A DNA stretch of 49,044 nucleotides, the filler included, from Catajapyx aquilonaris (Eukaryota), in NCBI GenBank assembly GCA_000934665.2. It is 2 parts of 2 records of this genome, joined end to end, with 100 filler letters (N's around TTAATTAATTAA, not from the genome) between each part and the next. Parts side by side here need not be neighbours in the genome. Positions count along the whole stretch, not along the records: positions 1 to 23,354 come from JYFJ02005700.1; 1 more part is not named here. The stretch is one strand, 5' to 3'. The notes beneath the pieces are model-generated. The model was not told the origin of the DNA. It saw only the letters and a list, made by a program, of their open reading frames with translations, and did no database searches. The position numbers were made by a program, and so were the translations under genes. How positions within the stretch are numbered: position 1 is the first letter of the stretch; each line of letters opens with the position of its first letter. This document shows positions 1-49,044 of the stretch, piece by piece.

Positions 1-94
1 TTTATTAGTTCATATGTTGGGTTAGCTTGCGTCTCCCTTCATCGCTGACTACCCCTCATAGGGAAATGTCGTGATGTTGTTGTTGTTGTTGTTG
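1..94 (+). mobile_element. 3' end of an RTE-family non-LTR element with (GTT)n tail, truncated by the window start
   Basis: Closely matches the reverse complement of 43123-43210 (ttgggttagcttg...catcgYtgactaccccTYatagggaaatgt), the 3' end of the TSD-flanked RTE copy; ends in gttgttgtt. Confidence 0.7.
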
Positions 95-479
95 TATTAA
101 TCAGTATGTAGAAGTGTGCATTATAGCCATACGGAAAGCAGAAAACTTGGTGTTATTCGTTGCAAAAGAACTATCTGGCTATAACAGACCTTGGTTAGAA
201 CATCCTTTTTTCCTTAGTTTCATGAAGTCTGTTATATTGGGGTCCAACTGTATAAGCCTCCAACTCAAGAAAATGACCAACTTATGAATTCTTTTATTTG
301 TTTTGATTGTCCCTTAGTGAACATTCCTGCACAATTTTTCATGAAAGAAAAGGCAATTATGTTTTTGACTCTTGTGAATTGTCTTTTTACTGGGTGTGCT
401 CATCAGACTTGACACAGTGTACATGCAGGTAATTTGCTGATTTATGACTAACATACTCACACTCTTGTTTTTTTTTCAG

Positions 480-3400
480 GTGGGATGAATGGGTGACAGT
501 GAGTCGTATACTCAAATACAACAAAGCCAACATCCGGAGGCAGGAGGAAGTCAAGAAGGCACATGAGGCAAAGACGTATGTATATGCCTTGAAATTCATG
601 AAATTGATAGATAGGTAGTTTGCCCCTGAAATTATTCTGCTGAGAAGTGCAGAATATTTAAAGGAAAGGATTTGGTGGGATACTTGTGGAAATACTTACA
701 GAAGCATGAGATTGCAACACTAAACCCTTCATAGCTCTTGGGCTTAGTATTGCATATCTGATGTTTCCGTAAGTATTCGTTTACTTTAAAAGTACTGGAT
801 AATATAAATGATCTGGCCTATATCCTGTTAGAGACTATTATGTTGGAACTATTGCATGTACAGTATACTGTAATCTTGCATGAAACTGCATTTTTTCCTC
901 AACCTCTTAGGAAGAGCAACAAGCTTGGTGGGAAGCGCAAGACCGGCAAGAGTGACAGGTTGAGCGAAGATGACTCCCGATATTCAACTCCATCCAAGAA
1001 GTCATCCGACTTTTCCAACTTGCCCATACCATCTGCCCCTGAGGGTTCCAAGACCCCTCAATCTGATTCTGGCTCTTGCTTGATTCCTTCTGCAGTTCTC
1101 CCATCTGCCACCTCGACTCCTCAACTGGCGGCTGCCGCTGCTTCCCCCCAGTCTTGCTCCTCATCGAATAAAGATATTGGAGTTACTCCCCTTGAGGAGT
1201 TGATCATGTACATAAAGCCTGAAGACAAGATTGTCACCAAAAATGAGGTCACAGTGAAGATACCTCCTGAGCTGAAGCAATGGTTGGCGGATGACTGGGA
1301 GATGATCATAGTTGAACAAAAGGTATGTTAGCCACTTTTCTCTAAGGTTGTGTTTATGAAGTGGAATGAGAAATAAGGAAGAACGTTCATGCTATACTAC
1401 TAGGCTCCTGGTGGTACGGTGCTTGGGTGTAGACTGTATAGTCATTAAGCCTTGAGTATGAACTGAAGTCATGCTTTCCAGATTGTGTTGGAAACATAGT
1501 GTATCAGAATATTGTTATTGTAAAACATTCAGTCAGACGAACGTGTATTACATATCCTATAAATATTATTACATTCTCTCTTTAGCTTGTGAACCTTCCT
1601 GCAAAGACAAGTGTGGACAAAATAATCAGTGAGTTTCTGAAGTTCAAGGCATCTGGCAATGACGACAATCCCAACAGGGAGAGTCCAGTGTTGGAGGTGA
1701 CCAAAGGGATCAAGAAGTATTTCAATGTGACGCTACGCACCCAGCTGCTCTACAAATTTGAGCATCTCCAGTATACTGAGATCATGCAGCAAAATGAAAG
1801 TAATTCCCCAAGCGCTGTCTATGGGGCCCAGCATCTGCTGCGCCTTTTTGGTAGGTAACCTTGCATCAATCAGCCATTTTCTAGGAGCTGAAGCAACACA
1901 GGACTTATGTACTAGTAAGAATAACTCCTAAATTTACTTGTCAAGTGGCTTACTCTTTGGACATGAGGAAATATCAAATCAATATGATTTCTCCAGATGT
2001 AAAAGACATGTGCCATTCACTTTTAAAATCAATCAGTGCAGTGATGAGCATTTAAGTGGTCATGTCATGTGGAATCTTCCATCTTCCAAGCAACCATTCA
2101 AACCATGTGGGGGGTTGCAGTAGTTTCCTGAAAAAGAAGCTGAGTAGTGGAAAACACGTTTTGGGGCAGCAGATGAAAGCATGTGTCTTGAGTTGTACCA
2201 CATCCATTGGCAGAAAACTCTTTTGATCAGAAAACAGATTCTGCCAAAGATCTGTGTCTCCACAACTTTGCAGGCTGAGTCCTCACCATCCTTATTCAGG
2301 CATGCACAAGTAGTTACCGTAACAGTTTATCAAAAGGCCATGCACTGTATATGTACACACATTCACCCCTCATCTGATCAGAGAGCAGGAGGAGAAAATA
2401 TGTCTTCCTGCAGGCTAAATAGAGCCAATGTTGACTGTGGGTTTGGTGGTGGGCCCATTCTGGGTGGTCTTTTTTCAGCTAGGTACAGCTACTTGAGGGG
2501 AAAGTTACAGATTACACACCTGAGGCAGGATGAAATTTTTCTGCCTAAAAAGAGGCTAGAAACATGATTTTGGATGTTGGGCAGCATTGTGCCCCATTTC
2601 AGACAGGCTTCTGTTAATGTACTTTATCTGTGATTCCAACAGCCACTGATTTATTCCTGCATGTGATTTAGGGAACATCCAATTTCCGATCATCTAGATG
2701 CAAAGGTCAGCTGCCAATGACAGGAAGAGAAGAAAAGCACACTCCTTCTGCTTATTGGAGAAAGGATTTTTTTTTTAAAAGGGGTTTTCGCTAAATTTGC
2801 ATGGTTTTTTATGATCAAAATCTAGCAGCACTGCAGTCATTGAATGAGTCAGGGCATGTAATAGAAGATTCTGTAAAAGGCCTCAGGCCTGTCGCAGGGC
2901 AACATTTTATTCGTGATATTTACATCCATGTTCTGTTGCGAAGAGTGTTCTTGTTTGCATTATTGAGCACATGAATCCCTCCTTGCAGTCCATACAGTTC
3001 AAGGTGCAATCTTGTACATAGGAATGAGGTTGTGATATTATTACCCCATCCCACTTAATATTTTCACTGTTTGGCACCCAGCATTTGTGAAATGAAGAAA
3101 GTATTTAAAAACATTACAAGCTTGAACTGTAGAGGAGAGACGTGCTCATCTATAACAATATGCAGTTTCTTGCTCCTGATCATATGGAATGAATAATCCC
3201 ATGAGAACATGTAAATTTCCAAGGCAACCTTATGTGTGTATGGGTTGTGTTTTACATCAGATATTCTCAACTGAGTGGCCTTTTATGATTTTTGCATTTG
3301 GGAAGATAGGCGTATCTTAAGACTGGATAGCTGCTTGGTAGAGGCAGGTTCTGATTACGAAACAGGGTGGCACCAGTTGAACTGTTGCGGTTGATGTGGG

Positions 3401-4419
3401 TTGCAATTGGGGGACTTCCAGAATTCCCATATGACATTTGTATCTTTATATCAACTTCAATGGTCAACCTAATGGGGCTCTCATAAAGATCTGTGAGACG
3501 CTGCCAAAACCACAACCTTCAGTGGGTGATGAGGTTGACTGCTTCATGTGGGTGTGTTTAACATTGTGAAATACAAAGCATGTGGTTATAGGATACAGCA
3601 ACCCTATACTCCTTGTAATATGGTGTGATTGTGGTTCATGCAGGTGATCCAAGAGGACATATTTGGCATTATGATGCAACATTTCATAGGAATTATATTT
3701 GCCTAGTGAATGTTTTCCAGCCAGTAACAGGCATTAACATTGTGAGCTGAGTATGACATTGATATGGAAGGCGATCTGTCCAAATCCAGACAGTAATGTT
3801 ATCTGGTGACTTGTCATTGATTAGAGCAGTTGTAATAGTTGCTCTCTTCACATGACAAGGAATGTATTTGGGTTGGGCACTATTGCCCATTTTACTGGTA
3901 TGCAAACTTCAATTTTATTTCAATAATTTTTTTTGCAGTAAAACTGGGAAGCATGCTGGTTTACCCCCCTCTGGATGAGAAGAGCATAGAGATGTTGCTG
4001 GTCCATATCCATGATTTTCTCAGGTAAGCCTTTCTTTTGATACATGGTGTTTCTCTGACCAAGTTAATGATACAAATGGCGGGGGATGGGGAAAAGTTGA
4101 CGGATATTATTGACCCCTGAGTGATATAAACATAATCGATGACATGCGAGAAAGTAAAGGTAGCTTAACACTTGAGGCTTCAGTGTAAATATGAATGCCA
4201 GAGATAAAGATTAATTAAATTTCTTAGTGTTCTGAACTAGTACTTTTGGTTAAAATCTTGTTTTGTTTCTCCATTTCTTTCTTTATTTTTAGCTATATGA
4301 GCGAGAACAGTTCAGCTCTTTTCAACCTCCAGGCGTACGATGTTGCTCCGCTGGAGTATCAACAAAAGCAGGCAATGAGGAACACGGAGGACGAGATGGG
4401 GAGGATGACTTTGGGGTAG
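480..4419 (+). CDS. MRG15: MRG15/MORF4L1-like chromo/MRG-domain protein, 5' exons outside the window
   Basis: Exons 480-575, 911-1322, 1586-1850, 3939-4023, 4293-4419 with GT-AG introns and consistent phases. Motifs WDEWV..SRILKY (chromo barrel), IPPELKQWLADDWE, LLYKFE.LQY, YGAQHLLRLFVKLGSML, DFL.Y...N (MRG domain). Stop TAG 4417-4419; AATAAA near 4670. Confidence 0.92.
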
Positions 4420-4939
4420 CAGGGGGAGGTGGGGGATAGGGAGATAATGTTTTAAAATTATAATTTTCACAAGTTCAGTGTGATGAGCAAAGTTATTCGG
4501 AAGATGTATCCACTTGATTGATGGTACCTGATTTTTTAATCAATGTCAAGCAACCTTGAGTATTACCCTTAGTTGCATGTAGTGTAGTCTGGAAAAGTGG
4601 TTATGATGTGTAGCCTACATTTAGCTGTCCTACTTAGCAAGGAGTGTGTGATGTCATGATTAGCGTGCGAATAAAGGGCGTGATTTCAAATATCCTCCTC
4701 ATCCCCTTGCTTCCTCCTACCTGCATCCTCTGTGCTGCTTCGGAGGGAGTTGCTACTGAAAATAGCTGCGAATCCCAGCAGCCCTGAAAATGCGAGCAGA
4801 GGGGGATTGGGGAGGGGCCAACTAGAAATGGATCTGTCGAGGAAATAAAATAATAAATGCCTGTCTAAGATTCTTCACTTGACATTCTCTTACTCCCCAA
4901 ACTCCCTTGTTTTCAGCTTCCGTCTTCATCCTTGGAGGG

Positions 4940-5205
4940 TTTGGTTTGGTTTATTAGGAAGAAGCCAAAGCAACTGTGGCTATCTGGCTGTAGAAGAAGC
5001 AAAGGTGGGACAGATGGAGAGAGAAACGAAGAGGAAAAAGAAGAGAGGAAAGACTGGTATCTCTCTTAGTCTGTCTCCTATCCCAAAGACCTGTCCGGCT
5101 TGGGAGGCCCTACCAGTAGACGAAGCTACCGCCGGCATAGCTCTTGGGGTCACGGGAGAAACGCAAACCCCACCACCACGATAAGGTGGAGATACCATCG
5201 GGGGG
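4940..5205 (-). mobile_element. 266-bp non-autonomous SINE-like retroelement with an RTE-type 5' head
   Basis: Perfect 14-bp direct repeat tcatccttggaggg at 4926-4939 and 5206-5219 (TSD). Minus-strand 3' tail aataaaccaaaccaaa. 5' head caccttatcgtggtgg...ggtttgcg...ggacaggtc resembles remembered RTE (Rex3/Expander-type) 5' ends. Confidence 0.8.
5055..5205 (-). ncRNA. Putative HDV-like self-cleaving ribozyme
   Basis: Minus-strand order fits the HDV fold: P1 cccccc/ggtgggg, P2 tggtatctc/gagatacca (9 bp), P3 acc/ggt closing L3 ttatcgt, extended P4 (gtttct/ggagac, gacc/ggtc, ccggc/gccgg, ggtag/ctact), J4/2 gaCtaa with candidate catalytic C at 5069. Confidence 0.65.
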
Positions 5206-6427
5206 TCATCCTTGGAGGGAATTTTCACTTTTGACCTATACTGTAGTAGAGATCTTTCCAGGCAATCAGGCATTAATTAAAAGCAATTGCTCATTCCCTT
5301 GCATATGCAGGCAAGGTAAGGATGTCATAATTCTGGTTTGTTGTTGAACGCGAGATTCATGACCAGAGAAGTGTAGTACTTACAATAATTAGTGTCGAGA
5401 TTGCCCTCCTGGTGCGCTCCAGTCCATGACAAGCAGCGCCTCCAAACGGACAAGACGTGTTGAAACATTGTACTGAGGGGGGAAGGCGTCTCGTTGTGTT
5501 CAGTACATTAAACCGTCGCATTGCTCATCTCTCTGTACACGCGTCCATCCTCAAGTGTTGCGGGAACTTGACCCAAGCTGCCAAGCAGAAGGAAGATTGC
5601 AACGATCCATACTGGCAGATGAGGCACAAGAGCTGCAGGCGAGGTAGCAGTGAAGGGGCTTTATTATACTCTAGGCCTAGGGACTAGGCTGCAGTGCCAT
5701 TTGCATGGAGTCATACACCAATATCTCACTGCATAATAATGAAATTTTATGAAATTTTAAGTTAATTGCTGGACGTTACTTTGGACATTAAAAGCGCTTC
5801 GTCATTTATCCCAGATTAACTCCCAGCTGGGTTTTAAACATTTGCAATACTTACATACTGTAGTCAAACTCATTTTTATGGTAATATGTTAATGATTTAT
5901 TGTAAATCACATATTTAGCAATAATAGCGTTATACTTTCGTGTGTTACAGCCTCAAGAGGATACGTGACAACCTGCCTAGCCTTATTGTGTTCTGCTGCA
6001 CATGACCAGTAAGCAACTTTTGAGTATGATAAGTCATACAGTAAGATCCTTCTCACCCTTACACAATGAAGCCTTCCCCAAATTACATAAAGGAACCTCA
6101 CCCTTCCCTTCTCATTATTTTTTAAGAGTAGACACCTTGCGGGAAATCTGCATGATAATCAATATTAGCTCAGGGTATCAAAATTATTGTTGGTTCTTGT
6201 GCAACCTGTTTATATATAGCCAAGTCAAGGTCTGCGCAAATATTTCTGATTTAATGTACAGGAGGTTTCACTGTGCTGAAATTTATTTAGCCCCTACAAG
6301 AAATAAAGTTCTACTTTCAAGCTAGTACTACCATGTAACAGTCAATTCAGTTTGCACACCATGCATGTTTAGTTTAGGAATATGAAATATAATATGTACA
6401 AGTGCATACTTTTGGTTTCTTCAGATC

Positions 6428-7930
6428 ATGCCTAGAAGTAAGAAGCCCAAGAGTTTGAGGAAACTAAGCATGAATTGCTTGATCAGCACAATTTTGAAGG
6501 AATGCCAAGAAAGTGATGGCAAAGACGTGGAGCACATCTGGAAGAAAGTGCATGATATTCCATCCATATTTGCCAATGAATACATGCATGATCTGTTGAT
6601 GATAGCCTCGAGAAGTTGTGACAAGATTAAACTACGAGGTGCATTTCATTTCTACTGCACTCAGATAGACTTAGAGGAAGCAACATTTGAACTTTCGCCA
6701 AGAGTATTTGACCAACTCTTTGCCAATATGGATATGCTAATGAATCTGGGAGTGCTGAAGACTGGTCATCCTAACATGTTAACTACTGGAGTAAGATTTG
6801 CTTTCTCCAGAATGCCGAAGCTCACTTGCCTCCATTTGCCATCTCCGTTACATCCGGGCACTGTGAGCAATATTATCCGAAACTGCCCAAGGTTGGAGGA
6901 TATTCGTTTGAGATACATTTCGACGAAGGAACTGAAGTCCCTACCATTCGAGTGCAATAAGCTAAAGAAAATCGAGCTTAGGAAAGAAGAATCATGGATT
7001 CCTACTGGTGTTGCCATGCATCTGCTAGAGAATCTTCAGAATCTCGAATCACTGCGAATTGATAACATGGTTGGGATGCTCGAATTGTGCACAGACGTTT
7101 ATTCTCTAAAAGACTTTGTCGAAGACGTTCATCCAAGAGACTCAATGATGCTGATCAAGTTAGTCTACCACTTCCCAGAACTTCATCACCTCTCACTGCA
7201 ACTGCGCTACAGGAACCTGGACCTCTCGCCTGTAAACACGCTAGTCAACCTCAAGAATTTGGAGGTTTCACATGGATCTGCTACCAGCTTGATTTGCCTG
7301 ATTGATGTCTGTTTCCCTCGTCTGATTGCTTTCAGTTGCAAAGAAGTAACCGAACTTCACTGCCTCTTTGGACCGGACATTAACCTGCCAGGTGTTAAGT
7401 CTATCAAGTTACAGCAAACTGGTCTAGTTGACTTGCCTACCATTGGTGAGATTTTCTCTAACCTGGAAAGGATAGAATTATTGGATGGTAATGTGTACAC
7501 TACACTCCCGCACAATATGTCAGACATGTTTCAGGATTTGACAACTCTCAAGACCTCTTCATTGCTAGTGACGAGGCAAATGTGCTGCCTCATGCCTTCT
7601 GGCCATAAGCTGAAAACACTGCACGTGCATGATGAATCTTGTGATGAGCATGATTTCCTGGATCTACTTCAGGCTCCTTCACTGCAAAAGTTGCATACAT
7701 TGAGCTTAACCTCTGCTGATCAAGTAGTCACAAAGGCAATGGCATCTCATATTCTCGAGTCACTTGGAGATGATTTGTGTAAGCTGACACTAAATAGCAA
7801 AATTATCAGTATGTCAAATGCTGAGTACTTAGCACTGGAAAGGGAGCTACAGAAGTACGACATGAGCTTTCATCTGAAGGATGGTCATTATTGGCCTTGG
7901 ATGTGTATGTGCATTTGTAGAGGAGGGTAG
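6428..7930 (+). CDS. 500-aa leucine-rich-repeat protein with N-terminal BC-box-like motif (putative cullin-2/5 adaptor)
   Basis: One long ORF with repeated LxxLxL units (CPRLEDIRL, CNKLKKIEL, FPELHHLSL, LVNLKNLEV, FSNLERIEL). N-terminal SLRKLSMNCL fits (S/T/P)Lxxx(C/S/A)xxxL. Acceptor ttcttcag just before the ATG implies a non-coding 5' exon. Confidence 0.8.
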   Translation: MPRSKKPKSLRKLSMNCLISTILKECQESDGKDVEHIWKKVHDIPSIFANEYMHDLLMIASRSCDKIKLRGAFHFYCTQIDLEEATFELSPRVFDQLFANMDMLMNLGVLKTGHPNMLTTGVRFAFSRMPKLTCLHLPSPLHPGTVSNIIRNCPRLEDIRLRYISTKELKSLPFECNKLKKIELRKEESWIPTGVAMHLLENLQNLESLRIDNMVGMLELCTDVYSLKDFVEDVHPRDSMMLIKLVYHFPELHHLSLQLRYRNLDLSPVNTLVNLKNLEVSHGSATSLICLIDVCFPRLIAFSCKEVTELHCLFGPDINLPGVKSIKLQQTGLVDLPTIGEIFSNLERIELLDGNVYTTLPHNMSDMFQDLTTLKTSSLLVTRQMCCLMPSGHKLKTLHVHDESCDEHDFLDLLQAPSLQKLHTLSLTSADQVVTKAMASHILESLGDDLCKLTLNSKIISMSNAEYLALERELQKYDMSFHLKDGHYWPWMCMCICRGG

Positions 7931-9056
7931 AGGAGCGTTTACATGGTCTTGAAATATGGTATATCATAGATTGCCATAGTCCTGTTACAATCATAAATAG
8001 TTTGGTGGAGTTTGCATATCTTGCTCAATTTCTGAATATTTGAACTTATCATAATTTTAGAATTCGCTGTAGGTCAATTTGCAAAATCATTGGTTTAATA
8101 TTGATCTCTCCTGAAACTTTTGGTTTGATCGTGAAGAATTATTATTTTGCAATTTTTGGCATGAGGTTAATGCCATACAATATCTTTTGCTGTCTGGTGC
8201 CCTTGTGAATTTATTGACTAATACAAACTTTGTGATGTTGGCGATTGTGTAGCAATTAGACATGGTTTGAGATTTTAAAAATAACAAAATGTGACTGTTA
8301 ATTTTTGACGTTTCTGATAATCCACATAATTATCATTATGTGGCTGATAACAGATTAAGTTCCTGAACCTGAAGACAAAATTGATGTTCAGGAACCTCAT
8401 TATATGTTTATTTTGTCTCCCCCCCCCCCCCTTATTTTGCCAGCTTCTGTGGCCAAACATTATGTGAACNTATGTGAACACCTGTGCACCTGTTTCTTTC
8501 TAGTTAGTTTATTACATCTTGCCTAATTATGTTTCACGGATAATGAGAGAATATCATGGTGAATAAATATAGTCAAGCTGATCTAGCATTTTTCTTTTCG
8601 GTTACTGGCAACAATGCTGGTGATAATGGAGCATATAGCCTGGCTCATGAAGCTTACTATTTTCGAAAGTGGCGCCAAAGAGTGTGTCAGATGGGCAGCA
8701 CCTGTCGGATAAGGCATGCAACATAATTAAAAATCAAATTAAAAACATCGGGGGGATAATCTCCCTAAAAACATTCCCTGCAATTATTCAGTTTAAACCC
8801 CGAAAATATTAAGTCTTAAGAATGTCATTTTAACAAGCATGGCCCGAGCCTAGTCTGACTGACCATCTGTTGATAGTGTGCTGCCTGGAGGGAGACGTCT
8901 CCAGAAATTCTTCAACAAATTCTGAGATAATCAGGTAGAAAACTAGAGGCAAATTTGTGTGAAACTAATTAGGCACAATAACGCAATTAAATTAACATCC
9001 TCTTCGTAATTTCCAGGCCGTTTGCTTCATTTAATTGACACTTGAGATAGGCTGCG

Positions 9057-10738
9057 ATGGAAGAGGAATCCGGACCACCTGATGCAAAGAGGCAAAAGCT
9101 GTCAATAAGTGAACAGGAGGTAATAACAATTACAGCTGGTTGTGTCGGGAAATAATTACCTGATTAATTATGCATTTCTAGGGGAATATTCTTCCGAAGG
9201 AGTTGCTGCTGAAGATATTCGGATACCTGTTGAAGCCTGACCTGGTGAGGAGTGTGGGCATGGTGTGCAAGTATTGGAAGGAGATTGCCACGGACTCGAG
9301 TCTCTGGCACGAGGTTACGTTGTCGGGGTTCGTAGGGGATGATCCGGATAGTGTCACCAAAGTGATAGAGGGGATGACGCAGTTGAAGAGATTCACAGCC
9401 AAGTGTGTTCGGCCGTGTGAAGCAGATGTGTACCTGGATGCCATAGGTACGCAGTTGGAAGCGTTGGACTTGGACAGCCTGACGCTTCATGAGGAGCCTC
9501 TCTCTCGGCTTGCAACTAGATGTCCAAATCTCAAGCAGGTATGCCTGTGCAGGTCTGCTCATCTTAGCATCGTAATGCAAGAAAATGCACAAGAACGAAC
9601 CAAGGTCATGCCGTTTTCATACAATGCAATGTTTAGAACTTTATGAGTAGTGTATGTGAGCTGGTTTGTACTATCAGTCCAACAAGAATTGTCGCAGCGG
9701 CAGCTCACGAACTACAATCTACGAGCACGGGGACACGAGAGACTGTAGTTCGTGCGCTGCCGCTGCGACAATTCTTGTTGGACACCAGGTACCACTTCAG
9801 AACGTATGGAAGTGTAATGGAAACACAGTGTTGTGGGATGTTTCTAAATCAAGTCCTCTCTCCTGCAGGTTTGCATTAAACGATGTACCATGGCAAGAGG
9901 AAGCCGACATCCACTGGATATATTCGCATCGTGCCCAAAGCTGCAGTCCATTTCACTTGATGGAATCAAAGGAACAACTCGCATCGACCCATCGACTCCA
10001 CGACGTTGGGATAAGTTGCAGGAAGTTTACATCGACACAGACCTTTCTTCATCTGATGCGGAAGTGAAAGTACTGGCAGAACGTGTTGGTTCACAGCTGG
10101 TTAAGTTGACAGCAATGAGACTGCTTGTCCCAAAGTCATACGCACGTATTGGTCAATGTTCAAACTTGCAAGAACTTCACCTGATGCGGAATACCAGCAT
10201 GACAGACTCTTGCCTCTTGAATGGGCTGTCACCACTTCAGAATCTCCACAAGTTGTCCCTGCGAGTTGCATTATATCTCACTCCAGAAGCTATGCGTCAA
10301 TTCTTGCAAAGACCATACGAATTCAGGCATCTTCAGTTTCTGGATCTGTACTCTACCCTAGGCATGAATAGCTCTTGCTTGTCCATACTTGCAAAAAATT
10401 GTCCGCATCTGACCCATCTGATTCTGGATGAATATCAAAGGAGTTCATCAATTGCTAGGCTGAAAAATGCAGCTAAAGGCTTGGGGAAGCTGAATGTGAT
10501 ACTCAGGGGACTAGATACTAAGAATGAGGATAACCGACAACAACTGCAAGCATTAAATCCAAGTCGTAAAAGGGAAAGCTCGCCCCTGCCTTCAAGATGT
10601 TTAGTTTGTAGCGGTAAGTCAAGAAGAGAGAAAGGGAAACTGCTCCATAGTGATAGGTACAAACGTGCACTGAAATTCGCAAACATGCGAATGCGATCTG
10701 AAATGCGTAGTAGGAGGGTACGTTTCCATAGTCGATAA
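9057..10738 (+). CDS. F-box/LRR (FBXL-like) protein copy A, about 429 aa
   Basis: Exons 9057-9119, 9182-9538, 9869-10738 (phase 0, GT-AG). F-box LPKELLLKIFGYL..PDL..SVGMVCKYWKEIA.DSSLW; LRRs CPNLKQV, CPKLQSISL, CSNLQELHL, CPHLTHLIL; NLS-like PPDAKRQKL. Probable 5'UTR intron 8935-9016. Confidence 0.9.
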
Positions 10739-11925
10739 TCAGCTTCTTCCTGTAAGAAATTTGAGGGGCTGATTGGCGCCATGATCATTTAACTGTGTCT
10801 CAAATAATTTCTGAAAATTAGGATTCAATTGTCACAAGTTGTGCGACTCATTGTCCTTGAAGTGTAATAATCATTATAAGAGCAGTTATTTGAAAGATTG
10901 CTCAAGGAATTTTGTGTACTTAGGTGCATAACTAAGAGTCTGTTTTATGATGGAGTGATGTTCAGGAGGACATGAGCGATTGACTGTTCAAACCTGTGGA
11001 CAGTTATGCCGTTTTCGGTTTTCATGCTCTTGGCTGGCATTTTCTCTTCAAAAAGGAAAAAAGTCAATCACTGCGTATGATTTTTTTTGTATTGTACCTC
11101 TGATGTTTTGAAGGTCTCTTCCCCTGTCATTTTATTTACGTTTAAATTCTTGTGTTCCAGTGTAATTCATTCCTTTTTGTTTTGTGCTTTTCATTTCATT
11201 TTTAAATTTAAAAAAAAAAGGGTTTTTAAATTCAGATGTCAAACCAGCATGTTTACCATTTGTTGATGGTTAACTGCTATGAACCTCGACACTTTTGTCT
11301 TACTAGTAGGGCTGCTCATCAGAAATGTATTTTTTTTACTTTTATCCGGATTTTGCAGGTGACACAAGCAAGTACATGTTGATGTGCTATACGTATGTAA
11401 TGCAATACGTGTCATTAAAAGCTGTGATATATCCGGATGACGTTGCTTTTGATCAGACAGCATCCCCTCCTGACTATCAAAAAGTATTAGCTGTTAAAAA
11501 TATGAAGACCGAATTGAATTTTTAATATACCAAAAGTGGCGCCACAACAGTGTCAGATCCACGTAGATGGCAGCACCTTTCGTGTGAGGCCCTCAACAAT
11601 AATTAAAATGCAATTAAAAACATCGGGGGATAATCCCACTGAAACATTCCCTGCAATTATTCGGTTTAAACCCGAAAGGATTAAGCCTTAAGAATGTCAT
11701 TTTAACAAGCATGGCCCGAGCCTAGTCTGTGACCATCTGTTGATTGTGTGCCTCTGGAGGGAGACGTCTCCAGAAATTCTTCAACAAATTCTGAGATAAT
11801 CAGGTAGAAAACTAGAGGCAAATTTGTGTGAAACTAATTAGGCACAATAACGCAATTAAATTAACATCCTCTTCGTAATTTCCAGGCCGTTTGCTTCATT
11901 TAATTGACACTTGAGATAGGCTGCG

Positions 11926-14900
11926 ATGGAAGAGGAAGCCGGACCACCTGATGCAAAGAGGCAAAAACTTTCACTAAGTAAAGAGGAGGTAATAACAATA
12001 ACAGCTGGTTGTGTCGGGAGATAATTACCATGATAATTATGCATTTCTAGGGGAATATTCTTCCGAAGGAGGTGCTGCTGAAGATATTCGGACACCTGTC
12101 GAAGCCTGACCTGGTGAGGAGTGTGGGCATGGTGTGCAAGTATTGGAAGGAGATTGCCATGGACTCGAGTCTCTGGCACGAGGTTCAGTTGTCGGGGTTC
12201 GTAGGGGATGATCCGGGTCGTGTCACCAAAGTGATAGAGGGGATGACGCAGTTGAAGAGATTCAAGGCCCAGTGGGTTCGGCCGTGTGAGCCGGATGTGT
12301 ACCTGGATGCCATAGGTACGCAGTTGGAAGTGTTGGACTTGGACAGCCTGACGCTTCAAGAGGAGCCTCTCTCTCGGCTTGCAGCTAGATGTCCAAATCT
12401 CAAGCAGGTATGCCTCTGCCGGTCTACTCATCTTAGCATCGTAACGCAACGGAACGCACAGTAACAGGTCTTGCCATTTTCATACAATGCACCGTTCAGA
12501 CCTTCAGACCAAAAACAATTTTTAACGCAGTCAGTTCCTATTCCTATTGCATTTTCTGAACATTTTCCCAATAAGATACGAGAAAAAAATTATATAGTTT
12601 TAAAAGATTGACAAAATTAATGACAAACAACCAACATTAGTACCCAATTGGTGCTACAAAAGCAGAACGGATGAAACCTGAAAATTTAAATACCACTTAA
12701 TGGACCACTAACATAGTCCTCTATCCTCAAAATAATGTTTTATTAAATTCCTCTCAGAAGACAATTAAAGATAAATGAAATTATTTTTGAATGCCACCAA
12801 TCCAGGCATGGGGCTTGCTCCTTCCCTTCTTACCCACTAGCATGGTACCTCGCTATTCTAGATTTTAAACTGAACTGTATACTTAGTGCAAAGCTTGGTG
12901 CAAAGCGCACTTCCTTATGGGTGTACATCAGGTACTTAAAGAAGAGCCACAGCCCATTCAGCTAAAAATAATAATTTCGGATGTCCATTTATATGGGCAT
13001 TTTTGGTCTCAGGAAGAAAAGAAAATTACAAGTTCTCTACAGCAACAAAGATTGTCACAGACACATCCTTTCGTATTCCCTAATGCACATTCCTTGCGAG
13101 TCCCAGGACATTCACTAAAAATCGCACTCTAAATATGAGTAAAAAATTAAAACTTATCAGATGAGCCCCTAGCTTATTCAGCAGCGGCATCCACCATTTT
13201 CATGGGTGATTTAATTTTCGAGGCCCAAGTCAGATATTCGACACTAGGTGGCTACACCATCATATGCACCACCCCCGCCCCCATCCGTACCGTCGTTTTA
13301 AGGTGCATTCACATATCCATGATTCCATATTAGAAGCCGTTCAAAATTCGACCACAATATATTGATTATGCAATTGAATTTTCCATTATAGCATCGTTCC
13401 AAACAAAGGGTCACCAACACACAGCACCGTTCCAAACAAACTGTTACCAACACAGCAGCGTTCCAAACAAAGGGTTGCCAACACACAGCACCGTTCCAAA
13501 CGAAGTGTTACCAACACACAGCACCGTTCAAACAAAGGGTTGCCATTGAACACAGAAGGTTCCAAACAAAGGGTTACCAACCGGTTACCAACACACAGCA
13601 GCGTTCCAAACAAAGGGTTGCCGACACAGCAGCGTTCCAAACGAAGGGTTACCGACACACGGCTGCGTTCCAAACAAAGGGTTACCAACACAGCAGCGTT
13701 CCAAACAAAGGGTTGCCAACACAGAAGGTTCCAAACAAAGGGTTACCAACACACAGCAGCATTCCAAACAAAGGGTTGCCAACACAGAAGGTTCCAAACA
13801 AAGGGTTACCAACACACAGCAGCGTTCCAAACAAAGGGTTACCAACACACGGCTGCGTTCCAAACAAAGGGTTACCAACACAGCAGCGTTCAAAACAAAC
13901 GGTTGCCAACACAGAAGGTTCCAAACAAAGGGTTACCAACCGCACAGCCACTTTCTCAACAAAGGGCTGCCAACATTTTTTTTCCCCATGTGTATGTGTA
14001 TGATTAGCATTGGACATGTTCATCGTGATTATCCAAATGCCTGATTAACGTGACCATTGACATTCCGAGTAATAGAAGTCAGTGCTAATTAATTCTCACG
14101 AACATTAACTATGGTAGCATTTGAAAGGTCGTACATTTCTACACCCGTGCATAGGACAATTTTTTCGAAACTGCAGTGACCGAATAGGAAGGATGGGTGT
14201 GGATGGAACAGAGGGAAGGGTCGATTTGACGGCGGAGACGACCAGTGTTGTTAATGTACGGAAAACGAGAGAACGATCTGCCGTCATCGTTTCTTACATT
14301 GTTGCTTCTTTGTTGACACTGTTGACTCATATTGTTCTGTGGGGGTATTTCCACGAAAACCTTAGTGACGTCAGATCGTTCTCTCATTTTCCGGGAGTCA
14401 GATGACATGTTATGGAGAACTTCGAGTTAGGGAAGTTTATTTCCTATTCTTTTACATTGTGACCAACCAAGCTCATCATTTTCTTCAACTTATAGAGAAC
14501 TTCGACTTAGGGAAGTACGACTTATAGAAGTTTTACTGTATGCATTTTGGATGAAGGATTCTGAACCTGTAGTAATGGAAACACAGAGTATTGTGGGATA
14601 TATTACTAAGTCAAATACTCTCTCCTGCAGGTTTGCATTAGACGTTGCAGCATGGCAGGAGGAAGCCGACATCCGCTGGATATATTCTCACAATGCCCAA
14701 AGCTGCAGTCCATTTCACTTGAAGAAATCAAAGGAACAACTCGTATCGACCCATCGACTCCACGAAGTTGGGATAAATTGGAGGAAGTTGACATCAACAC
14801 AGACCTTCCTTCATCTGATGCGGAAGTGAAAGTACTGGTAGAACGTGTTGGTTCACAGCTGGTTAAGTTGTCTGCAAAGAGACTCCTGGTTCCAAGGTCA

Positions 14901-15512
14901 TACGCACGTATTAGTCAATGTTCAAACTTGCAAGAACTTCACCTGATGCAGAATACAAGCATGACAGACTCTTGCCTCTTGAATGGGCTGTCATCACTTA
15001 AGAATCTCCACAAGTTGTCCCTGCGAGGTGCTTCGTATCTCACTCCAGAAGCTATGCGTCATTTCTTGCAAAGACCATACGAATTCAGGCATCTTAAGTT
15101 TCTGGATCTGTACCATAACCTAGGCATGAATGACAATTGCATGTCCATACTTGCAAATAATTGTCCTCGTCTGACCCATCTGATTCTGGATGGATGTCAA
15201 AGTTTCACATTTGCTGGGCTGAAGAATGCGGTTCGAGATTTATCTGATCTGAGGAAACTGAATGTGATACACAGTAAAGTAAGTACTGTGAATGAAGGTC
15301 AACGAAAAGAGCTGCAAGCATTAAATCCAAGACTTAAGGTTGAATGGAAAGGGTGCACCCTGGCTCCAAGATATTTAGTTTGGAGCCCTCCGTCAACTAG
15401 AAAGTATGAGAACATGTTCCAAAGTGAGAGGGGCCAACGTGCATTGAAATTCGCGTCCATGCGAATGCAACCTGTTGTATGTGTTGAGAAGGTACGTTTC
15501 CATAAGCAATAA
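11926..15512 (+). CDS. F-box/LRR (FBXL-like) protein copy B, about 433 aa
   Basis: Exons 11926-11988, 12051-12407, 14631-15512; same structure and high similarity to copy A; intron 2 is 2223 bp versus 330 bp in A. Confidence 0.9.
13395..13975. repeat. Minisatellite, about 18 units of mostly 30-33 bp
   Basis: Consensus ttccaaacaaagggtt(a/g)ccaacaca(ca)gcagcg with a recurring variant ending cagaagg; lies in intron 2 of F-box copy B and is absent from copy A. Confidence 0.95.
14410..14540. mobile_element. Right end of a pogo/Tigger-like MITE fragment
   Basis: Ends ...ttcgacttagggaagtacgacttatagaagttttactg followed by TA; internal repeat gagaacttcgaSttagggaagt near 14415 and 14495; matching left end not found. 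Confidence 0.4.
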
Positions 15513-17149
15513 TCAGCTCCTTCCAGTATCAGCGCTGATTGGCCATGATCATTTTAGCGGTATCTCAAATAATTTCTGATAATTAGGATTGAATTAATTG
15601 TCACAAGTTGCATGGCTCATAGTCCCTCAAGTGCAATGATCATTGTAAGTGCAATTACTTGAAGTATTGCACTAGGAATAATTTTGTGTACTTAGGTACA
15701 TGGGTTTTTTTAAAATGATGGAGTGATGTTCACGGGGACATGAACGATACACGGTTCAACCTGTGGACAGTTTTGCACTTTTGAGTTTTCATGCTCTTTG
15801 CTGGCATTTTCTCTTTAAAAGGTCGTTTAAGTTTTGTTAGAAATAGTCTCGTGTTTCAATACAGTGATATTGAACCGATAAGGAAGAAAGTCAATCCCTG
15901 CTTATGATTTATTTTGCACCTGATGTTTTGAAGGTCATCCCTCTTCCCCTGTCATTTTTTTTACTTTTAATTTCTTTTGTTCCACCTTAATTGCTTTTTG
16001 TTTTGTGTTCCTGTGATTACCGCAACTAATTAGACATGGGGACATTGGTTGAGCCTACCTTATTTTAAGTTGTTGTTTCATTTGAAATGTACTCATGTTT
16101 TCCAAAATGTCATTATGTTCCAAGTATTATACGATGAGCAGTTCCAACGATAATATTTTGTTTCTCCCACAGTTTTACGTATAACCTTTCATGCACCCCA
16201 CTTAATTTTATTTTTATTTTTTAAATATGTCAAACCAACAATGTTCCTCAGATTACCATTTGTTGGGTGTTACTGATAGTGTGAACCACGACACTTCGTC
16301 GTACTAGTATGCTCATCAGTAAAATGTATTTTGATTGTATTTTTATTCGGTGATTACGCAGGTGATACATGTAATGTTAAAGATGTCATTAAAGCCTGTG
16401 TAAGCTTAATCCCATTAATTGTGACTTGTTCCAAACTGTTACAGCTAGGTCTGCAGGGAGGATCTTATTTGCGAACATTTCTCTTGGCGCTTGCCATGCT
16501 TCCAGCTTCTAATAACAGTGCGATTCACAAAACTATATTTCGCACTCACTATATTACGAAACTAATGCACAGGTGATCAAAAATGCTCATCCAATTATTG
16601 ACATTTTAAAAATATGTTCCGTATCATCATTGCACAGTAGCTTTTAGTGCTTAAAAAAAGTACTAGCTGTTATTATTAGACCAATCTTGTACATTCAAGC
16701 TCTTACTGTCTGATTCATTCTACTCCTGACGCACGTAGAATAAATCGGACATTAATTATCAGATTTGAAAGTGATGCCTCATCAGAGTATCACATGGACG
16801 TAGATAGCAGCACTTGTGAAATGATGACTTAAACTAAAACTCAATTAAAAATTGTGCGCATTCTCACTGAAATTTTTATGCAATTATTCACTTAAACCTG
16901 AAAAGATGATGTTAATCTGTCATTTATAAGCATTGTTGAAGCGGATGTGTTCCTGTTCCCACCCGTTCCCACCTAACTGTTGATTGTGTCTGGAGATGTC
17001 TCCAGAAGTTCTGCGCTAATTTCTGGAGAAAATCAGGTAAAAAACTGGAGACAAACTCCTCCTAATATTTGTGTGGAACTAATTAATGGTCAGTTTGTCT
17101 TTACAGACTGTGTGATTATACCACGTGAGAGCAAGCTTGAGAGGCAGCG

Positions 17150-17426
17150 ATGGAAGCTGGACCTCCTGATGCGAAGAAACAAAAACTATCAATCAGTGAA
17201 CAGGAGGTGATGACACATTGTTGATTGCCTCGCGCGAAATAATCAAAATTGTTCATTTTCAGGGGAATGTTCTTCCAAAGGAGTTGCTGCTCAAGATATT
17301 TGCGTACCTGTCGAATGAGGAGAGTGAGCCATAGGTCCACAGTTGGAAGTGGTGCACTTGAACGACCTGATCCTTCATGACGATCCTCTCTCTGGGCTTG
17401 CAAGGAGATGTACAAATGTCAAGAGG
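17150..17426 (+). pseudogene. F-box/LRR copy C, internally deleted and truncated
   Basis: Exon 1 17150-17206 (MEAGPPDAKKQKLSISEQE). Exon 2 17263-17426 is 164 nt versus 357 nt in A/B; the deletion shifts frame, giving TAG after LPKELLLKIFAYLSNEESEP. No exon 3 before the KLHL10 3' end. Upstream 16790-17150 aligns with A/B upstream regions. Confidence 0.85.
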
Positions 17427-18060
17427 GTATGTACAGTATTTAATGTTCTCATGCTCTGATCAGTGCGGCCTAAACAAACGTGGTAAAGGATCAGGCCTAT
17501 CGAGAGGAATTAATGTGACATCATTTGGCATTTGTGTTATTCTGTATGCACTTTAATAACATGCAAGATCAGTGGGTGTAAACATTTTATTTTAAAAAAA
17601 AACTTGATGACAATAAACACATCAAATTAAATATTCAAATATAAATCCAAAATTTAAAAAAAGTACAAAAAGCGAGAGACAGGCAATAGCTTGGCCATTT
17701 TGTGAGGTCCCAAGTTAGTAAAGCGTTTTGAGAGCTGGTTACTTGAAATTTCGATAGATAGTCTCAATGAGTTAGAAATATCCATACACCGATTTGTTGG
17801 CAAAATTTTGGATTGTAACTGCTGATATTTTGTGTACTATATTTTTATGTTCTGCTCTGCCCACATATTATGTCTGATTGTACATAGCCTGCAATCTAAT
17901 TGATCTGACAGACCACTATTGGGAAAACAGGTTGGCATTTTTCTTGTTGCGCCAAGCTATTTGCCCAACGCATGGCCCTGTCTTGAGCAGAACATTAATT
18001 GCAAAATTAAGTAACTTTGAAAGTGAAAACCAAGTGCGTTGAAAGTGGTGGAACGAGAAC

Positions 18061-20311
18061 TTATGAGGACTGTAGTTCCAGCCGCTTCTCCTCCATGAGC
18101 TGATCGCGTTGGTTGTGCACGTAGTCCAGGATGTTGGGAAGTCCTCGGACCACCGAGGCTGACAGGCCAGAACGTCGTAGGTTCATGTTGGTGCCATCAC
18201 GCCAGTGGTTGCAGCTCTCATAGAAGCACTCGACTCGTGACGTGGTGACTCTGCCGTCCCAGCCTCCCATGACGATGATCATGTCGTCCATCACCACCAC
18301 AGCGCAGTTGGTCCGGGCATAGTGCATGTCTGGGACCGACTGCCAAGCGTTGTTCTCGGGATCATATTTTTCTACACTCCGCAGGTACGTTTCACCGCTG
18401 AATCCACCGATGGCATACACCCACCCGTTGTAGGCCACGCACTTCAGACCTGATCGTGGAGTGCTCATGGCGCGAATAATGGTCCACCTGTCAGCTACTG
18501 GGTCATACACCTCTGCCAAGTCCAGCCTGAGATCCCCGGAGAATCCTCCAGCCACGTATATCTTACTACCGATAGTGGCAGCCCCAACGTCCGACCTTAT
18601 CACGTTCATCGGCGCTATGAAGCTCCACTTGTTGGTCTCGAGCTGGTACTTCTCGACAGTGTTTACTCTGTGCCGCCCATTGTGGCCACCGATGGCATAA
18701 ATTACATTGCCCAGCACCACTACAGTGACGTAGCACCTGTGGACATTTTTTTTATTGCAAAAGTATGAAATTATTTGTATACTGTCAACCCAAGTGCACA
18801 ACACATAATCGGACATACATACAAACGCACATCATTTTAATTTTATACAGCAGATTTATTTGTTTATGTTACTTTGTTCAAGTGTGAGGTTTTTTTTAGG
18901 TTTTGGATTTTGGTATTTCCGGACTTATTTGGCTTTTTGTTGGCTGACAGCAAGGCAAAATGTAAGCTCAAAGTTACTAACCTGGGGGTTTTCATAGGGG
19001 CAATATCCGTCCACTCCTTGGTTACAGCGTCAAAGCAGCGGCAAGATTTGAAGACAGTGTTGTTTAACTGTCCTCCTATGACATATATCTTGTGGCCAAT
19101 GACAGCAGCGGCGTGACATGACCTTGGTCCCTCTGTGTCCATTTCCCCTACCTCCAGCCATCGATCTGCTCGGACATCATACGTCTCGATATAGTCAGTT
19201 TCTCTGTTAGTAATCCACCCTCCGATGGTGAACAGGACATCACTAGGAAGGCGGGGTCGTGCCAGGTATGGTGTGGGCATTGGCTGTTTCCTCACGGTGA
19301 TCATGTCCATGTCATACAAGAACTTGAGCGTGTCGATGATGATAGGACGGCACTCGTCACTTCCCAAGACATAAGGATGAGGCTTGACAATATCCAAGAA
19401 CACACTGGCATCCATGAGCCCTAATCGCACTGCCCTTAGCAATTTGGCCATGTGCACCCGGCGTTCACTCGGATTAACATTGACCCATTTGACCACTGTA
19501 TTCCACACCACCTCCTCATCCTTCACGTTCAGCTCATCCCAAACTGCCAAAAAGAAACTTTGTTACTATCAAACTATCAGATCCATGCACTGTGTTGCAT
19601 ACTGACACAGGATGGTAGTGATCCTCTCGATTGACAACTCAAGCAGCTCTTCGGACTCATCTGCGACTTCTTCAAAGTGTCTCGTCAGGAAAGTCGTTGC
19701 AGCAGTGTGAAGCTTTTGGGCTAGGGGAAAATTGCTGGAAAGAGTCCATCGCATGTACAGTACTAATGGATGAATCTGAGTGGATGCCATTGCAGAGATT
19801 AATCACCATTGACGAACTGACCATACCTTGCAAAGTTCCAGATACCAATGCAGTTTGAGGGATCAATCTGCTTCTGGAGGAAGAGGCAGCAGTGTTGAAA
19901 CAGGCCCTCAAGCTGCAGGTAATCTGCGGCCACCAGCAAATCCTGCACGTTTTCATTAGAGATATTTGCTCGGCGTGTGTACACAAACTCCATAATCAGA
20001 GGCATTGTGTTTGAACTGACACCTTGAATTGTGACGTCCCACTTTTCCCGGTCATAAATTGGCGACAGGAAGAGTGATTGTAGAAATGGGGAGGCAGTTG
20101 CAAGGATGCCTCTGTGGACCTGGAAGACTCCTCCATCGTCGAGGCGAATGATGCCGTCGCACAGCATGCGGTTTGTGTACATGTCATAGTATACGTTTGT
20201 GTCACTGACTGACCTGGCATGCTTTGGTGACTGGTACAGGCTGCGGTTGGTGCTCCTCGTCACTTTCTTCTCCATGGCTAATCTCACTGAGGCTCCTCTT
20301 ATTGCTTCCAT
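18061..20311 (-). CDS. KLHL10: Kelch-like protein 10 (BTB-BACK-Kelch, cullin-3 adaptor), about 616 aa
   Basis: Exons 20311-19827, 19734-19607, 19543-18982, 18736-18061 (1851 nt, phases consistent). BTB LCD..I....G.F.VHR.ILA..SPF; BACK DELNVKDEEVVW; KLHL10-typical CRPIIIDTLKFLYDMDM...TP..ARPR.P..VLF.IGGW...IETYD.RADRW; kelch GG repeats. Confidence 0.92.
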
Positions 20312-20960
20312 GGATAAATCACTGACCTTTTGCTAGTTGAAGTCCTGGCTGCTGGTTATCACAGAGATATAAATCCTTTGAAGATGTATGAGACTCGCTA
20401 TGCTGCGGTGAGTATATCAGGTTTTGACAACAAGTAGCCAATGCATTCTTATGGAAACCATATTTTATTCAAAAATTAAGGATTTGAGGGTGACAATGAA
20501 CGGCTGGACAATACTGAAATAATTACATAGGTGAAGACACTAACTATTGTAGGCTAAGTCACGAAGTAAATCACATTATTTTAGTGAAAGCTGTTTAAAG
20601 CAGACCCTTTGTACAGTATAATTGGACCGTAGTATGCAATAATGTGTCAGGCTGGACTGTCAATTTTTATGTGTTTACGTTAATTCACTTAATGTAAACA
20701 CAAATTGACGTCACAGTAATTAATGATTCAAGTTCGGAAAATATTTTATGCCAAAACCAGAAAAAAGAAACTATTTTTCAGCACTTTATTTCTTCATGCG
20801 AGAGGCCAGCCTGTAGTTGGGTAGGCAGATCAACTGGCAGCAAGGTGACAAAAATATTAAAAGCAATGATAATATAGTGAGTTCTAATGTGTGTCTTTCT
20901 ATAGCTAATGTCTTCTTCTGACCGTGAAATCATGTGCTTGTGAATGCTTAATTAGCCAGC

Positions 20961-23000
20961 TTAATTATTCATTCTCATAATATTTTTTTTAGTTCTGCCC
21001 TTTGCACTAAACTTCTCGACAGCGAAAACCAAAGAGATGCATCCGTAGCTAATGAGCGTTCCCAAGAAGAGACCTTTCATCTGATTGAAGTTCAACGCAA
21101 GGGACGGGGTTGGCAGCAGATACCCCTTGTTTCTGGCCTCTAAAACCTTCATGTCGTACACTACGTCGAGGGTGTACTTGTCATAATATTCCAGCAAACC
21201 GGCTGCTTCCATGCGCAGCATAATGCAGTCAAACCTCGACAAGAGGATGTCATGCTTAGGAACCATAACTGCAAGTGTAAACTTGGTCGCCGTGACATCC
21301 AACCAGGTGAAGGGCAAGTTTCCAACCATGTCCAGGTGTTCATAAGCGGCTCTCAGGATCAAGAACGTGGCACTTAAGCAGGAGAAGTCCTCGGTCAGAG
21401 TCTCCAACACGCATTCCTCGATGGTGTCCTTCATTTCCAGTAGGTCAGCCATTCTTCTGTGACTCTCAAAGTCCGACTCGACCAACAAGGCCTGAGCTAA
21501 TAGCCCATGTCGAGCTAAGCTTCCCCATTTCCATCCATGTCGCGTTGTCAAATCCTCAATGTCGCTGTAACAAGTGTAACAGAATTTCTTTACTACGTGG
21601 CTACGTGGTGGAGCTCAAAGAGAGTATCCGAATTAGTGGACCGAGTGCATCTGGTCGTGGCAAAGCCACAATAACGTTCGTTAGCCTGCTGCTCCACAAG
21701 GCGTATTCTACAGTAATTTTTGCGGTTACATAATCCGCAATTGAAAGGACACCCCACTCAAAAACCAAGTTTGGCTCTAAAAATCGGGCAAAAAATCCTG
21801 AATCCGAAGGTGCAATCCGTTTTTCGCTACACGGAACGGTAATCCCAGGGCGAGGGGTCAAAATGATGAAATTCAAATAGTGCGCTAGAAACTGGCCGTC
21901 CGCTAGCGACGCCCTCGGGACCTTGGGAACTGGAGGGCTGCTCCCGCCTGCCCGCGGCCCATCCCAGAGCGGTGCAGCCCTCCAGTTAACCTGTTCCCCG
22001 CGTGGTGGCGCCCCTCATTAGTAGACGACACACTTTGACACCTCGCCCTGGGACTACCGTTTTGCGTAGCGAAAAACGAATTGCACCTTCGGATTCAGGA
22101 TTTTTTGCCCGATTTTTAGAGCCAAACTGGTGTTTTGAGTGGAGTGTCCCTTTAACTAAAATATCGTACCTGGGAAGATGCTCGCGATCTGGAGTGGCTA
22201 GAAATCCGATGAGTTTGGCTGTGTATCCGCAGGTGATGACCACTGCGAATGTCCACCAGAGCGACAGGAACATCCGGGCAGAGTGTGACCTCGGGACAAG
22301 GTTTGGGTTCTCCTCTATCAGGGTCAACAGGACGTAGGTCAGTGAGTATGGGTACAGGGAAGGAGGTTCCTTGGGAAATGGGTAGGTTACCTTCTTGATG
22401 GTGACCACCAGGAGACGCCAGAGGAATAGACTTCCGATGATGCACGAAATGGCAATGAGAATCCACATTCCAGGGGTGTAAGGTCTGATGATGACATCCC
22501 AGGAGTCGATTATTCGCGGTTGTCGGAAGAGGAATGTTCCGGCTGTTGTGTAGTACGGGTAGCCGTACTCTGTCACTTCCAAGGGTGGAGTGAATGTGAC
22601 GCAGGCAGGACCTATGTCGCATTCTCCGTACAGCACGGCCCCGACCAATCCCATCCACGTTCCGTCGTCCATCTTTGGGTCGGTGGACACTGCATTTTCC
22701 ATTTTGGACACTCGGAAGTCAAAGTTCATGTAGGTGCTCAAATCCAGAAACACGAGCTCAAACACGTAGAGATGTCGTCGCTCGAACATTCGCTGCAAGA
22801 TTGTTGTGTGATCCGCTTCGAAAGCGATGTAGCAAATACCAGAGATGGTTCTCCCGTGGAGGTCAAGGGTCATGTCTGGGAACAGTTGGGTCAACATTGT
22901 GGCGTTTGAGTCGATCTCGACTATCTCAGGCTCCCCGTTGTTGCAGAAGAAGCAGGTTGACGAGAGTGAGGAGGTGTTTGTATCCACCACAAGCTTGTAT
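20961..23000 (-). CDS. Divergent ionotropic receptor (IR/iGluR-like chemoreceptor), 5' end unresolved near the gap
   Basis: Exons 23000-22170 and 21564-20961 joined in phase 2. Motifs LFPD...DLHGR, DGTWMGLVGAV..GECDIG, IIRPY...MW, SHSARMFLSLWW.FAVVITCGYTAKLIGFL, MEAAGLLEYY, L.FNQMKGLF. Confidence 0.85.
21745..22151. mobile_element. Kolobok-like MITE with about 117-bp TIRs in the IR intron
   Basis: Left arm aaggacaccccactcaaaa...gggcgaggggtcaaa is the reverse complement of 22035-22151 with few mismatches; flanked by TTGA/TTAA; internal 14-bp inverted repeat 21928-21941/21974-21987. Confidence 0.8.
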
Positions 23001-23354
23001 CTGAAGAAAAATAATTGGAACTATCGATGAATACGAGAGCAACCAAGTGCGCACCCACACTAGCGCAGCTGTTGTTCTGACAACAACGTTGACATAGATA
23101 TTCCCCATATTAGCCAAATTCACACCCGTAGCATGGAGACGCAAACATTCGATTCGCTCGTCTCTCTGTTTGGGCCGTTGCCAAGGCTGGCCATTTTGAA
23201 GCGGGGGAAACGCCAACGAGGTATGAATAGGGTACAGGCAGGCCGTAAAGGTCCGCCATCTTTGATGGTTTTGGCGGCCATGGCACTTCACGGCAAGAAC
23301 ACGCGCGAATTCGAATGTTTTTGCCGTACTTACGGAATTAATATGTAGAAAAAG

Positions 23355-23454
23355 NNNNNNNNNNNNNNNNNNNNNNNNNNNNNNNNNNNNNNNNNNNNTT
23401 AATTAATTAANNNNNNNNNNNNNNNNNNNNNNNNNNNNNNNNNNNNNNNNNNNN
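23355..23454. other. Artificial scaffold gap (44 N + TTAATTAATTAA + 44 N)
   Basis: Exactly 100 positions with a central six-frame-stop linker, i.e. a contig-joining spacer. Confidence 0.95.
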
Positions 23455-24412
23455 AGCTTGGGGGAAGGAATGCTCAAGATCTGATTTGAAAAAACGTCAT
23501 GACCGGGGGCTGATCGTACATTTAACGATTGAATGCATTTACGGAGCTCCAGGCTGACAGCGGGGCCACTACCTCCAGCTGGAGTTGTCGCTTGAGATCA
23601 GACAGGAGACCCTGCTTAAGGTCCTCCAACAGCGGTTTAAGCGACTCGACAGTCAGGGGTTGAGCCATTAGACCGTCCGTCACGTCCTTATCTCGTGTGG
23701 CAGAGCTCAATCACAGCACGTCCGCTCTATCTCAGCTCTAGAGCGCTTCTCCATTGCATCTGCCATATCAATTTGGGGGCGACTGGGAGATGTGCAAGAG
23801 AGCGCTCTGCCAAACCAGCAACCAGTCAGAATACAGACAAAAATGGGAAAATTCAAATAGCATATATTGTAGCATTGCATTGATTGATCTATTGACACAA
23901 GAAAATCAATTAAAATGTTCACTACATAATCTATTCATTCCACTTTGTCACACATAGTACTGCTCTTCATTATAGTAAATTTAATGTTATCTAATTAGGC
24001 ATGTGCCACCTGTCTCCATGATTTGTCAATTTCAGTGATTGACATTGTGATTGGAAACCAGTGGTTTTTTTTTCTTCCATTAAGCATATTATACATTAGA
24101 GTGATAATGCCACTTCTGCCACTTCCCTAACTTGCCCAACCAACTTGACCCCTCCGTTTTGTTGTTGAGATGTTGGTCAGAACTTGACCTCCTCTCCACA
24201 GCAGGATTCCAAAACCACAATGCTTGTGCTGGGTCCTGGCACTATTTGTGTTGGTGTATCTGTGTGACTTTTGAGTGACCGAATCATTACTCTCCGTCTT
24301 ATGGCTCTGCCAGGCCCTACCAGGATGACCCCAGAACCCAGCAAAATTGTTGTGATTTCAGAATATTGCACCTCTGCATATCAAAAGTATGCTCATGTTA
24401 CGACATTTTCAG

Positions 24413-27400
24413 GCTTCCCTGGATGAATCACTCCTTGAAGACAACAAAGGCTTTCCACGGAATTCGATGTCAACATCTTCCATGCGACACAGACACAAGT
24501 TGGAGGTAAGACCGTCTCTATAGATCATCAAAGTACTGGTTGTCTGCTGTTGGTTCTTCTGGGTAAATCTGTGTGCAGCTATTCTCAGGCGAGTGCACAT
24601 AGGAGAGATGGGTGGCTCGCCCACCATGTCCATTACTGCTGCGCCACTCCACCCCCCCCCCCTCCCCCATGAATCAAACTACTTACAATTAATATGGTAC
24701 CTTAACAATCATACATTAAGTACCGGTAATCATCCGAGGGTTGTCTGATAATAAATTATTGGCAACACTGTTACCACACGGCACCCCAGGCTGCCAGGAC
24801 TGTATGTGGATAGGTACTTTTAGAATCAGTCCTGGGGAACCCTACGGTGCCATATGCAAAGCAGTCGCAGCAGTATGTGCAGAGCAGTGCCTGTTCAAAG
24901 TGTATCCCTCCACCTGAGCACCCTAAGACAGCCCTGCTTCATCAAGATCCCTGTTTCACGTGGAAAATAGGCAATTTACAGAACCATCAAGGTCTTGTGC
25001 AGACGTGTGGTGACTCTGTCTCCCGTATCGTACCATTGCAAGGGTCGTACAAGCTTGTAAAGAAGGCCCCCTCCCATTCTGCAACATGCCAAAACCCATG
25101 CCAAAGCTGTGACAACTCTGTTGGATATGGACCTGCATGGAATTGGCAATGGAAATTGGAAAGTAGCATCAGTACCATAATTGCAACATCATCTCTGCCC
25201 AGAAATTCACCTTAAGAGGAGGGATTTGTTGCAGAGGGGACCCATTGTCATCCATGACAACTCTCGCTGTCATGTGGCCATTGCTGTTCGGGAATTTTCT
25301 TCATAAATGAGAATAGGAGCTGTTGGAACATCCTCCCTATTTATCTGACATGAGTTCATGTAACTACGGTCAAGTACAAAAATGATGTAAGCATGTAACC
25401 CTTAGATAGCTTTTGTTCCTGTTAAGAGGGAAGCATGGTTTATGGTGGTCTCTGTGTGATGCCTCCACAAACAACACTGCTGACGGCGTGCTAATAAGCT
25501 TTCCATGGATATGGGAAAATGACATAAAAATGGCTGAGGATTACATCTATGGAATGTGAAATGTTCAAGTGTGTACCCACACTGATACAAAAATTACAGC
25601 AGTGTTGGCAATAATTTTCGGATGACCCACGTATGAGGGGCGTTAGGAAAGTCTTTTCACTTTATTTTTTTGCCACAAATACAGGGCTCTTGCAGGTCAG
25701 CAGATAGACACATTATTGATAGAACCCTCCTGGAGCCAAATGCACTGACATCTCAACCTCTCCAGGCCCTCCAGGAACCACTTTTTGGAGGTGCGGCGCA
25801 CCCCCTTCCGGACAACTGCGTACTGTTCAACAATGTCCTCGAAATGGTGTTGGCAAAGGGGTTTTTTCATGGCTCTGCACAGGTGAAAGTCACTGGGAGC
25901 CAGACCAGGGGATTATGGTGGGTGTGGAAGCACCCAAACCCAGATACGCGAAAAAATCTGTTTGCCAATACCATGTAGAGGACGTTGTTGACAGCTGTTT
26001 ACTATGAACAGTTATCTGGAAGCGCATGCGCCACACCTCCAAAACTTGGTTCCTGGAGGGTCTGGAGAGGTTGACATAATATGATGCCAGTGCATTCGGC
26101 TCCAGGAGGGTTCTATCGATAATGTGTGCCTATCTGGTGACCTGCATGGCCCTGTGTTTGTGGAAAAAGAATAGTGTAAAGACTTCCTAGTGCCCCTCAC
26201 TCATGTATTGTGTGAGGGTCTGACCTCCTCAGGTCATCCATCCTGACCCCACAAGGTCGCTCAGGGTCATAGTCCAATAGTACAACAGGTTCGGAGCAAG
26301 CCATTTATTACAACAGCCTGGATCCAGGCTGTCTCACGACTGACTCTTCAAAGTCAAAACTTCTTCCCCCAAGGTCCGCCAAAATGACACACTCCTGCCA
26401 GCTAGTGAGGGGCATCACAATATATTGTAAGCGATGCCGGGTAAAGTAGCGAGTGTGACACCCTGTGGGCTCCTTGGCGTAGTGGGGAACAAGAATGAAT
26501 AAACTGCCACAACATGTGAGCGTTTTCTAAACCAGCCATCATGACACTAAATTCGTGTCCTGACATTTTTGTTTAGTCCAGAAAGCGTTCTGGCCTTTTT
26601 AAAAAGAGCATTTTGGGGTCTGGCCATTTTGAAAACAACCACTCCGCGGAATGGATAATTTGGAAAAGAGCACTCCACTGTCTGTACATTTTAAAAAGAC
26701 CATTCCGTGAAATTGATGGTTTGAAATGGAGCATTCTGCGGTCTGGCTGTTTTTTTCGCCCAATGACCGTTTTTGGGGTTTGAGCCTAACATATCGTAGG
26801 CATACATTGTAAATAATTCCTACATTATTTCAGTACTTTAATGTAAAGCATATTTAAGCAGTCCTGGCCATATAGCCTACAGCCATTTATCTCCATGAAG
26901 TGGAGATTATTAATGTCTCCCAAAACCTGACTTGATTCATGTCAAAAATGTGATTGCAGCTAATCAATGATCACATCTGCTTTTAGCCTGTTGACACCCT
27001 CATGATTGCCACCATCCACACCTCCTCCCACAAGCTCAAGGACAAGTTATCTCAGATGGTCCATAAATTGCAGTAAGTAATCAGACTATCTTGACATCAG
27101 TGTTTCTCAAACTTTGTGACTTTGTGTCACTTACAGAGGGGCAAAATAGTCCATTTGGGCATTTACGCCAAAACAAATTGTCACATTCAGCAGTAAAAAT
27201 TCATTAAAACTTTGAAGTGTTAATCCGTTTGCTGCCCACTATTGTGCCACAGGCTATGGCTTGTGAACCACTAATGTAGAGAAATGATCAGCTCGTAAAC
27301 AAATCATATTTCCCAGCGTGCAGCGTGGGAATTTGCATCCTGAGAATCGAGTGGTGGTTGGTGACACTATTGCTTCATTAGAAAGCATAGACCAGGCCAC

Positions 27401-27656
27401 ATCCTCATCTCCTATGAGGAGTCCTTCCAAAGATCTCTCCAGAACATTGAAGAACATGAAGAAGATTGAACAGGCAATTATGTGTATGTCATGTCGTAAT
27501 AGGTTATGTCACATTTTCAACTCTTGCTTGAAGTTTGTATTTCTCGTTACAGTATTAGATAAGGTCATGTTTGATGAGGAGGAGTGCGATATTCCAACAG
27601 CTGACCAGTTGGGTGAGAGAGCATGGAAGGAGCTACATGGTGGGAACTACTACTGA
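24413..27656 (+). CDS. 3' exons of a CEP170-like protein (C-terminal domain), 5' part not found
   Basis: Exons 24413-24505, 26987-27072, 27317-27483, 27553-27656 splice in phase (450 nt): ASLDESLL...PVDTLMIATIHTSSHKLKDKLSQMVHKL...SPMRSPSKDLSRTLKNMKKIEQAIMLLDKVMF...GGNYY*. The pattern matches the remembered CEP170 C-terminus (D.LM.....S.K....I.....KI / P..KT.S.E.S..L...KRVE.Q...I). Confidence 0.65.
24735..25631 (+). mobile_element. Degenerate mariner deletion derivative
   Basis: TIRs cgagggttgtctga..aattattggcaacactg / cagtgttggcaataattttcggatgacccacg followed by TA; decayed transposase motifs IVIHDNSRCH and ELLEHPPYLSDMSSCNY near 25240-25365. Confidence 0.75.
25634..26199 (-). mobile_element. 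Mariner-derived foldback MITE with about 185-bp inverted arms
   Basis: 25634-25818 is the reverse complement of about 26009-26199; the centre carries minus-strand VLPHPP*SPGLAPSDFHL; shares the TA at 25632-25633 with the previous element. Confidence 0.8.
26575..26760. repeat. Degenerate tandem repeat, alternating units of about 30 bp
   Basis: Units gagcaYtYY..gtctg.Ncatttt.aaaa alternate with acca.tccg.g.aat.gat..tttg.aa. Confidence 0.45.
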
Positions 27657-30600
27657 TTCTTCAAAAATTAATTTTCCCTTCATCATTCTGTCGACTTCAT
27701 GATGTGACTCTAAACCTAGTTCAAAATCAGGGGGAGCTAGGTCTTAATGTTTTCTGGGTACTCCCAGTTCAGGGCATTGTGGCTCGGCCCAACAGCTGGA
27801 TGCCCTCACAACAGGGTGCTGCCATGGCGAGACAAGACTCTATACGCTGGGAGGGTCAACATATTTCTTGTGAGGCAGTTTGACCCCTTACTCACATGTG
27901 CAGAGTATTTATGGGATGCGTGCACCAGTTGTATTGACTGGCTGCAACTGATATGGTTCAAATGAAGGAGTTCTAAATTTACATCTATCAACTACCGGTA
28001 CTCATTCTTCTTACTATAGGCAACTGAGCTGTGGTTTTGAATCGCAGTTTCAGGTCTATGTAGCTGAATGGCTCTGTCGGTATGACTTATGTACTTCGAG
28101 AATATTATTCCTGTTGTGTCCACAGGTATGCTACAGTCATGAGTCATGCGTAGCCAGCCATCTATGACCACATGCAATCTGATAATTGCAAGTGGTATCT
28201 TGCTGTCAATGGCAATGGCTAGGTATGATCAGACATGACTTAATGCTGATTGCTATTCCACAAACGAATCTCACCTTTACTGTGTCTCTGTTTCCCTGTC
28301 CCGTATTGCATGATTGTGTTCAGCCTGAATTGCTCCAAGTGACTATGTTACCAGTTCACTGCGTGGTCATTGGCGAAATGTAAATTCTATGTGCAATGTA
28401 ATAGCAATGTGATACATCTGTGATTATTGCTGACTTTGTTGTTACATATTGAAGTCAGTAGTGTGGGTTCTGCAAGAGTATCCTTCGGACCCAAAGCATG
28501 CCACTGACTGTTTGCCCCAGAACTGTACTGCCTATTGGAATATTGAAATCTGTACGAGAGTTTTTGTTCAATTTTTTAAACACTAGGGATGAGTTTTTCA
28601 TCCTACTGCTAAGTCTCTGCTAGCCAGGATTATCCCATTAGCTTTCTCATGGGTTGCCATAGATACTACAGTAGTTGTTGGCATTGGTGCTGCTAACTAG
28701 CAGTAGGATGAAACACTGATTTTAGAAAGTACAGTTGCACTCTTTGCTATTTATGGATGGATTGGTAGTAGGCATGTTAATCCTACTACTGATCAGTTTT
28801 GCACAACCAAAAAATTGAAGTGGTTATAATGACAGCAAAACTGCCAGATAGTTTTTGATCAAATCAAATATAGAATTTTAAAATTCCTTTGATAATATAT
28901 AGATATTGAAATACCCCATATTTGACACCAAACAACATAAATTTTCATTTTTCTTCTACCCCATCCTAACCTCCCCTCCAAAAAGAAATGTCACATTTTC
29001 CAGTGAAACTTTTTACCTCATCTTTTATACCAGCATAGAGTGTCAGCTTTGCAATACTGCTGAAAGGGGAAAGTGTTGTAGATGAGCTTTTGAAATGTTG
29101 CTGGGCTCAATTTATTGTACATTGTAAACATCACTTATCTATGTAATGATTTCACAATCCATATTGAAGGTACGTAATTCAACCTGGCTGGAGTTACCAT
29201 AGCATGAAGGGGTATTTCACTGACTTCTGTTGTACTTGTACTCTGACTTTACAACATTACAGTAATTTTACTTCAAAACTGAATCCTTGTACCGGCAAAC
29301 CTTGAAATATTGTCACCTGTGTTTTGTATTGTGATGTATATTTAATGGTAGTAACACCTGTCTCTGTACCTACAGATGTGTCTGGCTGTTCACCATTTAA
29401 TTTCATGTATCCTGCTTTCTGCTCTGTACCAGATTTGGATGACAGGAGTGATCATTAAAGTGTATGTGAATATGGTGTTCTGATATATATTTTTACTTTT
29501 CATTACAATTGAAGAGTTTATTTCCAAAAGACTCAAGTCCATAATTTCATCACTTGCTAACTTTGTATGGCACCTGCATTTTGTGCAACTGTTGTTAAAG
29601 AGAAGTTTCTGTAACAGAAAACATTTGCAGATGCACGGCAAAATGATTATTGTGAGGGACATACGTGTTCCAACTGAAATGTCACTGAAGTGGTTAGAAA
29701 TTTTGTGGCATTAAGTTGCTTATTGAAGTTAAACACTTACTTCTGGCGGTCATATTATCTGTTGGTACGCATTCATTCTAATCACGATATGCCATTAATT
29801 TCTGAGCTGTACATGTTTCAGGAAGCCTTTCTGACCCAATGGGAAATGGTTGAGGTCAATGGCTGGACCCAGTAGACATCCCTGCATTAGTTGAAAAGGA
29901 TGCACCCATTCAGCCTAATGTTAGCACCTTAAAAAACATGCAACTTACTGTGAAATAAAGTTGCTAACCGCTATGGACAATTCAGTTGGAACAACTCTAA
30001 GATGTAATGAAAACTGCAGCCTTTTGGAAATAAGCTTATCAAAATTGCATTATTACCTGCACATCATCTAAAACCTCGTCTCCATTGCCCATTTGTGGTG
30101 CAACTTTGTGCCACACAAAAAGTCCGTTCAGAAAATAGTAGCTGTCCTTACTACAGTCTCCTGCAGCAGGCATTGGTCAAAAATAAATGTGTGGCCAAAG
30201 TGTACAGCACTACGTGCCGACTTTCTTCAATTTTTAAATCTACCAGCTGCAAGTACAGTGACCACGAGAAGAGTGCAGGATAGTGGGAGTTGGTGTGGTG
30301 GGGGTGGGTGTATCATGAGCATTTCGTACGCTGGTGGAACAAAGAGGTGCCTCCACAGCCTATCCATGTAGACTCCCATGCACAAGCCCTCCCAACTCCC
30401 CTTGTCTCCATCCAAATGGAGGGAACAGAACAAGAAACTTGCTGTCTCCACTAGAGCAGTAGAGACAGCAAGGTTCATGTACTTGTGACACAAAATCAGC
30501 AGTGGAAATGTCCTACAAGACAGGACATTTTTAAATTGTACTATTATGTGCAGTGCAACATATTGGCACACTTCAGAATGAGGTAGGCAACTGGGAGAGG

Positions 30601-30857
30601 GAAGAAAAATCTTGGAATTTATTTGTTTGGAGAAATCATGATAAGATTTGAATTACTTGCTTTTCTATGTTGCACTAAGTGAGAAGGACAGCAGACAAGT
30701 TCGCAGAACAGGACAGAAAAAGGAGGACAAAAGAGGCATAAATAAGTCGGGGAACCTTGGCTATATGGATTGGCTGGACACAATAAAGGGAAAACAATTC
30801 AAGCAAACTTTGGATCAGCCCCCAGTCACTCCCTATACCAGTACATTGCAACCCCCA

Positions 30858-30992
30858 TGAGCTTAGCTGATCTCCCCCACGGAGGTGGGTTGGCCACGTT
30901 CAGTGCTAGAGTCGAGTGCCAGTACAGGTGGCACTTGACTCGAGCACTGAACGTGGCCAACCCACCTCCGTGGGGGAGATCAACTAAGCTCA
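30858..30992. repeat. 135-bp near-perfect hairpin (64-bp arms, 7-nt loop, 3 mismatches)
   Basis: tgagcttagctgatctcccccacggaggtgggttggccacgttcagtgct...gtgcca-gtacagg-tggcac...gatcaactaagctca. Confidence 0.9.
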
Positions 30993-32283
30993 CGCGAAAA
31001 GAGAGAGAGTGACTAGTGGCTGCTTTGGATCTACTTTAAAACTATTCCCAATACAAGTAGTTCTAAAACTTGTCTACACTGATGAGCCAAACATTGTCAG
31101 GCACTTTGTCAGTTATGAATTATTATTTTTATTATAGTTTTAAGTAGAACACCCTGTAGATGGAAAATGAAAGATCACAATGCAAAAGGAAAGATGCAAG
31201 CACAAACTTCATCATGAGAAATGGGCTCTGGTATTGCGAGAAAGCAGGACTGATTCAGAATATGCTATCATTGTATGTATTTGTGTAAGAAGCTCTACTT
31301 ACATGGCTTGTTGTCATTGCTCACATGGCATCATTCCCTGCCATTTCATCAGCATCACTGGGGTGTCTATTTAATTTTACAAGAAATCTTATACGCCAAG
31401 TTCCTAAAGAGATGCCCTAACATGCAATTATCAGATTGCATAACCTATTCAACATAATTTTTTGCTTTTTGCGGTGTAATCAGAAGGCTGAAATCGGAGG
31501 TGATGACTCTCACCAAAGTCGTCAACAAAAGGGCCTCACCCTTCACCAAGCTACTCCTAAGTATTGAGAAGTTGAAACTGGCTCTGGAGGAGCCCAAGAC
31601 TGAGGTACTAGTTCATCAAGATTATAAAATTGCCACACATGTAAACAATCCAGACAAAAAATTACTGTCATTCACTCCACTCTTATTTTACATGATGGTA
31701 TCTCCATGGAAACTTGAAAAGTGCAAGGTTCCAGAAGTGCATTTATCAGATGTCCATTGACTATAAAATAAAAATACGCAATATTTACTGTTGTCTATAC
31801 TATTTTATTTCCCTTTATATCTAAATACATTGTGAAAATTTTCTGAGGCAGACTCAACATTTCATTCCACCATACTCTTCCCCTCCTTTTTACTAACTAA
31901 GTTTCTTCTTCCGAAGACAAACCAGTTAAGAAAGCTACAAATCTTCAAATGAAAAATAATAACTGTATTGTTTATAAAACACAGCCTCGTATTTCCCAGG
32001 GCTGCTTAGAAAAACAAAACTGCAACAATAACCTTTGAATTTCTGGGATGGCAACTGAGAACTGACCTCAAAACAATGCTTAAACGTATTCCAAGTACAA
32101 ATAAAGTAACCTTTAGAGGGGATCAACTAAATAAAAGAACAGCTAACTAATTCTCTAACAAAGAGCAATTCAAACTTTTCTGTGTGCACACTCTTTAAAT
32201 GACTCCAAAATTCAGCTAATGAATGCCACGTTATTAAAAACACATTGTGGCTGCAGCCGTGAGTCATGAGGAGCAACCTTCAC

Positions 32284-35200
32284 TTAATTTCCAAACTGCT
32301 GGGCTTTGTAAAACTGCAGCATGTTCTCTCGATGAGAAGCACTCAGGTCGGGAATGCTCTGGTGCATTGAGAGAGACAACTGCATCCACCTGGAATATGG
32401 ATAGCATTCACCATGGAATCAATCTTAGAAAGAAGGTAGCTAATTAAGTGGGAAAGAGATAGGGAATTGACTCCCATATTAGGTAAACATTTAGTAATGC
32501 AATCAATGAATACTTTTTGCTTTTATAATAGCCTACTTATCTTTGATAATATCGTGAAAACTGAGAAGATTAACTGAAACACTAATAAATCTTTAGCATG
32601 ATGTACTCAGCCTTACAATGCCACTGGGAAAGGAAAGGAAAATTAATATCAACCCGGAGGAGAACTGTAGCTTATGCTATTTAGGTAACAAAGGGAACTG
32701 GTTTCACTTATGGTGGGAATGCAAATTGTTCGAAGGAGGGAGAGGGAGAGTGAGGGAGGAGTTCGCTGAATTTGATAGGGACAACTTATGGAGGGCATTG
32801 ATGAATCCCTCAGATGTACAACTTCAGGTCCTTTTTTATTATTTTTCCTATATTGCGGATTGGTTGTATAATTGTTAAAAGAATAGAATAGAGTAACTGT
32901 GAGAATGTACTTTTAGAAATAATACTGGTGACAATGTATCCAAAATTGTGTGAAAAATTGTATGGTGATGTAAAGAAGTCTGAGATGTCCCTCTCTGTCT
33001 TTGGAGACAGGGAGGAATAAATAAATAATAATAATAAAATAATAAAATTACTCAGTCTTACAAGGGAACCATACAAGGTGCTATGAAGTTCATGTTCAAA
33101 TTATTTTTTCGGGGTCCTCATCTGCTAGCAATAAAACACCAAGGAAAACATCTTTCCAGAAAAACCCTCCATCTCAAGGGTTTTCTAGATGTGGGGCACA
33201 AAGTTCAAAAATTGAATACTTAAGAAAGGCCCTGTGGAAGCTATTATACAAGGGTTGTTTCTTAAGTCATTGCGCATATTTTTTTTATTTAAAATCGGTA
33301 ACACATTCAGAGATGACCTTTACTGAATTTGGAAGATCTGGTGATTACAATTTGATCTGGCATATAGATGTCGCCCATATCGCACGGGAGGCAGGAAACC
33401 AGGCAATCATGACCTCCCCAGCACACCATCGCCCTAGGATGGCCCGAGCCTGACGCGCTTGGAGCTGTTGGACGCTGCATGCGGGACACTTGGAGATGGA
33501 CAACACGGGAGCTTGATTTCGAGTGTGGGACAAGTCAGAGCACTATGACTGGAGCCATGTGCCATCCATCGCCACAAACCATTTGAAAAAACCATCGCCT
33601 TCACTGCGATAGAGTTCCAAGTGAAGAAGGCAAAATGGTTGGCTCTTTTGCACCTCAAAGAGATGGTGAGGAACCAGTGAGTATGCCAACTTCCTGAGAC
33701 CTTTCAGTCTTTCAGAGTCCTAAGCATAGTGCTCTGACTTGTCCCACACTCTTGAGCAAGCTCCATTGTTGTCCAGCATGCAGCGTCCAACAACTACAAG
33801 CGCGTCAGGCTCGGGCTGTCTTAGGGCAATGGTGCGGTGGAGGGTCACGATCCCCTTTTGTTTCCAGGCCCCCCTCGCGATATGGATGACATCTCTATGC
33901 CAGGTCAAATTGTAATTGCCGGAGCTTCAAAACTCAGCAAAGGTCATCTCTGCATGTGTTACCGTCTTCGAATAAAAAAATTTGTGCAAGGACTTATGAA
34001 ACAACTCTCGTACGTAAGTGCTACCAGCGAGTTTTTTGGTACACAGAAGTTCTTGGGATGGGGAATACATTGGTAATGCCAAAAATGGTGAATTATGCAA
34101 GTTAAGGGTACTTCTCAGGGAAGGAGATAAGAGAGAGGGGTCAAAAATGAGATAAACACATTCTTTTCAAGCACTATAAGCAAGAGAAGTTTTTAGACAG
34201 TGACTTGGAGATGCAATTTCATTGACTATAATTTATCTAGTATTAATTAATTAATCATTATTTATTTATTTGACACCCATTATAAGGCATGGGGTATTGG
34301 TGGGGGTACTGACATACAGTTACAAGTACAACTTACAAAAACTCCTCTTTTTAGATAACTTACATTCTCAGTAAAAGAATAGTCTGAAATCATAGTATTT
34401 CACTATTTACATGTATTAACTATCATGTAAATAGGGAATTTATAGAAGTTCCATCAGTACAAAAAATAGGCCACAGTGAGGTTCTGCTGGAAGAATGGCA
34501 TATTAAATTAGCACGGGGCACTGTGGCCCCAGCAATGTACTGTATAATTTCTCTTGTACATGATAGTTAATAAAATTCACAATTTTAGGTATCAAATATA
34601 ATATTTAAAAATATTAGTAAAAATTATTCCTAATATTTAAAAATATATTTATATAATATATATTTTATTATAGACCACCCTCTCATCCCCTTCCCTGAGA
34701 ACTGAGTTGCATAGTTCCCAATTCTCAGCTTTATCAATTGTATTCCCCATCCCAAGGAACGCATATGTACAAAAAATTCAAATTTGGACCCCTGCATCTC
34801 AAAAATGCTTGAGATTGAGGGTTTTTCCAAAAATGTATAATTTCTTTCGAACAGATACAGAACCTGAAAAACATACTATAAACACGAACTTAAGATTGTA
34901 GCACCTCGCAAAGTTAGAGTGATATTGACATCACAGGCCTTTAACTGCTAGTTATGTCATTGATAGTTTTGGATCAGTACTGACCATTGTGATGTCCATG
35001 CTGTTCTATATAAGTGATAATGATAACTTCAAAATGATTAGCTTTTGCTATGTGTAGCTTGATTCCTTGATATGGATTATGGGCTACCATGATTTGCACT
35101 TACTTTTGGGCTCTATCACGTACACACTGATGCAGCCTTGTGACGCCCACGTTCCAGCTTCGAGTCATAATCCACTGGGCCTGTAAAAGAGAGCAACATT

Positions 35201-38200
35201 AACAAATTACTGAAACTCGAGAAAAGTACTTTCATAACACAAAAAGCTGATTCCTCATGATTTGAAAGTAAAAGAAACTTAAAAGATGCTCATGTAGCAA
35301 TATATCTTGGGGCAATATTGGCTAAATACTGGCATACATATTGAGCAATATTGGGGTAATATTGAAACTGCAACTTTCCTCTATTGACATCCCAGGTAGC
35401 AAGCCTTTGTGAGCCCCATATTGGACCCACATGGGTTTGCTAACTGGGGATGGGGAAGTGGCTTCTTCGCATGGTTGGTTGGTTGGTTGGTTTTTTTCCC
35501 CCCAGCTGTATGGCTCTTCTTGTTGAGCCTTCGCAGAAAAAGCCACCTTTCCATACCGCCACCGCGGATTGTCCTGCTCGCACCAAACAGTATTGCCATC
35601 GCGAACGACTCTAGCAAATTAATGTCACAATGAAGTACCTTGGGGGTAAATGAGCCGCATGCAGTGGAGTTTCCTGCCACCTTTGCACACATATAATGGC
35701 CAAAATTAATTCGCATTGTTGTGGGATAAATCGGAGAAGACTTGTAATGATACACCGACAACACCGCCATCTGGACACGGGAAGCTGCCCCACATACACC
35801 CACATTGCCCATATTGCACCCAATATTGCCAATGTGGCGCCGATATATCCACTATATTGGCTAAATAGTGGCAATATTGCCAATGTGGTGCCGATAAAGC
35901 CAATATTTAGCCAATACTGGCCCAATATAACTTTCTACCTGGATATGGAGTTATTGCCTAAGTAGGGAGGCAACGAGTGGCCAGACACATTTGCTTGTGG
36001 ATTTTACACAAAGTACAAAAAGCGCCTATGTTGTTGGAATTGACATTTATACTTTTTGCTCATGTCAGTGTATGTCCATATTATATGCCAGGCAAGTGTG
36101 CAAACCATGCTCCAGAAATAAAAGCCATGCAAATCTAGGTGGTGCATTAGTAAGACCCATCATTTTAGCCCAGAAATATTTTGCAGGCATCCAGTAAGCA
36201 AATACCTGCCATGCAGTTATGTGTACCAGTATCTACAATGCTGAACTTGTTAGTACAGTTTGTGATGATTCACCCAACATGTATCTTAAGGCATCAAATA
36301 TGTCAACAATAAGGTGCCCTTTAATTTCAAACGCTTTACATAGCACATAGTAGGGCTTATACATTTTCATCTGCACAATCATTCTGAATCCAAAGAAACA
36401 CTTGTGAAAACATGTCACTGTGAGATGGGGAGTGGATTTATGCCACACTGTAAATATACAGTATTATCTTCAAGACTGCAACTTGGTTATTCTTGATCAC
36501 TGCAATCAGAAAGCCAAATGCACCTGTTATCATATCTCTGTTACTCAGTCAGTTCCAATGAGTTCACTATCTATGTACGAATCTATGTACATGAATTTTG
36601 TTGTTGCTTCAGTTATAATGCAGTAACGTAGAGGTCTTGCTATAACAGTCACACTTCAGCATAGACACCTTATTTTGGTTTTCCATTGAACTCACTGGAG
36701 CTTTCTAACATAAATCCATTTCATTACTTTAGGCTACAACAATGCATATGTGAACAGCATTATTGATTTTCAGCAAATTCAGTAAAAATTGTTACTGGCT
36801 CTCAGGTTAACCTGGGTATTTTCCATGTTCATATATGAACATGGAAAATACCCAGGTTAACCTAATAACATTATAATGTTATTAGGTCTATGCAAAAGTT
36901 CATGCGGGTGACTTTGCATGGTCAATAATTTAGCACTTTGATATCCGCATGTTTTGTGGTGGTGGTGTTACTCAACAAACAGGTGAAAGGCGTCCAGTGA
37001 TGGTTATTTATTTAGTTTTGCTCTATCAGTCACTGTTTGACCTCATTTCGAGATGAACCCTGACAAGACCCATCGCCACTGTTTTAATCAGGGAAAAACT
37101 GCAGCAGAAGCCAAATGGCTTTTGTGCGAGACATACGGTGAGGACATAGTGTCAAAACACATTTGTGAAGAGTGGTTCAAGCGCTTTCGCCATGGTGATT
37201 TTGATGTCACCGATTGGCACAGGTCTGGGTGCCCCTAGGCATCAGTTGATTAAGATCCCAGGAGGGCATCATCTACCATGAGCTGTTGCAACAAGGTGAA
37301 ATTATCATTGCAGACCAATGCAGTGCACAACTAAAGAAACAGGCCAAAGTCCTGCAGCAGATGTGCAAAAAATATGGCCCAAACCAAGGGCAAGTCATCC
37401 ATCAGCACAACAACCCATGGCCTCATATGGCGAAAGAGACAAAAATGACGTTGGTGGAGCTAGGATGGGAAGTGCTACCACACCCTGCGTACTCGCCAGA
37501 CATTGCCCCACCCCCTCTGGACATAGTATGACAGGCCACGACCAGTTGGCACATAGGCTCCCTCTCTGCACACTACTGTCACTCTCAGGGGGCGAGTCGT
37601 ACTACTGTACATATACACGTAGGTGATGAGTCACCGCATGGACTAAGTCCACCAGAGTGCTATAGCCATCTCTCGCCTCTGTTGAAGTGTCTCTCAACCT
37701 CTCTGACCGCTATAGAGAGTGAACCTGGAGTGTCCTGGTCATTATATTAAACAGGGAAAGTGATAACTAAGGTAACTACATGCACCTAGGTGATGAGTCA
37801 ATGAGTTCTGGGGCAGAGACACTACTAGCAAATATTCTGAATATGATGTTAATAATTGAATGGGTTAGTGCCATAACGTGCTAAAAACCTTCATTCCGAG
37901 ATATGGGCTTTCAAAAGTTTGGCGTAATATGGCAAATCATACAAAACAAGGAAACTGATTCGTGATTTTCTCGTGATCTATGGGGAATTTTGCTAACTAA
38001 GTGATGCCCACTTGTGAAGCACAATGGTGGGACATTCAGACACGTGCAAGCTCAAAAAACACAAAAGTGTGGCTTAGCACATTATGGCACTAACCCCTAT
38101 TTACATTTGTAGTAATTGAAAAATGCATGTGACTTGCCTCTAGAAGTGTAAAATCATTTCCTTCTTCAATGTAGGAAGCAGCCCTCTTGAACGCCTTGAA

Positions 38201-41200
38201 TGCCTCCTCCTCATTGTCAAAGTTCCCAAACAGGTCCTGTGTGAGCAGACTTAGGTAGCTATGCAGAACTGCCTTGCGTGCTTCACTCCAGCTTCCATCA
38301 CCATGCTTTAGCTCCATTTTACGCAAAGCCAAGTCTAATGCCCTTGTGGCCAACTTGTACTTTTTATATTTGCAAGCTAGGGCGGAGAGGACCTGCAGGG
38401 ATTTGTCATCCATTGCAGTAACGATTAGGCCTGATTTCAAGGCTTCCAGCGCCATGTCTTCTGCATCTTCTGAGCCCAGGACACACTGGTGAAACAAGTA
38501 GGGTGGGCATGGGCCACAGTTTCACAGAAACTTGTCACTTATTCATAACTTCATGATAATTATGTAAAAATATATCATTGTCTTGCTGGCATTAACCTTT
38601 TCATTCTGGCTTGTATTTCTTTTTCTCTTGCATGCAAAAGTACATTTTGGAGAGCCTCTACTAATTGCTAGAGCTGTTCAAGGTATGACTATTGATAGCT
38701 ACATACATTAGAGATGAGCAACCTCTTAAACCAAATAACCTGGTAGAAGCAAGTACCAAGAAAGACAGCCTCGAAAAGGACACTTGGAAAAATGTCAAGT
38801 AATGCAGTGGTACTGGTGATTCAGGTCACAAAAGCTGGATCATGGGAGCTGATAAGATGACAACAGTGAAAAAATATTCTCAATCCAAGTGAGCAAAACA
38901 CAATGTGATGGCTTGCCAGAGCAGAAAGGTTAATTTCATTAGACTCCATGCTCAAAATGGTTTTCTGTGACCAAGGTAGGAATGCTTAATGCGCCGTACC
39001 ATGGCTCTAAAAAGGAAGTGGTGATACTCACACGGCATTTGAACTCATAGAGGACAAGAAACTTTTCACCCATCTTGTTGGGCCAGCAGTTGCTGATCTC
39101 ACACATGCCACGGCAAGTCCACACCATGGACAAGCAACTCTGTGCCACCTTTAACCTCTGTTCTTCTGATAGGGAGTCCAACAATTCCCATCCAGCAGAA
39201 ATGCTCATGAGCAATGCAAGTGTCATCTCCTTATACTTGGTTCCCTGCAAATATGTAGCAAGTCAGATAATATATTTTTTCAAACGTTTTGTTGTCCTGC
39301 ATGATGAAAGGGTTACTATCTTCCATCCTGCAATACTACTCAAGTTATAATCCACAAGTTAACTTACATCTTCTACGAATTTGTAGAATTCAAAGGCTGA
39401 AGAGCAGAGACGGTAGTGGCTGTACCTTTCGCCCCACTTGTGGACTGATACGTTCCAAGCTAGGGTCCCAAACCACTGGAGGTCATCATCTAATTTCTCA
39501 TACGTCGTCGTTCTTTCTAAGATTTCCTGCAGTACGGGAAACATAGGCAGTGAACACAGTATTGAAATGTTATGTGTGTAACTTAGTCATGAATCACTTT
39601 GTTGCTTCCTTATCTCAAAAACATATTTTCATCATATGTTTGGATTAGACACGCTATAGCTATACATCACATAAGTGAAGATGAATATGGCTGTGGTAGG
39701 TCAGTGCTCATCACACAGTGACAAAGGTAGAATATAGCTCAGGAATGCAATAAAAAAGGTCCAGAATGCTGCATGTAACCTGATGTAACCTGAATGAGTG
39801 CTTGCTCAAAACTTACTATATGGTCATGTTGCACAATAATTGTAAATTCCAATTCCAGCATTACAGTTTATATTCATCATGTTTACCTCATCCTGGTACT
39901 CCTCAGTAACGTCATCCATATCATGGGCATACAAGAGAAATCCTGTTCAGATCAAAAATTCTGTTTCAGGATAATCAAATGAAAGATTTGACCTTGGACT
40001 TGTTTACATGCTAGTGACTCAGACAGAAAATAGGACTTCCTGGCTCTTTATGAACATTTAGGAGTAAATGGCCTTTACCAGGCAATAGAGATTTACAATG
40101 CTACTTAGAGATATAAATAACTAAAAACAGCCAAAATGAGACTTGGCAGATTTCTCTTGTATGCCCATGATATAAGAGATATAATATAGCTTTTCCCTCT
40201 CATCAAGATGTCATTTACCATAACTGGCATCCACCAGTGTAGCAGTGAACAGTGTATCAGAATGGTTCAGTATTTCCTGCAATAGACAAGTTATGGTCTG
40301 CAGGAGTTGCTATAGGTATAGGTTACATTGTAACATGGCATCTCTCATTTAAAATTGACAGAAATTTCAGCCTTAGAATTATGTAAGTGTATTTAACTAA
40401 TATACAGGGTGGTTCACCGCCAAAGACTGACAGAAAATGGCTGGGATGATGGATAGGTCACCCCTGGTCATGTAAATGAAGTACCAGTACATAAAAAATT
40501 TGGAATAATGTAAAGGAAGTCTCAGACTTACACAAATAGTGACTTGGGATTGTCATTTGAATATGACTTTGTTCACAGAACCAGGGAGGACCAATCCACA
40601 TATCCCATCCATTTTCCACCACATATCCTTGGGCAGTGAGCCACCCTGAACTTTTTCATTTTCATTGATTCATCCAGTCATTTATTCTGTCATTTATTCA
40701 CCAGCTGTACTTGCATGTGACTTGCCAACTAATAACCTCTACAATCACTGAGCAAATGGCTTATAATTTCATTGCAGCTGAAAGTATTCCTGAATGGTAA
40801 TGAAGGTCATCTATCAGCATAGGTTAATGTTCTCTTTTCACTTCTACAGTAAAATGTTTAATTGCATTCCATTATTATAAAAGGATGATTCTCTGTATCA
40901 CAACATGTATCTTTGCTCTTCCTAAAACTAAATAAGAGTCACCCAACCTCCAAATCTAAACCTTACTTTTTGGATGGCAATGGCTGTTGTTAACACCTCC
41001 TCCAGAAAGTCAGCTAGTTGTGCAACACACACATTGAGTGGCTCCAAATCATCAGTTTTGTCCTTTTCCTCATTACACAGCTGCAGGTATGACCTGAAAT
41101 ATGCACATATTCATGGAAAAATAATTACAATTTAGAACTGGATTATCCATTAGCTACTGTCATAAATCTCATAGTAACAAAAAGCTCACAAAATAATGCT

Positions 41201-44200
41201 AGATTAACAAGTCAGAAACCTGCATGAAGGTAAAGCATGGTGGACCATGAACATTGGAACCCAGTACATTCTTTTAAAAATTGGTGCAGGCTCCAGGAAA
41301 TGCAGCATGATCACAGTCATGCAGACCTCATCTGCATACCTTACTATAACCTTCTGAGCCTTCAGCCTAGTCGAGGGCTCCAGAGCAGCAGCAACCTTCT
41401 TCATTGCTTCTATGCACTCACGCTGCTTTTTAAGAGAAGCAGCCTTAACTGCTACATCAGCGAGATGTTCTTCCAGGGAATGATGTGTCTCTACTGCAGG
41501 CAAAAGGACATCCAAGCTGGTAGCCTGCTCCAACATCTCCTTCTCCTTCCCTTGAAATACGGCCAGCTTTAGCTTCACAATCTGAATTGGAATCTGCCAA
41601 AGAAGATTTTCCTCCTCAGGGTCGTTCACATTCGCAATGACTGCCTCAGCTCCATCCATCATTCCCTCTTCCATGAGGCACTCGGCTTGGTTGCACCGCA
41701 TTTGTATAGCGGCCCCAATGTCCCCTGTCTTGCTGGTAATTTCGGAAAGAATAGCATACCAGCACGAAGCTTGTAAAAAGGATTTATTCTCCTGGAACTG
41801 AACTGCTAGATCTGAGGCCAGGGCTATTATGGCATTGAGCCCATCTGCAATGTACAAAAAATTATAAATGCCATGTTAAAATAACATTAAATTAACATTC
41901 AAATAACATATGAAAATAACAAATCAAAATGAAAAATAAATAAAACCATTTCACCAAGCATAATACAATCCTTCTGGTTGAAAATTTTTCTGAAATACTA
42001 TTACACAGAAAACATGCTCCCTAGCTCACCCTGGTTGCTGCTTATTGTGGGGCGCCGTGCAACTTCTTCTAAAATGGTCAAAGCCTTGTCAAAAGACTCT
42101 ATTATGCCTGTGTAGAATACAAAGCGATACCTAATATGCCAGTTGTCATCAGAAGCAGTGGCCTTGTCAACCATTTCCATTGCCAAGTGGTACTCTTTAT
42201 GGTCAATCAGAAGCTTGGTGATCTGTTAAATGATCAAAAACAAAGGGTGCTTAAAAGGTGCTTGTTGTCACCACTCATGGTGTCACAGGAAATTCTCATG
42301 TGGAACAAACCTTTATCAGATCATTTCCGGAGATATCAGGAAGCTGTCGTATATGGTTTAAACCAGAGCAGATACCCAACTCACTCTCTTCTTTCTGGCT
42401 CGCCATCAAGGCTTTCACTCGTAAATAGAGAAGATCAAAGGACTCCCTCTCTGCAATAATAATAGTGGTCAACTACAGTAGTTATGCTGTAACCTGTATT
42501 TTTAAAAGACTAGCTATGCTTGCAGAGACTTCTCAATTTACTGACAAAGGATGCAATCAAATGTTCCCATATTATGACATAACGTGGGTGGAAATGAAAA
42601 TATTCTTGACAGAATGGTGCCTGCAACAACTGAGTCAACTTGAGGAATCAAATTACATGGTATGTTTGTTTTGTATGATTATAAATAATGTAATTAATCA
42701 TATATAGAATTGGCTTTGGTCTATGCCTCTGTCCAGGGAAGTCATCATCTCTGACCCGCTAGGTGCATGTAGTACACTTTTTGGAGTGTCAGACACAGCC
42801 TCCTCAGAAAACATTGTTCAGCAATGAAAAAGACCTTACTATAATTATTATCACATCACAATCTGTGAATACTTGAGAAAAAGACACCATCTGCTGGAGT
42901 CAAAATCGAATAATTTCGTCTTTCATCAACAGAAATGATGGGGCAACTGAAAAGTAATAAGTACCTGATAGAAAAAGTGGTCTCCTCAGAGCATTCAGGT
43001 AGTTTTCTTTTCCACTGTATTATATCATATCTCAATGGTACAATGCAAAGCTATTATTTGTATGTAGCAAGTAACTTAGTTCTTCCAACTTTCAAAAGAT
43101 TGCCAGTTATTTGTTATATTATCATCATCATCATCATCACATTTCCCTATAAGGGGTAGTCAACGATGACGGGAGCCACAAGCTAACCCAAAATATGAAC
43201 TAAATTAAAACTTGTCAAAATAAACCTATGAACAACCCGTCCCGCCCCCCTCTGCCCATCTCAGACGACAAACACTCAATATTAAATTTAACTATTACAC
43301 TATACAACGTGGTACTTTGAGAAATCAAGTATCTCCCCCCCCCCACCCCCCTGGAAGAGGAATCAGCAACTGTTAAATTCCTCCAAGTGACTGGAATATT
43401 CTCCTCTAAACGACCAGAACACCCACAGGCCAGCGAGAAGAACCAGCATACGGAAATCCACACCCGAACTCCAAGTACTGTGCAGGACAGAGAGAGAGAC
43501 AGGCATCCTTACAAGCATGACTACCGGTGTCAACCTATGCATTACTGTGCAAGAGATATATTTGCCAACCTTGTAGTTCTGCACAGCACCCAGACCCCGA
43601 GTATGAACCTCCAGACGCCGACTCCTCCCACCAACCTGCAAACATTCTAGCCAATCAAAAGAATTCAATGGGCACTGCCATTCCTCACAAACCCGTGAAT
43701 ATGCTACCCATTAATTAACCTACGCCATTTACACCTATCCAAACAAACAACCTTAGCCTCAGCCACGTCCATGGTCCTATTGACACATGAACGTCTCGGC
43801 TTAACACTAGCAACACCCTTAAGACACTGACCCACTTTATTTGTTATATTATAATGCCAAAAAAAGCTAAATTGTCCAGAGCCTGTTATTATTGGTCAAA
43901 TATGTCACATAATCATATAACTAACAGTTTGGTCCAAGTATCACAAATTTAACCCAAATAAGTTGTCATTTTTGTGTAGCTTCTTGCTCTCCATAATATT
44001 ATACACGAGGTGCCCAATTATGCTGTATAAAAGCTGCTATATTTGACCCAGCAACCTGGTAATATTGGGTTCCTCAATTGGGGTGCAAAACGCTACACAA
44101 ATACAACAACTTTGGCCAATGTTTGCCATAACTAATAGGACACGGATACTTGTCACACCCTGTATCTGCACTAAACTAAATAAGTCATCCATTGTAGAGT

Positions 44201-45249
44201 TCAGGCAACCATTTCATATTCCTGTGAGTCTTGCTCTACTGCAGCAGCTTGGAAAAATTATAATATATCTGGAAAAACTTAATTAAGGGAAACTAAGTAA
44301 CAAATCTAGAATGGAAACAAATGCTTTCATCTCATTGGCATGATTAAAAAGTCAAAATATCTAAGTCGAAAAAGTAAGCATATTCCTTCAGGAACTTCTT
44401 GAGTATATCTTACACATTCATGTAATTGAATGAAAAGCACTACATACCCTTCAACCCAACGTCACAAGCATCAACGGCCTTGTCCCAGTTCTCCTCCCCC
44501 CATTCCAGGTAAGTGGTGGCTAGCAAGCACATGGTTTTGCTATTGTCCAGAGAGTTGATTTTCACACTAGAACTGGCAGCAGCCTTGCCTGCACGGTAGC
44601 TCTCCCGCAGCCAACGCACCGCATGAAAAAACTTCTTCTCCTTCCTGCAGTTCAGTCCAGCATTGAATGCAACCCTCGCCAGGTAGTCACAGTGTGATGG
44701 AAGAAGTCCAGGAGAAACCATCGCTAAGCAGAATACCTTTAAGGCCTGTGCGGCATTAGAAACACCTGTCTGGGATGGCCGGGACAAAATGTCACACTCA
44801 ATAACGTGGGCTGCAGCCATGTTGGCTTCTAGACGAGATCTTAATCGGCTCTCTCCATGACGTTGGACCATGTCCCGAAGGCGCTTTGTGAGATCATTGA
44901 CCAGGTGAATTCCTTCAGTGGCATCCTTCATAAGGTGGGCTGATAGTGCTAGGCGGGTAAACAGGAGGCCAAGATCAATGCCTGATATAAGGAAGTCAGG
45001 CAAGTTGACACTTGCTATGTCAGGATTATCAGCGATTAATGACACTCCTTGTGCAGCCTTCCATATAACTTCTGGGGGAACAGACTTGTCTTGGAGCACC
45101 ACTCTCTTGTTCCACACATGTGCAGCCACCTTTACAATGAGCAACTCTTCCTTATCAGTCAGCCCATTAGCTGCAGTCTGCATCACCTTGGACATAAAGG
45201 TGACCACGCTGGGCCAATTTGCCTCCTCCAAACTTTTTAGAACCTCCAT
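32284..45249 (-). CDS. TEX11: TEX11/ZIP4 (SPO22) meiotic TPR protein, about 927 aa (889 without two micro-exons)
   Basis: Exons 45249-44448, 42450-42311, 42222-42030, 41844-41340, 41093-40967, 40276-40219, 39942-39887, 39526-39368, 39244-39032, 38485-38138, 35180-35104, 32389-32284, all phase-consistent (2784 nt). TEX11-like motifs AAHVWNK, FNAG......F..A..WLRESY..GK, K..CLLATTYLEW, LQWF..LAWN, LVLYEFKCR, WIMTRSWNVG, KWMQLSL. Start codon uncertain. Confidence 0.88.
32630..33050 (+). mobile_element. 5'-truncated non-LTR retrotransposon 3' end
   Basis: C-terminal zinc-knuckle-like CSLC..GNKGNWFHLWWEC followed by an A-rich tail aataaataaataataataataaaataataaaa at 33017-33048. Confidence 0.6.
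33249..34010. mobile_element. Tc1/mariner-type foldback MITE with about 300-bp inverted arms
   Basis: TA-caagggttgtttcttaagtc...gacttatgaaacaactctcg-TA; 33249-33548 is the reverse complement of about 33725-34010. Confidence 0.85.
35289..35942. mobile_element. CACTA/EnSpm-like non-autonomous element with subterminal repeats and a nested 58-bp mini-element
   Basis: Inverted ends catgtagca..attggctaaatactggc / gccaatatttagccaat..ctacctgg; many aatattgcc repeats; nested cccaggtagca...tgctaactggg at 35391-35448. Confidence 0.55.
36804..36887. repeat. Two overlapping spacerless perfect palindromes (60 bp and 28 bp)
   Basis: 36804-36863 aggttaacctgggtattttccatgttcata|tatgaacatggaaaatacccaggttaacct and 36860-36887 acctaataacatta|taatgttattaggt. 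Confidence 0.9.
36882..37510 (+). mobile_element. Internally deleted mariner (Mos1/Hsmar-like) transposase remnant
   Basis: Left TIR ttaggtctatgcaaaagttcatgcgg; HTH region GKTAAEA...LCETYGED.VS...C.EWFKRFR.GDFDV.D..RSG.P; GIIYHELL; LGWEVLPHPAYSPDIAP; stops and a large deletion. Confidence 0.9.
37862..38096. mobile_element. MITE with 23-bp TIRs
   Basis: gggttagtgccataacgtgctaa / ttagcacattatggcactaaccc (1 mismatch); superfamily not assigned. Confidence 0.7.
40405..40648. mobile_element. Tc1/mariner-type MITE
   Basis: TA-cagggtggttcac...gtgagccaccctg, with imperfect inverted similarity extending inwards (gaaaatggctgggat..ggataggtc / gaccaatcc..atcccatccattttc). Confidence 0.6.
43123..43836 (-). 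mobile_element. 5'-truncated RTE-clade LINE insertion with 16-bp TSD
   Basis: TSD ttatttgttatattat at 43107-43122 and 43837-43852; minus-strand ORF end RRSCVNRTMDVAEAKVVCLDRCKWRRLING* resembles RTE C-termini; (GAT)n tail. Confidence 0.8.
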
Positions 45250-45360
45250 TGCCTGTGGAGGGTGCATGTACATTAAGATTTCTAAGAGGACGATACAATT
45301 TTAGGCATCCACTAACCTACGTATCTTCATATTCTATTAAAAAAAACTGCATCAGCAAGG

Positions 45361-45448
45361 TGTCATTAACTCCAAAACTCTTGTTCTCGCAAGCTTTGAA
45401 ACACGTGTTTCAAAGCTTGCGAGAACAAGAGTTTTGGAGTTTATGACA
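45361..45448. repeat. 88-bp spacerless palindrome (74-bp perfect core)
   Basis: Core 45368-45441 aactccaaaactcttgttctcgcaagctttgaaacac|gtgtttcaaagcttgcgagaacaagagttttggagtt, extended by 6 bp after one mismatch. Confidence 0.92.
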
Positions 45449-47269
45449 GTGGCAGACCTACATTTTTTGGGCCCAGAAGATTGTACTGTTTTGGGGGGCC
45501 CTGGGCAACCAGCAACAATGGGGCAACATCCAACAAGGTCCAAAGGGCTTGTTGGATGTTGATAGAACCTGGAGACCCAAATGGCGAAGAATAGGGTGGT
45601 GGGAAGAAGTCTCGGTGGAAATGGATCCCATTCCCACCAGCGACAATATCTGGGTAACCGTTGTTATCTTTGTCAATGTTTGGGTTGTTCTGACAGATCA
45701 CCATAAAAAATAAGTAACCATTGCATCTAAGATATTGATTAAATTTTATGTATGCATTATCTCACTTCACAAAAATAATACAATATCAGTATTAGTATCA
45801 TCAAGAGCTAATTGGTATCATACAATACGCCTCTAAAAATCACTCAACATTTAGAGGAAATCCAGCACGTGTACTGTACCTCACACAAAAGGTGTCCTTA
45901 TCAAAGGCAGTCCAGTACGTACCCTGGGAAACCTCATACCACTTCCCAGATTGCCACACATGTGCACCCAATTATCCAGGTACCTCCCCGGAACTGCCTG
46001 TCTTTTATTCCTCCTTCAAGGCCCCAGACCAAAACTGATCAAAAAAAAGCAACCCTTCATAATCGTCTGAAACAGGCTGACCACTAGCCAACTCCAAAAA
46101 ATAAATAATAATAATAAAAATACTGTACAGTCCCTGGCCAAGATCAATGCGGGGTTCATTCTCTAATAGAGAGGTACATCATCAAAGGGGGGCAAGTTAG
46201 GATAAAATGGTTTAACTCTGATTTTTGATATAAACATTCACAAGTGACATGAGTGCAGCCTGATTTGAGAATTCAGATGTCTTTTTATGGTTTTTATAGC
46301 CATAGAACTATTAAGCTGTGCACCAACTAATGATTCCATGATCAAGCTGCCAAATTGTAGGCAACGAAAGACAATGAATAGATTCTGGATACCTTGGCGA
46401 GCTCATACAAGCTGGGAGTTTGAGGCACTGCAAGCTCCCGGGAAAATCTTTGAGATTTGACCAAATCAATGACAGGGACATTTTGAGGTCATAGGAAGTG
46501 GGTGTTAAGCATATTATAAGGCCAATATTAATTTAGTACTTCAACCAAATTGCTTCTGATTCTATTACTACAAGAGCAATATTTTAATAACAGACACTTT
46601 TTAAAAACTCCATAGATTTTGTTGAAAAAAATAATTGCTTCAGGGACTCATCTGGAATTAAGGGCCCTGAAGCTTAAGCTTCATTAGTTTAATAGTAGAT
46701 CCGCCACTGGTGAATGAGAGACCTTTTAGAGAGAAGGCAATGGACGAATGCAGTTCTAGAACTGTTGGCTTCTCACTCTCACTCAGGCTACAACCTACTT
46801 TTGCAAAATTGGGATCACACCTCCAGTCATATTATTTTACTAGGATAGTTCTTGATTATTTTGTGCAACAAACTGAAAATCATCCATAATCACTGTTTGT
46901 TCTGTGTAGGCCTACCCCACGACTGTAGTAGAAGTTCGGCCTTCACCACATATCGTAACCTGCACCAAACTTGCCTTATTCATTGTATAGTAGTAGTTGT
47001 CAATAATATATAATTAAGGTAAAACTCTGGGTTTCGCTCACGGCCACTCTCCCTTTTCTCCCCTCCCCTCCCCTCCCCTCCCCCCTCCCCTCTCCCCGTA
47101 ACCCAGCATATTTTTCAGAATAAAAGGGGGAGGGGGCTGTCTATAATCTAGAAAACATAAAATAATCCAGAAATAAGCAGACGTTGGGCCAAAAGTTTGT
47201 TTTGGGTTGAATGAGTCGCCCAAAAGTTATTGGTAGTTACGTGCTCTATTTTCTCCCGCGTCTGCCGCC

Positions 47270-47750
47270 TTACTCACCGAATAAGTCGAGCTCTGCCCTA
47301 CGGGCGACAACCTCCGGGTCCTTCCTGCAGGCAGGGAGCGAGATGTCGCGCCCTGAAGCTTTCCAGTCCGCAGCCGTGATCAAGAAAACCAATCCGAACA
47401 AATAACGAACAACTCTCGGCCTAGCCCAACGGATTTCCTCCCTCTCCCCTGCTGGCTGGCTCTCCCCTGTTCTCCCCTTTGGTTCTCCCCTCTTCTGATC
47501 AAGCGTTTCAATCACATCATGTATCACAATGCGCATGCGCAATGGCACCTACCATTGTAGTGCTCTTGCTCATGCGCATAGTGCTCATGCACACGTTTCA
47601 GCAAGCAACATTATATAGTGTATTTTAAATTTTTTAAATAAAATGAGGTGTGCAAAAATCAGCAGGCAAATACTAACTTACAGTATATCAATGGGAGATG
47701 GAATTCAGCAGGACCCTCGTGCGTCACGTGCGTGCGCCATCGTCATGCGC
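47270..47750 (-). promoter_or_regulatory. Probable TEX11 promoter and first exon
   Basis: CpG-rich stretch; minus-strand donor G|GTGAGT near 47277; perfect NRF1/Ewg-type TGCGCATGCGCA at 47530-47541; E-box gtcacgtg near 47723. Confidence 0.5.
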
Positions 47751-47849
47751 GATACATAAAATAAAATCGAGCATAAACTCAGTCAGCATAAACTGCAGCT
47801 GAGACATCTTTATAATTATGCTACCTAATAACTGCTAGAAATAACTGCA

Positions 47850-47879
47850 ACGGGGAGAGGGGAGAGGGAGAGAGAGAGN

Positions 47880-47911
<32 letters not shown>
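47850..47911. repeat. (GA)n microsatellite
   Basis: Run of ga dinucleotides with one N. Confidence 0.95.
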
Positions 47912-47916
<5 letters not shown>

Positions 47917-48309
47917 AAAAAAGTTCATTCGTTCAACAACATTGCCAAAAAAGTTTAACAAATTGTCGAGGTTATTTACATTTGAATTGTTTATCATGTT
48001 TAGAGTTTTAGCTTCAGGGGCACTGTGAGGAAGGATTAAAGGTAGCTTTAGCGGGAAGGTTGAAAGGATGGAAAATCATAAAGTGCATTAAATAAATCGA
48101 AAGGGACCAATAGATTGCAGTATTTGCAGTTACTAACTTGGGATAAGATCAGGTGAGTAATATTGGCAACGTAAGGAGAGACTAGATAAATAGGTCGCGT
48201 TGTTTGCTTCCCTGAAAAACAAAAAATTCAACCATGTATTGGCATATCTAGATGGCCTGGAAAGTTTACGCAGGTCTTCGTGATGACCAGATCTGTTTAA
48301 TATTTATAT

Positions 48310-48660
48310 TGTTGATGTCACTGTCGACTAGGAAGTGTATGGTAACTAATTATTCCGGAAAAATGCTTTTGAACTAGCTCCATCCCGTAATGTGCTTTAC
48401 TTCTGGTGTCTTTGACGATATTGTGAATCAGGGAATCTGCATCACATCTTATTATCTTGACCAAGAAGTGGAGAAGTAGGCTACCCTGGTATAGGCTAAG
48501 TCTAACACGAAGGGGTTCCAGTTTGAGCTCCAAGCCTCCAGCTTAAGAAAGTATCCAGCAGTAGATCTTAGCAATGCAAAGAATTTTTTTCAAGAAATAT
48601 GATTGAAAACCACTTCAAGCTCGTCAAAGGATAATTGAAACGTGTAGAATAAGAACAGTC
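48310..48660 (-). mobile_element. Decayed non-LTR retrotransposon fragment (post-RT region)
   Basis: Frameshifted ELEVV...KKFFALLRSTAGYFLKLE / LEPLRVR...HFLVKII.CD.DSLI resembles the segment after LINE RT domains. Confidence 0.4.
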
Positions 48661-49044
48661 TAAGTCCACTTTTCCGGATTCCCCCCCCGTTCATATGATA
48701 GTACTATATGGAGGCCCTGGAGCAGGATAGTATGTAAGTGTTTAAGCCCGCCGGGAAGTCTCTGAAAATGGGTGCCTTCTTATTGATGCCATACTCGTGT
48801 AATATGGGTCATTCCATGTCAATACAGACAAGTTAGTGGCTCTACCATCTCAGAATTTGATATTAAAAAATCATGCGCGTACACACACATGATCTGTTGC
48901 TAAAAATGAAATTAGAGCCAGTGAGCCACCCAGGTGAAAATCCCACGGAGATATGGCAACGTCTTTCGGCAACAATGGAGCCGGACTGACAATTTATTTC
49001 AGGTAGAGTTCTTGTTGCAACCCCATGATCATATATATCAAATG

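Follow-up and report, generated by a model that had tools for sequence, protein, structure and literature searches.

The locus examined here raises the question of whether a short, non-coding retroelement could make the 5′ end of its own RNA by self-cleavage. The element lies on the minus strand of a Catajapyx aquilonaris window (the whole stretch of DNA that was analysed, 49,044 nucleotides with filler), and all nt numbers below count along that strand, with nt 1 at window position 5205. The reading that we favor, albeit with reserve, is that of an abundant non-coding, LINE-dependent retroelement whose head, from nt 1 to about nt 73, folds as an HDV-like nested double pseudoknot and is predicted to cleave itself.

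The insertion and its family

The insertion, which an earlier note had described as a retroelement flanked by target-site duplications (TSDs), has the following parts.

4940..5205, minus strand: non-autonomous SINE-like retroelement of 266 nt, one copy of a high-copy family
4926..4939, no strand: TSD, left copy (3′ side of the element), TCATCCTTGGAGGG, exact 14-nt direct repeat of 5206-5219
5206..5219, no strand: TSD, right copy (5′ side of the element), TCATCCTTGGAGGG, exact 14-nt direct repeat of 4926-4939
4940..4949, minus strand: (CCAAA)2 tail, CCAAACCAAA, read from the sequence, of differing length among copies
4950..4955, minus strand: AAUAAA hexamer directly 5′ of the tail, read from the sequence
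4963..4989, minus strand: 3′ stem-loop, nt 217-243, in both the minimum-free-energy and the centroid folds of the whole element

The two TSD copies are 100% identical, no longer direct repeat occurs within 4500-5700, and on the minus strand the tail CCAAACCAAA runs straight into the TSD, whose start is C-rich. The expected tail of simple repeats is likewise present, as (CCAAA)n at 4940-4949. As had also been claimed, there is no credible open reading frame; the sole frames overlapping the element run from stop to stop, at 111 and 98 aa, and they are not credible in a 266-nt high-copy repeat. We regard the stem-loop at 4963-4989, a feature of the folding models, as a candidate recognition hairpin for a partner reverse transcriptase.

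The element at 4940-5205 is the sole copy within the 49-kb window, and its abundance is apparent from contigs of other data. Contig pieces aligning to a 751-base stretch around it numbered 1,356 in run X1 and 1,287 in run X2, and the summed depth from this contig alignment was 38,000-121,000 inside the element versus 34-250 in most flank bins; by the same measure the head exceeds the single-copy flanks a thousand-fold or more. In X1 the depth is lower near the 5′ end, at 52,000-62,000 over 5142-5193 against 89,000-121,000 in the body. Loose contig ends with unrelated flanks occur at exactly 5205 (16 contigs in X1, 16 in X2 and 160 in run X6) and also at 4938/4948, so that the ends of the family are the ends that the TSDs define, and the variation in tail length is seen in X1, where loose ends begin at 4948 in 22 contigs and at 4938 in 27. 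The check proposed earlier on copy number and shared 5′ ends thus came out in favor of a high-copy family with 5′ ends shared exactly at 5205. Short, non-coding, bounded by TSDs and a simple-repeat 3′ tail, multi-copy, with shared ends and 5′ truncations, the element belongs among the non-autonomous non-LTR (SINE-like) retroelements.

Two more organisms, one represented by X6 and the other by a metagenome, have other families that are headed by its first ~80 nt. In X6 the similarity is limited to 5101/5125-5205, at very high depth. The metagenome family was encountered by scanning with a 21-base head pattern, which matched four metagenome contigs (L001-L004), 0 genome contigs and 0 viral contigs; these four share nt 0-92, and their four unrelated upstream flanks diverge at the base of the P1 helix described below. 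Each of them stops near nt 92, and the comparison with the metagenome family is confined to that stretch, short of the body and the 3′ half. A second pattern of 22 letters matched 0 viral contigs and a single genome contig, L005, which was dropped as a chance match inside an apparent bacterial protein-coding frame. In the literature we found no description of the family, and the SINE-linked HDV-like ribozymes of Ruminski 2011 and of Webb and Luptak 2011 could overlap with it; searches with three short head strings returned, judged by titles and abstracts, only papers on topics other than retroelements or ribozymes.

SINEs are classically built this way, with a head of ~80 nt common to families of several species whose bodies differ, and it could be asked whether this is simply an ordinary pol III SINE, its head descending from a small RNA that divergence or restriction to one lineage has made unrecognizable. 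We consider this very improbable. ARAGORN found no tRNA in the window, Rfam returned no match to tRNA, 5S, 7SL, U-snRNA, Y, vault or other small RNA at E up to 10, the best match to a pol III A-box plus B-box carries 5 mismatches and was equalled in 1,601 of 2,000 shuffles, and the RNA of such a SINE would begin with a run of C. A head derived from tRNA or 7SL with pol III boxes had been named beforehand as the outcome that would speak against a ribozyme; what was found is a head without likeness to tRNA, 5S, 7SL or snRNA and without boxes beyond chance, and the small-RNA-derived head and internal pol III promoter of a SINE in the strict sense are therefore both missing from these results. Two resemblances were set aside along the way: words in the head that resemble U1 snRNA are not colinear on either strand and had no Rfam U1 match, and a tRNA-like reading of plus strand 5133-5205 gave no ARAGORN tRNA and A/B boxes no better than those of shuffles.

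The partner that had been suggested for the element fared less well. What had been taken for RTE pieces, at 1-94 and 43123-43837, is the 3′ end of another tailed retroelement in two copies; no reverse-transcriptase domain or protein homologue was found in them, nor any similarity between them and the element, nor RTE coding sequence near or linked to the element. RTE as the mobilizing partner is unsupported.

Layout of the head

Read from nt 1, the head and the sequence downstream of it offer the following parts, all on the minus strand.

5200..5205, minus strand: P1 5′ strand, nt 1-6 CCCCCC, pairing with nt 33-38
5189..5197, minus strand: P2 5′ strand, nt 9-17 UGGUAUCUC, identical in the window and L001-L004
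5175..5187, minus strand: P3, nt 19-21/29-31 ACC/GGU, 3 Watson-Crick pairs around L3, nt 22-28 UUAUCGU
5168..5174, minus strand: P1 3′ strand, nt 32-38 GGUGGGG, directly after P3′
5166..5167, minus strand: J1/4 UU, with U39-A24 (5182) as a weak P1.1 beside U23.U40
5148..5165, minus strand: short variable P4 region of the compact model, nt 41-58, 6 of 18 columns differing between families
5144..5147, minus strand: proximal J4/2 CCAA, nt 59-62, matching CNRA, with C59 = 5147 as candidate catalytic C
5133..5143, minus strand: proximal P2′, nt 63-73 GAG[CU]AUGCCG, 9 pairs formed with nt 9-17, interrupted by a 2-nt bulge
5066..5069, minus strand: distal J4/2 CUAA, nt 137-140, with C137 = 5069, visible in the window family only
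5055..5065, minus strand: distal P2′, nt 141-151 GAGAGAUACCA, 9 contiguous pairs with nt 9-17 (nt 143-151), plus C18-G141 with A142 bulged

The 5′ strand of P2 is able to pair with nt 63-73 or with nt 141-151, and the nested double-pseudoknot order P1-P2-P3-L3-P3′-P1′-(P1.1)-P4-J4/2-P2′ is found both with the distal parts and in the compact version. In either case P3′ abuts P1′, J4/2 abuts P2′, and P2 has the expected length of at least 5-6 bp; the compact version leaves C18 unpaired between P2 and P3. The part order that the earlier note had read on the minus strand (P1 nt 1-6/33-38, P2 nt 9-17/143-151, P3, L3 and C137-U-A-A) is indeed present, and the fold does start at the element's 5′ boundary, P1 beginning at the first base, 5205. 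The cleavage site that this fold predicts would lie immediately 5′ of 5205.

The extent of the fold is another matter. An extent of ~150 nt with C5069 had been claimed, and while that order exists in the sequence, the part conserved across organisms is only ~73-80 nt long and has its own CCAA and P2′. As these conserved ~73-80 nt hold a complete compact layout, the catalytic C is more likely 5147 than 5069. Departing from the earlier extent, we would place the conserved ribozyme, as judged from the sequences, in the compact 73-nt version, with a putative catalytic C at 5147 and P2′ at 5133-5143; the 96 nt proposed as P4 probably belong to the body.

It is nonetheless fair to ask whether the exact 150-nt layout could be the functional one, with a 96-nt P4 rod, catalytic C137 (5069), the distal P2′ at 5055-5065, and the proximal CCAA and P2′-like stretch as no more than part of P4. 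Its distal P2 is the better helix, having 9 contiguous pairs and C18-G141, and the layout satisfies our first descriptor, which was modelled on the published form with insertions. By themselves, nt 41-136 fold into a single long, imperfect hairpin that is closed by UCUCC/GGAGA, with pair probabilities of 0.83-0.97, and a T>C variant common at 5058 (45% of the X1 depth) converts U12-A148 to U12.G148 and so preserves the pair. Against this, the sequence common with X6 ends at about nt 81-105 and the metagenome family was followed to nt 92, such that the distal half is seen in the window family only; the conserved head already has a complete CNRA and P2′, and the differences between families obey the compact model. 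Single copies without 5034-5069 or 5031-5065 exist, and one X5 contig lacks exactly the CUAA. We thus hold the 150-nt layout to be distinctly unlikely. A likeness between the distal J4/2 plus P2′ and the proximal set (10 of 14 identical) was considered as a sign of duplication and discarded, being expected by chance in 266 nt, and a hairpin of nt 42-44/52-54 was rejected as a conserved P4 stem, given that 2 of its 3 pairs are broken in the metagenome family.

Returning to the compact version, its proximal P2 consists of 3 + 6 pairs, with 100% of cells paired in the window and L001-L003. P3 and L3 are invariant in 5 of 5 aligned sequences. The proximal J4/2 is CUGA in the relatives, and between families only the N and R positions of CNRA change.

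Set against the reference descriptor for HDV-like ribozymes (PMC4870747 supplement), the head failed the strict published form at four points: a C at +1 with a C-G pair, an A at position 3 of L3, a J1/4 that starts with U, and P2/P4, where both versions need a bulge in P2 and the 96 nt of the distal P4 exceed the allowed 54. L3 agrees with the published TYYHCGY at 6 of 7 positions, the exception being this A in place of a pyrimidine. The +1 closing pair is C-G in all three families, not the purine...pyrimidine combination (G.U in HDV). A first base of C is compatible with activity, since the active L1TcRz also begins with C; in excerpts of PMC3185411, both L1TcRz and NARTc cleave before C, and primers that take in 10 nt preceding the cleavage site finish with ...CCCTG. 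As to P1.1, the A-U pair is retained in 4 of 4 distinct sequences, with its purine/pyrimidine orientation flipped relative to the descriptor (J1/4 = RN). The same excerpts give the P1.1 of L1TcRz/NARTc as a single pair (PMC3185411), and fast ribozymes whose P1.1 is U:A plus either U:U or C:U are described, with active structures of the U:A plus U:U type solved (PMC13635239).

Covariation, folding controls and a possible non-cleaving head

The bulge or mismatch that had been noticed in P1 of the window copy is there: nt 1-6/33-38 pair with one C.U mismatch, or else as 6 bp with U34 bulged. In the relatives the 5′ strand of P1 is 7 nt long and pairs fully (CCUCCUC in L001-L004; CCCCACC, CCCCAUC or CCCCACU in X6), which makes P1 7 bp long in L001-L004 as well as in 75 X6 contigs. 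An A opposite U34 is present in those 75 (34 + 17 + 24), and the window and 160 other X6 contigs are without it. The depth-majority form in X6 also carries a P1 mismatch or bulge. The window copy may be impaired by this defect. Excerpts of the work on R2 ribozymes describe P1 or P2 as often mismatched and P4 as variable or absent, and link P1/P2 mismatches to loss of in vitro activity (PMC3774820).

Comparison of the families bears on whether P1 is a true helix. P1 covaries, as CCUCCUC/GAGGGGG in the metagenome versus CCCC(A)CC/GGUGGGG in the window and X6; column 6/34 passes from U-A to C-G with both sides changed, and one further pair is changed on one side. The covariation check was therefore positive for P1; P1.1 shows no covariation, A24-U39 being invariant. 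Within families, U39C, which would break P1.1, is carried by 3 of 3 contigs of run X5 at the site and by ~3% by depth in X1. Between families 9 of 55 core columns differ, against the 6 of 18 in P4. Within the family, 23 variant sites are listed for the element, with 22 more beyond that list; of those listed, the core of 55 nt has 1, P4 with its 18 nt has 4 and the remaining 193 nt have 18, P4 (5148-5165) thereby holding 4 of the 5 listed head variant sites. The substitutions that separate the two families steer clear of the constrained positions: when 9 random substitutions were placed in the 55 core columns, they matched the observed ones in compatibility with the fold in 684 of 200,000 simulations.

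The site was originally picked from a very large scan, and both descriptors and the compact model were written after the sequences had been seen; both points count against the ribozyme reading. With the first, relaxed descriptor, the 49-kb window, searched on both strands, gave the element head as its only locus. Of 20,000 dinucleotide shuffles made from the 170-nt head, 16 matched it, and 1 did so anchored at nt 1; in shuffled window the background was 5 matches per Mb. As ~0.5 matches are thus expected per window, the match alone is not significant, though its position at the element boundary is. The second descriptor found one locus in 98 kb, recovered both 3′ halves at the element, and recovered the compact form in all three metagenome copies long enough to test. 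Shuffling the 90-nt head 20,000 times gave it 0 matches, and shuffled window sequence gave 2.65 loci per Mb. On the window and L001-L004 the compact model pairs 97.2% of 71 cells versus 41-59% with the partners slid; its formal shuffle control (125 of 500) is weak, only two independent sequence families being alignable.

The folding energy was no better than that of shuffles (z of -0.27 for 154 nt, -1.07 for 266 nt and -0.83 for 75 nt) in minimum-free-energy folding, which cannot represent pseudoknots. Unguided, RNAalifold predicts the proximal P2 and P3 within a plain nested, Y-shaped fold made of a P2-like stem, the P3 hairpin and a G-run/C-run hairpin; in this competing hairpin the P1′ G-run pairs with C57-C60, including the candidate catalytic C. 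Rfam includes models of mosquito HDV-like ribozymes. Searches of both strands with 451 and 168 bases at E up to 10, using covariance models that are family-specific and cannot encode pseudoknots, gave no significant family, and among the weak matches listed (10 and 4) none was an HDV-type model; the covariance-model check for HDV accordingly came back negative.

A rival reading is a head that is a conserved, structured 5′ module that does not cleave, serving as a promoter of another type, a binding site for a LINE protein or a protection of the 5′ end, its resemblance to HDV being partial and fortuitous. The want of an Rfam match, the non-consensus C at +1, A24 and U39, the nested Y-shaped output and the several alternative pairings that the C-runs and G-runs permit would all suit such a module. 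The nested fold, however, leaves the C-rich 5′ strand unpaired, and with it the U-A to C-G exchange and the A opposite U34 go unexplained, as do the restriction of CNRA changes to N and R and the placement of the family 5′ end at the base of the P1 helix in three organisms. We consider a non-cleaving module unlikely, and an HDV-like head remains our preferred reading.

Proposed mechanism and known systems

If the compact head is a ribozyme, the life cycle of the element can be sketched. Transcription would probably be passive, from host or neighboring promoters, after which the head would cleave itself immediately 5′ of nt 1 with C59 (5147) in J4/2 as the general acid, and the copies would owe their uniform 5′ end to this step. 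A LINE reverse transcriptase could then use the 3′ stem-loop and the (CCAAA)n tail for target-primed reverse transcription, which would in turn generate the 14-bp TSD. In the window family, the distal J4/2 and P2′ (C5069; 5055-5065) could replace the proximal set. More tentatively, and with less than even confidence, one may think of a SINE-like superfamily in several insect-type genomes, of very high copy number, in which a compact HDV-like ribozyme, its cleavage-site pair (C-G) and its P1.1 pair both reversed, acts as an exchangeable head in place of a pol III promoter; some of its families would have two alternative 3′ halves that could form a folding switch, and sense copies in introns would be potential self-cleavage sites in host pre-mRNA.

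Should the head cleave, this would be a high-copy, multi-species short retroelement of animals that overcomes its lack of a promoter by way of an HDV-like ribozyme, a solution documented so far mainly for LINEs, rDNA-specific SIDEs and the trypanosome NARTc. It would also be a naturally occurring HDV-like variant in which +1 is a pyrimidine and the P1.1 pair is flipped, and would place very many potential self-cleavage sites in host transcripts, which bears on intron processing and on the origins of SINE heads. If the head does not cleave, the element is an ordinary repeat, abundant and with a 5′ end that is structured and conserved.

On balance, the element is probably a new addition to the ribozyme-terminated non-autonomous retroelements, of which NARTc and the SIDEs of R2 are the nearest examples. 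Like NARTc of Trypanosoma cruzi, which belongs with L1Tc and its ribozyme L1TcRz (the Pr77 hallmark), it is a short non-autonomous non-LTR element whose HDV-like head is common to other elements; excerpts of PMC3185411 further record a first base of C, a minimal P1.1 and a cleavage that defines nt +1, the last being predicted here. The first 77 nt of NARTc/L1Tc are an experimentally active ribozyme, whereas activity is predicted from sequence in our case, and according to the same excerpts (PMC3185411) those elements belong to trypanosomatids rather than animals, their head doubles as an internal promoter, and NARTc has a poly(A) tail and a known autonomous partner in L1Tc; there is no sequence similarity. 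The excerpted accounts of R2 and its SIDEs in Drosophila and other arthropods (PMC3774820, PMC3414825) likewise describe non-autonomous derivatives that retain the ribozyme, with a P1 of 6-7 bp showing compensatory changes between species, an imperfect P2 and a variable P4 (PMC3774820). As described there, R2 and the SIDEs are specific to 28S rDNA and low-copy, and the SIDEs are internal deletions of R2 (PMC3774820, PMC3414825), while the present element is dispersed in high copy number, its tail resembles a microsatellite, and no parent of it is known.

The HDV-like ribozymes of RTE, Baggins and other promoterless LINEs are comparable by description, in that a 5′ ribozyme goes together with transcription from introns or upstream elements, but the head matched no HDV-like ribozyme family in the two Rfam searches. 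Short, high-copy retroelements with a self-cleaving ribozyme for RNA processing are also known in the Sm-alpha hammerhead SINEs of Schistosoma (PMC6765202), and excerpts on the twister variants in S. mansoni non-LTR elements (PMC8501958) again describe retroelements that carry a self-cleaving ribozyme; both are of another ribozyme class, and for Sm-alpha pol III transcription and a tandem arrangement are described. With classical SINEs the element shares a modular build of head, body and LINE-type tail, as well as TSDs, high copy number and heads common to several families, and it differs from them in a head for which the searches above found neither pol III boxes nor small-RNA homology.

The insertion, its setting and its family

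The 266-nt element sits between the two copies of a target-site duplication (TSD), and its ends are as follows.

4926-4939 and 5206-5219, plus-strand sequence: TSD TCATCCTTGGAGGG, copies 100% identical
From 5205, minus strand: element 5' start CCCCCCGAUGG, read from sequence
4950-4955, minus strand: AAUAAA at the element end, read from sequence
4940-4949, minus strand: tail CCAAACCAAA after AAUAAA, read from sequence

The exact 14-nt repeat and the minus-strand 3' tail bear out the TSD-flanked, tailed insertion described in the earlier note, as does the lack of a credible ORF, the stop-to-stop frames that overlap the element being only 111 and 98 aa long. That note had named a tRNA or 7SL head with pol III boxes as a contrary finding, and none was detected: ARAGORN found no tRNA, Rfam at E up to 10 on both strands returned noise only (no tRNA, 5S, 7SL, snRNA or ribozyme family), and the best A-box plus B-box match has 5 mismatches, with matches as good in 1,601 of 2,000 shuffles.

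The element occurs once in the window (next-best blastn match, 23 nt), the content of which is animal-type and gene-rich (Kelch/BTB, an ionotropic glutamate receptor fragment, F-box/LRR and an MRG exon). Several plus-strand frames at 9182-10738, 14610-15512 and 6386-7930 match F-box and leucine-rich repeats, and from their sequence look like paralogous F-box/LRR gene copies. A BTB-BACK-Kelch gene of at least three exons (18061-20332, minus) is adjoined by the receptor fragment (Lig_chan; 21986-23020, minus); two 44-N runs by the receptor-gene region (23355-23398 and 23411-23454) fall within the filler joining the two parts, and the lone Ns at 8470 and 47879 mark masked or unresolved positions. 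Some 70 nt from the element, 5272-5349 is a second, moderately repeated sequence adjoining the insertion, with a contig depth of 770-2,150 against ~34 in single-copy flank, near-fixed differences in its other copies (5315 G>T, 5317 T>G), and one contig that links 5342 back to 5001.

Logan contigs of four coded sequencing runs were aligned to 4700-5450 at a likeness of at least 80%. Two of the runs, X1 and X2, represent one sample ('organism A') and yielded 1,356 and 1,287 placed contig pieces, respectively, 329 of those from X1 being at least 99% alike. Summed depth, which is not a copy number, is 38,000-121,000 inside the element against 34-250 in most flank bins; contig depth falls toward 5205, the trend that 5' truncation would produce. 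Each run has 16 contigs with a loose end at 5205, and X1 has further loose ends at 4938 and 4948 (27 and 22 contigs); the continuations beyond them are mutually unrelated (agreement 0.37-0.47). Because unrelated loose ends cluster at these positions, the family boundaries are the TSD-defined ends and the tail is variable in length; a high-copy family with a shared 5' end is evident in both runs.

The nested HDV-like layout

The published descriptor for HDV-like ribozymes (PMC4870747 supplement, Figures S11-S14) comprises P1 (R....:....Y), J1/2 of at most 50 nt, a 6-bp P2, a P3 of 3 Watson-Crick bp, L3 (TYYHCGY), J1/4 (RN), P4 and J4/2 (CNRA). The corresponding parts of the element, numbered from nt 1 at 5205, are these.

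nt 1-6 with 33-38, minus strand: P1, with a C5.U34 mismatch or U34 bulged
G7 A8, minus strand: J1/2, read from sequence
nt 9-17, minus strand: 5' strand of P2
nt 19-21 / 29-31, minus strand: P3, ACC/GGU
UUAUCGU, minus strand: L3, fitting 6 of 7 descriptor positions, A24 off-consensus
Directly after P3', minus strand: P1'
A24-U39 beside U23.U40, minus strand: P1.1
5069-5066, minus strand: distal J4/2, C137-U-A-A, in the 3' half proposed earlier
5055-5063, minus strand: distal P2', 9 bp, directly after C137-U-A-A

All parts of the nested order first proposed (P1, P2, P3/L3, P1', CUAA, distal P2') are indeed present from nt 1. Both script descriptors used here, and the compact model, were devised after seeing the data. 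Descriptor 1, loosened to accept any base at +1, a single L3 mismatch, a single bulge and a P4 of up to 120 nt, returned the element as the only locus in the window on both strands; in shuffled window sequence the background was 5 loci per Mb, and 16 of 20,000 head shuffles matched, 1 of them anchored at nt 1. The Rfam covariance models gave no ribozyme match, a point against a ribozyme. The minus-sense start of the target site (5214-5219), CCCUCC, is similar to the element's 5' CCCCCC (5200-5205) and is able to form pairs with the P1' G-run as well, giving alternative P1 registers in the descriptor search; the likeness may reflect microhomology where the 5' end met the target, or else a competing pairing from upstream.

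A variant at 5058 (45%) preserves pairing in the distal P2, as G.U. Deletions of 5034-5069 or 5031-5065 occur in single copies, and the distal CUAA is missing from one contig of a further run, X5. One X5 contig follows the element body to 5043, continues with 23 nt like the extreme 5' end and then enters flank; it may be a short derivative without nt ~21-162, and hence without most of the ribozyme.

The head across species and the compact version

Matches in X6, a run from another study, are limited to 5101/5125-5205, reach a depth of 444,000 and end at 5199-5205. A metagenome scan with a 21-base head pattern found four contigs (L001-L004), which have nt 0-92 in common with the window at a mean column identity of 87%; their four upstream flanks are unrelated and diverge at the same point, and the bodies of this family are unseen because all four contigs stop at ~nt 92. 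Prokaryote-genome and viral collections scanned with head patterns gave no genuine match. A 22-letter match in a metagenome-assembled genome (L005:601-622) lies within an apparent bacterial protein-coding frame, and is a chance match unrelated to the element. Judged from these alignments, the head is a separate module across species.

The metagenome-family P1 pairs CCUCCUC with GAGGGGG (7 pairs, one G.U), and that of the window CCCCCC with GGUGGGG. In X6, 75 contigs (34 + 17 + 24) end as CCCCACU, CCCCAUC or CCCCACC, and a further 160 end like the window; the A in the former faces U34 and gives 7 pairs, the X6 P1' being presumably that of the window, since none of the four X6 variant sites at 10% of reads or more falls in 5168-5205. 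Comparison of these strands reveals a U-A to C-G exchange between the metagenome family and the window, covariation of the kind that the earlier note proposed to look for, and an A facing U34 that only part of the copies carry. The repeat starts at the base of the P1 helix in all three organisms, within one base, the pattern to be expected if HDV-like processing makes the 5' end.

Within the head lies a second 3' half.

5147-5144, minus strand: proximal J4/2, C59-C-A-A (CNRA)
nt 63-73, minus strand: proximal P2', GAG[CU]AUGCCG, directly after J4/2

The proximal J4/2 is CUGA in metagenome copies and in the X6 consensus, differing only at the N and R of CNRA, and the proximal P2' forms 3 + 6 pairs with nt 9-17, interrupted by a 2-nt bulge. 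On this layout the whole predicted ribozyme is 73 nt, matching the size of the cross-species module, with the short variable region nt 41-58 as P4. With the window and L001-L004 aligned, 97.2% of 71 cells are paired under the compact model against 41-59% with partners slid by 1-3 columns; one pair differs at both of its bases and three at a single base. The shuffle control of this comparison (125/500) is weak because there are only two independent families. RNAalifold arrives at the proximal P2 and P3 unguided. Descriptor 2 (linker 0-1 nt; P2 of at least 8 bp with a bulge of 0-2 nt) detected the proximal and the distal 3' half of the 266-nt element, the compact form in 3/3 metagenome copies of testable length and no further locus in 98 kb, against 2.65 loci per Mb of shuffles and 0/20,000 shuffles of the 90-nt head. 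When 9 random substitutions were simulated from the metagenome sequence in 55 core columns, 684 of 200,000 results were as compatible as the window. Among the 23 variant sites listed inside the element for organism A (with 22 more unlisted), 1 falls in the 55 core nt (U39C, in 3/3 X5 contigs at that site and ~3% by depth in X1), 4 in the 18-nt P4 and 18 elsewhere. The conserved part thus appears, on comparative grounds, to be a compact version with its own J4/2 and P2', and the 73-nt layout is favoured over the 150-nt one: the distal C5069 half noted earlier is present, but the cross-species head already holds a J4/2 and P2'.

Weighing the ribozyme, its partner and known systems

Several points argue against a ribozyme. 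The element departs from the descriptor (C at +1 with a C-G pair, A24 and U39 off-consensus, P2 bulged); P1 is mismatched in the window copy, as had been noticed, and in the majority X6 form too, and an R2 study (PMC3774820) connects P1 mismatches with lost activity in vitro. Folding energies are no better than those of shuffles (z -0.27, -1.07, -0.83), and the P1' G-run pairs with C57-C60 in a competing hairpin. These points are softened by precedents: in L1TcRz and NARTc the cut precedes a C and P1.1 is a single pair (PMC3185411), solved fast ribozymes have a P1.1 of U:A plus U:U or C:U (PMC13635239), R2 ribozymes tolerate P1 and P2 mismatches and a variable or absent P4 (PMC3774820), and only about five nucleotides are conserved among HDV-like ribozymes.

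The supposed RTE pieces (1-94 and 43123-43836) that the earlier note mentioned beside a mobilising partner do not support that role. They are two copies of the 3' end of another retroelement; the one at 43123-43837 is TSD-flanked, and its minus strand carries a (GAT)n tail.

43110-43122 and 43838-43850: TSD tttgttatattat, flanking the 43123-43837 element

Its 3' end (last ~80 nt) matches 5-76 in inverse orientation (88.9% over 72 nt), where the copy at the window start has a (TTG)n tail. An RTE partner is unsupported because the frames of the 43123-43837 element gave no Pfam family at E 0.01, one frame had no homologue among longer proteins, and blastn found no similarity to the 266-nt element.

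A description of the 266-nt family was not found in the literature searched, a set that lacked the two most relevant papers. Taken together, we lean toward regarding the element, with its predicted ribozyme, as a new ribozyme-terminated non-autonomous retroelement. Such retroelements are an already known kind: HDV-like ribozymes terminate R2, RTE, Baggins, L1Tc, and the non-autonomous NARTc and R2 SIDEs, and according to a review some SINEs employ hammerhead or HDV-like ribozymes.

Follow-up and report, generated by a model that had tools for sequence, protein, structure and literature searches.

A perfect 25-nt inverted repeat lies within what is most likely a single intron of a divergent TEX11-like gene of Catajapyx aquilonaris, and it is best explained as a young, selectively neutral, locally templated inverted copy. 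We place the probability of this reading at about 0.55. The whole stretch of DNA that was analysed, referred to below as the window, is 49,044 nt long, and all positions count along it. The two arms (39918-39942 and 40149-40173) are 100% complementary over 25 nt and stand 206 nt apart; the repeat search that located them bears out the exact 25-nt reverse complement that had been claimed for these two segments in an earlier note on this DNA. When up to three mismatches are allowed, the 25-mer has two sites in the window, which are the two arms themselves, and the mean number of sites in 100 dinucleotide shuffles is 0.00. Since no matches are expected from the shuffles, the 25/25 identity is attributed to a copying event and not to chance. 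The coordinates of the repeat, the host gene and the putative micro-exons A and B are collected in Table 1.

Table 1. Positions in the window of the inverted repeat, the TEX11-like gene that contains it and the putative micro-exons.
Feature	Position	Strand	Remarks
Divergent TEX11/ZIP4/SPO22-like gene	38090..45273	-	Assigned by Pfam and the TEX11 profile; 3' part modelled only approximately
Modelled exons of the TEX11-like gene	45273-44448, 42450-42311, 42222-42030, 41844-41340	-	Boundaries read from sequence
Modelled exons, continued	41093-40967, 39526-39368, 39244-about 39002, ORF 38521-38090	-	Boundaries likewise read from sequence
TEX11 exon upstream of the interval	40967..41093	-	Ends in phase 0, ...AIAIQK/gtaagg
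Interval between the TEX11 exons	39527..40966	-	1440 nt; one intron (skip model), or three with the micro-exons: 690, 276 and 360 nt
Putative micro-exon A	40219..40276	-	58 nt, phase 0 to 1; tattgcag/GAAATA...GTTATG/gtaaat
Upstream arm (in transcript direction)	40149..40173	-	Intronic in every gene model; begins 45 nt past the putative donor (40218)
Loop between the arms	39943..40148	-	206 nt; putative branch region and weak polypyrimidine tract of the acceptor of B
Downstream arm	39918..39942	-	Coincides exactly with nt 1-25 of putative micro-exon B; ordinary intron should B be no exon
Putative micro-exon B	39887..39942	-	56 nt, phase 1 to 0; ctgaacag/GATTTC...GATGAG/gtaaac
TEX11 exon downstream of the interval (exon C)	39368..39526	-	Phase-0 start; WFGTLAWN; profile positions 611-657

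The route to such a repeat would be short-range template switching or templated insertion. During replication or break repair, a polymerase would briefly copy about 25 nt of nearby DNA as its reverse complement, leaving a perfect stem-forming pair, 206 nt apart, inside the TEX11 intron. The normal mRNA would most likely join 40967 directly to 39526, with both arms in one 1440-nt intron and removed together.

Short-range template switching has been described as producing repeats of this kind (Loytynoja and Goldman 2017, PMC5453318; Monttinen and Loytynoja 2022, PMC8794818). As in those mutations, there is a nearby reverse-complement copy, here 206 nt away, with perfect arms and sharp boundaries against dissimilar flanks, and the mechanism would likewise make a hairpin-forming pair in one step. 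The sharpness of the edges is seen when the arms are aligned together with 100-150 nt of flank on each side: the best local alignment covers the 25 nt only, and the flanks are unrelated. The published events were traced by means of an outgroup or a reconstructed ancestor; for the repeat described here, a single extant sequence is the basis on which we infer how the copy arose, that it is young and that it is neutral. Because the arms are perfectly identical, few neutral substitutions would have accumulated since the copying; solving exp(-50d) >= 0.05, we calculate an upper limit of about 0.06 for d, the substitutions per site, at the 5% level. On the other side, perfect identity is equally expected from selection maintaining a stem, and one arm stops precisely where a usable CAG/ acceptor lies, which is the layout that a masking switch needs.

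The TEX11-like host gene

The earlier note had named the host gene as TEX11, an identity upheld by a SPO22 domain, a collinear profile match and the WF..AWN motif. The ORF at 44440-45300 matches the Pfam family SPO22 (PF08631) with an E-value of 2.6e-06 and a score of 27.5 bits, which is exactly the gathering cut-off (27.5). The TEX11 profile was built from 38 orthologs of 800-1010 aa; the orthologs were reached through an Owenia protein among the phmmer relatives, from which 42 named TEX11-like proteins, spread over many animal phyla, were found. Collinear matches to this profile are given by six ORFs of the window, at positions 122-283, 295-326, 418-508, 611-657, 672-749 and 751-846. The invariant W-F...W-N motif (alignment columns W633, F634, W639 and N640) is present as WFGTLAWN in the exon 39526-39368. 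Because the six ORFs match the profile collinearly, the host gene is a genuine, though very divergent, TEX11/ZIP4 that runs on the minus strand from about 45273 to 38090.

The divergence is evident from database searches. A phmmer search with exon 1 against 1.84 billion cluster representatives gave six relatives at E <= 0.001, with 27-39% identity over 68-124 residues, and no protein more than 39% identical to exon 1 was found among these representatives. The 223-aa exon ORF gave no match to longer proteins. A profile search with 20 orthologs returned 247 matches; the best 120 of them come from vertebrates, molluscs, cnidarians, echinoderms and the like, with no arthropod TEX11 among these best 120. 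Metagenome scans gave 106 pattern matches for exon 4, none of which was confirmed, and no match for the exact 25-mer of the repeat. A by-product of the analysis is a gene model of a very divergent TEX11/ZIP4, with at most 39% identity to the listed relatives and that only around the SPO22 core (68-124 residues).

Some 95 nt before the modelled start codon of TEX11 (45273) there is a near-perfect palindrome of 74 nt (45368-45441, with perfect overlapping arms of 44 nt). The palindrome, at about 45367-45443, gives sub-threshold matches to two miRNA precursor families, with 39.9 bits against a gathering score of 93.

Putative micro-exons A and B

The positions reported earlier, with the intronic arm about 45 nt after the donor of a 58-nt exon and the other arm opening a 56-nt exon, are confirmed by the sequence; every coordinate and count in that note is correct. 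The same is true of its claims about frame, namely that A and B stay in frame only jointly, that the flanking exons join in frame without both, and that a single skip shifts the frame. The model with A and B has no stops in 769 codons and the model without them none in 731, and dropping only B or only A gives a frameshift with 8 or 9 stops, the first of them a few codons into the exon 39526-39368. By a crude score, the splice sites of A are on a par with those of the accepted exons, and no exon of the gene has weaker ones than B (acceptor pyrimidine fraction 0.47, donor 4/7). Upstream of A, the AG acceptors at 40297 and 40309 (minus strand) are also open and frame-restoring in combination with B, so the boundaries of A are ambiguous.

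Comparison with the protein family speaks for the shorter product. The skip-model protein, which contains neither micro-exon, scores 118.3 bits over positions 125-746 of the 38-ortholog profile, as against 104.8 bits with the micro-exons, a penalty of 13.5 bits, and the extra 38 aa are placed as an insertion. We also measured an anchor spacing, defined as the number of residues from the L of ...ADFL... to the W of the invariant WF..AWN motif. This spacing is 22-33 aa in 40 of 42 orthologs, the other two being Lineus (39) and Clavelina (53). In an enlarged set of 155 TEX11 proteins, from which four proteins without an anchor were left out, 152 have a spacing of 24-34 aa; two Lineus isoforms stand at 39 and one further protein at 53. 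The gene described here has a spacing of 29 aa in the skip model and of 67 aa with the micro-exons, the latter exceeding all 155. By this comparison the skip model, in which 40967 is joined to 39526, fits the TEX11 family architecture. The junction marks the start of a variable-length loop; since the insertion point opens this loop (39 aa in Lineus, 53 aa in Clavelina), an extra 38 aa could be tolerated but would not be ancestral.

Annotated TEX11 isoforms, of which 13 pairs from 9 species were compared, show no pair that differs in the loop before the WF motif. In the Pecten X1 isoform, 10 aa are inserted at a point 5 residues past the beginning of the WF motif, which is a different site from the micro-exon loop. 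No homology was found between the micro-exon ORFs and the TEX11 profile (E-values of 4.4 and 9.2, with nonsensical profile ranges).

The open frame of A and B was set against decoys, which were taken as all AG...GT segments of 25-300 nt with crude splice scores at least as high as those of B. The 1440-nt interval holds 28 acceptors and 18 donors, giving 97 candidate exons, with 4 open singles in frame and 8 open pairs that restore the frame. Among 48 control segments of 1440 nt from the window, the mean number of frame-restoring open pairs is 10.3, and at least one pair is present in 37. Open, frame-restoring pairs are thus expected by chance, and the open frame of A and B carries no weight. 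Codon usage was scored as log-odds, with a coding model derived from 2637 codons of the window's other genes and a background of non-coding trinucleotides. The score of A and B together is 9.33, above that of 81% of 37 windows, each of 38 codons, in the remaining TEX11 exons (mean 6.11); among 370 stop-free non-coding windows, 5 score at least 9.33. When the search is corrected for, a decoy exon or pair with such a score is present in 6 of the 48 non-coding control segments. The codon usage of A and B is suggestively coding-like, and is the one result that favours exons, though it is not significant. We put the probability of A and B being genuine exons, used at least now and then, at about one in three.

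An origin of A and B by duplication and divergence from the first part of exon C (each begins with EIL) was considered and rejected; at the protein level, 77% of 1000 shuffles score at least as high. The best DNA match of this comparison is a 16-nt direct near-repeat on the minus strand, identical at 14 of 16 positions, between micro-exon A (40242-40257) and the intron just upstream of the exon 39526-39368 (39547-39562). A match of this quality is reached by 1.7% of 300 shuffles, and the near-repeat is probably due to chance.

Predicted RNA structure and rival readings

The stem is present in both the MFE and the centroid structures, with a mean pair probability of 0.92 in contexts of 421 nt and of 1501 nt alike, and the isolated duplex is predicted at -40.6 kcal/mol. 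The earlier note had also claimed that one bulge would extend the pairing over the acceptor CAG; with g39943 bulged there are indeed two further pairs, a39944-t40148 and c39945-g40147, which reach into the CAG. In the predicted fold this CAG is mostly paired (probabilities of being unpaired of 0.19, 0.37 and 0.06). The fold of a 411-nt segment has a z-score of -2.72, and 1 of 100 shuffles folds as well. A stem that would form in the pre-mRNA and cover the acceptor of B is thus supported in silico. Should B be an exon, these folding predictions would make it reasonable to expect that its acceptor is masked; should it not be, the stem would be a harmless hairpin that is lost when the intron is spliced out. 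A search for known RNA families in 38000-45500 found none in the 1440-nt interval.

These predictions bear most directly on a splicing switch, in which A and B would be lineage-specific cassette micro-exons and the stem would hide the acceptor and the first 25 nt of B, giving transcripts with both micro-exons, with neither, or with A only and a frameshift. We consider such a switch unlikely. Stable complementary boxes are predicted within the same pre-mRNA, with the pair probability, duplex energy and CAG pairing given above, and one arm abuts the CAG/ site that is the candidate acceptor of putative exon B. The frames behave as the switch needs, the codon usage is coding-like, and B, having the weakest splice sites in the gene, is a kind of exon that structure can tip. 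Raker et al. (2009, PMC2724269) describe experimentally proven Drosophila stems that conceal splice sites, draw remote sites together or cause introns to loop out, with an enrichment at weak acceptors; the arrangement described here resembles these long-range intronic stems in that the boxes are more than 150 nt apart and one of them is beside a weak acceptor. Against the switch stand the absence of this segment from the family, with its 13.5-bit profile penalty, and the controls, 37 of 48 of which contain open decoy pairs and 6 of 48 of which match the codon score after search correction. Moreover, the validated Drosophila examples were found through conservation; their boxes are conserved across 12 genomes and were proven by disrupting and compensatory mutations, whereas the pair described here is known from one sequence. 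One of its boxes would also be exonic, within putative exon B, unlike those intronic stems. The indirect evidence on a splicing switch is mixed, and leans against it.

The templated origin and the switch could also be combined, so that a template switch has just created an exon-intron duplex which gates two frame-coupled, lineage-specific micro-exons, the switch being caught before compensatory evolution. This we hold to be more doubtful than either the switch or the templated copy taken singly. If it were true, TEX11 would toggle among the family-typical protein, a form with 38 additional residues in the variable loop and a frameshifted product. The locus would then offer a rare view of a structure-based splicing switch that begins by a single templated mutation and not by slow paired substitutions, and it would do so in a fast-evolving gene that sets meiotic crossover. 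As things stand, the repeat is an instructive negative, in that local template switching alone would yield a perfect short complement beside a plausible acceptor. Since template switching makes such complements, and since about three quarters of random 1.4-kb stretches of the window hold open, frame-restoring micro-exon pairs, RNA or comparative data would be needed before either feature is taken as regulatory.

The main alternative among neutral origins is a transposon. The 256-bp unit 39918-40173 would in that case be a small non-autonomous DNA transposon (MITE) with terminal inverted repeats of 21-25 nt, inserted in the intron, which we judge improbable. The size of the unit (about 256 bp) and its perfect inverted ends are consistent with a MITE; at the extreme ends, the 4 nt ATAT are self-complementary, and a TA or ATAT target duplication could hide within the 25 nt. 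A Mos1-type transposase remnant lies near (37041-37238), which implies that such elements were once active hereabouts, but the arms do not resemble the ends of this mariner remnant. No clear target-site duplication was found outside the 25-nt arms, and a search of the 49-kb window yielded no further copy, whether of the whole unit or of any stretch of the 1440-nt interval. Nor are there arm-like ends beyond chance: 25-mers with at least 16 matches to the arm number 9 in the window, as against 3-10 across five shuffles. The interior of the 206-nt loop shows no further inverted symmetry. The window has seven perfect inverted repeats of at least 25 nt with arms within 2 kb. Five other perfect inverted repeats (at least 20 nt) were examined, and each proved to be the core of a longer repeat with mismatches (44-230 aligned nt), the pattern of old transposon-type ends.

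Three further readings have been given little credence. The stem might act on the 1440-nt intron itself, independently of the micro-exons, for example by shortening its effective path. It persists in the 1501-nt context, and the looping out of introns shown for Drosophila stems (PMC2724269) would offer a precedent, but the stem closes only 206 of the 1440 nt and an action of this sort is very unlikely. Slightly less probable still is a role of the duplex as an ADAR substrate, in which an intronic editing-complementary sequence would pair with exon B and direct A-to-I recoding. In the classic arrangement of such sequences an exon pairs with an intronic complement close by, and an exon-intron duplex of about 25 bp resembles it, the exon here being putative. 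This reading requires that B be a real exon; in addition, known guides are conserved and usually imperfect, whereas this duplex is perfect. An assembly artefact receives the least weight of all. The window is a draft with 90 N, but the N runs lie near 8.4, 23.4 and 47.9 kb, away from the repeat, and a 25-nt inverted copy in unique sequence is not a usual assembler error.

Neighbouring features of the window

About 700 nt beyond the 3' end of the TEX11-like gene, the plus strand carries the remnant of a Mos1/mariner-type transposase (37041-37238), recognized by the Pfam domain HTH_48 (PF17906; E-value 1.7e-15), with a palindromic sequence upstream of it (36804-36887). Two paralogous copies of an F-box/LRR-like gene pair (9182-10738 and 12051-15512, plus strand) have long, intron-poor ORFs; the Pfam LRR match is weak (E-value 1.2e-4) and below the cut-off. 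The segment 13378-14044 is open in several frames on both strands and carries a peptide-like repeat unit, QTKGYQHTAAF, with variants; a tandem DNA repeat is the probable explanation. Three long ORFs at 18061-20332 (minus strand) make up a BTB/BACK/Kelch gene, which adjoins an ionotropic glutamate-receptor-like gene on the same strand (20961-23020; Lig_chan, E-value 1.4e-10). The latter contains a perfect 49-nt inverted repeat (21768-21816 and 22080-22128), which extends to 124 aligned nt.
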